A stretch of DNA of 63,865 nt, counting the filler, from Stramenopiles sp. TOSAG23-2 (taxonomy: Eukaryota): the NCBI GenBank assembly GCA_900128395.1. It is 27 parts of 27 records of this genome, joined end to end, with 100 filler letters (N's around TTAATTAATTAA, not from the genome) between each part and the next. Parts side by side here need not be neighbours in the genome. Positions count along the whole stretch, not along the records: positions 4,767 to 7,049 come from LT651871.1; 26 more parts are not named here. One strand, written 5' to 3'. A program made the position numbers and the translations under genes. The notes beneath the pieces were generated by a model. The model worked only from the letters and a program-made list of their open reading frames with translations, had not been told where the DNA came from and did no database searches. Positions 1 to 63,865 of this stretch are shown here, in pieces (within the stretch, counting starts at the first letter, position 1; each line of letters opens with the position of its first letter).

Positions 1-1
1 A

Positions 2-2116
<2,115 letters not shown>

Positions 2117-2283
2117 AAAGAGAGAATAATACGTACAAAAGCGCGTATTATAAATAATATTATATTCAATACTCTCTTGTATATTTTTAAATATTTTTTG
2201 ATTTTATATTAAAAAATATTTGTACCCTGGTACAATTTATTCTCCGCCTTCCTATGATGCCCATTTTCCATCAGCTAATTTAG

Positions 2284-2383
2284 NNNNNNNNNNNNNNNNN
2301 NNNNNNNNNNNNNNNNNNNNNNNNNNNTTAATTAATTAANNNNNNNNNNNNNNNNNNNNNNNNNNNNNNNNNNNNNNNNNNNN
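2284..2383. other. Artificial contig linker N44-TTAATTAATTAA-N44; first of 26, recurring every ~2.36 kb
   Basis: Identical 100-bp spacer with stops in all six frames. Flanking contig lengths fall steadily from 2283 to about 2252 bp. Confidence 0.99.
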
Positions 2384-2530
2384 TAATTTTCAGAATTGCT
2401 GAAAATATGGAATTTTAGAAAATATGGCCTTAATTTTTAGGTAGGGGAGTTTTTTCTGCGACAACCGGAAATTGGAATGTAATACTGGTATTATATATTA
2501 TAATACGCCTTATAGCCGCCTGTCTTAATA

Positions 2531-2979
2531 GGTTGGAGTTTTTCCAAAATTGTTATAGTGCTATTTAATGCTAATTGCTTGACTAATTTGTTCAAATCTG
2601 TTTCAGAACCCTTAAAAAAGTAGCTTCGAAAAAATAGCATTGGAATACAATGGGTTATTTAGCATAGAAATAGTACAGGAAACTCGCTTAAGTGCAAAGT
2701 CTATCGGTTTATCCAGAGCAGGAAAAAGCTGCCCTGGATAGAGCGATAGAGCTACGTTTTTTTAACAAGTCTTCAAATCCATCTTTTCCTATCAATATTC
2801 ATGTATTGTATAAGTATAAAAGCCGGCTGATCGTGGGGAGCTTTTTTTGACAATCAATCTGAAGGTTTTTAGGGCATACATTTCCATCACCAATCCTATA
2901 TTAAGTATAATTTTACATATACTATTTCAGCGTAATTGTCCTATAATGAGGTAAATAACAAAACGGAAAAACTCCAACC
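2531..2979. mobile_element. Putative MITE with 15-bp TIRs and TA flanks
   Basis: TA-GGTTGGAGTTTTTCC at 2529-2545 and GGAAAAACTCCAACC-TA at 2965-2981 form a perfect inverted pair. No ORF inside. Confidence 0.6.
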
Positions 2980-3179
2980 TAATGTCTAATAATGGATCAT
3001 AAAATAAATAGATTAGGATAAATAACATTAAGTCAAAAAGTAGGCTATTTATTATACTAAAAGCTTATAGGCCAGTTTAGCACTTACATAGCACCAGTAA
3101 AATACTAATCCTGCCAAAAAATAAAAAAAAAATAAAAAAATAATAAAAAAATATAGTGATAAAAATTTGAATTAATGAA

Positions 3180-3575
3180 AAGATACTTTATAATATATAT
3201 ATATATATTATTTGAATAATTCATAGTTGTTTGTTGATATATATATTGTGGATAGTAACAATTTGATAAGATAGATAGATTGTGTGTGTGTGGATATATA
3301 TATACACGTATATATATATATATATAATATTTCTTACGTTTTTTGACATTATTGCAATTATTTATATATATATATATAAAAAAAAGGGTCATATATATTA
3401 TAATTCATAGTTTGATACCATTTGATATATTGTGCACAATAACAATTTGATTATATATATATATATATTATATATATTGTGTGTGGATATAATTTGATAC
3501 ATATATATACATTTCTCACGTTTGACATTATTGCATTTATTATATCTACATATATTTATATAGATATATAAAAAA
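3180..3575. repeat. Two imperfect ~185-bp AT-rich tandem copies with TA microsatellites
   Basis: taattcatagtt...tttgacattattgca...tttatat occurs twice upstream of the EPC gene. Confidence 0.65.
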
Positions 3576-3577
3576 CT

Positions 3578-4666
3578 ATGAGACGTGGATCTTTTCGCCC
3601 AAGGCCAATACAAAATAAAAAAGCATTGCCTATTTTACAAACGGGTGTATTAACATTTTATGATGAAACTGGTTCGCATAAAACTACGATTCCACAATTT
3701 AGCCATTTAATAGATGATCCAAACGCAGCTAATATTGCAAAATCAACTACGTTGATCGATATTCCAACCCCTATTGTCCACACTGTCCAAGATTACAAAC
3801 ATGAAGTTCGTGGCGGATATAAACCGCCTGTATATTTCATACGTAATAAACCAATGTTTTATTCTAGTCATCCCGATTTAGATGATATACATAAAATGGA
3901 CTATTCGATGGATTCACAAGATATGCATTTTTTAACTTCCCATCAATTGTATGGTGAAAATGGCGATCCAAGGTACCGCGTTGAACCATCTCTTTTTGAG
4001 AAAATCATCTACTTGCTAGAATTCGAATGCGATGAGCAAAACAAAGTTATCTCTGAGAAAGAAGCGGAAGATGCATTGGTGAAACATTTAGGCCTCGTGC
4101 GTTCAACACAACAATGCCCTATTTGCCGCGACATGTATCGTTATTGGGTTGCAAAACGTACGCGTAATCAAAAACCATTACTTCGACGTTTCTGGCCAAT
4201 CACACAGCCAGCAGATCCAGATCCACACATGGTATTTCGTCCACGTGATGAACAAGGCATGAAAAATCGCCTTAGAAGAAGTCGCAAAGATGACAAATCA
4301 TCTTATGAAAAATTAAAATTATTACAACAGGATCTTGAACAGGTCACGAGAATATTGAATTCTTTACGTAAACGTGAAATATTAAAAGCCTCTAAAGTTA
4401 AATATGAAAAGGAATTGTTTTTACAAAGCATTTTTGATAAAATTCATACGAACGGTGATGAAAAACGCGAGACAACTATATTGAAGGAACGTTCACGTTT
4501 ATTTTTAGAATCACGCGATAGTATTGGCATTTTTAGTAGGTCAACATCCTCACAATCAGATGGACAAAGCCCACCATCATCATTATCAAGTCGTTTGAAA
4601 GATGGAGGAAGCAGCCCTAGAGGTGGTAGTGTGTTGACACCGAAATTACGTAAATTATCATTTAGC
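3578..4666 (+). CDS. EPC1: Enhancer of polycomb-like protein (NuA4 subunit), 3' partial
   Basis: N-terminal SFRPRPI..K.LP, DYSMDSQD..FL, FEKII..LE, YWVAKR....PLL, DPHMVFRPR and RSRKDD.SYEKL..L motifs of the EPL1/EPC domain. Confidence 0.88.
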
Positions 4667-5188
4667 NNNNNNNNNNNNNNNNNNNNNNNNNNNNNNNNNN
4701 NNNNNNNNNNTTAATTAATTAANNNNNNNNNNNNNNNNNNNNNNNNNNNNNNNNNNNNNNNNNNNNTAGGATCTATAAAATAGAAGATAAAGATCGAGAG
4801 AGCAGAAAAAATGGCAAAAGGGCACAGAAAAGATAATATGCACATATATTGTACTATTACTCTACTAAATCCGATTACTATATATACAAACAACAGAAAA
4901 GTGCAAAAGATAATAATATCTTTTTTTATATTACAGATATATATATTACCTTGTAATGTGCTAATATAGATATTTGCATTTATGTAATGTATATATGTAT
5001 ATTATATTGTATAATATATATTAGAATATATATATATATACACAATTCACAACGCCCAAGAAAAGATAATAGAGATACTGTACAGTACAATAAATAGATA
5101 TCTACAACAAATAAATTTCAAGCTCACTTTTTTTCAATATATATATATATATAATTCAACTTTCAATTTTAAATCATTTACGATAAAA

Positions 5189-6936
5189 ATGTCTTCCTTT
5201 TCTACTAGTAGTAACGATAATCATAATGCAAATTTCAATAATAAATTTGTGCCATTACTATATAAAAAACGTGAGTTGAAATCAAAAGATGTACGTAAAC
5301 ACCTAGAAGGAATTAGATTAACAAAGGAACATTATGATACCTTAGTCAATTCTGATTGTAATTTTTATGATGAAGAAACTGGAGCTTTGATTTTCAAATT
5401 TAGAACAAATAGAATTCAACATGAAAATATTCGAATTGCAAAAGCATGCTTTGGTACCATAGATACTAAAATGAAAATGTCTAAAACCAGAGGAGCAGCT
5501 GCAGGGAAAATTGTTAAGAAGAAATTATTAAAAAAACGTTTAAATTTACGGAAAGAAATAGAAGAAGTCCAACAAGTTTCTAATGGATTTGGATATATAA
5601 AATATAAAATTGATGTCTCGAAATTAATTGATTATTCTATACGAGATAGATTCCCTGGGGAAACAATTGGAGAAGAAAAAATATTTCAAAAAAATGGTAA
5701 AGCAATGAAATATTCATGGACTTCATCATCATCATCATCTAATTCTAATACTGGTAAATGGGTAGAACTTGAAGAGCAATGAAATATTCATGGACTTCAT
5801 CATCATCATCATCTGATTCTAATACTGGTAAATGGGTAGAACTTGAAGAGGTTACTAGTCAAATTACAAACAAACAAAAAACTTCAAATCCAGTCCGTTC
5901 ATACAAAGCTGGTTGGTATTATGATATGTATTTAAAATCAAATCGAAAATGGGGATTTTCAAAGGAATATCCACGTACATGGGAACGAGCTGCTCCATTT
6001 TTTGAAGATATTAATCATCAGTTTGAAAAAATATTACCAGAGGTTCATAAAGTACATACAGAAAGATTATTATGCCACAGTGACACAGTGGTTGCAAATG
6101 ATGTAGCTTTATCATCTTGCAGCATTAATGTCAATTATTCATCATTTTGCCACATGGATAGAGGTGACCTTAGGGATGGTTTTAGCACTTTAACAGTTAT
6201 TCAAATTGGAGAATATGAAGGTGGACTTTTTGTTATACCTGAATATAGAATTGCAATTGATGTACGGGAGGGCGATATATTGTTTTGCCAAAGTCATAAA
6301 TTATGGCATGGGAATACGAAAATTAAATCAATAAAAGGTGGAAAACGAATATCATTTGTTACATATTTAAAAGAAGCCTTGATACGAGGTACAATCGAAA
6401 TGTTAAAAACCCAAAGAAGAGAAGGTCTCATATTACAGAAAACTAAGAGTGGTGAAATCGATGATAATTTTATATTTCAAGCGAATCGTTTATCAGGTCC
6501 TAGACGAGTCTTCTATTCACCTTACAAAATTGGCATTGAACATAAAGAATTAGTATCGCCAACAACTGTTAAAAGAAAAAGTCATCCTCGCAATCATTTG
6601 AAACGGAAACGATATAAAAATGATAAAAAAAAAGAAAAAAGGCAAATAAAATTGTTTGATACGTATATAGGTGAACATGCACAAATTTTATTTCAACGAA
6701 AATGGTGGGATGTCACAGTTATGGAATATAATAAATCAAAACAGTGGCACAATGTTGTATTTTGGACAGATCAAGACACGATGCCTGTATGTATTGACCA
6801 GGAACTGGCTAACGGTTCATTTAGATTTGTCAAGCAGAAAGACAACAACAACAGCAACACCGCAGCAGGTGCACGAAGATACATATTTGACAGTTACAGA
6901 GAGATTGTGAAGAAGAAAGTACGCGTATCGTATTAA
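5189..6936 (+). CDS. TET/JBP-family 2OG-Fe(II) dioxygenase with C-terminal Tudor-like domain, split by a 74-bp tandem duplication
   Basis: SINVNYSSFCHMDRGD (HxD, 6151-6159), YEGGLFVIPEYRIAIDVREGDILF, LWHGNT (6307) and KRISFVTY (R, 6346). N-terminal LIFKFR and TRGAAAG. Removing one duplicate copy gives a single ~557-aa ORF. Confidence 0.82.
5701..5850 (+). repeat. 74-bp tandem duplication that frameshifts the TET/JBP gene
   Basis: agcaatgaaatattcatgg...gaacttgaag at 5701 and 5775, differing by one substitution (aat/gat). Confidence 0.95.
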
Positions 6937-7151
6937 TTAAAAAAATTAAATTTTACATACTTCGTACAACATGTACATTTCATATTATACATATCATTAT
7001 ATATACGGTTCAAATATACGTATATATAAAAATACGCGTACTTCAATTANNNNNNNNNNNNNNNNNNNNNNNNNNNNNNNNNNNNNNNNNNNNTTAATTA
7101 ATTAANNNNNNNNNNNNNNNNNNNNNNNNNNNNNNNNNNNNNNNNNNNNTA

Positions 7152-9431
7152 GGACAAGGGCGTACAAATGAAAAGTTTTTATCTGATACAAATCATGATT
7201 GTAAGAATTGTCCTAGTGGTACGTATTCCCGTACAAATTCATATGATGTATGCTATACTGCAGATCCTCCAAAAGAAGTTATTGTAGTTGGCAATCCTGG
7301 TAATGATGTTAAATGCGCCCCCGGTTATTGCAGTATTAATAGTAAGGTTGCGACCCTTCATCCAGATGATTTTGATAAAGATGACAAGTACATTCCTGGT
7401 CAATGTGTTATATGTACGTGTAAATGTGACAATGGAGAGGCGGCTAAGGGAACTGATTGTCCAAAAATTGGTGAGCATAAATGTATGAAATGTAAAGCTG
7501 ATTATGGTATACTTAAGAGAGCTGGAGATAAAGCATCTTATACATGTAAAAAATGTAACCCCGGTTCAATACCAAATGACGTTGTAGTTCATGGATATCA
7601 TACTGGTCATTGTGTATGTAAGAAAGGTTACGGTAATACAAAACGAGAAAAAACTGCGAATGGTAGATGGTGTGAAACGTGTGAAACGGGAAAATTTAGT
7701 GACTTTAAAGACGATACAAGATGTCGCGTACATATGACATGTCCAATTGGACAAGGTCGTGTAAGTGAAAGTGGGAAATTAGATAATGACAAAAATCTTG
7801 AGGATGAATGTAAAAATTGTGTAAGTGGTACGTACTCGTCTGTATCATCGCATGATACATGTTTCGATGCGCCTCCAAGTGTAGAAGCTGAGATAATACC
7901 ATTCCATGGTCCAGGCAGAGGCGTACGTTGTATCGATGGATATGAAAGTACTATTACAAAAAGTAGAGATGTTAGATATGATGGAAATGGTAAATATATT
8001 AAAAACCAGTGTAAACCAAAAAAATGCATTTGTCCAGAAGGTGGGACAGGATCAACATTGAAACAATGTCCAAAACACCACGATACATGTTGCATATCAT
8101 GCAAAGAAGATCAAGGATATCATTTAACAACAAATACACGTAATGAACCAGTATGTGAGCTACGCAAATGCACATGTAGGAATGGTGACGATCCGCATGG
8201 AGTCAATTGTCCAAAAAATTATAATGGAAAGATGTACTGTTCAAGCAAGCTGAAATGTGATGATGGATATTACTTTAAAAACAATGCATGTCACCTGAAA
8301 ATATGCGAGTGTACAAATGGAAAAAGAGCCACGGGAACTGAATGCAATAAACATGGTGATTTTAAATGTATTGCGTGTGAGGATGGTTATGGTTTTGGGA
8401 ATAGTCGGGAACTTCTTATTAATAACGTTAAAAAGGAAAAAGCATACATATGTGAAGAGTGTAAAGATGGTTCAATACCAAATGACGTTGTAGTTCATGG
8501 ATATCATACTGGTCATTGTGTATGTAAGAAAGGTTATGGTAATACAAAACGAGAAAAAACTGCGAATGGTATATGGTGTGAAGCGTGTGAAACGGGAAAA
8601 TTTAGTGACTTTAAAGACGATACAAGATGTCGCGTACATATGAAATGTCCAATTGGACAAGGTCGTGCAAATACGAAATTTTCATCTGTCGTGTGAAACG
8701 GGAAAATTTAGTGACTTTAAAGACGATACAAGATGTCGCGTACATATGAAATGTCCAATTGGACAAGGTCGTGTAAGTGAAAGTGGGAAATTAGATAATG
8801 ACAAAAATCTTGAACACGAATGTTTTAAATGTCCCATTGGTTCATACTCGTCTGTAGCATCACATGATGAATGTTTCAGTGTTCCAACAGGGACCATTGC
8901 GTCGCCCAACCCTAGACTGACTGGAAATACTGGTGTAAAGTGCAAGGACGGATATATAAGTGATTCTACTGGAAATAATCATGGTGAGGTTCGTGTAAGC
9001 GATTACGATAATAATGGTTTATTTATTGGCACATGTCGTCCAAAAAAGTGTAAATGCAGAAATGGAAACTACAAGCTAGTAGGTGAACCGGCAATTGGAA
9101 TTGAGTGTCCTATCGATGGACAAAACACATGTCTATATTGCAAGCCTGGTTATGTATTGAAAAATGGACACTGCATAGAATGCAAACCTAATAGTAATAC
9201 TTTGGAAACTGTTACAAAACATAAAGAACATGAATGTTTATGTAACATTGGGTACGGCAAAGCATCTATCAAATCGTCTAATGCTTTCGATGGATCTTCC
9301 TGTATTGCATGTCCATCCGGAAAATTTAGCACAAGTCTTTCTAGTCAACCATGTCAAAACCACAGTCCATGTCCAATAGGACAAGGGCGTACAAATGAAA
9401 AGTTTTTATCTGATACAAATCATGATTGTAA
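7152..9431 (+). CDS. Large Cys-rich repeat (TNFR/EGF/GCC2-GCC3-like) surface protein, internal fragment, frameshifted near 8668-8690
   Basis: Frame open from 7152 to 8696 and continuing in another frame to the contig end. Repeated CxxCxxGKFS and CPIGQGR units. Internal duplications 7563-7770/8469-8667 and 8585-8667/8691-8773. Confidence 0.8.
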
Positions 9432-9620
9432 NNNNNNNNNNNNNNNNNNNNNNNNNNNNNNNNNNNNNNNNNNNNTTAATTAATTAANNNNNNNNNNNNN
9501 NNNNNNNNNNNNNNNNNNNNNNNNNNNNNNNAACTGCCAATAAACATATACATATCACGACAAAAAGAAACAACAATCACAACAAGAAAAATAGAAATTT
9601 TTTTCTCCTATAAACCAATT

Positions 9621-11423
9621 ATGGTCATAACTGATACCGTAGAAAAAGAAAATGAATTGGAGAAATGGAGAAATAACCCAAAAAATTGGTTGCCAAGTAA
9701 TTCAACAATTGCCAATAATCATAATGTATCATCATATCATAAACCTTCCAAAAAAAAAGATGTCACGGATAATGTAAAAAATGATTTGAAGACAAACATG
9801 ATACATACAATGATATCTGACGCAAAAAGAACAGGAAATTTTTTTGAAATAGGTTTGGAAGAAAAATTGAAAAAGCAATTTATTTTAGAAGAAAGGAATT
9901 CAAAGTTTGCATTAGCTTTATTTGATAAAGCAGAGAAAAGAAGAGCTTTTAGAATTCAGAATGGATGGGATGAAAGAGAGAAACATGGTATGAAAAGTGG
10001 TGATTTGATACGATATGCATCAACATTTACAACAGAAGATTTCCAAGAAGATTTCATGGAAACCGAGACAAACATAATTAATGCGATAGTAGCAAAGGCA
10101 AAAAGTACAGGCAATTTCTTTGAAGTAGGATTAAAAGAAAAATTGGCAAACTTTTTTAAAAGCTTTATTTCATCCCTTGGACACGAAAAAGAAGGAAAGG
10201 ATTTAGAATTTGCATTTACTTTACTCGATAATGCCGAGAGAAGAAAAAGAGTGAGAATCACAAATGGTTGGGCTGAACGCGTTCAAGAAGGTATGGGAAG
10301 TGTAGATCTTGTACGATATGGAAAGACGTTTACTATGGAAGATTTTCAAAAAGAAATTGACGAAAAAGCATTGAAAAATTACGAATTGTTCTATGAACTC
10401 CCAGAAGGTAGTGCGAAGCTGAAGGAAGTGAAATCTAGTAGTGCTGGCATCGCCGGTTGGGCGAAATATTTATCTTATGCAGCAGAACTCTCAAAAGAAT
10501 CTGTGAAAGAAGAGATCCTACAAAAAAACGAAAATGTACTGCAAGATTGTGAAAATTTGATTGCTTTATGCAATCCAATGTATAAAGAGACTTTAATAAC
10601 AGCCGACAGCGACAGCGTTGATTTTGATAAGTTTAAGAAATCTTTCTTCTCAGACGAAGAAGAAGAAGATGAGTTGGATACTGAATCAATATTTATAGAA
10701 CCATGTCACTCTGAAGCAAAAACACAAACAAGAATTGGAAGATTCATTGTAACAAGTCCAAAAGAGGAACATGATTTAACAATGGTAAAACCATGGTTTG
10801 ATGAACAGATTCTTCCACAATTTACAAAAGAGTCGTATCCAAGTTGGAATTGGGTTTTGGATGTAGCTGAAAGTAGATTTTTAAAAGGAATGACAAGGAA
10901 CAATAGTTGGGAACAAAATATGATGTTACATGATACTCTTCTAAAACTTTTTAAGGCTGGAAGAGATAAAGTTCGGTTTGAAGTATCAAAACAATACGAA
11001 TGTAAGCAATGCGAAAAAAGAGAAAATGTAAGCAAGGTAAGCCGACGAGGCTTAAAAGACCACGTGATAGACAAAGATGGCAAGAAAGATTGTAATTCAT
11101 ATGATCAAGCGAGATGCAAATATGAACACAATAATGAACAGCAAATACCAAGACATATTCTTGCTTTTCAAATGGGACTTGTTTTCCTTCTTTTCTTTAT
11201 GGAATTTGGCTTTTGGTCATATGCAATTGGTTTCATTTCAATGTTTCTTACTGCGCTTTTGTTTTGCACGGGCATTGTTGCAAGAGGTTTTGGTTTGCTC
11301 ATGATAGCAAAAGGAATGCTTTATGTAGGACGTGGATTTCTTTTACTTGCATCAAGTCATGTGCCTACCATGGTCAATTATCGCAATCAATATATGGATA
11401 GTGGTAGTCATGGAGGACGTTGA
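9621..11423 (+). CDS. Hypothetical protein with two ~90-aa internal repeats and a C-terminal membrane anchor
   Basis: 600-aa ORF. AKRTGNFFEIGL...NGW.ER...DLIRY..TFT.EDFQ occurs twice. Hydrophobic C-terminus. Confidence 0.75.
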   Translation: MVITDTVEKENELEKWRNNPKNWLPSNSTIANNHNVSSYHKPSKKKDVTDNVKNDLKTNMIHTMISDAKRTGNFFEIGLEEKLKKQFILEERNSKFALALFDKAEKRRAFRIQNGWDEREKHGMKSGDLIRYASTFTTEDFQEDFMETETNIINAIVAKAKSTGNFFEVGLKEKLANFFKSFISSLGHEKEGKDLEFAFTLLDNAERRKRVRITNGWAERVQEGMGSVDLVRYGKTFTMEDFQKEIDEKALKNYELFYELPEGSAKLKEVKSSSAGIAGWAKYLSYAAELSKESVKEEILQKNENVLQDCENLIALCNPMYKETLITADSDSVDFDKFKKSFFSDEEEEDELDTESIFIEPCHSEAKTQTRIGRFIVTSPKEEHDLTMVKPWFDEQILPQFTKESYPSWNWVLDVAESRFLKGMTRNNSWEQNMMLHDTLLKLFKAGRDKVRFEVSKQYECKQCEKRENVSKVSRRGLKDHVIDKDGKKDCNSYDQARCKYEHNNEQQIPRHILAFQMGLVFLLFFMEFGFWSYAIGFISMFLTALLFCTGIVARGFGLLMIAKGMLYVGRGFLLLASSHVPTMVNYRNQYMDSGSHGGR

Positions 11424-11668
11424 GTTGAACCAAGTTGATGAACAACAAACAACAACTATTTTTTTTCAACCTTTCCAGGTACTTATAGATTATAAGTATT
11501 TGTACTTGATATTATAGTACGCCAGTACAATAAAAGATATATCTAGCGGATAAAAACGAAATGGCGTTTCAGGGTAGACAGCAATTCCTTCAGTTTAATG
11601 AAAAAATAAATAAGTTAAAGATTTTATTTACTCATACTGTTATATTCATAACAGTAAATGTGTACCAT

Positions 11669-11811
11669 CTACAACCTCTTCCTTCCACGGCGTCCGCGAC
11701 GGCCGCTAGAACCTCGTGGACCCCTTGGACCACCAGGGCCCCTTGGACCCCTTGCCCCTTGTAAACCTCTTGGACCTCGTGAACCTTGTGAACCTCGTGA
11801 ACCCCTTGCAC
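11669..11811 (-). CDS. Collagen-like (Gly-X-Y) protein, C-terminal fragment
   Basis: Minus strand reads ARGSRGSQGSRGPRGLQGARGPRGPGGPRGPRGSSGRRGRRGRKRL*. Confidence 0.75.
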
Positions 11812-12447
11812 NNNNNNNNNNNNNNNNNNNNNNNNNNNNNNNNNNNNNNNNNNNNTTAATTAATTAANNNNNNNNNNNNNNNNNNNNNNNNNNNNNNNNN
11901 NNNNNNNNNNNCAGTAATAATGATGTTATTTTTTGGTCAATGGTATATTTATCAACGTTGGTATAACTAAGTACGAATGTATTTTTCATATGTATTTATC
12001 CGTATTCTAAGTTCTGCGGGCACGTCCTATAAGCATATGTACTTGGAAATTAAGTATAAGTACTTATAGGGACTCAAGGCGTAGCTTTGACTACGGTGCA
12101 TATTAGATAGGTAAATTATCCATACTCTAAACACCACCAGAGGTTAGGATCACACGAAAATAACGATATTTATGAAAAATATTCCTGAATACTGTAAGTT
12201 TGTAATGCTGTGTACCCATTAATCAAGTATTGTAAGGATACTCTGTTTGCGGAAATTTTTATTCACACTTGTCGATATACCAATTACCATATCATAGGAT
12301 ATATACCGTATAGTAATTAGTACAAAGCTCCCGTTAAACCACTATTTTAGCACATCGGCGGTCACGAGCATCCCGATCTCACTCTTAGTGTGTGTGAATT
12401 GTAATATCTCTCATTACATTTAATATCACATAATAGTAAATCTTATT

Positions 12448-14191
12448 TTAACAGCCACCATGGCGCTGAGTCAACAACCTCCTCCTGCTAAGCTTCATAT
12501 CGTTTATGTCGTAATCCGCACCGGTAACTACAACTTCTTTTTCATACTTCTTCCCTCCTTTATCTTTTAGCCTTTTTAGAGTACAGTCGCATTCCTTGTA
12601 ATCCACGGCATCGAGACAACAATTTTCTTCATCTACATATACCTTCACATTCACAGTCGAACCAATCATATATTTTCTTCTTTTGCAATAAGGCAATTCG
12701 CTTAGCAAATAACCATCTTCTTCTGTATTTAACTTGATAACGGCAACCCAGTCCTTCGTATTGCCCAATGCATCCATATCTACTTGTTGGATAGATATAT
12801 CTTCCGCATGGAACAAGTGAGAAGGACAAGATTTATCTTCAACATCGTACCGTAATTTCTTTTTCAGATGTAACATTTTTGCATCTGTGTGTGGTATGTC
12901 ATTTAGGTAATAGATGGCAATATTCTTTATGGTGGTATCACTTAAGTCCACGTGATTGTACCCCTTACAAAACATGCCTTTCTTCTTTTTCAACTCTGTC
13001 GCTCCATAATTTTGACCATGGCATTTACTAGCACCAGCCGCCTTCTTCTGCATGGTCCCTACCATGTTGAGATTCTTTCCCACACGATACTGGCGCTTAC
13101 GAAAGGACCCTTCCATTGTCTCCAAAAAGGATGTCTGTGGCAGCATAGGTGTCGCATACATATCTTCGATCATATTGTAAAATTGTGTCATTGTATGCTG
13201 GTAAGGTATGAAGAGTTCGCACATTTTCTTCTCGTCTTTTCTAGGTGATTTAATAATACGTGGTCCACATAAAGATACATCCGTGAAAAAATCGTTCACC
13301 AACGTTTGTATGTGTTTTTTTTTTGATAAAGGGATGGAATGCAATGAACGAATTAAATTACCAATACCCTTATGTAAATACCCATCTACCTTCAATGCCT
13401 CGGTTACTTCTACATACAAATTGTGCCGACTGTAATTACCACCTTGAGACAAGGCAAATGGAATAATCTTCTCACGAGATACTATATCGTGTGGGTCCTC
13501 ACAAGCTTCTAAGGTATTGTCTCGTCTCTCTTTACAACATATATTTGGAAAAAATGATTTTGCCTCTTTATCCACGTTTTGTATTTGAAATAAATTGTCT
13601 AGATCCATTCTAAAGCTACAAAACGATTTCAGTAATTCATCTCGATTGGTATCGAGGCAGGTGGTATCTTCTACATCCTCTATTTCATTCGATACTTCTA
13701 TGGCTGGAAATACAGTGATACCTCTTGTACGCTCGTCTTTACAATAGGTTTTCTCGTTTCTGTTATCCGTAGCTTTACGAGCTGCCATTTCGTTATCCCA
13801 TTTCATACGTGTTTGTTCTTTTGCCCATAAACGTGAGTTTTTGATGGACAAATCGTTCTGTTTCTCTTTTTGGGCTTCTAATTTCTTCCCAAATTCAGCG
13901 ATCAGGTTCTCGACATATGAAAACTTACAACGAGTAAATTCATCAACCGGTTCTCCACCAGTAGGACACTTCGCGCATTTTCCGTCGACACTGCCTTTGG
14001 ACACTTCTCGGTACCCACAACGATGGCAATATGTCCCCAAACCATTGTTTTGATACCCATGAGGACAATCGTCAAATTGAAATGGTTTTTTTCCATTGGA
14101 CTGTCCATTACCATCATAACCAAAACACTCAATGGCACCCACCGACGTTACGCCACAGGTATGAGATCCACCAGCGCTTACTTGAACAAAC
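12448..14191 (-). CDS. Cys-rich secreted/surface protein with an RCC1/BLIP-II-like repeat, 5' partial
   Basis: Frame open to the contig edge: FVQVSAGGSHTCGVTSVGAIECFGYDGNGQS (RCC1-type). Followed by Cys modules and a coiled coil, ending RRRLLTQRHGGC. Confidence 0.7.
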
Positions 14192-14854
14192 NNNNNNNNN
14201 NNNNNNNNNNNNNNNNNNNNNNNNNNNNNNNNNNNTTAATTAATTAANNNNNNNNNNNNNNNNNNNNNNNNNNNNNNNNNNNNNNNNNNNNATCTCAATA
14301 TCCTGAATTAGGCTTGGGATATAGTGGTAAAAATTAAAAATGATGTTCAATAAAATCTAAGTTATCATACAAAATAATTTTATTACTTCCGTGCTAATTA
14401 AATAAAATGAAAAAAAAATAATTGGTGCACCAGTATCACTTTTTTTAGACGACGACTTTTACGAGGAGCGTATACCTTTGTTATACTAATCGTATAGTAG
14501 AACTCTGGACCCAATAGATTTTTCTTGCCAATATCCTGTAACCCGCTTTCTTCTCCCATCACCACACATAAAATACTTGTAATAATACACATATCATATC
14601 AAAAATAATAATAATAATTGCAAAATAATTTATTATAATTAATAATAGATTTTATTTATATCATATACTATATATTATTGTACTGTGTGTATAGTTATAT
14701 ATTAGAAAATATAGTTTATTATAGATCAACTATTATATCCGATCACATATACTTTCTGTCACATAGTTACACAGTGCTTCTTTACACCCCCGAAACGAGG
14801 ATATACATATTAATTTTGTGACACAATACGTTTTAAAACAACAAAAACAACAAT

Positions 14855-16483
14855 ATGTTTTTAAAAGCAATAAATAAAACGATGAAAATTCGTTCTTTAA
14901 TGATGTTAAATAAATCATCATCTCAGCGTGTATTATCGACTATGCCAACACCTTCAGCAATTAAAGCAACTTTTGCGAAAACACTTGAGGAGGAAAACAG
15001 GCTTGCCAATCTTGGTGGTGGGGAAAAACGTATTGAAAATCAACATAAGAAAGGTAAATTAACTGCAAGAGAAAGATTGGAATTGTTATTAGACGATGGT
15101 TCTTTCCGAGAGTATGATAAATTAAAATCCCATCGTTGTACTGACTTTGGTATGGAAAGTCAACAACATCCAGGTGATGGTGTAGTTACTGGACATGGTA
15201 AAATCAACGGAAGACCTTGTTATGTCTTTTCACAAGATTTTACGGTTTTTGGCGGCAGTCTTTCAGAAACACATGCAGAGAAAATCATGAAAGTCATGGA
15301 TAAAGCAATGCAAAATGGTGTTCCAGTTATTGGTCTAAATGATTCTGGTGGTGCACGTATCCAAGAAGGTGTTGCTTCTCTTGGTGGCTATGCTGATGTA
15401 TTTCAAGCCAACGTATTGGCATCAGGTGTAATCCCACAAATTTCCATGATTATGGGTCCATGCGCTGGCGGTGCCGTTTATTCCCCAGCAATGACAGATT
15501 TCATCTTCATGGTGGAGGATACCTCTTATATGTTTGTTACAGGGCCAGATGTAGTGAAAACGGTAACACATGAGGAAGTTACACAAGAGGAATTAGGAGG
15601 TGCAAAAACGCATACATCGAAAAGTGGTGTTGCTCATGGTGCATTTGGAAATGATGTCGAAGCATTGAGGGAACTGAGGCGTTTTTATGAATTTATTCCT
15701 ATGAACAATCAAGCAGGTGTTCCAAAAAAGGACGGTTCATTGGATTCACGAGATAGAAACGTGCCGTTGCTAGACAATATTGTACCAGATGATCCAAATG
15801 TTCCATATGATATGAAATTAATCGTTCAAGGTATTGTGGACGATGGGGATTTCTTTGAAATCATGAAAGATTATGCAAAAAATATTATAGTTGGTTTTGC
15901 ACGCATGGAGGGGAAAACGGTTGGTATTGTAGGTAACCAACCAAATCAATTGGCTGGATGTTTGGACATTGATTCTAGTACAAAAGGTGCCAGGTTCGTT
16001 CGTTTTTGCGATGCATTTAATATTCCAATAGTTACCTTTGTAGATGTGCCAGGATTTTTACCAGGAACAGCTCAGGAATATGGTGGTATTATTCGCCAAG
16101 GTGCAAAATTATTGTATGCATATGCAGAGGCAACTGTGCCTAAATTGACCGTAATTACGCGTAAAGCATATGGTGGCGCGTACGATGTTATGTCCTCTAA
16201 ACATTTAAGAGGGGATGTAAATTATGCATGGCCAGGAGCTGAAGTTGCTGTAATGGGTGCTAAAGGTGCGGTGGAAATTATTTTCCGTGGTGAGAATGTA
16301 GAAGAAAATACATTAGAGTATACGGAAAAATTCGCAAATCCACTTAGTGCAGCTAGACGTGGTTTCGTGGACGACATTATCTTGCCGCATACAACACGTA
16401 CACGTATCTGTGAAGATTTGGAATTATTGGAAAATAAAGAAATGAAAAATCCATATAAGAAACATGGTAATATTCCATTGTAA
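14855..16483 (+). CDS. PCCB: Propionyl-CoA carboxylase beta chain, mitochondrial
   Basis: [60 protein letters not shown] and KKHGNIPL, with a transit-peptide-like N-terminus. Confidence 0.97.
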
Positions 16484-17722
16484 ATGTGTTGCAATTGATA
16501 TATTAATGGTTAAAATCTAAGTTATAATAATTTTACACTTCTCGTGTTAAGTAATATGCTCAATACTCAANNNNNNNNNNNNNNNNNNNNNNNNNNNNNN
16601 NNNNNNNNNNNNNNTTAATTAATTAANNNNNNNNNNNNNNNNNNNNNNNNNNNNNNNNNNNNNNNNNNNNAGCAACAACAATAACTTTACCAGATAAATC
16701 CTATATAAGATACGTAATATATGATGATGATATATATATATATTGTTAGCTATATTATTTCTTATTTATATTATTTTGTAATAGATGATGTATCAAGTAG
16801 GTATATATAGATACAATTGGTTGTCATATGATAGCTGCAATTCTATATTTGACATCCATATCAATATCTATCTATATATATATATATACACATATCTTAA
16901 ATTTATAATATACTTACACAAAATTGACTATTGGTTGATAATGCCCGTTTCGTCGTTGTATTAATTAATTTCGACGTAATTCGTTTTGTTAATATATTTG
17001 ATAACATGTTTTGATAATATAATATATATATATATGTATATTTGTTAATTAATTCTGTTTTTAATTGTAAATAAGTAAATAATAATAATTGATTTGAATA
17101 CTATAGAATATGTGTTTGTTTTGTTTTCTTTTGTTTTCCCCTTATTCCTATGGCCATTATTTATTGAAGTATATGTGTGGATACCAAAAGCCGGAGGACG
17201 AGAATGGTATAAAAAACGGTCCAAGAAGGCTTCTTTGAAAGGAAAAAAAGACAAAAGGAAAAAGGTGTTTTGTAAAAGTTATTTAAACAATTTTTTTTGT
17301 AAGGAGTGTGTGTTATTTATTAAAATGTTTAACCTCTTGCCTGATAAACATATATACATACAAACTGCTACGCGTACAATTTTTTAATCTCTCATTTACA
17401 ATTTTAACGGTGTGGCTTCCACGCTTCTATATACTCTGTATATCATATATATATATATGTTTTATTTAATATTTCTATACCATGGTTTATTTTGCATTTA
17501 AATTCTTTGAAACACCTTTTGTACCATCTTTAGAATATACGTGTAATATATATGAGTAGTGGTATGAAATTAGATCATGTTAGTTGTTGTTGTTATTATT
17601 ATTTGTTTGAATCATATGCACTATATATATATATATATACACACATATATGACATATACTTACATGGACTTTTTGCATTATCAATACGTTTTGCTAAAAA
17701 AGTATCTAAATTTTTAGTGATA

Positions 17723-17975
17723 TTTCTTCCCAAAATGTGTCCCGACGCCCGACGTCCGACGTCCCGATAAGTGAAATCCAGGAAATAAGAAGGAAGAACG
17801 AATTTGGTTTGGTTTGTATTGATATTATTAGCTTTTATCATCAGATAGAGTGCTAGAAACATAATAAAACATATTTTGACCTCATTTCTTCCCAAAATGT
17901 GTCCCGACGTCCCGACAGAGAGAATAATAAGTGAAATCAGAAATAAGAAATAAGAAGGAATTTGGTTTGGTTTGA
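17723..17975. repeat. Imperfect ~160-bp direct repeat, 2 copies, non-coding
   Basis: atttcttcccaaaatgtgtcccgacg...ataagtgaaatc...aagaaggaa...tttggtttggtttg near 17723 and 17884. Confidence 0.8.
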
Positions 17976-18732
17976 ATTGATTATTAACTTTTATGCTTTT
18001 ATCAACAAATAGACACATAATAAACGAATTTTTAAAATGTGTGGGGGAATTCTGTGTAGCAAATGTATACTAAGCGTCAACGGTTGCCTAGCATGTACAT
18101 TCCTCAATCCCGATACCATTAAGTACAAATATGCTACCTAAGAGCACGCTAGCAATACGAACTTTCCGTGACTCTTCGACTCTTCGACCCCGGACAAAAA
18201 AAAAGGGGGGGAAGGTCATTTTACAAGATTATATCTGTAAAATCCAATGCTATTACCCCATTATCCATACGTATATATGATGGACAATTCCACCAAAATA
18301 ACATTAAACAAACAAAGTAGGAAAGGTCTGAAAATGTTGTTTGGGAATGATTTAATCTAAGTACAACATATATTTACATTTAACATATACACAATATATA
18401 ATATATTAGTATACGATAAAACACACCTACCAACTTTTCACATAAAAAAATTCAAAAAAAACAAAAACCAAAAAAAAAAACAACTAGAAAAAATACAACT
18501 TAAGGCTTCAGATATATATATCAAACCACATTGTAAGTTCATAATACATACATATGTATATATACATTTATATATTTTACAGTTGAAATATAACAGAAAA
18601 ATAATATAATACATAATCACGTTTAAATACAACGGTTTTTGTGTTTGTGTTTTTGTTGAATGTTATTATAAATTATTTTTTTATAAATTTTAAAATTTAG
18701 CATTTTAAAAGAAAGTAAATTTTGTAATAGTA

Positions 18733-18949
18733 ATGGCAACATCATATATACAAAAGAAACAATTGAAAGTATTGAATATTCTTTTGATAATATTCGTATC
18801 ACAATATATTCTAGTATTAGTCGTTGGTGGTAAAGGTGATACTTGTAAACCTGGTGAAGGTCGTGGATATCCAGATATTCGTACATCTGGTTCTGCATCA
18901 CAATGTAGTGGTATATCTAAAATAACAACAGAAGCAGAATGTAAATTAG
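18733..18949 (+). CDS. Secreted Cys-containing protein, N-terminal fragment
   Basis: Signal-peptide-like VLNILLIIFVSQYILVLVVG followed by TCKPGEG...ITTEAEC. Open at the contig end. Confidence 0.6.
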
Positions 18950-19049
18950 NNNNNNNNNNNNNNNNNNNNNNNNNNNNNNNNNNNNNNNNNNNNTTAATTA
19001 ATTAANNNNNNNNNNNNNNNNNNNNNNNNNNNNNNNNNNNNNNNNNNNN

Positions 19050-19868
19050 CATATCTAATTTAATTGCTGGATTGGTTGCCTCCTTATCTACATAATCAAA
19101 AAATTGAAAACAAAATGCACAAACTCTTGTCATCTCATATGCCCTACAACCTCCATTTCTCATCAAATGTGGTATTGTATCTTTAACGGGTACTTTAACA
19201 TCAACTTTGTAATTTCGTTCTTCGTTTTTCTTGTTATTTTTTTCCCGCAACCTTGCTATAGACATTCTAGATACACCACCTGGTAAATTATCTAACTCAA
19301 ACATTTGTCGGCAATAGCCACATCTTTCTTTTTTTATTTTTACTTTTCTTCCATTAATCATTCCAGGTTGTGATTTCTTCTTTCTTTCATTTTTTTTATT
19401 TCGTTGATCCACTTTTAAGATTTCAATGGGGCGTATGGATCCATCCCCTAACCGTACCATACGCCAAGAAGTTTCATTACGATAAGTAGTTAAATTCAAT
19501 GTTTCCCATTCGCGTTCATCATTTATTTGGGATAATGAATTTTTCCGTTCTCGTTCCTCTCGTTGTGCAGATGGTGATTGTGGTTTTCTTGATGATGGAT
19601 TTGGAGATAGATCTTCATTTAACATTTTACTATCTAAATTAAAACTTGTTGGTGTATATTTAAACCATTGTCTTGGTGGTGGTTTCTTTACATCATAAAA
19701 CATCGTATTTCGATTGTGTGCCATGGCTTCACTTACACGTCGTTGGGATGCACCACCTACTGAACTTAGCATACCAAATGCATGTATAACAGATAAATAT
19801 TCTTCTTTTGATAACGAAGCTTTTTTACAACCTTTACGTTTTTTTGTTTGTATCACTACACGTCCCAT
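19050..19868 (-). CDS. Hypothetical basic protein with a putative C4 zinc site, 3' partial
   Basis: CGYC...CAFC pairs in a 270+ aa ORF. Confidence 0.65.
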
Positions 19869-20665
19869 ATTTATTTTTTTTTATTTTTAAATAATGTTAT
19901 AATCAAACTTTAAATGTATTGTCTTTTATATATACATATATGTGTTTCTTTTCCATGTAATCTTGTCTGTTGATAAAATTATATTTAAAAAAGGATTGAT
20001 AAACGATACAGTTGCGGTCAATCTGTTGTAATCTACTTTTATAAATGTGTGTTCGGGTGCATGTAACCAATGTAACCGCTAAAAATATAATAATTATTCA
20101 TACGATTTTGATGATCTCCGCCGCCGCCATGTACCGTATTGTTCTCATAGGCATATAGTATACCTGGTATAGTTTTTCTGAGGAGAAGGTTTTTATGGAC
20201 AAAGAGATAAGGTGGTTTTTGTTGTCTCTCCTCTCTCCTCCTACTAAAATCATATATAAGACTACAATTTTTCCTATCATATTTTATTACCATAGACATA
20301 CAATTGGTTAAAGACTCAAATACCTTGCCAGCAGGCCAGCCCTGGGCCAGCTGGGCCAGCTGGGCCAGAGCCCTCCCAAATTTTAGTCGAACATGAATAT
20401 CTAATATGTAGTTGCCCTCCGCCTCCAGCCCTATATTCACCTGCTGCTAAATTTTTGGTTTTCAAGTTTTGGATATTCCTAATATGCACACATATGCACA
20501 TCAAGTATTATCCATATGGACTAAATAAATAAGTGCATATAAGTCCAATAAGTGCATGCAGAAAAGAAGAAGAAAGTTATAAGTTATTATTTATTATCAA
20601 TAAAAGCAATTTATATATATATATTATACAACAACGAAAAAGAAGAAAAGAGGAGCTTAAGAAAA

Positions 20666-21327
20666 ATGAATCGTATAATCAAGTTATTCATCACGATTTT
20701 AGTAGTAATTTCTATTATTACACATGTTACTGTCGTTGATGCAAAAAAACACCCAAAAATTCCAAAGAAAACCATTGACGAGAAAATGGATGTAAAGAAA
20801 GATATGGAAAAAAAAGCTGGTAAAGCTGGAAAAGAATGTTTTGAGGATACTAGCAAAAATGAAGCACAAAAGAAAAAATGCTCGTTAGACAAAACAAAGG
20901 AAGAAATGAAGAAATTAAAGGGTGAAAATGTTACAGACACGGAAGCAGAGGAAATGTTATTACAAGCTGGTAAAGACCGGGCAGCTGCTGTCATTAAAAA
21001 CTGCACACGGGATGCTAGTAATACTAACGCAAAGAAATTATGTTTCACTGATTCACTGACGGCAGCAAAGGAAGCTTGCAAAGAATATAATGGTGGAGAT
21101 GATTGTTCCAATACAGAAATAATGGAAGGTATAAAAGATTTGACTGTAAAAGATGTTCAGGATAAAGTTTCCAGTTGTACTAAAAAAAAAACCACTAAAG
21201 CTGAAAAAGAAAATTGTAGAAAAAATAAGCAAACAGAGTTGAAAAAAGATATTGCAGATTCACTCGGAAAAAGTAAAGAGAATATTAAAGATAGCGAAGT
21301 ACAGGAAGTAATCAAGAAAGGTGCTAA
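20666..21327 (+). CDS. Secreted Lys/Cys-rich repeat protein, 3' partial
   Basis: Signal peptide MNRIIKLFITILVVISIITHVTVVDA and repeated C...KKKC...DTE motifs. Confidence 0.7.
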
Positions 21328-22284
21328 NNNNNNNNNNNNNNNNNNNNNNNNNNNNNNNNNNNNNNNNNNNNTTAATTAATTAANNNNNNNNNNNNNNNNN
21401 NNNNNNNNNNNNNNNNNNNNNNNNNNNTTGTTTTATCTTTCTTTATTCTATCTATCTATCTATTTTACTATTATCTATTATTAAAAAATCGATCGAAATT
21501 TCTAACTGTAATAATATAATTTATTCAACACAACAAAAGCATCACTCCACTATTTTTTTCCAGATTTATCAACTTCATTGAAAATGAGAATCGGCAAATA
21601 TCCATATATTACAACATTTCGATCCCAGAAAAATGATGGCAAATATTTTAAAATTTTTTTCGTTAGATTAATTCCGGTATAGGTAATTTTAAGGATTATT
21701 ATAACTTCTTTTTTTAGTTCTTAAACCAAAACAGTCGAACAAATTACCAGAATGGGAATAAATGGAAATTAATGTTAAAAAATGGTACATAGTAGATACT
21801 AAGTACTATTCTAGTAGATACTAAGTACTATTCTTCTTAGTCTATTGATACTTTGTAGTATCATCTTTACTCATTATTTCGGATATTTTTACTCATTATT
21901 TCGTATATTTTCACAAATATATTTAATTTCTTAAAACAACAACACAACAACAACAAAAAAATAAATACAAATAAAACGTTTGGTATGTTCGTTCATTCTT
22001 ACAGTGTGGTAAGAGTGAAGATGATATCATTAACAAGGCTTTGTTAAATTTAAGGAAAATTAAAATATGATACAAAATATAAAAATTATTTTTGAAGGGA
22101 TACTATTGAAATTATACTACAAAATGGAAAAATTATAAAAAAAAAAAAAAAAACCTTGTTTACAATTTTTGATACGGTTGGCCAGTCCTCTCTGGGTTGG
22201 CCTCTTTTTACGAGGAACTTTATGGTAAGAAGACCACAACACTTGAGGATATTGTATAAGAGAATGACCATATCACTTGAGGAT

Positions 22285-23117
22285 ACAGTAAGTAAATATG
22301 CGGATATTTTTTACATTCTACATATCATAAATCAAAACAACAAAAAAAAAATTTCCTTTTCGACTTATAAATTTAACGCAGGCATGTCGTTTACTATTGA
22401 CATACCACTGGTGGTATGATTAGAAATTTACGAAAAAACGAAGCTGTAATTTAGATTAATGGAAATTTGTTGGTGGGATAATAATTTATCATAATAAATT
22501 CACATACAAGTACTTGTTCATACCGTATACAAGGAGGTTTTGTCACCGACCTTGTAGACAAGCCTTCTTTTACGAGTACACACAGTAAGTAAATATGCGG
22601 ATATTTTTTACATTCTACATATCATAAATCAAAACAACAAAAAAAAAATTTCCTTTTCGACTTATAAATTTAACGCAGGCATGTCGTTTACTATTGACAT
22701 ACCACTGGTGGTATGATTAGAAATTTACGAAAAAACGAAGCTGTAATTTAGATTAATGGAAATTTGTTGGTGGGATAATAATTTATCATAATAAATTCAC
22801 ATACAAGTACTTGTTCATACCGTATACAAGGAGGTTTTGTCACCGACCTTGTAGACAAGCCTTCTTTTACGAGTACACACAGTAAGTAAATATGCGGATA
22901 TTTTTTACATTCTACATATCATAAATCAAAACAACAAAAAAAAAAATTTCCTTTTCGACTTATAAATTTAACGCAGGCATGTCGTTTACGATTGACATAC
23001 CACTGGTGGTATGATTGTAAATTGACTGATGTTTTTCCATACCATTTTTTCGTAAAGAACAAAAAACGAAGCTGTATTTTAGATTAATGGAAATTTGTTG
23101 GTGGGATAATAATTTAT
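22285..23117. repeat. 297-bp tandem repeat, about 2.8 near-identical copies
   Basis: acagtaagtaaatatgcgg starts at 22285, 22582 and 22879. Confidence 0.95.
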
Positions 23118-23584
23118 TAAATTCTACTTTTATTCTTCTCTCTCTCTCTCTCTCTCAATACATGTATGAAATCAATTTTCACACAAATTTCAATTCGTTT
23201 TTTAATAATACTAGTATTATTTATAAATCGATCGTACCAGGCGGCCTACCACTTGTCAGGGTACTGGCAAGGAAAATCTCTGGTGTCCAGAGTAACCTGG
23301 TGGTAGCTACCACCTGGTGGTTGGAGGTAGAGGATTTTATGTAGTATCCAAATTTGAAAAGTACATGTATCTGTATACTAACTTAAACTAGCAGCCTATT
23401 AATAACCACTTGTATTAGCACAAATTTACCTCTGGAACCACCCATTACTCCCAAATATATCCTGTATAATTGGATACACGCGGAAGATCAATCAATAGAC
23501 TAGACTAGATAGTCCTAACTAAATAGATATAGATATATACATTTACAAACATATATATATATATATATACATACATACACAACC

Positions 23585-23702
23585 ATGGCGTCGATTACTA
23601 CCAAACCGCCACCTGCAAAACGACAACGTCGCACGTCGTTAAAACCGGCAACGATTGAAGGGTTAAAACAAAAACGAGCACCACCACCTATTAAGATTGG
23701 TA
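23585..23702 (+). CDS. N-terminus of a multicopy NLS-bearing protein (paralog of 47247)
   Basis: MASITTKPPPAKRQRRTSLKPATIEGLKQKRAPPPIKIG, open at the contig end. Confidence 0.7.
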
Positions 23703-23861
23703 NNNNNNNNNNNNNNNNNNNNNNNNNNNNNNNNNNNNNNNNNNNNTTAATTAATTAANNNNNNNNNNNNNNNNNNNNNNNNNNNNNNNNNNNNNNNNNN
23801 NNTAAAAATTTAATTCGTTCTTTCATTTTAATAGTATTGATATGTATGATTGTATTACTAA

Positions 23862-24242
23862 TTGAAAATTATGTTATCTATGGAATTAACGGAAAGCATT
23901 AATGCGGGATTAGTTGAAAGTATACCAAATGAAGAGCTTCATCAAAAAATTGGACAGAGAACAGCACGTCTATTGACAAGACCATTGAATCATATATTAT
24001 CAAGATCTTTGTCCCATGCCATTGTCCCTTCGTTATTACATACATTATCACACAATCCATTACAAGATTTTTATTGCTATTATTGTTATCATCATAAAGC
24101 ATATTGCCAATATTGTACATATGCACCATCGCAAGTATATTATGCAACGTATTATGCTGGATTCTACAGTAATTATTACAGTGATTATTATGCGAATGCA
24201 ATGTTGCGGCAATTGAAGCATTTTAGTGATGATGAAGATTAG
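23862..24242 (+). CDS. Terminal exon of a hypothetical protein with a Tyr/Cys-rich C-terminus
   Basis: YCYYCYHHKAYCQYC...YYATYYAGFYSNYYSDYY. The 5' end is unclear. Confidence 0.55.
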   Translation: MKIMLSMELTESINAGLVESIPNEELHQKIGQRTARLLTRPLNHILSRSLSHAIVPSLLHTLSHNPLQDFYCYYCYHHKAYCQYCTYAPSQVYYATYYAGFYSNYYSDYYANAMLRQLKHFSDDED

Positions 24243-24276
24243 TAACAAGAGTAGATGTGTGTGAAAAAAAAATTTA

Positions 24277-24870
24277 TACGAACTCCCATTTATGGATCAG
24301 GTGATGATTCTCCATTTAAAGTTGTGGAATTTGGATCTATTGCCTGCTATTGCTGAAACCCTAGCAAATCCGATTTATTTTGTAGTCTAATTACTACAAA
24401 AAAACTTTGAAAAAAATATATATATTTACCCAATATTACCGAAATAATGAAAATATAGAAAATTTATAAAATACATATAAATCCAATAAATTTCACATTA
24501 TTGAATTTACCTATAAATGCTATATATTTTGTACAAAATCACTACAAACATAATATTATACATACTATTGTATATATTAAGGTATATATTTCCAATATAA
24601 TAAAGTTTTATTGTTTTACTTTATATTTTTAATATCCAAATACATCAAATATTCGACTAAAATGACTATTTTAGTACATTAAATAGCACTAGATGATTTA
24701 AATATCCGATTTTGTCAATTTATTTGTGGATTGATAATAATTTACGAACGGCAAAACGTAATATATTTTGGGAGTGCAGTGTAAATTATCATAGTAGGCA
24801 GTTACCATTAAACTATTCGAGGCACCTTTAAATGGAGAATCATCACCTGATCCCTAAATGGGAGTTCGTA
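24277..24870. mobile_element. MITE with ~45-bp TIRs and TA target-site duplication
   Basis: 24275-24321 and 24826-24872 are reverse complements with one mismatch. AT-rich non-coding interior. Confidence 0.88.
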
Positions 24871-25014
24871 TAAGCTATAACACATAAAGACGACAACTAT
24901 TTTATACTTCGTATATCTCGATAATTCTTTTTACTTTTTAAATATATAAAATCGCCTAAAATATACGATCGTAATATATACGAGTCGTATCATACGCATC
25001 ATGTACACTATGCA

Positions 25015-25372
25015 TCAATCATTGTTGGTCATTTCAATAGTAGATGTGGTCTCAGAAGGTAAATTTTTTTTCTCACTCACAGGAGTTAAAAGATGTTCCA
25101 ACGGCTTTTCTAATTTTAACATTTTTGGGATATATAAAAGCATTACGTTAAGGGTTGCTCCGATAAATATACCCAATGATTCTACAACAATAATTCTATG
25201 AGGATATTGTGAAACTCGTCCACTTTCTAAGATATAGATGCCAATAAATAAGGAAATGACGAAAGTATTGTACATAATTGCAGCGATAACTTTACTTTCA
25301 CTAAAACGAGAATCAATATGATAACAACAACAACAACAACAATATTACTACTGTCAGCATCGTTAAATTCAT
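25015..25372 (-). pseudogene. Class C (GABA-B-like, 7tm_3) GPCR remnant: signal peptide joined out of frame to TM6-TM7
   Basis: HIDSRFSESKVIAAIMYN...LLYIPKM is the class C TM6/TM7 signature. The upstream ATG at 25372 gives MNLTMLTVVILLLLLLLSY*. Confidence 0.7.
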
Positions 25373-25954
25373 TTTTAATTCTATTTAATTTGCAATTAAC
25401 ACACACAGTAGTTAGTATGTTACGTATCTTTTACTATTATTGATTCTCTTCACACCGAATCTAAATGTAAAAAATAAAATTAAAAATATGATAGTTTTTG
25501 ATATATATATGTCCATATCCTATATTATTGTTACGGTTTAGGTTGTTGTTTTTTTTTTAATAATAATAATAATAAAAATGTGGTGGTCCTGCTGAGTGAA
25601 GGGCACAAGGGTGTGCCAGGTGTGTTTTGTTGTGTGTTTTGAGTCATTCGAGTTTCGAGGTCGAAAATATTATTGATAGGTACTTTTTTGGTAATCTAAT
25701 ACTATACTCAATACAAATAAGAATACAAAATAATGGCAGTTAGAATTTATATATATTTTGCCTTTTTGAGAAAAATAAAATGCACACAAGAACAAAAAAT
25801 ATATTATTTGAAACTACAAATGGAAAAGATAAGTAAAAGAAAGGTGCTAATATATATATATAACCATTACTTTTAACCATATCAAGTGTAACTAATAAAA
25901 CATTTTTTCAAACAAATATACATATACATACATACAGATAAATAGCAAAATATC

Positions 25955-26075
25955 ATGGATTTTGATAAATTAGAAGCAAAAATAGCTTCTATATCCAGAT
26001 TAAGTTCACAAACAAATGACTTTAATAATACCAGTGACGTTAACTCAAGTATATATACAAGTGAATATACCACTG
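25955..26075 (+). CDS. Hypothetical protein, N-terminal fragment
   Basis: MDFDKLEAKIASISRLSSQTNDFNN..., open at the contig end. Confidence 0.45.
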
Positions 26076-26175
26076 NNNNNNNNNNNNNNNNNNNNNNNNN
26101 NNNNNNNNNNNNNNNNNNNTTAATTAATTAANNNNNNNNNNNNNNNNNNNNNNNNNNNNNNNNNNNNNNNNNNNN

Positions 26176-27350
26176 TTTGTATAGTTGGTGGACCAACGAT
26201 GTCTAGTATATGGTTTCCAGTACATGAGCGTATAACTGCACAGGCAATAGCATCTGTATCGACATTTCTTGGTGCAGTTGCTGCATTTATATTAGGACCA
26301 ATGATCACAGTTGATAATACAAAAAATGATGTGAAAAGTACACAAGAACGTATCATGACATTGTATTATGTAGAAGCATCTATTGCATTATTTACATTAA
26401 TCTGTTCATTGATCTATTTTCCAAATGAACCAACATATCCACCAACATTAAGTGCTGCATTGAAACGTCGTCAACAGAATAAGAACAACAATACACAGAT
26501 GATGTACCATGATCCACAAGAAGTGGAAGAAGAACAATCAGCTATACGAAAAGAAGATAATACAATTTATCGAAAAACATGGTTGGAATATTTATCAAAT
26601 AATAAAATAAAACGTTTTCTATATTTAAACATTGCAATTTCATTGCCATTAGGTTTATATCAAGCGTGGTCCTCTGTATTAGATTTGAATTTACAAGAAT
26701 TTGGTATTACGACGATTGAATCTGCATGGATAGGATGTTGGATGACATTATCTGGATGCCTTGCTAGTATTATTGTTGCGAGGTATATGGATCGTTTTAA
26801 TGGCATTTTAAAAACATGTTGCGTCGTTTCATTATTATTAGCATCCTTGTTTTTATTTTGGTTTAATGAATTATTAAAAACAACTGATGGTAATAGTGAT
26901 CAAAGTGATGTAGATCGACAAAGTCGTATTGCATGGTTGTATTTCACAATCATATGTACTGGATTCTTTGTAAATATATCCATACCATTGCAATTTGAAT
27001 TAGTTGTTGAAACTGTTTATGGTATCATGTCTGAATCAATGGCATTGGCGATATGTACAATTACAAATACAATATTACAAATTATTTTTCTAGCATTGCC
27101 AACGAAAATAGATGGTAGTAGTATTTGGATGAATTGGACATCATTATGTGCCGTGATTATCTGTGTTGTAATGATGATTTTATATCAAGTTGATTATACT
27201 CGATTGAAATTAGATACAACACATTTAATTAAACAAGAAGATGGGGGAGAGATGGGGGAAGCAGAAGATGATGAAAGTGGGAGAAGGAGTGATGTAGATG
27301 ATGATAATGATGACATTGGTTTTTGGTTTGATCGTTTTGGATATATATAA
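26176..27350 (+). CDS. MFS transporter of the SLC49 (FLVCR/DIRC2) family, 5' partial
   Basis: SSIWFPVHERITA, FPNEPTYPPTLSA, PLQFELVVETVY and multiple TM helices. Confidence 0.85.
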
Positions 27351-27368
27351 CATTTTGAATTGTGTATA

Positions 27369-28442
27369 TCAAACAATAGCAATCCATTCCTCTGTAATTA
27401 ACCCTTCTTTACTAGCAATGGTATACATATACCCTTTTTCTTTAACGAAATTGCCTAAATCCAATAATGTATCTTTCACATCTTTCCATGTAATTTTCAT
27501 TTCCTCTGGTCGTATATCAATACCACATCCATTTTTAACAACATCTAATACCCATTCTGGACGATTGTTTTGTAATAAGGAACCTAAATAAATACCAAGC
27601 ATGACGGGATAACCATGTATAAAATGTTTCCTAGTACGATGTTCTAATGCATAAAAAAATAAATGATCAAATCCTTCCAATGGCCTTGGATTCCATCCAA
27701 ATGCATGGAATGCAGCACCACCAAATTGAAATGAATTGCAAATGATACGTATACCTTTCTCACTCATTGCTTTGATTTCAGGTAAATTATTCAATAATGA
27801 ATCTAATTTTTCCTTCGCTTGCATTGCAATGTCTTCATCATATGGCCAATTACCAAATTGATTATCTTTCTCTGAAAGTTTCCAATCAAAATCAGCAGTA
27901 TGAAAACATAACACATCGCCAACACCACTTAAATTTAAACGTTTTGGTGCATTTTGAACGATGCCATAATCAATATATACGGCTTTTGGTATGGCAAAAC
28001 CAACATATCGAACGACACCATCATATCGTATAGCTGCACGATGTCCCCATGGCGCATCTACTGTTAATGCAGTTGGTATTTGAAACAATGGTACGGAGGA
28101 ACCTAATAACCAATTAAAATATTTAGCTACATCAATTGCTTGTCCACCACCCAATCCTATTATGCAGCGTATATTATTCCCATTGCTCTTTGCATTCGTT
28201 TCAGTTGTTTGTAAATCTTTTTGCAATACTTTTGCTTCCAATGAGGTAACAAAATATACTTCATAATCATCTTTATTTGGAAATGCATTGGAAAAAAATG
28301 GCATATTCCATAAATCTTTCATGGTAACAATAATATATGTTGGACATGCAATATCTTTTATTTCTTGTAATAAACCACGGCCGTATATGGTATTAAATGG
28401 GATTGGATTGGATAGAAATGTATTGTTTGTTTTTGTTGTCAT
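27369..28442 (-). CDS. Glycerol-1-phosphate dehydrogenase-like (EgsA/AraM; dehydroquinate synthase-like/Fe-ADH superfamily) enzyme
   Basis: IIGLGGGQAIDVAKY, IPTALTVDA, PKAVYIDYGIVQNAPKRLNLSGVGD, EGFDHLFFYALE and HGYPVMLG. Confidence 0.78.
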   Translation of the reverse strand: MTTKTNNTFLSNPIPFNTIYGRGLLQEIKDIACPTYIIVTMKDLWNMPFFSNAFPNKDDYEVYFVTSLEAKVLQKDLQTTETNAKSNGNNIRCIIGLGGGQAIDVAKYFNWLLGSSVPLFQIPTALTVDAPWGHRAAIRYDGVVRYVGFAIPKAVYIDYGIVQNAPKRLNLSGVGDVLCFHTADFDWKLSEKDNQFGNWPYDEDIAMQAKEKLDSLLNNLPEIKAMSEKGIRIICNSFQFGGAAFHAFGWNPRPLEGFDHLFFYALEHRTRKHFIHGYPVMLGIYLGSLLQNNRPEWVLDVVKNGCGIDIRPEEMKITWKDVKDTLLDLGNFVKEKGYMYTIASKEGLITEEWIAIV

Positions 28443-28700
28443 CGATGNNNNNNNNNNNNNNNNNNNNNNNNNNNNNNNNNNNNNNNNNNNNTTAATTAAT
28501 TAANNNNNNNNNNNNNNNNNNNNNNNNNNNNNNNNNNNNNNNNNNNNATTTAAGGAGAGTATGATATTGGTCTAACTTTTTATGTACCAATAACATGTCT
28601 AATATTTCTTTATGATAGGGAAAATCGGAACAAAAAAAACCCTAACATGGAGATACCATTATAACAGGAACACAGCATTATACTATGGACATAGCATTCA

Positions 28701-28758
28701 TGTCGCAAAATCAATAATTTTGCGACACATGTCGCAAAATCAAAATCATTTTGCGACA
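28701..28758. repeat. Two tandem perfect hairpins with 11-bp stems (TGTCGCAAAAT/ATTTTGCGACA)
   Basis: Stems at 28701-28711/28717-28727 and 28730-28740/28748-28758. Confidence 0.85.
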
Positions 28759-28991
28759 CGCTAGCATTACACAGGCCTATTTAAACTTTTGCAACATGTG
28801 TCGCAAATAATTTACAGGGCACACAGCACTTATGTCGGTAAGAGGTAAAAATTCCATTTTCGTGTCACAATAGTCCTCTGTTTTATTTTTTAGGCCGTAC
28901 ATATCATAGGAAAAAATTGTGACATGGTTACCGACATGTCGGTGCCAACCCTGCTGGGCCTGCCCATATCCCAAACCCTCTGATAAAATAA

Positions 28992-29180
28992 TTTTTTCAC
29001 ATGATAGGTAGTTAGACTACAAATAGAAAAAATATTTTTTCACATGATAGATAGTTAGACTATAAATAGAAAAAATATTTTTTCACATTATAGGTACTTA
29101 GACTACAAATAGAAAAAATATTTTTTCACATGATAGGTACTTAGACTATAAATAGAAAAAATATTTTTTCACATTATAGG
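28992..29180. repeat. 43-bp minisatellite, about 4.4 copies, plus a solo copy near 30683-30720
   Basis: aaatagaaaaaatattttttcaca.. starts at 29021, 29064, 29107 and 29150. Confidence 0.9.
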
Positions 29181-29239
29181 TCAGTGAGATCAACTTCCGC
29201 TTAGCCTAATTTTGATGCAAGATATTTTAATGCAGCAAA

Positions 29240-30130
29240 TCAGCGATATTTTGGTACTGTTGTCTCAAAATCAAAAGAAACTTTTACAAGTCCAAAATCG
29301 ACACAGTAATTATTGATTGTGGGTGTTGTTAGCTCACAATCATGGTCGTCGTATGGGGGGGTTTCCCAGACTGTTAGCACCTTCTCCAAAGCGTCATACT
29401 TGTATAGAGTTGCATATCCACCTCCACAAAACCAGCAATGACTTTGAGCCTCACTTCCAACACAAGTACAATCCTCACCGGCGTATGTTCGATTGTGAAT
29501 TGTACGATAAATTTTTCGGTTTAATGAAGGATACATCAGGTTGTTTTTTCGAATTTTGCACTGCTTGAGGCAGTCAAACCGAATCGTGTGCCAATCCTCT
29601 GGTACCTGGGCAATAACACAAGGTATTGATTCTAGAAGCCAGGGAGAAATCCATACATCATCTTCAAAAACTAAAAATAAATCTTCTTTATTTCCAAAAC
29701 GAACGAAATGTTTAAGCAGATTTATATTGCTTTTGCGGACACCAACCATACCTTTTAAATACGCTATTCTACCAGCTTTTGAGTGCTCCGTCAGTCTTTC
29801 GCTTACATGTTTAATTTCTGACTTCGTGGCAACAGATGCCTGCCACCTTGTATACTTATGGTGAAGTTGGTCTAGTTGTATTTCCATATGCTTTCTTCTA
29901 TCCTGACTTTTTTGTAAATTTATATAAAAAATATGTAGCGCGCTGGCCTCTAACGGCAAGGCACAACCCAGTCTGACAAATTGCCTTCCTAGAGAAAGCC
30001 ATTTCAATAAGTGCCATAGTGCCACGACAATAGTAAATACAACAAATATAACAAGCGACTTACGACAGCCGCCTTTTCGTTGACGTCTTTGGTTTAGTTT
30101 CAACCATTTGCTGGCTGGTCGATAAACCAT
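29240..30130 (-). CDS. Glycosyltransferase family 25-like type II membrane protein
   Basis: N-terminal TM, IFYINLQKSQDRRKHM, LVFEDDV, VPEDWHTIRF and GGGYATLY. Confidence 0.8.
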   Translation of the reverse strand: MVYRPASKWLKLNQRRQRKGGCRKSLVIFVVFTIVVALWHLLKWLSLGRQFVRLGCALPLEASALHIFYINLQKSQDRRKHMEIQLDQLHHKYTRWQASVATKSEIKHVSERLTEHSKAGRIAYLKGMVGVRKSNINLLKHFVRFGNKEDLFLVFEDDVWISPWLLESIPCVIAQVPEDWHTIRFDCLKQCKIRKNNLMYPSLNRKIYRTIHNRTYAGEDCTCVGSEAQSHCWFCGGGYATLYKYDALEKVLTVWETPPYDDHDCELTTPTINNYCVDFGLVKVSFDFETTVPKYR

Positions 30131-30916
30131 GGATCGCTAGGAGGAAACTTGTTTGAAAAACTTCAAAATGCTAGATTTTTAGCGTTGTTCTAGGACTCGG
30201 CTGCAATAGGGTTTTGTCAACAAATAAATTATCTTACCAAATCTGTTCCATTCGAAGAAAGGCTTCTATTTTTTCGCATCTGTCGCTACCAGAATACAAA
30301 TTAGGATGTATGAATCGGTGGTTTACTACCAACAACTTGCGGTCTTTTCGTCCATTGTTTATTTTTTGTTTCTCATGATGATGATTATTATTGACATGAT
30401 GATGATGATAATATACTACTGTATAGAATAAATAATAGTAGTCTACTCAAGATAATCTGGACTTCACTGTATTTTACTAATAATATTATTATTCCTGCCT
30501 TATATAGCCTTATTGAACTTATAGGTAGGCAGAGTTTTAAATGATGGCGCCAGGAATTCCTCTTTGATAGCGCCCAGCTATATTATAGCCCAGCTAGAGC
30601 TACGAGGCTAGCTCGAGCGCTCGAGCTAATATATAGCTTAATTTAGCTTTTATTTATATAGTAGTGAGTACGGTAGCTCTATGACTACAAATAGAAAAAT
30701 TATTTTTTCACATTATAGGTTGATTTAAGCATATCCCATATTAGGATGCCTTACATGTTGTTGTCGGGATTTTTTGAAATTTCATTGGTAAATTAAGTAT
30801 CAATTTAGTATACTAANNNNNNNNNNNNNNNNNNNNNNNNNNNNNNNNNNNNNNNNNNNNTTAATTAATTAANNNNNNNNNNNNNNNNNNNNNNNNNNNN
30901 NNNNNNNNNNNNNNNN

Positions 30917-31281
30917 AACAACAACTACAAATGAAGAAACAAGATGATAATGGTATGCAAGACATTAATCCACCATCAATAGCAATGTGTTTAAATAGTG
31001 GTGTAGGTACAGATTCATTATTATGGGAAGAAACAATACAATTATTATTAGCAGAGGAAGATGTTACATTACGATTAACATCATTTGATGAATTAGATAG
31101 TCAAATGGATTGCAATGCACTAGATACATTTCAATCGAACTCATCATTGCATGATGAACGTCAAACATATATCAATCCATTTGGTAGTACAATGGGTGAA
31201 ATACGAACTGGTAAACAAGGGGAAGCATCTGCTATACCACGTGTTGGTTATTCCAATTGTTTCATACATTCATACCATTAA
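30917..31281 (+). CDS. Hypothetical protein, C-terminal fragment
   Basis: Protein-like frame running from the contig edge to the stop at 31281. Confidence 0.45.
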
Positions 31282-31542
31282 TCAATACATCAGAGGATGG
31301 GAGCAGTGATGATTATCATATATATAAAGAAGGGAGCGGAAAGGTGTGATGGGATGGAGATGTATATATATTATATATATATACCTCTAGTAGAGATGTG
31401 TGTACGAAATATACTTTTTTATAAAATGTATAAATATGCATAAGAAATAATATGTACACTTTACATTTATTCACTTAATGAATTGCCCATCAATAATATC
31501 GAAAGAACATGTGTGCAATTGGAGATCTACATTTTTATTAAA

Positions 31543-32460
31543 TCACTTCGCAATACCAAATCTAATTAATAAATCAATTAACTTGTTGTATTCAAATGTT
31601 TTTGCACGTGTTAATGGTGTATGTCCATAACAATTCGTTTGTTCCAATGAATCATGAATATCATTTAAGTGATGATGTAATAAATATTCTATCACATCAT
31701 ATGAATTGTTTCTACATCCAGCTAAAAATGGTGTTGTTTGATATTGATCCATTTGATTATATTTCAATGGCACCATATCATTAACATCATTCAATGCTAA
31801 TGCATCACTTCCATTTACATTTACATTCAATGAACTGCTTTCAATTAACAATTTTAAATCATTTAATTTATTCATACAGCATAATATAAAAAATGGTGTC
31901 TCGCCATTATCATTACTTTGATTGAAATCAATCAAGGGTGTATTTAATAATAATTTAATAATATTACTATTTGCAACACTAGTAGGACCAGCACATGCAA
32001 TCGTTAATGCAGTTTCACCTTTTTCTTTACCTTTTTCAACCGTTTTATTTACATTGATGTTGTTTGTTTGTAATAATAATTGTACATTTCTATCAAAACC
32101 CTGTTGTATTGCAATATGTAACGGTGTCATACCATTCATTTTATCGACTTTATTCACATCAATTGTATCTTGTGCCAATAATTTTTTGATCTTGTTGTAA
32201 TGTTCTCCTTCTCGTTTCGTTGTCTCCTGTTGTTGTTGCTGATTGTTATTGGTAGTAGTATCAGGTGGAATAATGGCATTACATGTTTCACATAATTCAT
32301 ATAAAATTGTTTTACCATTTGGTTGATAATTATTAATTACATCATCATCATCATTATCATTTAATATTATTATATTTTTCTTTATATTCTTACTTATCTT
32401 TGTGAAAATGAAAGATACATATGTATTTTCATGTTTATTTTTCATTACCATCGATGTCAT
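31543..32460 (-). CDS. Ankyrin-repeat protein
   Basis: GMTPLHIAI, GETALTIAC, GETPFFILC, TTPFLAGC and GHTPLTRA. Confidence 0.9.
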   Translation of the reverse strand: MTSMVMKNKHENTYVSFIFTKISKNIKKNIIILNDNDDDDVINNYQPNGKTILYELCETCNAIIPPDTTTNNNQQQQQETTKREGEHYNKIKKLLAQDTIDVNKVDKMNGMTPLHIAIQQGFDRNVQLLLQTNNINVNKTVEKGKEKGETALTIACAGPTSVANSNIIKLLLNTPLIDFNQSNDNGETPFFILCCMNKLNDLKLLIESSSLNVNVNGSDALALNDVNDMVPLKYNQMDQYQTTPFLAGCRNNSYDVIEYLLHHHLNDIHDSLEQTNCYGHTPLTRAKTFEYNKLIDLLIRFGIAK

Positions 32461-32689
32461 CTTTTGTTTCTAAAATATTTTTATTTTGTTTTTTGTTTTT
32501 CTACATATTTCTATACATCATCTAACACACCGACATCACGAAATGTTATTATTAATCAACACGCACAACAACAAAAAGCACAACAATTTATTTTGTGTTG
32601 TTGGTGATGAATGAATATATAGAAGTAGAGAGAGAGAGGAATGATAGATGATAGAAATATAAAACAACAAAAAAGAAAAAAATAATATT

Positions 32690-33030
32690 AAACGATACAT
32701 ATATATAACTAAGTGGAAATTGATTATCATACATTTATACATACTATTATATTTATCAAAAGAAAAATAATATTATAAACGATATATATATATATATATA
32801 TATAACAAAGTGGAAATTGATTATCATACATTTATACATACTATTATATTTATCAAAAGAAAAATAATATTATAAACGATATATATATATATATATATAT
32901 AACAAAGTGGAAATTGATTATCATACATTTATACATACTATTATATTTATCAAAAGAAAAATAATATTAAACGATATATATATATATATAACAAAGTGGA
33001 AATTCTTCGATTATCATACATTTATATACT
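32690..33030. repeat. ~97-bp AT-rich tandem repeat, about 3.5 copies
   Basis: aagtggaaattgattatcatacatttatac recurs near 32711, 32807, 32905 and 32994. Confidence 0.85.
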
Positions 33031-33285
33031 ACGGACAAAATTATATATATATATATATATTATTATATACATATATCACGAGATTTTGTTTATATAATAA
33101 TATAGAATAAGAATTAGGGTAATTTAACGAACAGACAAAATGTGCATTGGTGAAACATTTTGTGGAAAAGATTCCGATGAAGTANNNNNNNNNNNNNNNN
33201 NNNNNNNNNNNNNNNNNNNNNNNNNNNNTTAATTAATTAANNNNNNNNNNNNNNNNNNNNNNNNNNNNNNNNNNNNNNNNNNNNG

Positions 33286-33318
<33 letters not shown>

Positions 33319-33383
33319 CCAATCCAATACATCATTATCGTCCCTTTTCATTCATTCAATTTATCAAACATAATAATAATAAA

Positions 33384-34241
33384 ATGGCAGCAATATTAGA
33401 TGGAATACAAGATCGTTTCAATGGTATTACTGTTACAACATTTCCAAATGATGCAATTTTGTTTAATGAACAATTAAAAAATAGTTTACAACGTTGGATT
33501 GAAAATAAAAATGCTGGAATATGGTTAAAAATTCCAATTGATAAGACGGTCTGTGTACCAGTTGCCATATCGCAAGGATTTGAAGTACACCATGCACAAA
33601 AAGAATACATTATGTTAACGAAATGGTTACCAACCGATGTACCAAATTTATTACCCAAATATGCAACGCATTACATTGGTATTGGTGGATTAGTTTTAAA
33701 TTCAAAAAATCAAATTTTATGTGTAGCTGAACGATTTGCAAGGGATAATAAGACCAGATTTAAATTACCTGGTGGATTAATTGATGCTGGCGAATCATTA
33801 GCTGCTGGCGTTGAACGTGAAGTCTTTGAAGAAACTGGATTGAAAGTAAAGTTTGAAAATGTTACCAGTTTCCGTCATAATTTGGATTACCCAGGTGGAT
33901 TTGGAAACTCGGATATGTACTTTTGTGCACGTTGCAAACCAATTGATGAAAATCAACAAATTAAATTGGATTCAAATGAAATTGCAAAATGTGAATGGGT
34001 CAATGTAGCTGATTTTTTAAAAAATCCAGATGTTTATTCATTTAATAAAGTGATTGTTGACATTGCTATGCAAAAAAGTAAAGTTGCTGGAGAAGGATTA
34101 GGAATGGTCAAAGATGATTTGGATACTAAAACTGGTGCATTAGCATCATATTATAAAAAAGGTGCGCATGTATATCATGTTGGTCCACATCGTAATGTAA
34201 ATGATCTAGTAGTTCCTTCATCTGGTACACAAAAATTGTAA
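33384..34241 (+). CDS. NUDT6: Nudix hydrolase, NUDT6-like
   Basis: DRFNGITV, SL.RW.....GIWLKIP, GFEVHHA, WLP....LP.YATH.IGIGG and Nudix box GGLIDAGESLAAGVEREVFEETGL. Confidence 0.9.
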   Translation: MAAILDGIQDRFNGITVTTFPNDAILFNEQLKNSLQRWIENKNAGIWLKIPIDKTVCVPVAISQGFEVHHAQKEYIMLTKWLPTDVPNLLPKYATHYIGIGGLVLNSKNQILCVAERFARDNKTRFKLPGGLIDAGESLAAGVEREVFEETGLKVKFENVTSFRHNLDYPGGFGNSDMYFCARCKPIDENQQIKLDSNEIAKCEWVNVADFLKNPDVYSFNKVIVDIAMQKSKVAGEGLGMVKDDLDTKTGALASYYKKGAHVYHVGPHRNVNDLVVPSSGTQKL

Positions 34242-35652
34242 TAGAAATTAATGTTTTTGAAACAAAGACGTTTTATTACACCATTTTTTTTACCAAAAAC
34301 ATAAATTTAATATAAATTTTTTTAAATTAACCAAGCTGGGCAAGCCAGCAAGATATAAATTTACATTTTTTTTTCAGAGATGCAGATATTAATATTATAT
34401 TGGTACTCGCACTCGGCACCTCGAGCAGTATATTTTTATATATAATGTGCCAAGTTGATGTATGGCTATATATATAAATTTTACATTATTTATAGTTATA
34501 TTGACCTTAAATTAGGCACTTTTTTGATAGAATACGAAAATATACTAAATTATTATAATTCATGTATTAATTGTGCATTAATGATATAGTAAAGCGATGA
34601 GATGTAATAATTTCAGTCAATTTTGGTGAAGATGAGAATTGGATGCCACCTGCTATTCCCATATACTACTAAATCACCAACCCGACGTTTTAAGTTTTTT
34701 GAGATCTGTGATGCATGCTGCTGTCTCATTTTACAAGCCGGCAAGGATACATTTATGTATATATTTGTTGTATAGAAGAGTACTTTTTTTAATATATGAC
34801 ATGTAGTTTTTTGTAGATACATATACGTATATAGATGCCCCCATTCTCAAAATAATAATAATACAGTAATAATAATAGTAGCCGCCTATCGACCGAATGC
34901 ACACCAAATATAATTTTCAAAATTGATAATATTAGTATTTCTTATATTACTTTGTAGACGGTATATCTTTGTAATTGTCCATCTTTTTTGTAAATGGTAT
35001 GCGAGTAATATTATATATGTATGATTTATGTTACAGTTTGTTACCAATGTAACTATATAACTTGTTTGTTCTTCTATTTTTTAACATATAGATTGAAAGA
35101 TTGAAAGTGTGTAAATATATATATATATATATGGTAAAAGGAGAGAAGCAAGACGTAGAAGACGAGACACCAGTAGTGTGAAGGGACCGAGTATATATAT
35201 GGTGTGTGATTCAACACACAGCACCACATGTGTACAGTGTACATATTAGACTATACTATTAATATTACTATATACCATTAGAGCTATTATAAGAGGATCG
35301 CAATACAAAAGAAAAGCCATAAATAAAAAACAAACCATGCGGGCATGATGTGTACGAAAAAACAAACAGCACATTTGATTTAAAGGTAGCTACGATGCTA
35401 CGATTGTTAAATTTAGATCGCCCAAAACTGGCGGGGTCTAATTAGTACAAATTTAGTATACTATAGATATTTGATAGGTAGATCTTTGGAGATAATAAAT
35501 TCATAAAATCCAAAAATGACCAATGTTAATTGGATGAAAATATCTAGAATATNNNNNNNNNNNNNNNNNNNNNNNNNNNNNNNNNNNNNNNNNNNNTTAA
35601 TTAATTAANNNNNNNNNNNNNNNNNNNNNNNNNNNNNNNNNNNNNNNNNNNN

Positions 35653-37907
35653 CTCAAATGCTTCTTTTCTTTTCGAAATTGTTGTTTACTTTCTTCTACC
35701 GATCTTTGTATTGAATTTTCTGAATTACGAAGACGTGACATAACTCTTTTCTGATCATTAACTAGACGTTTTTGCTGCTCTAAAATGCTTTTTTTTGAAC
35801 TTTCATGTGTAGCTTCCATTTTTTTTCGCAGTTGCCATGATTTTGTGATTTGTGCTTTCAATTTTGTAATTTCTTCGTTTTGTTTCGTTACATACGCCTT
35901 TAATTTCATAATTATCGTATCGTTATCATCATCGCTTGTTATATTATCTATAGCAGCAATATTGGTATTGCTATTATCCATACTATTTTTTCTTTTTAAT
36001 TTTTTCGCCACAGGACTATTTTTCACTTTTTTCAACGTTGATTTCAATTGTTTTATTTGTGTCTTAAAAGATTCAATTTGATCATTTTGCTTTGCTATAT
36101 GTTCATCTTTCTTTTCTATTTTAATATTTAACGTTAATATTTGTTCATTGACACGTTTCATTTTTTCATTATTCCCATTTTCAAAATTTTTCAATGCTTG
36201 TAATTCAACTTGTAACTCAGTATATTCTAACTCGTAACGCCTTGCAACATTGAGCTTTTCTTTCGTACGTTTCAATTCAGAAGTCAACATTTTTTTCTCT
36301 ATTATTAGACTTTTTACTTGATCAATTGTAATATTGTTTATTCGTTGTTTTTGAGTTATTATCTTCTCTTGAAAAATATTTTGAAATTTATTTACTTCTA
36401 TTTCATTCAAACAAATTATATTTTTAATTTGCTCTCGGCAATGTTTATCAAATTTATTATATTTTTCCATTTGCTTTTCTAATTTTGCATTATAATCTAC
36501 TTTTAATCTTTCTATTTCTTTCTTCAAATTAGCAGTCTCATTTGAATATGTTTCCGCAGATTGATTCGTATTTTCTAATTGAACTAAAGCTTGTTTACTT
36601 TGTGTTTCTAAATTAACAACCATTTCCATTAAATCTTCTTTTTCACTTGATAGAACAGATATATTATCTTTTAATAGTTTGGATTCAGTTTCGTATTTAT
36701 TTGTAAGTGTTTCTATTTTTTCTATATTTTTTTCTTTAATACTTTGCAACTTCGTTTCGAATTCTTTCAATTTACTATTTAAATTTTCATTATCTGTATT
36801 CGCGTCTTTCACTTGTAATTCTAAAATTTCAGTTTGACCTATTAACGTTTTATTCTCGACTTCGTATTCCATAAGTTTTTCTTTCGTCTCCATCAATTCC
36901 ATTTCACTGTCTGCTTTTTTCTCAGCGATACTTTTATTTTTACTTGATTCAATATCTGTAATTGTTGCTTTCAATTTTGACACTTCTTCTTGAAGCATAT
37001 TTATTTCATTTTGTTTATTGATTAAAGTTTGACTATCTTTTTCAACTTGTACCTTTAATGATTCATTATGAGTATTTATTTGCGTTAAATTCTCATTTAA
37101 TAATTTATTACTCTCTCCTAATTGTCTTTTTTCTTTTATAAATTTTTTACTTAAATTAGTCGTAGCATTTGTCTGGTTATCAAGTTGTAAATTTAATGAT
37201 TTTATTTGATTATTTAACGATTGTATCGTTGTATTTAATTTAGATACATCTTCTGAAGAAGAAGATTCGGTTTTTCGATTAATACCATTTTTGTTGGTGG
37301 TGGTGATATTTATTTTGTTATGTTGTTCCATATTATTATTATTATTATTATTAAAAGTAGTATCGTTGATGCTTGTAGGCACCGTCTTTTTGTTATTGCT
37401 GATTTCAGGTGATATATTCAATGCTGGTGATGAGGATGGAGATGGTTCTATTGGATTGGAAACTTTTTTATTTGTTTCAATTGGATCTTTTGATTTAGTT
37501 GATGAGGTAATAATATTCTTCCCGTCAATATTATGATGATTATTATTATTTAAATTATTGCCAGCTTTACGTAAATTATTTCCTTCTTCAATTTTTCTAG
37601 AAAATTCAATAAGTTTATTTGGTTTTTTCAATGTCAAATCAAAGGGTCTTGATTGGCTTGCTTGTTTGATTTTAGTCAATACTTCATTATATCTTAATCC
37701 TTCCACTGATACCCCATTCACTGCAAATATCAATGCACCAGGAAACACACGTGCTTTATAGGCATTGGAGTTTGGTTTCACAGACGCAACTTTTGCATTT
37801 AAATTTTCTTCTTCCCCTTGGCTATTGAATGCAACTAATTTCAATCCAAGTGGTCCTGGACCTGCTATTGTTACTACTTCTACGTTTTGTTTCCTATTGT
37901 CCTCCAT
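35653..37907 (-). CDS. PDZ-domain long coiled-coil protein, 3' partial
   Basis: GPLGLKL...VKPNSNA...GALIFAVNG.SV.G..Y.EV...IK..SRPF.L.L, then an extended heptad region. Confidence 0.85.
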
Positions 37908-38578
37908 CTTTTCTTGATATNNNNNNNNNNNNNNNNNNNNNNNNNNNNNNNNNNNNNNNNNNNNTTAATTAATTAANNNNNNNNNNNNNNNNNNNNNNNN
38001 NNNNNNNNNNNNNNNNNNNNGTACAGTTTTCTCACGGTTTGTACAGTTTTCTCACGGTTTAGAGGGTAGCACTGCGTACAGCATTGTAGGAATACTTTTT
38101 GAAATCGTTGTTGTGTGTCATACTTTTTATTAAAATATATATGAAGTATACATATGTGTATACTAATAGTACTATCAAACCAAATAGGAGTAATAGTATA
38201 CAATTATATGTACTTAATATATTTTTAAAAAAAGTAACGATATTGATCTTTTTTTATAGATTAATTGGTGGCTTTATCATTGTATCCTTATTTGTTACTG
38301 TAATCGATGAATCGTATGAGGAATCCCAAATTGAAGTGGAACAAACTCATGCAAATGATGTTTTTTTATCCAATATACATATACAATTACACAACTTACA
38401 AAAGAAATTGTATTATGATACGACATGGGGTAAACAATTTATACCAAAACCACGTAAATTTGCATTGAAAATGGAAAATTTATTAAAAGCAGCTAAAGTA
38501 TGTAATGGTAATTTTTTTTATATCTATATTTGAATTACAGGTACTAATCGATATATATATATATATATACGTGATAAA

Positions 38579-38634
38579 TATCTTGTATCTTGTATCTTGT
38601 ATCTTGTATCTTGTATCTTGTATCTTGTATCTTG
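38579..38634. repeat. (TATCTTG)n heptamer microsatellite
   Basis: About 8 tandem copies. Confidence 0.9.
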
Positions 38635-39256
38635 TGTCATATTTACGTATCAATACTGGTGCACTTAGTAATAATAAATATTATAGAAAATAGTAAGGCT
38701 TAGAACCAAAGAGGACTAAAAGATTTGTTAGTAGTGCTTTTCTGATATTAATACTAACAAGTATAAGAAAGTGGGAACAGTCCGAGATGTTTCGAGAGGA
38801 AAAATAGGAGTGCTACAGAGTTATACGAGTGGTCCAAAAAAAAAAAGCACTTTTTTTGTACTTAATTTGTAGTGTCAAATTTCTATATGGACGAAATAAC
38901 AGGTATTTATCATCTGGGTCAGAGAGAATTCTCTTTGTCTGGGTAATCTGGTAATACCTGGTACACAATTTAAAAAACATCGAGCTTCTTATTCCTTATT
39001 CTGGCCATTTTTGTTTTGACCACATCAACGGATCAACGAGTGATGAGCACATGAGTGCGGCAAGAGGCAAGAAAAAAAAGAAGTGCAGCAACACACGCAC
39101 ACACGCAGCTAATACGATTTAGATTACTCCCGCGAGTGGTCACGCAACTATTACAGATGATATGGTAGGTACGCGGGGTAATATATGATACATAGATAAA
39201 AACTATAATATTACATGAATAAATACCAGGAATACTATATTACATAAATTATAAAA

Positions 39257-39670
39257 ATGGAGCCGCCTACCTTGGAAGCAACTGGGGCAGTAAAATTTAT
39301 CGCACAAGAACATATATGCTGTGGAATGTGTGACGAATCATTCATGTTTTGCGGTTGTAAAGGACTAGGTTACGGACTAAATTACATTTACAAAGGATTA
39401 CCATGTCCTTCTCCAAATTCAACTAGGAAACAGCTTATCAAAAGGTGGTGTTGTATTGTTAGCTCGTCCAGGGTAAATACGTTCATGGCAGATTTATGGT
39501 ATCAAAACGAAATAGATAAGTTGGTAAATGCAATGAAAGAAAGGGAAGCTGTATTAAAACAAATGATGGAAGATTTCATTTCAAAAATCTTACCAACTGA
39601 TAGCCGAAAACAAATCTATATTAAATGTCTCGGGCAAAATGCATTGGGACAGCGACCGGCTATACAGTAG
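39257..39670 (+). CDS. Small hypothetical Cys-rich protein
   Basis: 137-aa ORF with aaaATG context and CCGMCDESFMFCGC. Confidence 0.5.
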   Translation: MEPPTLEATGAVKFIAQEHICCGMCDESFMFCGCKGLGYGLNYIYKGLPCPSPNSTRKQLIKRWCCIVSSSRVNTFMADLWYQNEIDKLVNAMKEREAVLKQMMEDFISKILPTDSRKQIYIKCLGQNALGQRPAIQ

Positions 39671-39979
39671 CTTTACTTGATCCCTACACTCAGGTCTCGG
39701 ATCCTCTCTACTTGAAGAATGCAAATATCCAAATTGTCCAAGAAGATAATAATATTGAATGATTGACTGTACATTAATTTATTTCTAAAACAACAATAAT
39801 AAGAATGGGAAATATTATTATATAACATACACGTCATATAATTATTCAAACTGTATGAGCTCTGCTGCAACGAGCTGCATAGGAAACGGACCGCTGCTAC
39901 ACATTTACTCTAATATAAATACCTGTACACACGCAATAAAAAAAAAGGCCGTTCGTTCCACGCACACTACCGCTGCACC

Positions 39980-40165
39980 ATGCGCCTTGTTACCATGTTA
40001 AAGTTTGCCGCCGTTGCCGTTGCCGCTGCCAATGCGCAAAGCGGCCCGATCAATTACCCAGGGTACATTGCTTTCCCGTCTCAAAATATTGGACTATCTG
40101 GTAAAGGAGGGGCAAATCCGGGAACGGATAATATCGGTTGCATCGATCCAACTTCACAATATGGG
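39980..40165 (+). CDS. First exon of a secreted protein
   Basis: Signal peptide MRLVTMLKFAAVAVAAANA. Downstream sequence becomes intron-like, and the 3' boundary is approximate. Confidence 0.5.
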
Positions 40166-40386
40166 AAATGTCAAAGAGAACCCCACAACACCCCATACCA
40201 CACCAAATATTTATTTTTTCACTTCTTTACCCTTGGTCTACGTCCAGGACCTTTCTTTTTTTTCACTAATTTACGTGCTTCTATNNNNNNNNNNNNNNNN
40301 NNNNNNNNNNNNNNNNNNNNNNNNNNNNTTAATTAATTAANNNNNNNNNNNNNNNNNNNNNNNNNNNNNNNNNNNNNNNNNNNNTA

Positions 40387-41198
40387 TTGGAGGAAATGGG
40401 CCCAAATATATCATGCCCAATAACTGTAAAAATGAGAGCTGGATGGACTAGAAACCACCCATCAGCACATAAACTAGTACACAAATTACAGCTTTGGAAT
40501 TCACAATTAAGCAAAGATCCTCTTGGAAGTCCATTGATTAATGGTATTGCAATACATGGACGATCGCGGCTTCAGCGTTGTACAAAAGCAAAAATAGTAA
40601 ATTACCATCAATACCTATTATTGGCAATGGGGATGTGTATAATTATGAAGATTGGGAAAAGAATTTACAAGAAAGTGGTACAGAAACGGTTTTATTAGCT
40701 AGAGGTGTATTGCAAAAACCATGGTTATGCACAGAAATAAAAGAGAAACGTCATTGGGATATTAGTGCTACGGAACGATTGGATATATATAAAAAATTTG
40801 TTCATCATGGCTTAGAACATTGGGGAAGCGACCAACGTGGTGTGAATAAAGTACGTAGATTTTTATTAGAGTGGTTGAGTTTTACATACCGATACATACC
40901 AGTTGGTCTGTTGGAACGAATACCAGTGAAATTAAATGAACGGGCACCTAATTATTATGGACGAAATGATCTTGAAACACTGATGGCATCACCTGATAGT
41001 AGTGATTGGATTAAGATAAGTGAAATATTATTAGGCAAAACCCCTGAAGGTTTTAAATTTGTACCAAAGCATAGAGCAAATGCATATGATGATGCAGCGG
41101 AGCGAGATAATAAGAATAATTATGATGTCAATAATAAGCGTCGTAAAGCAAACAAAAAATGGCGTAATAATAAATTTAAGAAGAAGAAAAGAAGGTGA
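40387..41198 (+). CDS. DUS3L: tRNA-dihydrouridine(47) synthase DUS3, 5' partial, with deletion/frameshift near 40580
   Basis: PITVKMRAG and HGRSRLQR, then in another frame [49 protein letters not shown] and [11 protein letters not shown]. Confidence 0.92.
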
Positions 41199-41617
41199 AT
41201 AATAGATATTTTTTTTAAAAAAAAAGGGAACTTTGAGAAACGTACCTCGACTATACTGTGTATATTTATGTACATATACTCGTAGAAGAGGGAGAGAGCG
41301 TGTAATATGTGAGATTTATTTTTTTTAAAATATTAAATGCGTTAATATTTTTATTTAAATAAAAAGAAATATAATCAATATATTCCTTTTTTTTAAATTT
41401 ATTTACTTCGTACGAAGCCGTATATATTTTAAAACCAATATATAATTTTTATAAAAATATTATACGAGTAATTATATTAATATTACGAACCACGGGGGAA
41501 GTAAAATTATTAAATGATACGAACCTATAACTTAGATTTTAACCACATATAAATATAATGTGTGTAATTTTATACCCCTCGTAATCTGTACATCATATTT
41601 TTTACTAAACAAAACAC

Positions 41618-42349
41618 TTAATCAGACGTAGAAATAGAATTAGATACATGTTTATATGCACAAAATCCACCAAGTAGAAACATAGTGGCACCCATTGCTT
41701 TAAATGCAAATAGACCTTTCTCAAAAGCATCTAAATAATTGTGTAATGTGTTTAAGACTGAATACATACCTTTCACACATTCATCTTTTGTTATTTTTTC
41801 ATCATGATTGATATCAAATATTTTCCATAATGGTTCATACATTTGATTAAAATCTTCTTCCATTTCTTCTTTTATACCAGGTTTATCCTCTTCTGGATTT
41901 TCTGGATCATCAAATGAATACAAACCTAATACAATTTCTTTCCTGATATAACTTCTATGAGTCTCATCCAGCGTTTGTATTTTCCCCCATCCAAGTCCAT
42001 TGATACTTCCATACACACAATCCAAAATTTCATCAAAAAAATCAATTAATCCTTCCTTAAATTCTTCTTGTGATATTTCTCCATTATGATCCGCATCAAA
42101 CCTCTCAAACAAAGTATCTATGAAACCTCCATGTTCTCTCATAAAGTCTTCCATACTACCTATATCTTTTGTCACATCTAAATTTAATTGTTTTAGAAAG
42201 ACAGGCCTTACTATTTGTTTTACTCCTTCTCCTGCAAAAAATGTTCCAATACCAAGTGAAAATGCAGTTGTATAAGATAAAACACTTGCCGTTCCATATA
42301 ATGATGGAGTCACTAAATTGAATATTGTCTCCCCAATGTTATAACTCAT
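41618..42349 (-). CDS. EF-hand calcium-binding membrane protein
   Basis: FDADHNGEISQEEF and FDINHDEKITKDEC loops, with hydrophobic termini. Confidence 0.8.
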   Translation of the reverse strand: MSYNIGETIFNLVTPSLYGTASVLSYTTAFSLGIGTFFAGEGVKQIVRPVFLKQLNLDVTKDIGSMEDFMREHGGFIDTLFERFDADHNGEISQEEFKEGLIDFFDEILDCVYGSINGLGWGKIQTLDETHRSYIRKEIVLGLYSFDDPENPEEDKPGIKEEMEEDFNQMYEPLWKIFDINHDEKITKDECVKGMYSVLNTLHNYLDAFEKGLFAFKAMGATMFLLGGFCAYKHVSNSISTSD

Positions 42350-43762
42350 TGTCAGATTTAGTATGTTGTATTTTTTCTATTTATATATATATATATATTG
42401 ATATATTGCTGCAGATTTATTATTCTGTACTTTTTCTATTTATATATGTATATTATACTGTGTGTATATATAAATATCCTCGTTTCATTCATTTATGTTT
42501 GTCGTATAGTATCTATAATCTATATTGGTATCTCCCAGCAGAATGAATAAGAAGAAGAAGGAGGAAGATCTCCAAAAAAATGCGCGAGGCGTGTTTTCCC
42601 AGTGGTGTGTTCATGTTATTCTCATGTTGAACATAAATAACTAAAAANNNNNNNNNNNNNNNNNNNNNNNNNNNNNNNNNNNNNNNNNNNNTTAATTAAT
42701 TAANNNNNNNNNNNNNNNNNNNNNNNNNNNNNNNNNNNNNNNNNNNNGTGAACGTGAACGAGTATTTTCCTCTTGCTGATCTTGTTGTGCATTATCTTCA
42801 TAAATCGCTTGTTCTTCTTCGTTATTTTGGGACATATTTTGGTTGTAGTATTATTATAATTTGTATTTGAATATATTATATATGTAGTATAATAAAATTT
42901 TTTTTCTAGTTTTAATCAAAATTAAAAAGAAAAAAAATAATACTAAATCGAATATTACAACCAAACACAAAATATATATATATATATATATATCAAGTAT
43001 TTGATAGATTGTATATATATATTATTTGATAGATTATATATATAGTCGTATAAATGATATACTATTCTTCTGAATATTATAACATTCCTACATAATCTCA
43101 CTCACACTTCCTTCTTTCATCTTTCTATCTATATATTTTAAACAATGTATGTTATATTTGCTGGTTTGATTTATTCAATTTATTCTATTCACTGGACCAA
43201 ATATCAATAAGTCCTCCATGCTATTTAGATGCTAATTTTGAAGGGATTTTGAAGATTTTTCCTTGCGCCTCTGGCCTTAAGGCTGGCGATATGATTTCTT
43301 TGGATCGCGTCCATATACACTAACTTTTTGTTTTAAAATAATTAAAACGATACACTATTGATTTTTAAAAATAGCACCTGTATAGCATTAGCCTGGATTT
43401 AGATTAGGATAGTATTTTATGGACACCCTTTGCTGCACCTTCTTTTTTTTTGCACCCTTGCCTGGCTTGCCAGCTTGCCAGGCTTGCCCCTGGCTTAATT
43501 GCACCCTTCTTCCGTCCAGCCTTTTCTATATAGAAGAACGAATATAATTATTGTAACCATTTTTTAAAATAATAATCTTTTTTATGAATAATAATTTAAT
43601 AATAGAAAGTTTTGAAGATAATATGATGTAGAAACAATTAAAGAGCGAACAACCCATAGAAATTTTATCACTTTTCTTGCTTATTTAACTGTATATTGAT
43701 AACGTATTATTCTTTTGTTGGTAGAAGTATTATATATATATATATATCCGGAAAAAGAAATT

Positions 43763-45009
43763 ATGTCAAACTTATCCCAGTTAGATAATATTGAAATGGC
43801 CATGGTGAAAAATCCTATCATCAACAAGGATAGTAGCAACACTATTCCTAACCATCATCATGAACCACATCATCATACAACAAATGCTCCTCCTCGTCGT
43901 CGGCGTAGAAGAGTATCACTAGCACGTGCATTTGTTGGGAATAAAGTCAATTCGATAGGAATGAAATTGAGAAGATTTAAAGAGAATCATCCTGGTATCG
44001 TCTCTATTATTCTAACAGTACATGCTATTGGGAAACTGTTGATTTTTTTTGTTGATATTATTTCTGATACAACTTTAGTATTTGAAATATCGAATAATGA
44101 TGCTGTTCAAGATTACTTTTACATGATGTTATTTTTCTTACTACTTCAATATCTTTTTGGTATGATTGGCTTAAATGTTTATTTTAAAAAAGATCTATAT
44201 CAAAATCCACCAGCACGTTTGAAAGTTGGTGATAAAGTAGAAGCACGGAAGCCACATTGGGGATATGATAGACATCAACCAGGAAATATTATTAAAATTA
44301 ATGATGATGATAATACATATGATATCGAATTTTATGCATGGAGTTATGAGAAACGCGATAGTGTAGTGGAAGATAGAATCATAACACGTGTGAAACAGTT
44401 AGAAATAAAAGATTATGATCAATTGCCAAAAACATTTTACACAAATAAAGATTTGAACATCATTCGTATGAATAATTTTAAAAGATTTATTGGTTTTTTA
44501 TTATCGCCAATATTAGTGATTGTATTTGATGTCTTGATGTTAATATATCGCCCATTGCAAAAATATTTAAATCCAGAAATTATACCATTTATAATCCAAT
44601 ACGACGCACAACGAACACTTGTAGAAGTATGTGTTGAATCAGTTCCCCAGTCGATCATACAATTGTTTTTGTATTTTAGATGCTTAAATGGTGCATGTGG
44701 ATTTCAAGATCAACGTGCATTTTTAAGTACACAAAATATCGTAACCATTTCGTTAATTGTATCTTTCATTTCCATTTTACGATTAATAATAACGGTGTAC
44801 ATCACCATTCAGGCAATGGGGATAACGTTAAAGCAATATATCCATCATTTATTGGAATTAGGGAGTGGTTTAAATTTAGATGCAATCAATGCAAATAGTG
44901 TCAAAACGTTGCGTTTCTTTAATTTAAGTAAAGTGGAAATAAATCAACTTGTCCCTGTTTTGAAAAACAATACATCAGCAGAAGAATTTTATATTGATTG
45001 GGAGAATAT
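43763..45009 (+). CDS. XK-related (Xkr scramblase-like) membrane protein with a Tudor/SH3-like insert, 3' partial
   Basis: FVDIISD and EVCVESVPQSIIQL XK motifs. Insert LKVGDKVEAR...GNIIKINDDDNTYDIEF. LRR-like LKNNTS at the truncated end. Confidence 0.72.
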
Positions 45010-45109
45010 NNNNNNNNNNNNNNNNNNNNNNNNNNNNNNNNNNNNNNNNNNNNTTAATTAATTAANNNNNNNNNNNNNNNNNNNNNNNNNNNNNNNNNNN
45101 NNNNNNNNN

Positions 45110-46467
45110 AGTTCTTGAAATAACGTTGCATAAAATATTGTAAAAACACCTTGTCCAACACCATACAAATACTTTTTAAACCATGATATTTCAATATCTG
45201 TACCACTATATACTTTTTCAACAAATTTGTTTAACAATTCCATTGCATTTTCAGGAATATTTTTCATTAATGCATGTGCTTGATATACTTCCAAACGACT
45301 TCGGTCAGATGGTAAATTTTCCACGAATTTTTTCGCTGTTTCATAGGTAGCAAAATGCTGAGTAAAATCGTCTTCGGTTTTTATACGTTGCATAGCGACG
45401 TCTAAATTTTTGTTGCTCGTTTTCGATACCAATGTGTACATAGCAAGTGTACATATACAAATTTCTTTCATTTTCACCATTTGCATTTCTTTCGTTGGAT
45501 AAAATTTATATATCAAAAGTACTAAACATTTAAATTGGTCGCGATCCTGTTGTTTGAAAAATTTAACTCGTCGATTTTCTAATGCTTTTATGAATTTGTT
45601 ATCACTGTTGTATATCCCTGAAATATTGTCAAAAAAATCATAAAACAATTGGAAACGCGATTCCTTCATTGAATCTTTTTCTTGAATTCTTGCCAATCGT
45701 TGTTTACGTGGTCCTATTCCTTCCTTTCGAATACCACCTAATGCTTTTCCTTTCTGTACCCTTTGTTGTTCAATATATTTTAAAATTTTCAAATCTAAAT
45801 GGGGTTTTTGTAATAACAGAACCGTATTCGTTTGGGCGTTTAATGTGAAAAAATTTCTATAACACACATCCTGTAATTTCTCATATTGACCAGTTCTTAT
45901 TATCATTCCAGTAGTGGCATGTACAAATTTTCCAAAGTTACCAATTACAATCATAAGATCTGTGGTCCATTGATATACTGTGTATCCATCGATACCACCA
46001 GATTCGAAAAAATAAAACAAATTCATATTATTTTTTTTCAATTTACCAGACGAAATCCACAATTGGCATCCAATGTTTGAATCGTATATATTCATTTGCT
46101 TAATACCTGGTGCATTGTTGCCATCAAAATGCCAAAATGCACAATTGAATTTCACGTTACCATTTGGTGACAAAGCTTTAAGAATCATTTTTCGTGTGCC
46201 AAACTTGGACAAAATAGCTCGCACGTTAGTCCACCATGGTCGGGACGTGTGTAACTTTATAGAATTAATATTTGGTGCCCTCAATTGCCGCTGTAGCTCC
46301 TTTCCAGTGTTTTGTAGGCCTTGGTATAAAGAACGTAAATTCCCCCCAAATAATACTAAACGATAGTACATACGAATATAAGACACATACATGTCTTTCA
46401 TGTGAATGAAGCATTGTTTGTATAGATCGCATATATTTTTAACCGTATTTGTACGCATATGGGGCAT
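45110..46467 (-). CDS. Putative divergent TET/JBP-like dioxygenase fused to an HhH-GPD (EndoIII/Nth-like) domain; 3' partial, start uncertain
   Basis: RPWWTNVRAIL...CAFWHFDGNN (HxD, 46123-46131), FVHATT (45919) and YRNFFTL (45856). C-terminal LVSKTSNKNLDVAMQRI...VYSGTDI...LYGVGQG. Confidence 0.55.
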
Positions 46468-47192
46468 AGTTAGCAATGAAATACTTGTATAGTTGTACTG
46501 CAATGTTTATTATTTCAATTATATAATATTTTTATTCTTTATTCATCAAATAATCTAGACGTTCATGTGTTCTATAATTTAATGCAGTATATATATATAT
46601 TAAATTTTCATTTATTTGTTTTTTTAAAACAATCTCATAGCTGAAACAAAAAAAATGATTCGTTTAACTGAGCTATACAATGCTATTTCAATAGTGACAC
46701 TTTGAACCACATTGAACCTGTAACTACAAATATAGACACTAGTAATATTTTTAAGGCAATGCTAAGCATCTAATTTCGTCTGGATCGATATTTGTATATA
46801 TCGATCCAAGATATAATGCTATTTCAATAATACTGGATTATGTTAGAAGACATAGATCTTCCTTTTGGCCAGATCCTTAATAAAAATGTGTGTTGATAGC
46901 AGTTGGAGTATTAAGACTACTATACAAAATTCATATCATGCATTAAAAAATGTCCAAAAAATCATGTTAACATCGGATTAGGATGTGACGGGGTTTTTTT
47001 TTTCCAACACCATATTTCACGATGATTTTCTAGAAATGATTTATTGGTATTAATTGATTTATGAAAATTTAATATTAAATTAATAATAATATATACCATT
47101 TAAGAAACATATAAATACATCAAGAAGAGAGATATACATATATATAATAATAATATATATAAGGAAATATATATATATATATATATTTTCTT

Positions 47193-47225
<33 letters not shown>

Positions 47226-47246
47226 ACCATATATATATATAAAATC

Positions 47247-47371
47247 ATGGCATCCCTTACAACCAATCCACCACATGAGAAACGACGACGATTAAAACGA
47301 TCCACGATTGAAGCGTTAGAAGAAGAACGTGCGGAACCTATTGAAATTGGTATATTAGTTTTACCAGCTGG
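47247..47371 (+). CDS. N-terminus of a multicopy NLS-bearing protein (paralog of 23585)
   Basis: MASLTTNPPHEKRRRLKRSTIEALEEERAEPIEIGILVLPA, open at the contig end. Confidence 0.7.
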
Positions 47372-47471
47372 NNNNNNNNNNNNNNNNNNNNNNNNNNNNN
47401 NNNNNNNNNNNNNNNTTAATTAATTAANNNNNNNNNNNNNNNNNNNNNNNNNNNNNNNNNNNNNNNNNNNN

Positions 47472-49731
47472 CAATAGATGCTATGAATGATTTGTTTTTT
47501 GGTAATAGTGTGCAGCAACAAGCTCCTTCAACGACAGCGCAGGATGCTGTAGTTGAAGAAGAAGAGGAAGAAGATGATGATGATAATGAAGCAGCTGCAT
47601 TGACAATGGCGCTTGCAATGTCGGTCAATTTGAATTCTGATCCAAACATAGCAAATATTTCAAGGACAAATGCTGTGCCTGTAACCGAGACTGAACAGTC
47701 AGTCATGGCCGCTGATGACGAGCAGAAGAAAGGAGAATCATCAAAAATGCAAGTTGGTAGTAATAATACCGTTTTGCAAGATACTGAGGAAAATGATTTT
47801 CGAAAACCGTCGGTGTTAATCGAGTTAATTGATACCGTAAAGGCTAATTCATCTATTGAAGCAGCTGCGTCATGCTCAATAATACAGTTAGTAAAACTTT
47901 TAGCTTCTAATGGATATTCGTTTAAAAATTCAAAAGTAGATCCATCTTCGTTAGTCGGAAAATTAAGGGCGTTGCTTGCACAAATTTTGCGCGGCGAAGT
48001 TAGTAATAATATCAAAGGTTGTGAGAAACCGTTGTCGCGTCTTTTGGTGGAAGAATGCATTACACATTTAATCCAATCGACGCAGCAAGGGAAAAAAGCA
48101 ACAAAAAAATTTGAGTCTCTTCATCCATACTACCAACAAAGCGATTATGGTGGTTCGGTAGGATTTCCAGAGGCAAGGGCCCTGCGTGTAACTTTCCATC
48201 CACAATGTGCAACACAATCACGTGATGCTAGTGCCCTGAAATTTTATTCTGATGAAAATTGCACCCATCAAATTGCTACGTTCTCTGGCAGAACCGGTTG
48301 GCGACCATTCATCGTTGAGGCGGGTAAAGTATATTTTAAATTTTCATCACGGGCTAACGAGGGTAATTATTGGGGTTATCAATTTGAAGTAGCCCCGATC
48401 AATGGTTTGCAATGGGTCAACGAGAAAGAAGTTTTTCATGAAGCATCTTTGGAATGGGCATGCTATGTGTTAGATTTTTTACTGAAAGAAGGACTCGAGT
48501 TGGGCATTGGTGCAGCCGCGCACAAGCCGCAGATTTTTAACGCGTTAGTGCAATATTTATGTTTTCCTGGTGTACCATATAAACGGAAAGTGGTTTCATT
48601 GTTGCTACAATTGTTGCAATCCCCTGAGCTTTTTCCTGAAGGCGAAAGACCAGACCTTGATAGTTTAAAGGGTGTAGGTGCTTTAGTAGTAGAAAGATGT
48701 AAGGCTACCAGCAATTTTAAAGATGCCATGGCACCATCAGCATTGCAGGCTTTAGTAGAGCTTGAAGCAACTAGAAGAAAAGTTGTAAAATATTATTTAG
48801 ATATTGATAAGAACAAAGCTGATACAGGGAAGAAAACTGATGTAGATGCAAACAACAATGGCACGCCTCTTGAAGCTCCTCCAAAATCTGAACAAGAACA
48901 ACTTGCCGATGTTGTATTGAAAAATTTCTCAAAACTTGATCCACCATTCACTCTAAAGCCCGTTGTAGAAAAAACACTGAAAGACAGCGATGCCCCCGAC
49001 GGTATGTTGGAGTTGATGGAATTGATGCAAACATTTCATAGTAGGGAACGGTTTTCTGATGAATTTTACTCCGAGGCATTACTTCAATCAAGGTTGACGA
49101 AAGTCGTTGAAAGCGATCATCCGCATAAGCCCGGAACGACATCGGGTGAAATGAAGTTCATTGGCGCATCAAAGTTAGAAATTGTTTACGATGCCCGTTG
49201 TAGATTGCCTAGGGGATCTTTATTTGAATTACAATATCGTAAATTAGTAAAAAAAGCAGATGGAACAACTTCCGGAGAATGGAAAAAGGCAAATTCAAAT
49301 TACAAAGATAATGTTCAGCAAGTTATAGAGACGGACATGATTAAGTGGAAGATTGTATCCAATACAAGGCCTTCAGATGCACGTTGGGGTATACGAATGC
49401 TTATTCATGCAATAAATGTGGATCCAACTAAAATAAATATCGTATTAAAAGATCACGGTAAAAATGATGTTGAAAACAAAAATGCCATTGAGGGAGATTT
49501 ACTCGATTTGACCACAACGTGGGATCGAAGGGCTGATTTGCGATTGACACAATGGATAAATGGTGCTGCTGATACTGCATCATATAATTCCCCATCCATA
49601 GTTGGATCATTGTACTTGGCTCCACAAGATATTAGACTTAGTAAAAACGAATTGGTGCGGCTAACGGAACTAAACTCGCGGTCTCAGAAGCAGCTAAGCT
49701 TGAGATACTGTTTGCTTAGAAATTTTAACAG
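47472..49731 (+). CDS. Internal fragment of a giant protein with UIM-like and CUB-like domains, probably a HECT E3 ubiquitin ligase
   Basis: LTMALAMS (UIM-like) and two ES.HP...F..A..L...F/Y...C...WG..F CUB-like units. The HECT domain is not in the contig. Confidence 0.6.
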
Positions 49732-49831
49732 NNNNNNNNNNNNNNNNNNNNNNNNNNNNNNNNNNNNNNNNNNNNTTAATTAATTAANNNNNNNNNNNNN
49801 NNNNNNNNNNNNNNNNNNNNNNNNNNNNNNN

Positions 49832-50725
49832 TTCATCATCAGTTGCGTTGACGTTCTCTACAAATTTGTCATTTTTGTTACGAGTTTCCCAACCTAATAC
49901 TTGCTCGTGTTTTTTATCTCTTTCTGTATGCCAAAAAGTATCTCTAATATTTTTTCTTTTTTGTACTAACCTATCCCAATCTTCTTTGCTCATGGAATTT
50001 TTCAGTTTTAAATCATTTTCCTTCCGTCTACGCTCGTAATATTTATACTTCTCCTCTTTCATTTGATCCTGTTTCTTTTTTTGTTCCAACAGCTTTGCTT
50101 TCTTCTTCTTTTCCTTTTCCTCAATAGCTTTTAAACGTTCTTTTTCTACTTCTTTAATTTGACCTTTCAAGTCTTTGACTTGGTTTGCCAATTTATTTGT
50201 CTTTTCCACTAACGGAGGAAGTTTTTTCGTATGGTTCTTTTGCTCTGCCGTTAAATTTCCAATCTTATACTTTTTGTTTTGACGCTTGACATTGAACTCT
50301 TTCTTAATGTTATCTCTTGTAATATTGCGCTTAGTCACATTACGTTCGTTTCGTAAGTGTCTTGAGTTTAATTTACTAACTTCCTGACTATCTAATTGAA
50401 CTATTTCTTGTTCTGTATGTTTTAATAACAATTTCGTATCTTCAATTGTCTCATGTGCCTTTTTTGCAGCTTTAAAAATCGGTCTTGCCTTTGTATGCAC
50501 ACGTTTTAATTGATAACGAATATTGCTAGATTCAACATGATCCCCTAAATCCTTATGTTTCTTTGGAGCTTTTAATATATCTTTCGCCCTTGCACCAAGG
50601 AATACATATGGAGCCTTCCTGCCAACTTTAGCATTCTTATTTAATAAGGAAGAAGATGAATCACCAACTGCAAGACATACATAACATGATATGATAATGC
50701 AAATTGATAAAAGAATCTTCATCAT
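49832..50725 (-). CDS. Secreted coiled-coil protein, 3' partial
   Basis: Signal peptide MMKILLSICIIISCYVCLA and a Lys/Glu-rich coil. Confidence 0.65.
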
Positions 50726-51366
50726 CTTTATATTGACACACAAAATAAAATTACACCACCAAATTGTTGTCCTCAAAGAATAAACTTAAAAAAATATATG
50801 TTCATGTACAAACTATTGTATAAAACATGTTTAACTATGCTTGTATATTTTTATTGATTGTATATAAAATGCTTTGTGATATTATTATTTTTTTGATAGA
50901 AACTTACTGTACTTTTAAATGATATGTGCATAGTAAGACTCTCGATATAGGAAGCATAGATAATAAACTACAACCCCCCTTTTTTTATGTGAAGGAAAAA
51001 GCGAGGTGTTGAGGAAAAACATTCCACATCCTGTAGTTGCGTTTCTTTTTACAACTGAACAGCCAACAGCACACAACAATATTATATTAGATGCTATTTA
51101 AGTGGCATTAAAATAAGCTACAGCTACCAGCTACCAGCTAGCTACCAGTTACCAGTATTAATATAGATAATAATGCATCAGCAGCAGTTAGATCTATTAT
51201 TATTATTATCTCCTCCTATAATAATAGTAATAATAATCGAAACAATAAATTGTGCAAATAACTGATGTAATACTACACAAAATAATAATCAATAATAGCA
51301 ATACAAAAAAACAATCACGATAAACATAAATTTCTATTAGCAAAGAGATTTGCATTAATGTAATCG

Positions 51367-52091
51367 ATGGAACCTAACGATAAAGTCAAATCATCAAATG
51401 CGATGGAGAAGAATACAGAAGAATCAATAAATGACTCACTTCAATTTACACCAATAACAGAGTTTGTGAATAATGACTTACATTTAAACAATTTAAACAA
51501 TATATTTAAAGACATATTTGATACGTTATCATCACAAAATTCTACCATAAAACAATTAAAAAAAGAAAAAGAAATGTCCCGAAAAAAATATGAAAACCAA
51601 AGAGATGCATATACAAATACAATAGATGAATTGAAAAATGAAATTAAAGAATTGAAGAATAATACAATTGAAATGAAAAGTCGTATGGTAACAAGGTCTG
51701 ATTTATTAACTCAAGAAATACGTATGAATAAAACTGCGTCATTAAACGATTTAGATGAAGTTCGAATGTAAGTACTTTTTTTGTTTGTTTTTGTTTACAG
51801 TAATCGTTCACGTAACACTACTACTGCTATTATTATTACTATTATTGTTGTTGTTGTTGTTACTATTACTTCTACCACCACCATTACACCCCTACTATGA
51901 AATAGAATATTCAACACATAATAATTACTAACATTTAATATATGTATTATATTACATATATTAGACAACTATTAGATTATGCTGAAAAAGAAGAAATTAG
52001 TAGAATTGAAGGCATGATTGAAACAATACCAACTAACGAAAGTATTGATAAAAAAATTGAGAAAATGATACAACGTATCATTCAAGTAGAA
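51367..52091 (+). CDS. Coiled-coil protein with intron 51768-51964, 3' partial
   Basis: GTAAGT donor at 51768, TACTAAC branch point near 51926 and TAG acceptor at 51964. Splicing restores the frame (VR-I-QLLDYAEKEE). Confidence 0.75.
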
Positions 52092-52191
52092 NNNNNNNNN
52101 NNNNNNNNNNNNNNNNNNNNNNNNNNNNNNNNNNNTTAATTAATTAANNNNNNNNNNNNNNNNNNNNNNNNNNNNNNNNNNNNNNNNNNNN

Positions 52192-52503
52192 TTTACTTGA
52201 AAGCATAGACTACCGTACCATTCCTGTTCTTGACCCCATGCTAAAAACTTGTCTTGGACATCATCAGGTTCATCTTCCATACCACCCAATATAGGTAGTA
52301 TTTTCTCACACCATTCCGATTCGTCGTATTGGTCACGAATGTATTTTGGTATGTACTCTACCATACATGCATCGTCAATCAGCGCTTCGGCATCTTCCGG
52401 TGCTTCACCATCACAATCAACATATATTGCATCAGCGGTCTTCTTACTAATTTCATCCATGTTTTCAACAACATGCAATCCTTCGATGAAATCATCAACG
52501 AAC
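52192..52503 (-). CDS. FERM central-domain exon (MyTH4-FERM/talin-like), fragment
   Basis: EYIPKY...EWCEKIL...FLAWGQEQEWYGSLCFQV matches the FERM lobe B-C pattern. Confidence 0.6.
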
Positions 52504-53182
52504 TAACTTGTTGCAAAAAAATTAGATTTTATTATACTGTTATTAGTATATATTATTCAATTTTAAACGATAAATTATATATATACATATAAGACTGCGA
52601 TGCAAAATATATTCGTACGTCTTATTATATGTATTATTATTATCGGTAATTTTTAATCTCATATGTACACATAAATTGCTACGAGTGTATATATACGCGA
52701 ACCACCTTCATATATAATATCTTTTTTCGTATCTTATCTTGATGATGCTGTGTAGTGCTTTATTGATGAGAGAATAGATCGGATCCTCTCTCCTCGTACC
52801 ACCAGTGGTAGATGAGAGTTATAGGACAAGATTTGCACATAATTTCGGCCTCTAAGATATATATATACATATTATTACATTCAAATAACTTTCGTGGAAA
52901 AAAAAATGCTGTACCCAATGACAGGGAAGGACGAGTTTTTTATGATTATGAGTGTTTTATTTCTCTGGGAAACAAAATTTATTCAGTATTACCGCGGGTA
53001 CTTCGTATAAATGTGATTTTTAGTTCGTAGGATGTTTGAACAAAAAAATGTTTTTTTTTAAATATAATATTTATAAAAATAAAAAACCACTCGACACCAC
53101 ACGATCGACCATAAAAGCAAACGGAGATTAAATGTTGTGCTTTATTTAATATATAAAAATTGATTTTCCATCTCTCTTTTTT

Positions 53183-54450
53183 CTACGAATTTCTTTTTCT
53201 TTTTTTCTTATTGTTTCCACCATCATCAAGATCACTCTGTTGCGATTCTTGGTATACCTTTGATGCTTTCATATGAGTCACCACTGCAGTTACAACTTGT
53301 TTCGCTGTTTTCAATGATGTTTTATTTCTTCCACGCCCAACTTCACCAGCATCCATATATTTTTTCAATATAGAGGAGATTGTATACATATCATACATTT
53401 GTTTTACATTTGTTTCATCGAATTGTTTTTCCAACAGGCCATTTGGACCTTTCAATGTTAATTTATGCTTTAAAAATAGTTGTTCCAATACTTCTAGTCT
53501 TTCAAATGGTGCAAAAATTTCAGAAATGACTGAATTTTGATTTAAAAGCCAATATGCAACTTCTTCACCTTTTCGTGGCTGTGTTGCTTGAGCATATTGC
53601 ATAATAAAAGGAGAATTTAAAAATGTACTCAATCGATTTGGTTCTAATGCCGTTTCTTGCGCTTTTAAAAGTAACTCTTTCGAAGCTGGCTTGAATCGTG
53701 ATAATCGCAACAATATCATTTGTGGTTTGTTATTCATCATCGACATTTGCGATACCATGGTTAATGTCATCATAGCCATTGGTATTGTATTTTGTGCAAT
53801 ACGATTGTTGTTAATTGCTACAATAATATCGCCTGGCATAACTTTTTCAATACCCTTCAATACCCTACTAGATACAAGTAACTTTGAACTTTCTAAAGGT
53901 CCAACTACATTTGCTGCATTGATGTTAGCATTGTTACCTGCCGTTGCGAATCTAGGCCCTCCTCCTCCTCCTCCTCTTGGAGACACACTATTTACATTTA
54001 AAAATGATTTGACCAATAATCCTGGAGGTGACATCATTGGGCCTAACATAGCACCGATGCCCAATCTTGATCCAGGTGGCACGATAACGTTTACATCATA
54101 TTCGATCCATCTCTCATTCAATTTTTGACGTTCCGCTTGTACAAGCCGTTGTTTAATAGCTTGTGTTATGCTTGCAAATCGTTCATTTGCTTTTTGGTTA
54201 AAATTTAATAACGTTCGTACGGCATTGTCATCTAAATTTGTATCATCACCAGGCATTTCCAACGATACAAGCTGATCGATACATTGCTGCCCAACATTTG
54301 TATGAATTAACCACTTAATATTTTCTTCCTTGACAACTACGTTATTACTATCCACGTTGAAGGATTTCAATTTGTTAATTAACGTTTCCTCTGCAATTTT
54401 TCTGTTAGCCAATCTTTGTTCATCTTTTTTTTTCTTTTTGTTTTTCTTTT
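53183..54450 (-). CDS. PDZ-like domain protein with a basic C-terminal NLS, 5' partial
   Basis: VIVPPGSRLGI...GPLESS...VMPGDIIVAINN...LRLSR, ending KKKRKRNS. Confidence 0.65.
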
Positions 54451-54726
54451 NNNNNNNNNNNNNNNNNNNNNNNNNNNNNNNNNNNNNNNNNNNNTTAATT
54501 AATTAANNNNNNNNNNNNNNNNNNNNNNNNNNNNNNNNNNNNNNNNNNNNAATCATCAAAAAATGTTAAATGAAATAATAAATCATTACTCGTCAGCTGC
54601 GAATTGCAGAATATATTCCATGATTGCAGAAGCAAAATAACATATAATATAGATATATATTATTGGTTGTCTCTCAATTGATACATATATAATATAATAA
54701 ATTCGAGGCAAGACAACAAAACAAAC

Positions 54727-56807
54727 ATGAATATTATGAGAACAAATTTATTATTTTCAATTATAAAAAAACAATCATCTTATAAATTATTTACAAAAAA
54801 GAAGATTTTGGTAGCATTATTTGTCGTTGTTGGTTTCCTTTTTAATTTAATAATACCAATAAATTCACAAACGGAATGGGATTGTTCTGCTACAACAAAT
54901 ACAGGTACGTTTAAACGTAATAATGATTGTACCATATCAGGTAGTGATCACGTATCTGTATTGAATACGTTAGAAATTGATGGTATAAATACGGATATGA
55001 ATAATTTAATTATTATAACTGCTGCGAGTAAACATCGTCATTTTTATTTAAATAATGCAAATGCTAAATTAATATTACGTTATATAAAATTAGTTAGTGG
55101 AGATGTTAGTAGTTATAGTAATGATCCTGAAGAATCAGGTGGATCAATATTGATTTACACAAACGGTGGTGAATTAAATTTATATTCATCTATTGTATTT
55201 AATAATAAAGCTGGTTGGGGTGGTGGAATAGTTGCATGGGGTGCTCTTGGGGTGCCTAACTGGATTATGAATATATATAATAGTATTATTCATAACAATG
55301 AAGCTACTGTTGGTTGTGGTGGTGGTATTTATATGGAATGGTCTGTTGTTTGTACTATTTACAATACTACCATAGATAAAAATCAAGCTCTTGGTTGTGG
55401 TGGTGGTATGTATATATATAACAGTGATGTAACGATGAAGAATACAATCATATCAAATAATAAAGCTATGGAGGAGGTTAGGTATGGAGGAGGTGGCCTC
55501 CATATAGACAGTGATATAAATCCAGGCACTACAGTCATCTGCCATCAATCTTCATTTATCAATAATGATGCATCTAGTTATGGTGATGAAATATATACAT
55601 CGGGATCACCAACCATATCATTAATAAATACATATTTCAATAATCCAAATAATATTTATATTTATAATGATACAAGTAATGGATCGCCAACATGGAAAAC
55701 ATGTTTAGATAATTTATGTACCAAAACACCATTCACTGGCACATGCAATCAACTAAACAAAAATAATAAAAAATTAGGTGTAATATGTCCGTGTTCAATA
55801 ACTAATAACTTTGATTGCGTAGTATGTGGTATTGGAAAATTTAATCCTTTAGAAAATCTTCAAACATACCAACTTGATATTTGCGCCAATTGTAGTATTG
55901 GAAAGTTTAATGATTTACAAGGCCAATCAACTTGCAAAAAATGTGATGTTGGTAAATTTAATAATTTACAAGGCCAATCAAACGAAACGTCTTGTAAAAA
56001 ATGCGGTGTTGGAAAATTTAATAGTTTACAAGGCCAATCAAATTGCACTAGCTGTGGTGTTGGTAAATTTAATAGTTTACAAGGCCAATCAAATGAAATA
56101 GCTTGCAAAAAATGTGGCGTTGGTAAATTTAATAGTTTACAAGGTCAATCAACTTGCAGAAGCTGTGGTGTTGGCAAATTCAATGATTTACAAGGCCAAA
56201 CATCGGAAACATCATGCAAATCCTGTCCTATTAATTTTCCAGAAACATGCGACGTGGATTATACAGATTGTCTACTCACTAATGCAGGATCTGCCAATCT
56301 TTGCGCAACAACAATAACATTTAATACTGAAACACGAGAAACACATAATGACTTCCGAACTGGTAACATATATGGCAAATACACAACAACTAAAGATGAA
56401 GGTAACAAAATTATTGTATATATGCACAATAATAAATCAACAGAGTTACAATTAAACGCTTTAAAAACGAAAAACATACTTATTGGAGACATACCAATCA
56501 AAATTGCAGATTATCAACAATACATCAATAATTTCAATATTCAATATAATAGTTTTAACTATCCACCACCAAAACCAATAATAGAATTATGCAAGGTAAT
56601 TCTTTGTGAAGGAATACCTCCAGGGGATTGTTCCGGGTTTAAAAATTCAGTTCCATCCATAGATTTACAAACATGTGTACCTTGCACGGATACTCCAATA
56701 TGGATGATAATCACATTACTAATTGTAATGGGAGCAATAATGTTTTTTGCATTGCGTAAATTGGTACAATATACGGAAAAATATCCTGGTGCAATTGGTG
56801 GTACAAT
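54727..56807 (+). CDS. Surface protein with Pmp-like beta-helix (GGGI/FxxN) repeats, GCC2-GCC3 Cys repeats and a TM segment, 3' partial
   Basis: NKA..GGGI repeats, tandem CGVGKFNSLQGQS..C units at 55820-56230, and TM WMIITLLIVMGAIMFFAL. Confidence 0.8.
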
Positions 56808-56941
56808 NNNNNNNNNNNNNNNNNNNNNNNNNNNNNNNNNNNNNNNNNNNNTTAATTAATTAANNNNNNNNNNNNNNNNNNNNNNNNNNNNNNNNNNNNN
56901 NNNNNNNGTATATATAAACACGAAGACATTGTAAAACAAAG

Positions 56942-58714
56942 ATGGCGAAGAAAACAATGAAAGTGAAGGGGGGAAAGAAAAAAGGAAAGAAGAAAGGAAA
57001 GAAGAAGGGAAAGAAAGGCAAGAAAAAAAAGAAAGGGTTAGATGTAGTACGGGATTCTGCTTTATCGTTAACTGGAAATGAAGTGTTGGAGTTACAAATA
57101 CTTCGTGAAGATCGAGTAGAATTACAAAAACGTTGCAATGAATTGTCAAGTTCAGAAATGGTATTACGTAAACGAATGGAAAGTATACACGAGGACACAG
57201 AGGAAGTCTTTGAAAATTTACGTAGTAAAGTTGAAAAATCGAAAGCATATGCAAAAGTATTATTAGACCAACGTGATATTATAGAAAGAGAAAGACAAGA
57301 TGCAGAATCAGCTATGCAACAACGGCTTGCAGGACAACAACGTATAGCAAAAGAATCAAAGAAAAAATTAAATGCAGTATTATCACAATGGGAAGATGAA
57401 AAGAAAAAAATAGAAATGGGTGGAAAAGCCCTGGCAGAGCGTGCAGCACGAGAAGCGAAAATTAAAGAATTAGAACAAACATTAAAAAAAGCAAACGACC
57501 ATGTTGCTTTAAGAGAGGAAGAACATAATATTATTACCTCTATTGAAAAAGTTGAACAGCAAGTATTTGGTATACCAGCATTATTACTTGAAACATTAGT
57601 TAGATACCCAGAAATGAGAATAATAGTTAGTGATGCAATTAAATCATTAATTAGTATATTGAGCTCTGCAAATGCTGATTTTGTATATGAAAAAAATGGC
57701 ATTGAATTAATTTTAAGAGCTATGCATGATAATAAAGCAGATGCAAAAATACAAAAAAATAGTTGTAGATTTTTATGGCAAATCATGATACAAGGTAATA
57801 CGGCAGCTATATTAGATAAATTAGAAAAAAAAGAATGTATCATGTATGTTTTAGATGCTATGCAACGGCATACGGATGAAAGGCATTTACATTACAACGC
57901 AGTCGGTTTAGCATGTGTTTTAATACCAAAATTACGACGTTCCATCGAATCCAACCATACGGATACATATAATAAAAAAAGTAAAAAAATGAAAGATACT
58001 ACTACTAGTAGTAAAATGAGATCATCCAGTTCATTGCCATCGTTAACACGAGGTAAAACTGGTAAAACGTTAATGTCCAATTTAAATAAAGGTGGTGGTA
58101 TGGGTATGCGTGCATTGAAAAAAATGACACAAAAAAATGCTAAATTTAAAGATTTACCTAGTGAAGAAGTATTGCGATCTCGACAGACAACATCTGATAC
58201 AGTACGTATGTTATTTGCTGCAATGGATTATCGTGAAGGTGATGGATTAGCTGCACAATGGTGTTGCACCGTTTTATCGTCTATTATATTTAAACGTGCC
58301 GAGATTGAAGTGCAACATAAATTACCAGATCCAACACAAGTACCAGAATTAGTAAGACAACATGCATTGAATACAATAAAACGTTCTGTCGATAGTGGCG
58401 AAAAAGGTTTTATATTTCGTATGGTACATTTGTTACGTAGTTATCGTGGAAAACGCCATGATGCAATGCAAGGCATGGTTGGATTAATGTTAGTACAATT
58501 ATTGCCTGAAGATCCGGTCAAAAAAACACAATATTTAAAACGTTATAAAGAATATCAAGTTCCACAAGCTGTTACTGATATTTGTAAACAAGAACATGTA
58601 CATCGTGATAAAGATTTGTTAAATATTTTATGTGAAATATTAAATTATTTTGCATTTCCAATACCAGAAGATCCAAAGAAAAAGAAGAAATTTGGAATGT
58701 TATTTGCACGGTGA
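56942..58714 (+). CDS. Coiled-coil plus armadillo-like repeat protein with a Lys/Gly-rich N-terminus
   Basis: GKKKGKKK N-terminus, a coil, and ARM-like GIELILRAMHD...IQKNSCRFLW and VLDAMQRH. Confidence 0.75.
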   Translation: MAKKTMKVKGGKKKGKKKGKKKGKKGKKKKKGLDVVRDSALSLTGNEVLELQILREDRVELQKRCNELSSSEMVLRKRMESIHEDTEEVFENLRSKVEKSKAYAKVLLDQRDIIERERQDAESAMQQRLAGQQRIAKESKKKLNAVLSQWEDEKKKIEMGGKALAERAAREAKIKELEQTLKKANDHVALREEEHNIITSIEKVEQQVFGIPALLLETLVRYPEMRIIVSDAIKSLISILSSANADFVYEKNGIELILRAMHDNKADAKIQKNSCRFLWQIMIQGNTAAILDKLEKKECIMYVLDAMQRHTDERHLHYNAVGLACVLIPKLRRSIESNHTDTYNKKSKKMKDTTTSSKMRSSSSLPSLTRGKTGKTLMSNLNKGGGMGMRALKKMTQKNAKFKDLPSEEVLRSRQTTSDTVRMLFAAMDYREGDGLAAQWCCTVLSSIIFKRAEIEVQHKLPDPTQVPELVRQHALNTIKRSVDSGEKGFIFRMVHLLRSYRGKRHDAMQGMVGLMLVQLLPEDPVKKTQYLKRYKEYQVPQAVTDICKQEHVHRDKDLLNILCEILNYFAFPIPEDPKKKKKFGMLFAR

Positions 58715-58985
58715 TGTGTAGGTAGTATATTAGAGGGAGGAGTTTAAATGTGTGTGTATATATATATATTTTAGTGTGGTGTTATTAATATTGGTATGAT
58801 AAAAAAAATAAGACTATTGTATTTATTTATAAGAAAAAGAAGAAATTTGGAATGTTATTTGCACGGTGATGTGTAGGTAGTATATTAGAGGGAGGAGTTT
58901 AAATGTGTGTGTATATATATATATTTTAGTGTGGTGTTATTAATATTGGTATGATAAAAAAAATAAGACTATTGTATTTATTTAT
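58676..58985 (+). repeat. 155-bp tandem duplication of the gene end and 3' UTR
   Basis: aagaaaaagaagaaatttgg... at 58676 and 58831. Confidence 0.92.
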
Positions 58986-59650
58986 TATATAAATAATGAT
59001 GTCTCAGGTAATAATATAAATTATATAATATAATATATACTTATATATTTTGATATATCTTTTTATGATTTTAACACACTTTTTAATCGGGATAATCGAT
59101 TCTGGAGATCTCGTCGTTGTTGCGCATGTGATTCAATTGCTTTATGCGCAGATTGTTGTANNNNNNNNNNNNNNNNNNNNNNNNNNNNNNNNNNNNNNNN
59201 NNNNTTAATTAATTAANNNNNNNNNNNNNNNNNNNNNNNNNNNNNNNNNNNNNNNNNNNNATACATATGAAGCAAATGTGACGCTTGGAAATGTTGAATG
59301 GAAAGATGTTTATCCAATGGATTTCTATAGGAAAGAATCTGGGCCATGGACAAATTATTTCAATTGATCGTTGAGAGAGAGAGATGTAATCTAAAAAAGA
59401 AAAAACATATATATTTAAAAATATAAATCTCTTGGTGTGTTATATACGACGTATCTCTCAAAAAACTTTTATAGAGTATTAATATTTGTCGCCGTGTTGT
59501 GGCACTGTGTTGAATAATAATCGCGGCGGCCAGGGAGAAAAGAATCCGGCGGATGGTATATTACATACCAACAACAGAAAGAAAGACAGACAACAACATT
59601 CGAAATGTTAAGTGGCATGTTTTAATAGATATAGACAAATAGATAAAATT

Positions 59651-61513
59651 ATGAAATATGTTACAGATTCTATAAACATAATTAAGCAAAATAAATTATT
59701 TTTACAAAAAACATATCAATTGTTAAGCGGTGCACACTCTCGTCTAAGATTTGGTGAATACCACTATGAAAATGAGAATAATGATATTTTATGTAAACCA
59801 TGTTGTGTGAAGGAAGCCAGTTTAACGCGTGCAAAACGTGAGGATCGATCTGCATCAGCTGTAAGCAAATTGAAACATGAAAGTAAAGTACTCCATATGT
59901 TGAAAGATCATCCAAACATTGTATCATCCTATGGTATATGTGAAAAATATGTCGATACTAATACTAGTAATAATAATGATAAGAATCATAAAAACAAAGA
60001 AGATATCTTTTTTCAATTAATTATGCAAAAATGTCACGGAACAACTTTATCAAAGGCGATTGCAAACGAATTATTGTCTTTAGATATGCGTATTAGATGG
60101 TTATACGAGATTGCTGATGCAATGAATTATGTACATAGTTGTAATATCATACATCGTGACTTAAAACCAAATAATGTCGTTTTAAATAATATATCATCTG
60201 CAGTAAAGTTGATAGATTTTGATGCAAGTTATATTTTAAAAAAAGAAGACAGAATAAATAATGAATTAATTGGTACATTGCAATATATGTCGCCAGAAAT
60301 GTTAAGTGGCTCTGATTATGGTAAACCTACTGATGTTTATTCATATGGAATCTTGATGTATGAGATTATTGAAAGACAAAATGCGTATTATGGTAAAATA
60401 AATGCAATGCCTGATAATGATTCTATGACAAGATATGATTTTAAACATGCAGTGATCAATCATAATTTAAGACCAACAACTTTAGATGAAGTGAATAATA
60501 ATAACAATCATGAAATTTATGAACTTATGTTTCAGTGTTGGGAAAAAGATGAAGTGAATCGACCCACTTTTAATGATATATGTTTTAAATTGAAAAACAT
60601 TCTAGTAGAAAATTTTGGCAACTCATCTGATAGTTCTATAAGTCATCATTTTTCGTATGGGATATCATCAAATATAGGTCGTCGTAAAAATATGGAAGAT
60701 CAATTACTATGCGTCGTAAATAACAAGACAAATTCTTCATTAGCCGCAGTATTTGATGGTCATGGTGGATCAGATATTAGTTTATATGTAAAAGAAAAAA
60801 TGCATGAATATTTTATTCATAATGATAACAACCCATATCAAAGAAATAGCCTTTTTGATATTTTATCATCAATAGAAAATGATGTACAACAAAANNNNNN
60901 NNNNNNNNNNNNNNNNNNNNNNNNNNNNNNNNNNNNNNNNNNNNNNNNNNNNNNNNNNNNNNNNNNNNNNNNNNNNNNNNNNNNNNNNNNNNNNNNNNNN
61001 NNNNNNNNNAAAATGATGTACAACAAAAAAAAAACAAGCTGGCACAGAATCAGGGCACAACTGCATCTTGTATTATTGTTGATGACAATTATATTCAAAT
61101 AGCCAATCTGGGTGATTCGGATATTATATTGTGTGAAAAAAAATGTAACGATGATGTTGATAATAATAATGATAGATGCTACAATATTAAAGTAATGTCA
61201 AAAAAACATGCACCAGATGAAAAGGCTGAAGAAGAGCGTATAATGGAATATGGCGGTACGATCAAACGAATGGTGCGTATACAAGATGATGGAAATGAAT
61301 ATCCTTTCGGTCCTTCTCGTATCTATGTAAGTAAAGAATCAAAAGTTGGGTTAGCAGTTAGTAGAGCTATTGGTGATTTATCTTTCAGACCGTATATTTC
61401 AAGTGTACCATCTACGAAAATGATAAAAAGAAAGCATGACAAGCAATTATTTATGATTATTGCAAGTGATGGTATTTGGGACGTCTTAACTCACAGTGAG
61501 GCATGTGAAATTG
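59651..61513 (+). CDS. TKL-like protein kinase fused to a PP2C phosphatase, 3' partial, with an internal scaffold gap
   Basis: Kinase motifs HPNIV, HRDLKPNN, DFD, GTLQYMSPE and DVYSYG. PP2C motifs GRRKNMED, VFDGHGG, GTTA, ANLGDS, LAVSRAIGD and ASDGIWDV. Gap at 60895-61009. Confidence 0.88.
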
Positions 61514-61708
61514 NNNNNNNNNNNNNNNNNNNNNNNNNNNNNNNNNNNNNNNNNNNNTTAATTAATTAANNNNNNNNNNNNNNNNNNNNNNNNNNNNNNN
61601 NNNNNNNNNNNNNAAGGACCAAAATGAAACATTCCACAGCATTGTCCTCTTGCCCGCCGGGCCCGCCTCCAACTTAAACTCGATTTACCACAAAGGATGT
61701 TTACAATA

Positions 61709-62515
61709 GACCGGATCTGGTTAGTCAAAATTAATATTTTTATATAGGATTTAATTATTTTTTAATTTATACTTGATTTGTATTGTACCTGCACAGGATT
61801 CATAATATATTTTATTTAAATATTTGTTACTGCTGTGCAGTGTAAATGTTTTTAGGTGTCAATCAAAAATTGTATGTATTCTTTTAGTATATTTATGGTA
61901 GTAACAATTTCCTAGCAAATATATTGTAAAAATATCCAGATCAAAGTAAAATACATTGTACTTGATGATTCTATGTCAAAAAACAAATTTACAACAAGTT
62001 TTCAATATTTTTGATATATATCATTTAAGTATAACACATATAAGATATTCTTATTATTATACATTTTAAAATTTAGTATACTAAAAACCATACCTATTAG
62101 TTAAATATTATTAAATATTATCATTTTTTTTTATATTTTTTAACTGGTAGGCATGATTTTTTGTAGACTAACTTTCAGCTGTATATTTTATGGCAAAAAA
62201 AACGTGTAAAATGAGGCAAAAATGGCAGAAGAGCAAATAAATAATCCACTAAAAAAAATTTCATAGAATGTGATAATCAGTATAGTAACAAGTAAAGGAA
62301 TAAAATAATTATTATTTCCTGACTTTTATTCAGGATATCCTAAAAATTAAATTGATTAAAATCGATGAAGATTTAAGGGTCCATTTAAAGAAAATTTGTT
62401 AAAAATATTAATTCAATAATAATTAATAACCTATCAAATTAATTAATTCCGATAGTATGAACACAGCATTACGCCAAATATTAATTTAATTAATTTTGAC
62501 AAACCAGATCCGGTC
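61709..62515. mobile_element. MITE with ~27-bp TIRs and TA flanks
   Basis: AATAGACCGGATCTGGTTAGTCAAAATTAAT (61705-61735) and its reverse complement at 62489-62519, one mismatch. Confidence 0.8.
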
Positions 62516-62707
62516 TATTATTATTACCTCTGGTATATTATTAGGTGGTGCATTATATTAGACTATTTATTATTATACAAAAATTATTTATTAAATTGTT
62601 GTGCATTGTTGCAATTATATGAATCATAAATGTAAATGAAGTGATGTATAAAAAGCAAATACATCTAAGCAAAATTTATATTATTTCTTCACAAGTGCTA
62701 GATTAAC

Positions 62708-63763
62708 ATGCCATCGAAAAGTTCTTCAAAAACGACAAATCTAAAAAGTTTGTCACAGAAAAAAACTACTGAAAAGAAAAAAATAGAATCAAATTCAAAA
62801 AAATCGTCTTCTGAATTATTTCAAATTTTTCTTATTGTTACATTGTATTTTGGCAGCAGTACTTGTTTTCATGTTATACACAATGAATGGTCTGTAGCAC
62901 AAGCATTTTATTATTCGGTTCAATCTGGACTTTCAATCGGTTTTGGTGTGCTGGCGGAAACTGATGACGTATCGCGATTTTATACAGTGATTCACGTTAT
63001 TTTAGGTGCCATAATGATTAGTGTATCTTTTAGTTTGATCTTCGCAAGAGTTTTAGAAAGGATCGAAGCGCAAAAAATTAATGCCGCAAAAGATTCCACG
63101 CAAAAAAAACAAAGTTTGATTGCCATCTTCATCGACGCGTGCTTCTCTACTGAGGTTGTCATTGCCATGTTATGGATATCTTTAGGGATAGGTATTGGCG
63201 TTGTTTTAGAAGGCTGGTCCGTTATTCATTCTTTGTATTTTGCGTTAACAGGCATTTCAACTGCAGGCTTAGAAGGTCCAAGTAATGTTGATGTAAGTAA
63301 ACTCTTTTCTATCCCCTTGTAATAAATATATCTTCTCTAACACACGCTATACGCTCCACAGTTTAATTTATGGATTACAGCATTCTATGTCTTATTAGGT
63401 GTGCCAATTTTTTCAGAGGGAACAGGTAAAATAGCTGGTGCTTTCCTAGAATACCGCCAGATGGCACAATTCGAAGCGTCCATTCGTTCACATCAAATCA
63501 GTCGGAAAAAATTTCGAAGATTATCATCCATGACCAAGAAACGGTCAACTAGTAAAACAGATGATGATAATGATTTAATTGATCGCCATGCCTTTGTTTG
63601 TTATGAATTAGTTGCACTTGGACTGGTAAAGGAAGAAACGATGGATATGCTTAATAATAAATTTGATAAAATGGATGAGCAGGGAGATGGTTTCATATCA
63701 TTTGATGAAGCTATGAAAAAAGGTTATTTATTTGAAAATAAAGATACTAAAAAAGTATTGTAG
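62708..63763 (+). CDS. Two-pore (K2P/TPK-like) potassium channel with a C-terminal EF-hand; intron 63293-63361
   Basis: Pore 1 AFYYSVQSGLSIGFG, pore 2 SLYFALTGISTAGLEG. A phase-0 GTAAGT...CTAAC...CAG intron joins the two ORFs. EF-hand FDKMDEQGDGFISFDE. Confidence 0.85.
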
Positions 63764-63865
63764 AGGCTGAGTACATTTTCGTTTTGTGGATTTAGATTTT
63801 TACGTGTATTTTAGAAGATATATTTATTACAAGGGGATAGAAAAGAGTTTACTTATTGCAACATA

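What the first reader, a model, noticed from the sequence alone, without database searches (positions are those of the whole stretch)
5189..6936. Virus/phage-type TET/JBP dioxygenase with a C-terminal Tudor-like reader in a protist
Seen: an intact HxD/H/R set (HMDRGD, WHGNT, RISFVTY). The N-terminal YDTLVNSD...LIFKFR...TRGAAAG layout resembles, from memory, JBP-like enzymes of phages and giant viruses more than animal TET. After a basic NLS-like stretch comes IGEHAQILFQRKWWDVTVMEYNKSKQWHNVVF, a Tudor/chromo-barrel-like pattern. The gene is intronless but has host-like AT content and TA-microsatellite flanks. Inference: a domesticated, chromatin-targeted T or 5mC oxidase, implying modified bases (5hmU/5hmC or derivatives) in this genome. 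With the 45110-46467 gene, that makes two different TET/JBP-like genes in 27 random contigs, hinting at a family expansion.
Basis: partly seen in the sequence, partly recalled or inferred. Interest (0 to 1): 0.75.

Follow-up and report, generated by a model that had tools for sequence, protein, structure and literature searches.

The report
Marine protist TET/JBP DNA-base oxidase
This is a real gene for a TET/JBP-type enzyme that oxidises methylated DNA bases, from an uncultured marine protist and related to giant-virus and phage versions, but this assembled copy is split by a 74-base duplication and its proposed Tudor-type tail is only weakly supported.

Summary
Window 5189-6936 encodes a TET/JBP 2OG/Fe(II) dioxygenase: Pfam PF12851 scores 47.3 bits against a cut-off of 34.9, and the HxD, H and R residues are intact. 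The model's best solved matches are TET2 (Z 23.2) and NgTET1 (Z 20.1), well above the best AlkB-type match (Z 14.5).

As assembled, a 74-bp tandem duplication (5701-5850) splits the gene into a 197-aa and a 385-aa ORF. Copies 96-99% identical in other marine metagenomes are intact (555-559 aa).

The gene belongs to a six-member clade of long, multi-domain proteins. One relative has an 83-nt GT-AG intron. In 4 of 4 loci with downstream DNA, a convergent F5/8-type-C gene follows. It is therefore a vertically kept eukaryotic gene, not a co-assembled virus. Its wider family sits in giant-virus-like contigs, and phage homologues are more distant.

The Tudor-like tail has only weak support:
- no Pfam or sequence homologue;
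- a model with pLDDT 42.6 whose best matches are Tudor domains at Z 5.2-5.7;
- language-model leads of 0.83-0.90.

The tail is also the fastest-evolving part of the protein. The substrate (5mC or T) is undecided. The "second TET/JBP gene" at 45110-46467 has no support, and no family expansion is shown.

The parts
4981..5040 (.). TA-rich microsatellite in the 5' flank
   Evidence: TRF rows, period 2/12
5137..5153 (.). (AT)8.5 microsatellite 36 bp upstream of the ATG
   Evidence: TRF, 100% matches
5189..5782 (+). ORF1, 197 aa. It is the N-terminal part of the dioxygenase and ends at a TGA (5780-5782) created by the duplication.
   Evidence: 99.5% identical to residues 1-196 of the intact 558-aa P0001
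5249..5506 (+). Conserved N-terminal segment of the TET/JBP fold (YDTLVNSD..LIFKFR..TRGAAAG)
   Evidence: Conserved columns in A1; pLDDT 92-98 for residues 21-100 of the model
5507..5886 (+). Expanded variable insertion between TRGAAAGK and SNPVRSYKAG. It is about 100 aa in the intact form, against about 45 aa in the ~300-aa relatives, and it contains the duplication.
   Evidence: Alignment A1 columns 400-530. P0003 and P0004 share the long form. A variable insertion domain at this place is described as essential in phage 5mYOX (PMC13229309 section 11).
5701..5774 (+). Copy 1 of the 74-bp tandem unit (has AAT = Asn at 5741-5743)
   Evidence: 100% identical over 82 bp to the start of L008
5775..5850 (+). 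Copy 2 of the 74-bp unit plus 2 bp (AG) of microhomology (has GAT = Asp at 5815-5817). Other copies do not have this second unit.
   Evidence: In L007 the stretch 814-883 aligns to both window copies, so it is single-copy there.
5779..6936 (+). ORF2, 385 aa: rest of the insertion, catalytic core, basic linker and C-terminal tail
   Evidence: 96% identical to P0001 residues 171-557
5941..6372 (+). Pfam Tet_JBP (PF12851) match, ORF2 residues 55-198
   Evidence: E 1.7e-12, 47.3 bits against a cut-off of 34.9
6151..6159 (+). HxD Fe(II) ligands (H125 and D127 of ORF2; H297 and D299 of P0001)
   Evidence: Sequence; invariant in 38 of 38 sequences
6307..6309 (+). Distal Fe(II) His (H177 of ORF2; H349 of P0001)
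   Evidence: Invariant in A1
6346..6348 (+). 2-oxoglutarate-binding Arg (R190 of ORF2; R362 of P0001)
   Evidence: Invariant in A1
6571..6651 (+). Lys/Arg-rich stretch (KRKSHPRNHLKRKRYKNDKKKEKRQIK), NLS-like
   Evidence: Sequence only; the nuclear-import role is inferred and was not tested
6646..6933 (+). C-terminal tail (96 aa, P0081): an orphan beta-rich module, possibly a Tudor-like SH3 barrel
   Evidence: No Pfam hit. Only 3 spurious repeat-protein hits in 1.84e9 representatives. AF2 pLDDT 42.6 with strands at 11-16, 19-29 and 34-39. Best structural matches: RDM15 Tudor Z 5.7, Spindlin-4 5.2, PHF20L1 Tudor 5.2. Atlas leads.
6775..6819 (+). Hypervariable segment of the tail (DTMPVCIDQELANGS here; STxHVHIDH(E/R)LA.. 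in other copies)
   Evidence: Variable columns 505-519 among 12 of the 24 cluster members; tail dN/dS 0.70 against 0.13 in the core

Best explanation
The region is a nuclear gene of an uncultured, AT-rich marine protist. It encodes a TET/JBP-family (5-methylpyrimidine dioxygenase, 5mYOX) enzyme.

Shown:
- The catalytic domain has the family's HMM signature, an intact HxD...H Fe(II) triad and the 2OG-binding Arg.
- Its predicted fold is closest to the solved TETs.

Inferred mechanism:
- The enzyme flips a 5-methylpyrimidine out of DNA and hydroxylates the C5-methyl group with Fe(II), 2-oxoglutarate and O2.
- The reaction is either 5mC to 5hmC (possibly further) or T to 5hmU. My odds are about 50% 5mC, 40% T and 10% other.
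- The N-terminal segment and the enlarged variable insertion would contact DNA.
- The Lys/Arg-rich linker would act as a nuclear import signal.
- The 96-aa tail would act as a targeting module. About 60% odds that it is a Tudor-like SH3 barrel, and about 30% that it reads a methyl-lysine mark.

Origin:
- The gene belongs to a clade of long, multi-domain orthologues kept at a conserved chromosomal locus in several related protists.
- That clade sits inside a family whose short (~300-aa) members lie in giant-virus-like contigs, with phage enzymes further out.

The copy in this window:
- It is broken by a 74-bp tandem duplication inside the variable insertion.
- About 65% odds that the junction is real in the sequenced DNA, making this a null allele or a dead copy.
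- About 35% odds that it is an amplification or assembly chimera of two variants.
- Intact versions exist elsewhere.
For: Family membership:
- Pfam PF12851 scores 47.3 bits against a cut-off of 34.9.
- 39 of 41 homologues carry PF12851.
- H297, D299, H349 and R362 are invariant in 38 of 38 sequences.

Fold:
- The core of the model has pLDDT above 95.
- Foldseek's top PDB rows are all CcTet, NgTET1, TET2 and CMD1 at E 1e-10 to 1e-8. FTO and AlkB types start at 1e-5.
- VIA-align gives TET2 Z 23.2 (261 aligned, rmsd 3.4), NgTET1 20.1, CMD1 19.2 and CcTet 18.9. The next row is ABH3 at 14.5.

Viral kinship:
- The BFVD top hits, at E 1.6e-24 to 1e-20, include Sylvanvirus and cyanophage S-CBWM1 TET/JBP proteins.
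- 13 phage records match at 30-38% identity.
- Relatives lie in a giant-virus MAG contig (L001) and in NCLDV-like contigs that also carry RNR, Rpb5, Ras and MORN genes.

Eukaryotic host gene:
- Of the 35 other ORFs of at least 150 aa in the window, 25 were scanned. They carry TIP49, Pkinase, PP2C, Ank, EF-hand, PDZ and similar families.
- The L010 relative has an 83-nt GTAAG...CAG intron exactly inside the conserved SNP|VRSYKAG motif, and a FAM221 neighbour.
- A convergent F5/8-type-C gene follows the TET gene in L008, L009, L012 and L013. Its products are 37-48% identical.
- These six proteins form one clade, with SH-aLRT 99.

Broken copy:
- Searches show the duplication.
- L007 is 99% identical in protein, has one ORF of 555 codons and a single unit.
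- Of the 15 listed members of the 24-member cluster, 8 are 557-559 aa.
- The junction has 2 bp of microhomology. The one mismatch between the units (N or D codon) is a polymorphism also seen in L008 and P0050.

Selection: dN/dS is 0.13 in the core against L007, on small counts.

Tail: all point to Tudor, Spin/Ssty or Agenet-type barrels. The 27%-identical tail of P0002 aligns with W20, Y28, N29, H35, F39 and D51 conserved.

Distribution:
- 14 DNA-type runs hold 0.48-0.76 of the contig's words. 13 of them carry a marine, seawater or aquatic metagenome label or none; the other (X10) is a named, coded organism.
- The 20 holder rows span 14 studies.
Against:
- The intron and synteny evidence comes from relatives, not from the window contig. 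The contig's own 3' flank departs from the syntenic L008 only 19 bp after the stop.
- The tail has no Pfam hit at E<=10 and no real sequence homologue.
- The tail model is unreliable (pLDDT 42.6), and Z 5-6 is within what common small barrels give (note).
- The tail is the least constrained part: 23 of 96 columns vary among near-identical copies, and dN/dS is 0.70. That is unusual for a conserved histone reader.
- The substrate cannot be read from the sequence. Relatives sit next to C5-methyltransferases (L011, L022), next to Dam-type methyltransferases (L001, L015) or next to ParB (phage HTVC112P).
- Published work shows that a C5-MT neighbour does not guarantee 5mC activity (PMC8256090 passages).
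- By sequence profile alone, the solved TETs are barely detectable (E 1.1).
Confidence: 0.8

Rival explanations
1. The contig comes from a giant virus, or an endogenous viral element, that was co-assembled or binned with the protist. The enzyme would then hypermodify viral DNA, as in phage and giant-virus TET plus methyltransferase or glycosyltransferase cassettes.
For: - Short family members lie in giant-virus-like contigs. L011 has a C5-MTase and a GT1 gene beside the TET gene. L001 and L015 have a Dam-type MTase nearby.
- The BFVD matches are far stronger than the PDB matches.
- The contig is only 2.3 kb and holds no other gene.
Against: - The gene falls in a clade (SH-aLRT 99) apart from the viral-context rows.
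- A clade member has a spliceosomal intron and a FAM221 neighbour.
- 4 of 4 clade loci with downstream DNA share a cellular-type F5/8-type-C neighbour across GC contents of 0.34 to 0.49.
- No methyltransferase or glycosyltransferase lies beside it in L008, L009, L010, L012 or L013. Pfam was run on the main neighbouring ORFs of L008, L010 and L013. For L009 and L012 only ORF lists were read, and their downstream neighbour was identified by alignment.
- Composition matches the other contigs.
Confidence: 0.07
2. The gene is one of many dispersed copies of an expanding, possibly transposon-borne TET/JBP family, as in basidiomycete fungi. The window copy would be one of its pseudogenes.
For: - 24 distinct proteins at 90% identity or more, each on its own short contig of 0.9-3.6 kb.
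- Several frame-broken variants: P0041 (a separate cluster of 8 members) and P0051 are shifted at an A-run, and P0045 starts at the same Met as ORF2.
- The 3' flank of the window and L007 differs from that of L008.
- Fungal TET/JBP genes are known to ride DNA transposons (PMC12730594; search listing and abstract start only).
Against: - The same words occur in runs of 14 studies, so many cluster members can be population variants from different samples rather than paralogues.
- Only one copy lies in the window's 28 contigs.
- No transposase, terminal repeat or shared flank with other contigs was found.
- Conserved microsynteny across diverged species argues for a stable single locus.
- The core is under purifying selection, with dN/dS 0.13.
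Confidence: 0.13
3. The C-terminal tail is not a chromatin reader. It would be a fast-evolving, largely disordered or lineage-specific extension, for example a nucleic-acid-binding Sm/OB-like barrel or a linker with no specific ligand. The enzyme would then be targeted only by its catalytic domain and basic stretch.
For: - No Pfam hit and no homologues.
- pLDDT is 39-64 in the full-length model and 42.6 in the tail-only model.
- Hfq/Sm-like and other small barrels score within 1 Z of the Tudor rows.
- 23 of 96 columns vary, and dN/dS is 0.70.
- Orthologues replace the tail with unrelated extensions: the P0003 tail and the P0005 N-terminal 330 aa.
Against: - Two tails that are 27% identical draw the same Tudor-clan neighbours in the Atlas.
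- About 28 of the 50 rows in the fold search are Tudor, chromo-barrel, MBT, PWWP or SAWADEE domains, and the top three are histone-mark-binding Tudor or Spindlin domains. The count of 28 was made by eye from the titles.
- The stretch from beta-2 to beta-3, KWWDVTVMEYNKSKQWHNVVFWTDQ, is invariant among the copies.
Confidence: 0.4

Closest known systems
Phage and giant-virus 5-methylpyrimidine dioxygenases (5mYOX/TET; Burke et al. 2021, PMC8256090; O'Toole et al. 2026, PMC13229309)
   Same: - Same Pfam family and the same compact layout: an N-terminal segment, a variable insertion and the DSBH core.
- Best structural matches in BFVD, at E 1.6e-24.
- tblastn hits to phages HTVC112P, P12024L, Cr30 and DLP_6 at 33-38% identity.
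- The ~300-aa relatives lie in viral-type contigs beside C5- or N6-methyltransferases and a glycosyltransferase.
   Different: - It sits in a eukaryotic chromosome context, with no methyltransferase, ParB or glycosyltransferase neighbour.
- The variable insertion is about 100 aa rather than about 45.
- It carries an added basic linker and a 96-aa tail.
- It is separated from the three phage rows by a long branch, SH-aLRT 99.
Solved eukaryotic TETs: human TET2, Naegleria NgTET1, Chlamydomonas CMD1, Coprinopsis CcTet
   Same: - Same fold. Z is 23.2, 20.1, 19.2 and 18.9 over 229-261 aligned residues.
- Same metal and 2OG ligands.
   Different: - Only 10-16% identity.
- The family profile finds CcTet at E 1.1 and none of the others.
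- There is no Cys-rich or CXXC domain.
Thymine hydroxylases JBP1/2 of kinetoplastids and dinoflagellate TJ1 (PMC11572971)
   Same: They are protist TET/JBP enzymes that make a modified base (5hmU) in nuclear DNA. This is a possible function here too, and the dinoflagellate enzyme is linked to transposon silencing (abstract and passages).
   Different: - No sequences of these enzymes were available for comparison here.
- There is no J-binding or SWI2/SNF2 domain.
- Specificity for T is untested.
Tudor / 'royal family' SH3-barrel readers (RDM15 Tudor, Spindlin, PHF20L1 Tudor)
   Same: - The strand pattern is similar, and these are the top fold-search rows (Z 5.7, 5.2 and 5.2, with 56-61 residues aligned).
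- The Atlas neighbours are PTM_DIR17_Tudor, Spin-Ssty, Tudor-knot and Agenet.
   Different: - There is no HMM match to any such family at E<=10.
- The model has low confidence.
- An aromatic cage has not been shown.
- The tail evolves fast.
Transposon-associated TET/JBP expansions in fungi (PMC12730594; listing and abstract start only)
   Same: There are many near-identical sequences on short contigs, some of them frame-broken.
   Different: No transposase or terminal repeats were seen. Synteny is conserved across species. Only one copy lies in the window.

Membership tests
TET/JBP (Pfam PF12851; 5-methylpyrimidine dioxygenases) | Match to the family HMM above its curated cut-off | tested here: met
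   ORF2 residues 55-198: E 1.7e-12, 47.3 bits against 34.9. 39 of 41 homologues carry PF12851.
TET/JBP (Pfam PF12851; 5-methylpyrimidine dioxygenases) | HxD...H Fe(II) triad and the Arg that binds 2-oxoglutarate | tested here: met
   H125, D127, H177 and R190 of ORF2. The equivalent columns are invariant in 38 of 38 sequences.
TET/JBP (Pfam PF12851; 5-methylpyrimidine dioxygenases) | Double-stranded beta-helix fold closest to the solved TETs rather than to AlkB or prolyl hydroxylases | tested here: met
   TET2 Z 23.2, NgTET1 20.1, CMD1 19.2 and CcTet 18.9, against ABH3 at 14.5. Foldseek gives E 1e-10 for TETs against 1e-5 or weaker for FTO and AlkB types. The model is of the intact paralogue P0001.
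TET/JBP (Pfam PF12851; 5-methylpyrimidine dioxygenases) | Oxidation of 5mC or T in DNA | not testable with these tools
   This needs an enzyme assay. Gene neighbourhoods of relatives are mixed: C5-MT, Dam or ParB.
TET/JBP (Pfam PF12851; 5-methylpyrimidine dioxygenases) | One uninterrupted reading frame in this copy (needed for a functional product; not a criterion of family membership) | tested here: not met
   The 74-bp duplication splits it into a 197-aa and a 385-aa ORF. The L007 and P0001 forms are intact.
Tudor / royal-family methyl-lysine readers | HMM match to a Tudor, chromo, MBT, PWWP or Agenet family | tested here: not met
   The tail gives 0 Pfam families at E<=10. phmmer against 1.84e9 representatives gave only 3 repeat-protein hits.
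Tudor / royal-family methyl-lysine readers | Five-stranded SH3-like beta-barrel | tested here: inconclusive
   The tail model has pLDDT 42.6 and 4 strands. The best matches are Tudor domains at Z 5.2-5.7, within 1 Z of the Sm/Hfq rows. Atlas scores are 0.83-0.90.
Tudor / royal-family methyl-lysine readers | Aromatic cage and binding of a methylated Lys or Arg | not testable with these tools
   W20, Y28 and F39 are conserved between the P0001 and P0002 tails, but no reliable model places them.
Viral DNA-hypermodification cassette (5mYOX with a C5-MT, ParB or glycosyltransferase neighbour) | A partner gene next to the dioxygenase | tested here: not met
   The window contig holds only this gene. 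The near-identical L008 has an F5/8-type-C gene as neighbour, as do L009, L012 and L013. The 5' side of the window gene is unseen beyond 422 bp.
   The best AlkB-type row has Z 14.5, against 18-23 for sixteen TET-family entries.

The most novel reading that the evidence does not exclude
A widespread lineage of uncultured marine protists keeps a viral-type 5-methylpyrimidine dioxygenase at a conserved chromosomal locus. Each species gives it a different, fast-evolving targeting module. In this species the module would be a Tudor-like barrel whose ligand-facing beta-3/beta-4 segment is hypervariable between otherwise near-identical copies. That pattern would fit an enzyme aimed at rapidly changing targets, such as transposon or virus chromatin, and it would imply 5hmC or 5hmU as a regulated base in these genomes.
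Probability: 0.2. Interest if true: 0.65.

Novelty: new member of a known kind. Interest (0 to 1): 0.42.

Why it matters
TET/JBP enzymes write or erase epigenetic DNA marks, and few protist versions have been studied. Here a clade of such enzymes is close to giant-virus forms yet stably kept in the chromosomes of abundant marine protists. That gives a concrete candidate for testing two things: whether these organisms carry 5hmC or 5hmU, and how viral DNA-modifying enzymes were taken over for host chromatin. The intact 555-559-aa forms can be assayed directly with published phage-5mYOX protocols. The result also corrects the record. This assembled copy is broken, the Tudor label is not established, and a family expansion is not shown.

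Tried and rejected
No whole genome or reads:
- The genome search 'own': no whole genome is held, so no genome-wide paralogue count was possible.
So there is no read-level test of the duplication, depth or expression.
- The small RNA shares of runs X17-X20 (0.10-0.16) were never laid and are no evidence.

Searches that found nothing useful:
- phmmer of ORF2 alone against PDB gave only chance-level rows: an intein at E 0.023 and UBR5 at 0.27.
- The family profile against PDB gave CcTet at E 1.1 only.
- The Pfam Lipl32 hit on the linker and tail (17.9-20.8 bits against a cut-off of 25) was taken as chance.
- A single-protein scan of viral contigs found nothing. The profile scan found 2 loci.
- The genome-contig scan of bacteria and archaea found 1 locus, a 4.7-kb contig of a single-cell assembly. 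The family is essentially absent from cellular prokaryotes in that collection.
- The search of earlier findings gave nothing for this genome or this sequence.

Tail:
- No Pfam hit.
- The exhaustive phmmer search gave 3 hits, all internally repetitive proteins, judged spurious.
- BLASTP of the tail against P0002 gave E 0.045.
- Foldseek was not run on the tail model, because its confidence is too low.

Second gene (45110-46467):
- No Pfam family at E<=0.1.
- hhalign against the family gave probability 0.6%.
- Only one homologue was found, 99% identical and without a Pfam domain.

Literature:
- Four searches were run. Their terms were 'tet jbp' + phage + protist + 5-hydroxymethylcytosine; 'tet jbp' + Tudor + stramenopiles + fused; phage-encoded + ten-eleven translocation + hypermodification + 5-methylcytosine; and 'tet jbp' + domain architectures + Tudor + chromo.
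- The two searches that paired 'tet jbp' with Tudor listed no paper holding 'tet jbp'; listed papers needed only 3 of the 4 terms, and only 14 of 19 and 15 of 82 were shown. None of the four turned up a TET/JBP-Tudor fusion in protists.
- Subscription papers are not covered. These include the 2009-2013 comparative analyses of the family, which I recall but did not see.

Rejected idea: the 74-bp repeat is not an intron or a programmed frameshift, because L007 reads straight through with one unit.
Full report
**What the window is.** The 63,865-base window is not one locus. It is 28 contigs of about 2.25 kb, sorted by length and joined by N/TTAATTAATTAA spacers. The finding lies on contig 4767-7049 (2,283 bp, GC 0.295), which holds only this gene. 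The other contigs have GC 0.26-0.40. Of their 35 ORFs of at least 150 aa, 25 were scanned, and they carry ordinary eukaryotic families: TIP49, carboxyl transferase, MFS, ankyrin, Nudix, PDZ, Dus, EF-hand, Ephrin_rec_like, protein kinase, PP2C and an ion channel. No whole genome is held for the window.

**The observation.** ORF1 (5189-5782, 197 aa) and ORF2 (5779-6936, 385 aa) lie on the + strand.
- A 74-bp tandem repeat at 5701-5850 separates them (2.0 copies, 98% matches). Self-blastn gives 76 bp with one mismatch.
- The junction creates the TGA at 5780-5782 and shifts the frame.
H125/D127 (HMDRGD), H177 (WHGNT) and R190 (RISFVTY) of ORF2 are invariant in an alignment of 38 relatives.
- TA microsatellites flank the gene.

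**The catalytic domain.**
- Pfam Tet_JBP matches ORF2 residues 55-198 at E 1.7e-12, 47.3 bits against a cut-off of 34.9.
- A search of 5.8 billion proteins gave 41 hits, 39 of them with PF12851. The best is P0001 (558 aa, 96% identical over all of ORF2), whose N-terminus equals ORF1. It is the same gene without the duplication.
- An AlphaFold model of P0001 built on the 38-sequence alignment has pLDDT above 95 for residues 21-100 and 210-390.
- Foldseek against the PDB ranks only TET-family entries first (CcTet, NgTET1, TET2, CMD1; E 1e-10 to 1e-8). FTO and AlkB types start at 1e-5.
- VIA-align gives TET2 Z 23.2 (261 aligned, rmsd 3.4), NgTET1 20.1, CMD1 19.2 and CcTet 18.9. The next entry is ABH3 at 14.5.
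- By sequence, the solved TETs are almost out of reach: the family profile finds CcTet at E 1.1.

**Viral kinship.**
- In the library of predicted viral structures the best matches are much stronger, E 1.6e-24 to 1e-20 at 17-23% identity. They include a Sylvanvirus TET/JBP protein and cyanophage S-CBWM1.
- tblastn finds 13 phage records at 30-38% identity, with best E 7e-22.
- In Pelagibacter phage HTVC112P the homologue lies directly after a ParB-like gene. In Nonlabens phage P12024L a DNA methyltransferase lies two genes away.
- O'Toole et al. 2026 (PMC13229309; abstract and sections 5 and 11 read) describe ParB-linked phage enzymes as thymine dioxygenases. They also describe an essential variable insertion at the place where this protein has its enlarged insert.
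- Profile scans found relatives in a giant-virus MAG contig (L001) and another IMG/VR contig (L002). Only one hit came from 185,579 prokaryote genomes.
- Among the metagenome loci:
  - L011 has RNR, Rpb5, a C5-methyltransferase and a GT1 glycosyltransferase around the TET gene.
  - L022 has a C5-methyltransferase beside it.
  - L015, L016 and L001 have a Dam-type methyltransferase and SET-domain genes.
  - L002 and L023 have Ras, MORN and papain-type genes.
- Earlier notes of this scan describe similar giant-virus TET plus glycosyltransferase pairs. They are leads only.

**A host gene, not a co-assembled virus.** A quick IQ-TREE tree of 47 rows (301 columns) puts P0001 with P0002, P0003 and P0004 (SH-aLRT 96), and then with P0005 and P0006 (99).
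- All six are long proteins with extra regions.
- Their link to the clade that holds the giant-virus MAG is weak (84). The three phage rows sit on a long branch (99).
- The tree lacks JBP, NgTET and fungal sequences, because none could be obtained through the tools.
- Three lines of evidence tie the clade to eukaryotic chromosomes.
  - In L010, the gene that encodes P0002 (67% identical over the best tblastn segment), the reading frame is interrupted by an 83-nt GTAAG...CAG intron exactly between SNP and VRSYKAG. The upstream neighbour is FAM221.
  - In L008 (98% nucleotide identity to the window), a convergent gene for an N-rich F5/8-type-C protein ends 32 bp after the TET stop.
  - Homologues of that neighbour (37-48% identical) follow the TET gene in L009, L012 and L013 as well. 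That is 4 of 4 loci of the clade for which downstream DNA exists, with GC from 0.34 to 0.49.
- This is conserved microsynteny across diverged species, so inheritance is vertical.
- Caveat: the window's own 3' flank (113 bp, AT-rich, non-coding) matches L007 but departs from L008 from 19 bp after the stop. The window copy is therefore either a second locus or carries an AT-rich insertion in the intergenic spacer.

**The duplication.**
- L007, a JGI marine metagenome contig, is 99% identical in protein. It has one ORF of 555 codons and a single copy of the unit.
- Of the 15 listed members of P0001's 24-member cluster, 8 are 557-559 aa.
- The two units differ at one base (5741 A against 5815 G, Asn or Asp). 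Both states occur in other copies: L008 and P0050 have Asn.
- The junction shows 2 bp (AG) of microhomology. A k-mer assembler cannot invent such a junction without reads that carry it. I therefore favour, at about 65%, a real junction in the sequenced DNA, whether a null allele, a dead copy or an amplification chimera.
- P0045, a 387-aa protein that starts at the same Met as ORF2 on a 2,140-bp contig, suggests a similar break in another assembly. This is indirect.
- Other broken variants are shifted at the A-run after ITNK: P0041, which has 8 members, and P0051.
- ORF2 alone lacks 172 N-terminal residues that the model places inside the fold, so the split product is probably inactive.

**The tail.**
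- The last 96 residues (6646-6933) have no Pfam match at E<=10.
- An exhaustive phmmer search of 1.84 billion representatives gave three hits, all internally repetitive proteins.
- The tail is poorly modelled: pLDDT 39-64 in the full-length model, and 42.6 when folded alone with 14 sequences. Strands fall at 11-16, 19-29, 34-39 and 78-82.
- A Foldseek-independent search of 48,161 chains with that weak model ranks the RDM15 Tudor domain first (Z 5.7, 56 aligned, rmsd 2.0), then Spindlin-4 and the PHF20L1 Tudor domain (both 5.2).
- By my reading of the titles, about 28 of the 50 listed rows are Tudor, chromo-barrel, MBT, PWWP or SAWADEE domains. Sm/Hfq barrels are within 1 Z, and Z below 8 can reflect a common arrangement.
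- The ESM Atlas places both this tail and the 27%-identical tail of P0002 nearest to PTM_DIR17_Tudor, Spin-Ssty, Tudor-knot and Agenet clusters. The scores of 0.83-0.90 are leads only.
- Against a conserved reader, the tail is the variable part of the protein. Among 12 of the 24 cluster members, 23 of 96 tail columns vary, against 8 of 164 core columns. Six of those eight core columns come from one aberrant N-end.
- Against L007, dN/dS is 0.70 in the tail, 0.13 in the core and 0.08 in the linker. The counts are small, at 10.5 non-synonymous changes in the tail and 2 in the core.
- The variation is concentrated at residues 505-519 of P0001, in two main forms (DTMPVCIDQE and STxHVHIDH). KWWDVTVMEYNKSKQWHNVVFWTDQ is invariant.
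- Orthologues carry other extensions instead: the P0003 tail, the 330-aa N-terminus of P0005, and a SAP-like end in the more distant L018.
- I put a Tudor-like barrel at about 60% and a methyl-lysine-reading role at about 30%.

**Mechanism and substrate.**
- Shown: the family, the ligands and the fold.
- Inferred: Fe(II)/2OG-dependent hydroxylation of the C5-methyl group of a flipped-out pyrimidine in DNA, nuclear import through the Lys/Arg-rich stretch (6571-6651), and targeting by the tail.
- The substrate is open.
  - Two subclades of relatives sit beside C5-methyltransferases, which suggests 5mC.
  - However, Burke et al. 2021 (PMC8256090; passages) found C5-MT-linked clade C enzymes inactive on 5mC, and one of them oxidised thymine.
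  - The nearest phage hit is ParB-linked, which is the thymine type of O'Toole et al.
  - Dinoflagellate TET/JBP homologues make 5hmU (PMC11572971; passages).
- From memory only, the Asp three residues after the metal-binding Asp (HMDRGD; nearly invariant) corresponds to the NgTET1 residue that contacts the N4 amino group of 5mC. This was not tested here.
- My odds are 5mC 50%, T 40% and other 10%.

**Distribution.**
- 14 DNA-type runs hold 0.48-0.76 of the contig's sampled words. 13 of them are labelled marine, seawater or aquatic metagenome, or carry no label; the other (X10) is a named, coded organism.
- The 20 holder rows span 14 studies.
- Two metatranscriptome runs hold 0.22-0.23.
- None of these runs was laid, so expression is only hinted at.

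**The companion claim.**
- The ORF at 45110-46467 (- strand) has no Pfam family, no profile similarity to this family (probability 0.6%) and one near-identical homologue without domains.
It could not be folded.
- tblastn with P0001 finds no second copy in the window.
- "Two TET/JBP genes in 27 contigs" and a family expansion are therefore not supported. The 24-member cluster can be explained by population variants across many samples.

**Verdict.**
- This is a real, well-supported TET/JBP dioxygenase gene of a marine protist, with viral-type affinities and a conserved chromosomal locus.
- This copy is frame-broken, and the tail is an orphan module with weak Tudor-like signals.
- It is a new member of a known kind. 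It would rise to a new variant if the tail is shown to be a reader.

Noticed in passing
window 45110-46467 (- strand): A 452-aa orphan ORF. It has no Pfam family and only one near-identical homologue, whose cluster has 27 members. By eye it shows an HxD...H-like spacing (WHFDGN ... KFVHATTG ... YRNFF). It may be a very divergent 2OG oxygenase or nothing of the kind.
   Followed up: partly
window 6775-6819 (P0001 residues 505-519): A hypervariable segment in the tail. It takes two main forms (DTMPVCIDQE and STxHVHIDH) among copies whose catalytic core is almost invariant. Tail dN/dS is 0.70 against 0.13 in the core. Whether this reflects relaxed or diversifying selection is unexplained.
   Followed up: partly
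L008 1203-2867, L009 1729-3108, L012 2236-3894, L013 3887-5365 (all - strand): A conserved convergent neighbour of the TET gene. It is a secreted-looking protein with an F5/8-type-C (discoidin) domain and a shared ECSSLDGPFC motif, 37-48% identical across four loci. Its function is unknown, and no link to the dioxygenase is evident.
   Followed up: partly
L011 9974-13304: An NCLDV-like contig (RNR small subunit, Rpb5) carries TET/JBP (300 aa), a C5-cytosine methyltransferase and a GT1 glycosyltransferase side by side. This is a complete candidate cassette for making a glycosylated 5hmC.
   Followed up: no
L001 2968-6798; L015 1210-9491; L016: Giant-virus MAG relatives have a Dam-type N6-adenine methyltransferase two genes upstream of the TET gene and two SET-domain genes downstream. 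This is an unusual pairing for a 5-methylpyrimidine oxidase.
   Followed up: no
L018 4437-6362 and L020 2819-4744: A 642-aa TET/JBP protein with a SAP-like C-terminal motif (PF18953, 25.9 bits, just under the cut-off of 26.3). It lies in a contig with DUF4419 and NmrA genes. This is another lineage-specific DNA-targeting fusion.
   Followed up: no
P0041 (8 members) and P0051; window 5862-5880: Database variants of the same gene are frame-shifted by +1 or -1 at the A-rich run after ITNK (aaacaaacaaaaaac in the window). This is a second recurrent break point, 12-30 bp downstream of the duplication.
   Followed up: partly
window 7152-8693 and 54682-56805: Cys-rich repeat proteins on two other contigs, one of them with Ephrin_rec_like repeats. 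They look like surface proteins typical of protists.
   Followed up: no
L010 3403-3485: An 83-nt GT-AG intron splits the conserved SNPV|RSYKAG motif in the 67%-identical relative. The window gene has no intron at that place.
   Followed up: yes

Follow-up and report, generated by a model that had tools for sequence, protein, structure and literature searches.

A candidate TET/JBP-like dioxygenase joined to a possible distant relative of phage Pplase enzymes in a multi-copy gene of a marine stramenopile

Introduction

The aGPT-Pplase family was reportedly defined by Iyer et al. 2013. In phages, TET_JBP genes adjoin genes for aGPT-Pplase2 and 5-hmdU kinases (PMC8989533, PMC13229309, PMC11955845), and we find the same arrangement in Rhodococcus phage Tonitrus, in which genes 3, 6 and 7 place TET_JBP beside aGPT-Pplase2 and 5-hmdU kinase genes. 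The available parts of PMC8989533, PMC13229309 and PMC13458397 describe only for phages the post-replicative hypermodification of thymine, in which a dioxygenase or hydroxymethylase acts first, a kinase second and the Pplase2 transferase last; for eukaryotes, these parts mention only JBP with base J and the 5hmU of dinoflagellates (the latter also in PMC11572971). No eukaryotic aGPT-Pplase member appears in the available parts of the literature naming the family, and Iyer et al. 2013 may mention one.

TET/JBP proteins (PF12851) are 5-methylpyrimidine dioxygenases; they comprise metazoan TET, trypanosome JBP1/2 and phage T-dioxygenases, among the latter Tonitrus gp3 and gp36 of Prochlorococcus phage P-HS2. 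The Pplase clan has been described as glycosylase-like (PMC8989533, PMC13458397). Among its families, ADDT (PF18724; aGPT-Pplase clade 2, i.e., ADDT/AADT/DADT) contains M6 gp51, the YuA Pplase2 (PDB 25qc) and the PaMx11 glycinyltransferase (PDB 8z2m). In the Pplase2 of phage 15599, E222 and T223 form a metal-binding Glu-Thr pair and C226 is the invariant catalytic Cys (PMC13458397). A DxDPxY motif, whose metal-binding Asp is D25 of the 15599 protein, is present in 9/9 diverse ADDT proteins, and so is a basic RR-containing motif located after the N-terminal helices and before the hairpin (R..ERR..R in eight, KARR in the ninth). HMUDK_hel (PF18723, formerly aGPT-Pplase clade 1) is represented by M6 gp55, which lysate assays showed not to be required for transfer (PMC8989533).

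Here we compare these systems with a protein encoded in a window of 63,865 nucleotides (the whole stretch of DNA analysed) from Stramenopiles sp. TOSAG23-2. An earlier note on this DNA had read the protein as a TET/JBP dioxygenase fused to an EndoIII-like HhH-GPD glycosylase, with a base-modifying enzyme as the alternative.

Results

A constrained, multi-copy gene

The window is a string of some 27 unrelated contigs (~2.3 kb each) separated by N44-TTAATTAATTAA-N44 spacers, and neighbours in the window are therefore not neighbours in the genome. The gene lies on the minus strand of a 2.26-kb contig as a partial coding sequence (45110-46467; aa 1-452 of ~644). It starts with an ATG at 46467, with an in-frame TTG upstream at 46503, and is still open where it exits the contig at 45110; this contig end is real, and the open reading frame (ORF) is truncated by it as previously proposed. 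A run of 452 open codons in DNA of 30% GC has a chance probability of 6.6e-17. Across the 195 codons compared with one copy (L001), 9 differences are synonymous and 7 non-synonymous, and the resulting pN/pS of 0.19 indicates constraint on the protein. Contigs from RNA libraries (two libraries from two studies) are identical to positions 45224-45464 and 45338-45573; contig-based depth permits no estimate of copy number, and the uncovered parts are uninformative. The ORF is a real, constrained gene, and it is probably expressed.

Near-identical copies (P0013 and P0002) continue past the contig end and bring the full length to ~644 aa; where they overlap the ORF, 225 of 227 residues are identical (99%). 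The 90% cluster of the gene has 27 members with differing flanks and break points. Copies break after aa 98, 117, 168, 203 and 312, and some of these breaks are frameshift-like. Introns were considered at these points; the boundaries in L001 lack GT..AG, and the break points are therefore read as truncated or rearranged copies. HMMER, run exhaustively over 1.84 billion representatives, found 12 matches, all of them fragments of the gene itself or of a ~60% paralogue, and a metagenome scan yielded a single truncated copy of 1,051 bp and nothing else. Neither tblastn of 50,697 phage records with P0013 (E<=10) nor a scan of IMG/VR with P0001 found a match. The gene is lineage-restricted and multi-copy in an AT-rich marine eukaryote.

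Searches for known families

Searches of Pfam, NCBIfam and PHROGs at E<=10, with the whole protein and with pieces of it, detected no Tet_JBP, 2OG-FeII, ADDT, HMUDK_hel or HhH-GPD domain; the filters of HMMER conceal most matches above E ~0.1 in such library searches. Only chance-level matches were returned (FadR_C, lipo_RadB and three unnamed phrogs). Sequence searches of the PDB gave no match, although the Pplase2 structures 25qc and 8z2m were among the entries searched, and no P-loop was found in the protein. Comparing the domains by phmmer with 4,427 phage-locus ORFs and TET proteins gave nothing significant: the top match was a spurious ORF, the second was a member of HMUDK_hel (E 0.51), and HMUDK_hel accounted for 6 of the best 50 matches, while the best 25 matches of the N-terminal domain included no TET protein. 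AlphaFold2 produced unusable models both for aa 1-452 (2 alignment rows, pLDDT 31.4) and for the C-terminal 419 aa (16 alignment rows, pLDDT 35.9).

Once the 60 families tested by profile alignment are allowed for, no profile score is significant. Weak scores are, however, expected for a distant member, because true relatives also score low: hhalign relates the paralogous families ADDT and HMUDK_hel with a Prob of only 28% (P 6e-4), and TET with AlkB at P 0.23. In a test of conserved columns on posterior alignments, the real sequence was not separated from shuffles, of which 19/60, 17/60 and 12/60 reached the real count for TET, ADDT and HMUDK_hel, respectively. A block-chain motif test, which has low power and misplaced blocks, gave a family of spurious antisense ORFs as its top match, with HMUDK_hel sixth of 56 and ADDT outside the best 8 of 56.

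The N-terminal half carries a TET/JBP-like motif set

The N-terminal region (aa 1-99; 46171-46467), probably helical according to a low-confidence model, contains RPWWTNVRAIL (aa 76-86; 46210-46242). It is followed by a beta-rich region (aa 100-215; 45823-46170) that is a candidate double-stranded beta-helix Fe(II)/2-oxoglutarate dioxygenase, based on its motifs and on hhalign comparison with a phage TET-like set. Within CAFWHFDGNN (aa 109-118; 46114-46143), the candidate iron-binding HxD is H113-F-D115 (46123-46131), which aligns to the HRD of phage TET-like proteins. FVHATT (aa 181-186; 45910-45927) aligns to LVHGVTP of the phage set and holds the candidate third iron ligand, H183 (45919-45921), 70 aa past H113. 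Finally, RNFFTL (aa 204-209; 45841-45858) begins 21 aa past H183, directly after Y203. The GYR of the phage set aligns to this Tyr, and R204 next to it may be the Arg that binds 2-oxoglutarate. All four strings are on the minus strand, where the earlier note had placed them and with the spacings that it gave.

The succession HxD, G.QL, VH[GA][VT]T and YR within a beta-rich stretch of ~115 aa is common to TET/JBP proteins and to this domain. HxD and the distal His are ~20 residues further apart in this domain than in the phage TET-like set, and the His-Arg spacing is ~6 residues longer (21 aa vs ~15 aa); the conserved P[RK]KP..RR of that set has no clear counterpart. A loose HxD...H...R pattern is uninformative: 6,590 of 100,000 shuffles contain it, as do 667 of 4,306 unrelated ORFs. 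The tighter combination HxD + [LIVF]H[GA][VT]T + [YF]R, whose [GA][VT] classes were widened after HATT had been seen in the window, was found in 116 of 121 phage TET-like proteins, in one of 4,306 unrelated phage-locus ORFs and in none of 100,000 shuffles. Likewise, the triad in its context (H113-x-D115 with VH183ATT), again with classes widened post hoc, was present in 116/121 TET-like proteins, 2/4,306 other ORFs and 4/100,000 shuffles.

The best local match of hhalign to the phage TET-like profile pairs FWHFDGNN with PYHRDNFN. In the posterior alignment, H113, D115, N118, H183, T186 and Y203 fall on columns that 90% or more of the TET-like family conserve; for H113, D115, H183 and Y203 (R204 stands beside it), these are the catalytic columns. 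The corresponding scores (16.6-18.2; P 0.08-0.14) ranked fifth of 60 families. A profile of AlkB scored as high (18.5, P 0.051), on a non-collinear stretch. TET came first of 56 profiles in the block-chain test, yet P was 0.054 (54 of 1,000 shuffles lower-ranked). A local HMM built from the 121 phage TET-like proteins returned no HMMER score for the protein, PF12851 was unmatched at E<=10 by the whole protein and by four N-terminal pieces, a pairwise search against the AT-rich P-HS2 TET-like protein and its neighbours found nothing, and the ESM Atlas search with the N-terminal part gave no usable match. TET proteins carry a Ser two residues after the 2-oxoglutarate-binding Arg; the residue at R204+2 is Phe. 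The proposed TET/JBP core is partly supported: its motif set is there and seldom arises by chance, but no profile score that would place the domain in the family is significant.

The C-terminal half as a possible relative of the phage aGPT-Pplase clan

A basic linker rich in Lys, Arg and Gln (aa 216-270; 45658-45822) leads to an all-helical C-terminal domain, the first two thirds of which (aa 271-452; 45112-45657) are encoded on the contig and the rest only in other copies. An all-helical build of ~300 aa is common to this domain and phage ADDT. An unbiased ESM-Atlas search used aa 95-400 of P0013 as the query. Its best clusters were ADDT, HMUDK_hel and aGPT-Pplase3, with a score of 0.89 that is 'a lead only' on the tool's own scale, and the ten best named matches all belonged to one family or clan. 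Across 60 family profiles, hhalign ranked HMUDK_hel first (21.4, P 0.03) and ADDT second (19.8, P 0.05). A diverse ADDT alignment gave a score of 20.6 (P 0.039), a value attained by 1 of 100 shuffles; the N-terminal domain used as a control scored 13.1. With hmmsearch --max, the real score was equalled or exceeded by 126 of 3,000 shuffles for HMUDK_hel and by 229 of 3,000 for ADDT, as compared to 925 of 3,000 for the TET control.

Every best local alignment fell on PNKFTALDVENALCKF, opposite QEVETVLCKW in ADDT or PNRFEMRDIEHSLCEF in HMUDK_hel (8 identities in 16). This is the site of the metal-binding Glu and catalytic Cys of Pplase2 (PMC8989533, PMC13458397). The candidate Glu...Cys motif DVENALCKF (aa 543-551) lies outside the window and is visible only in other copies; in E545-N-A-L-C549, the Glu and the Cys are kept and the Thr position of ADDT is occupied by Asn, where HMUDK_hel has His. 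The arrangement acidic-V-E-x-x-L-C-K-[FW] near the C-terminal end is common to ADDT and this domain. The pattern [DE][VIL]E..LC, with classes widened after the sequence had been viewed, was found in 74/76 ADDT proteins, 39/63 HMUDK_hel proteins and 10/4,167 other ORFs.

Weaker collinear matches to ADDT are Q[FL]..[LW].L.Y..[FY]Y, G....FK and FM[FI]K, and GPGAIRGL of HMUDK_hel aligns to GICGSIRGY. The only counterpart of DxDPxY is SDNKFIKAL, aligned with low posterior probability, in which the motif is reduced to SDNKF; within GIYNSDNKFIKAL (45580-45618), D289 (the D of SDN) is accordingly a weak candidate for the metal-binding Asp of Pplase2 in the hhalign posterior alignment. The RR-containing motif of ADDT has no collinear counterpart in the domain: the aligned stretch is LPSDRSRLEVY, and an ENRRVKFF exists out of order. 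The distance between motifs is 256 aa, against 186-219 aa in ADDT, i.e., ~40-70 aa longer here. Unlike phage ADDT, the protein is eukaryotic, is fused to another domain and has no known adjacent kinase on its 2.26-kb contig. HMUDK_hel, first of the 60 families, is not significant and has no Pfam match. The counterpart of the helix-hairpin-helix would be either GVG at 436-438 or RGYMPAFK past the contig end.

Phages encode TET/JBP and Pplase proteins side by side, and a hypermodification reading of the C-terminal half is therefore weakly supported. The alternative offered in the earlier note, a base-modifying HhH-type enzyme like those of phage thymine hypermodification, gains weak positive evidence from the ESM-Atlas search and from profile ranks 1 and 2 of 60, and none of these profile scores is significant.

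An EndoIII-like domain is not supported

The C-terminal strings that had suggested an EndoIII-like domain are present on the minus strand: LVSKTSNKNLDVAMQRI at aa 346-362, VYSGTDI at aa 419-425 and LYGVGQGVFTIFYATLF at aa 434-450. The hairpin-like G436-V-G438 (45154-45162), within LYGVGQGVF, follows similarly spaced helices as in EndoIII/MutY, and Gly440 (GVGQG) takes the position of the lyase Lys, just as had been noticed. The catalytic Asp, in contrast, had been predicted just past the contig end. After E452 the copies read LGFIKMNRGYMPAFKGICGSIRGYYFLVNGRAYPS, and this Asp is absent, because the 36 residues beyond E452 in the near-identical copies that extend past the contig end contain neither Asp nor Glu. 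The nearest Asp after the hairpin is D489 of the other copies, 51 aa from G438, whereas in EndoIII/MutY an Asp lies ~20 aa past the hairpin.

The extension also revealed three of the four iron-sulfur Cys. A C-x2-C-x5-C (CKFCVALRDC), near the domain end as in EndoIII/MutY, is found in 10 of the 11 copies spanning the site; in P0013, Ser replaces the second Cys. A Cys is missing 7 residues upstream, and the C-x6-C-x2-C-x5-C loop is incomplete by the first Cys of C-x6-C. PF00730 was unmatched at E<=10 (P0001, P0002, P0014, P0006, P0015 and P0004; five C-terminal constructs). Alignment by hhalign to 32 Nth/MutY proteins scored 17.7 (P 0.089), below both Pplase families. Its best match, GIYNSDNKF to GLYNSKAEN, is out of order with the earlier motif map, and this alignment did not reproduce the supposed parallels to Nth in motif order and spacing. 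The EndoIII glycosylase reading, and with it the HhH-GPD domain as first described, is not supported.

Discussion

The explanation that we favour, tentatively and at somewhat under even chances, is that the ~644-aa protein may join a divergent TET/JBP dioxygenase and a distant aGPT-Pplase relative through a basic linker. Such a protein would probably act in the nucleus. Its N-terminal domain would be an Fe(II)/2-oxoglutarate dioxygenase in which H113, D115 and H183 bind iron and R204 binds 2-oxoglutarate, and the reaction would be hydroxylation of DNA thymine (or 5mC) at its 5-methyl group. The C-terminal domain, with its E545...C549 motif, would be a distant relative of the clan of ADDT/Pplase2 and HMUDK_hel; members of this aGPT-Pplase clan, with a helix-hairpin-helix, glycosylase-like fold and a Glu-x3-Cys motif, flip out 5-hydroxymethyl-dU from DNA. 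It may bind or further derivatise the 5hmU presumably supplied by the N-terminal domain, and transfer in the style of the phages would require a separate kinase, of which no trace was seen. That this single polypeptide makes a hypermodified thymine in the nuclear DNA of a widespread marine protist, or of its mobile element, is a further step that we consider unlikely. Under such a scheme, the TET/JBP-like domain would produce 5hmU in situ and the Pplase-like domain would add an amine or amino acid after a kinase acting in trans, or would otherwise process the base.

A different explanation, somewhat unlikely in our judgement, is that the repeated gene is a lineage-specific orphan, possibly residing on an unrecognised mobile element. 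Its product would then adopt neither fold, and the motif matches would be coincidental. The lack of family matches in four libraries and in the PDB, the recovery of only its own fragments among 1.84 billion representatives, and hhalign P values that are all at least 0.03 with 60 families tested are what such a gene would present; shuffles also come close to the conserved-column counts, the ESM-Atlas score of 0.89 is only a lead, the 27-member cluster with its varied flanks and break points is typical of dispersed repeats, and the resemblances were sought by reading 64 kb. However, chance would very rarely yield the tight TET motif set, and the Pplase lead came from an unbiased search, was then ranked first and second of 60 by another method, and includes a catalytic motif. 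Moreover, both leads designate enzymes that work together in phages, and the pN/pS of 0.19 reflects protein constraint. A mobile element is further disfavoured by the ORF itself, in which family-profile searches detected no transposase, integrase or reverse-transcriptase signature.

The two other explanations retain a dioxygenase. The N-terminal domain could be a generic 2OG/Fe(II) dioxygenase acting on protein, RNA or a small molecule, with an unrelated helical domain serving, for instance, in targeting or regulation. HxD...H...R with spacings of 70 and 21 aa suits many 2OG oxygenases, AlkB scores like TET (18.5 vs 16.6-18.2), and Phe replaces the Ser of TET two residues past the Arg. We nevertheless regard this as quite unlikely: the AlkB match is not collinear with AlkB's own HxD, the VH[GA][VT]T + YR context is specific to TET (116/121 vs 1-2/4,306), no Pfam 2OG-FeII family matches, and the C-terminal lead indicates DNA-base chemistry. 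Very unlikely, finally, is a TET/JBP oxidase fused to an EndoIII-like HhH-GPD glycosylase, i.e., a one-polypeptide demethylase. LVSKTS..., VYSGTDI and LYGVG do resemble the order and spacing of E. coli Nth residues ~38, 98 and 114, the C-x2-C-x5-C is reminiscent of the final three Cys in the Nth cluster CIARKPRCGSCIIEDLC, a Gly/Pro-rich stretch followed in other copies by TDFMIKI might hold a displaced 'GPD' Asp (D489), and the Pplase clan has itself been called glycosylase-like (PMC8989533, PMC13458397). Against this stand the unmatched PF00730, a profile score below those of both Pplase families with its best match out of order, the 51 aa between hairpin and nearest Asp where ~20 are expected, the Gly in place of Lys and the missing first Cys.

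If the single polypeptide does make a hypermodified thymine, it would be the first relative of the phage thymidine-hypermodification transferases in a eukaryote and would give eukaryotes a second route besides base J. The favoured TET/JBP-Pplase reading, if true, would hint that an abundant marine protist has a DNA base so far unknown, and would offer a compact tool for the site-specific derivatisation of DNA. If the gene is instead an orphan, it would add another to the known repeated orphan genes and call for caution on motifs called by eye.

In searches of family libraries, a weak match to DUF2115 (E 0.1-0.4) recurred on KFTALDVENALCKFCVAL. The Rfam and tRNA scans recognised no RNA gene or tRNA on the contig that carries the ORF, and no terminal repeat was recognised in the 5' flank of the gene (46468-47371). 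This flank is AT-rich and contains an (AT)n tract at 47122-47243, shortly before another ORF begins at 47247.

Reading frame, copies and constraint

The window consists of about 27 contigs of about 2.3 kb each, in order of descending length, linked by N44-TTAATTAATTAA-N44 (window 1-63865). The adjacency of the contigs is therefore artificial. An extra gap of 115 N lies at 60895-61009. The contig bearing the gene spans 45110-47371, and its minus-strand ORF (45110-46467) starts with an ATG at 46467, has an in-frame TTG at 46503 and remains open through the contig end at 45110, encoding 452 residues. In DNA of about 30% GC, where stops make up about 8% of random codons, the chance of an open frame of 452 codons is 6.6e-17. 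The earlier note had proposed that this frame encodes a TET/JBP dioxygenase fused to an EndoIII-like HhH-GPD domain, and every string that it quoted was recovered in the translation with its position and spacing.

A word-indexed search of 5.8 billion proteins yielded one relative, P0002, among 3,175 candidates. It is identical to the window protein at 225 of 227 overlapping residues and runs 192 residues further, and its 90% cluster has 27 members drawn from several sources, among them a Tara Oceans record and two gene models from a single EukProt data set. Aligning the window product with a second copy, P0013, gave a full length of 644 columns. The helical domain is followed by an acidic/basic tail ending in KKRRF...KKAKNK, which appears to resemble a nuclear-localisation signal.

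Several copies depart abruptly from the window sequence after residues 98, 117, 168, 203 or 312, some in a frameshift-like manner. The only copy whose DNA was examined is on L001, a 1,051-bp metagenome contig (632-1051, residues 118-312, 97% nucleotide identity). It ends without splice signals, presents no GT..AG at its break points and adjoins a long unrelated ORF on the opposite strand. We therefore rejected introns and took the diverging copies to be members of a dispersed multi-copy gene that have been truncated or have decayed. The window and L001 differ by nine synonymous and seven non-synonymous changes over 195 codons (pN/pS 0.19), and the intact reading frame is under constraint. Two further proteins, P0020 and P0026, are fragments of a paralogue (about 60% identity over residues 292-369) that keep the KEICICTL and YKFYPTK stretches. 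Since their upstream sequence differs, the helical domain may also occur without the N-terminal domain.

Neither the whole protein nor its natural fragments had a meaningful match in Pfam, NCBIfam or PHROGs at E<=10, and neither single sequences nor the family profile retrieved anything meaningful from the PDB sequences. Two AlphaFold2 runs reached mean pLDDT values of only 31.4 and 35.9, owing to shallow alignments.

The N-terminal domain and TET/JBP dioxygenases

Our TET-like reference set was built from gp3 of Rhodococcus phage Tonitrus, a TET-like thymine dioxygenase that scores 32.2 bits against Pfam Tet_JBP, just below the cut-off, with 120 homologues and an AT-rich homologue from Prochlorococcus phage P-HS2. 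Using hhalign, residues 1-230 matched this set with scores of 16.6-18.2 (P 0.08-0.14, rank 5 of 60). The best local match, FWHFDGNNAPGIKQMNIY against PYHRDNFNFKTWSAMPVI, fell on the HxD motif, and the posterior alignment paired H113, D115, N118, H183, T186 and Y203 (R204 adjoining) with conserved TET-like columns. HMMER gave no signal against the TET-like profile. An AlkB profile scored the domain equally, on a non-collinear stretch; these thin profiles do not link even TET and AlkB, true members of one superfamily (P 0.23).

In its loose form, the HxD...H...R pattern occurs often (6,590 of 100,000 shuffles; 667 of 4,306 ORFs). Requiring HxD with [LIVF]H[GA][VT]T reduced this to 4 of 100,000 shuffles and 2 of 4,306 unrelated ORFs, and adding [YF]R to 0 and 1, respectively, while either form retained 116 of 121 TET-like proteins; the phage set reads HGVT, A and T were admitted because the window has HATT, and the motif was originally picked by scanning the whole window. 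The earlier note had matched HATT to metazoan TET. Even so, the motif context seems to be more than chance readily gives. The dioxygenase half of the earlier claim holds for its motif set; no profile score was significant, and no library model matched.

The P-HS2 protein (L204 5983-6768) is a TET/JBP-like protein of a marine cyanophage, 25% identical to Tonitrus gp3 and annotated only as hypothetical. Local searches found no similarity between it or its annotated neighbours and either domain of the gene.

The C-terminal domain

We used hhalign to compare the C-terminal domain with a reference alignment of 32 Nth/MutY proteins, taken from E. coli and from 30 loci in 41 genomes (score 17.7, P 0.089). 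The best local match (GIYNSDNKF against GLYNSKAEN) was out of order, and the posterior alignment likewise did not reproduce the Nth motif map of the earlier note. The catalytic Asp had been expected just past the contig end; the continuation there, LGFIKMNRGYMPAFKGICGSIRGYYFLVNGRAYPS..., has its first acidic residue at D489, 51 residues after the GVG hairpin rather than about 20. The position of the lyase Lys is occupied by Gly. The earlier note had also suggested looking for an FeS cluster beyond the contig end, and 10 of 11 covering copies carry C-x2-C-x5-C (CKFCVALRDC) near the end of the domain. This resembles the final three Cys of the Nth cluster, whose first Cys has no counterpart here. 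As three of the four defining HhH-GPD features tested were absent, the domain was not filed under HhH-GPD.

When residues 95-400 of P0013 were searched against the ESM Atlas with a language model, the best matches were instead clusters of ADDT (PF18724), HMUDK_hel (PF18723) and aGPT-Pplase3 (PF18746), at scores of 0.89 to 0.86 that the tool's calibration treats as a lead rather than evidence. The ten best named matches all belonged to one family or clan. These families are described as enzymes that take part in phage thymidine hypermodification and have a helical, helix-hairpin-helix, 'DNA-glycosylase-like' fold (PMC8989533). For profile comparisons we used M6 gp51 (ADDT), M6 gp55 (HMUDK_hel), 120 ADDT homologues, 79 IMG/VR loci and seven diverse ADDT proteins (identity down to 22%, including PhiW-14 gp109 and the Acinetobacter phage 15599 enzyme), with 58 family alignments clustered from 4,306 phage-locus ORFs as decoys. 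Among 60 profiles, HMUDK_hel ranked first (21.4, P 0.03) and ADDT second (19.8, P 0.05); with that many profiles P 0.03 is not significant alone, and it counts only because an independent method had named both families beforehand. The diverse ADDT alignment scored 20.6 (P 0.039), reached by 1 of 100 shuffles, against 13.1 for the N-terminal domain as control. With HMMER --max, the real score was reached by 126 of 3,000 shuffles for HMUDK_hel, 229 for ADDT and 925 for the TET control, and in two custom permutation tests the real sequence did not stand out from shuffles. The power of such comparisons can be judged from ADDT and HMUDK_hel, true paralogues that matched each other at only Prob 28% (P 6e-4).

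The best local alignment was always the same stretch, PNKFTALDVENALCKF against QEVETVLCKW (ADDT) or PNRFEMRDIEHSLCEF (HMUDK_hel). Within QEVETVLCKW lie the catalytic Cys of Pplase2 and its metal-binding Glu-Thr, reported as E222, T223 and C226 in the phage 15599 enzyme (PMC13458397), a numbering that we confirmed against its sequence; mutagenesis of the motif is also described in PMC8989533. The Thr is replaced by Asn in our protein. The pattern [DE][VIL]E..LC occurs in 74 of 76 ADDT proteins, 39 of 63 HMUDK_hel proteins and 10 of 4,167 other ORFs, its degeneracy having been set post hoc with the gene's sequence already known. Further resemblances to ADDT are collinear with low posteriors: SDNKFIKAL with DLDPIYTAL, QFKCLVLLIYKFY with QLCRWLLGYWCYY, RGYMPAFK with NGFGPWIGFK, and DFMIK with VFMFK. 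Counting against membership, the domain lacks an RR-containing motif that all nine diverse ADDT proteins share (as R..ERR..R in eight), has Asn for the Thr, was not set apart from shuffles by the two permutation tests and found no match to Pplase-clan families in library searches.

The C-terminal end of DUF2115 (PF09888, archaeal) matched five copies weakly but recurrently (P0002, P0006, P0014, P0015 and P0004; E 0.1-0.4). This match sits on KFTALDVENALCKFCVAL, residues 540-557 of the full length and beyond the window, which is also where the Pplase-clan match lies.

Candidate function and alternatives

Neither half of the protein passes any accepted significance threshold. Two independent weak leads, one per half, point to enzyme families that are encoded side by side in phages and act there in sequence, and both best local matches fall on the catalytic motif of the family proposed for that half. 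On this basis we tentatively propose, at slightly less than even chance, a TET/JBP-like oxidase fused to a Pplase-clan domain and acting on DNA thymine. The phage pathway is described as a TET/JBP dioxygenase producing 5hmU in DNA, a kinase phosphorylating it and Pplase2 swapping the phosphate for an amine (PMC8989533, PMC13229309, PMC13458397); in Tonitrus, genes for ParB, the TET-like protein, aGPT-Pplase2 and the kinase lie next to each other (PMC11955845). Lacking a fused kinase, the C-terminal domain could serve in transfer, base binding or even excision. If the proposal is true, the gene would represent, in fused and eukaryotic form, a system known from phages. The aGPT-Pplase papers surveyed, mostly at abstract level and without the founding paper (PMC3763556), mention no eukaryotic member.

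Alternatively, the gene may simply be an orphan repeat with misleading motifs. In agreement with this, the full-length profile, searched exhaustively with HMMER against 1.84 billion cluster representatives, retrieved only 12 proteins, all fragments of the gene or its paralogue; the absence of the tight TET motif set from 100,000 shuffles argues against it, and we regard it as rather unlikely. A generic dioxygenase joined to an unrelated helical domain would explain why AlkB fits the N-terminal domain as well as TET, but that fit is non-collinear, and the reading is improbable. Least credible is the oxidase-EndoIII glycosylase of the earlier note: the partial Cys cluster speaks for it, whereas the distant D489, the Gly for Lys, the missing first Cys and the weak Nth/MutY match leave it very improbable.

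Occurrence and genomic surroundings

Of 24 listed public runs, 20 (from 12 studies) contained part of the stretch; their labels are marine, seawater or aquatic, except for the run containing most of it, whose label is coded. Among four runs examined in detail, two DNA runs covered most of the gene. One contig identical to the gene was present in each of two RNA-library runs, which come from two studies, at 45338-45573 and 45224-45464; this is compatible with transcription, although DNA carry-over is another possible source. Searches of IMG/VR and of 50,697 phage records recovered no copy.

Other contigs of the window encode domains that are clearly eukaryotic (LRR with Notch LNR, PDZ, ephrin-receptor-like, protein kinase with PP2C, carboxyltransferase). 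Four long intron-free ORFs of 403-749 residues, at 47483-49729 (+), 9621-11420 (+), 12451-14142 (-) and 7485-8693 (+), had no Pfam match at E<=0.001; orphan genes seem to be abundant in the source organism.

A microsatellite rich in (AT)n and containing imperfect palindromes (47122-47243) separates the 5' flank of the gene from the next ORF. At the far end of the contig (47304-47371), two marine DNA runs gave summed contig depths of 2,175 and 638 for the last bin (47314-47371), compared with about 5-15 across the gene, and several differing loose ends fall at 47304-47336. This stretch falls in the start of the ORF at 47247 (MASLTTNPPHEKRRRLKRS...) and is an element either highly repeated or widely conserved.
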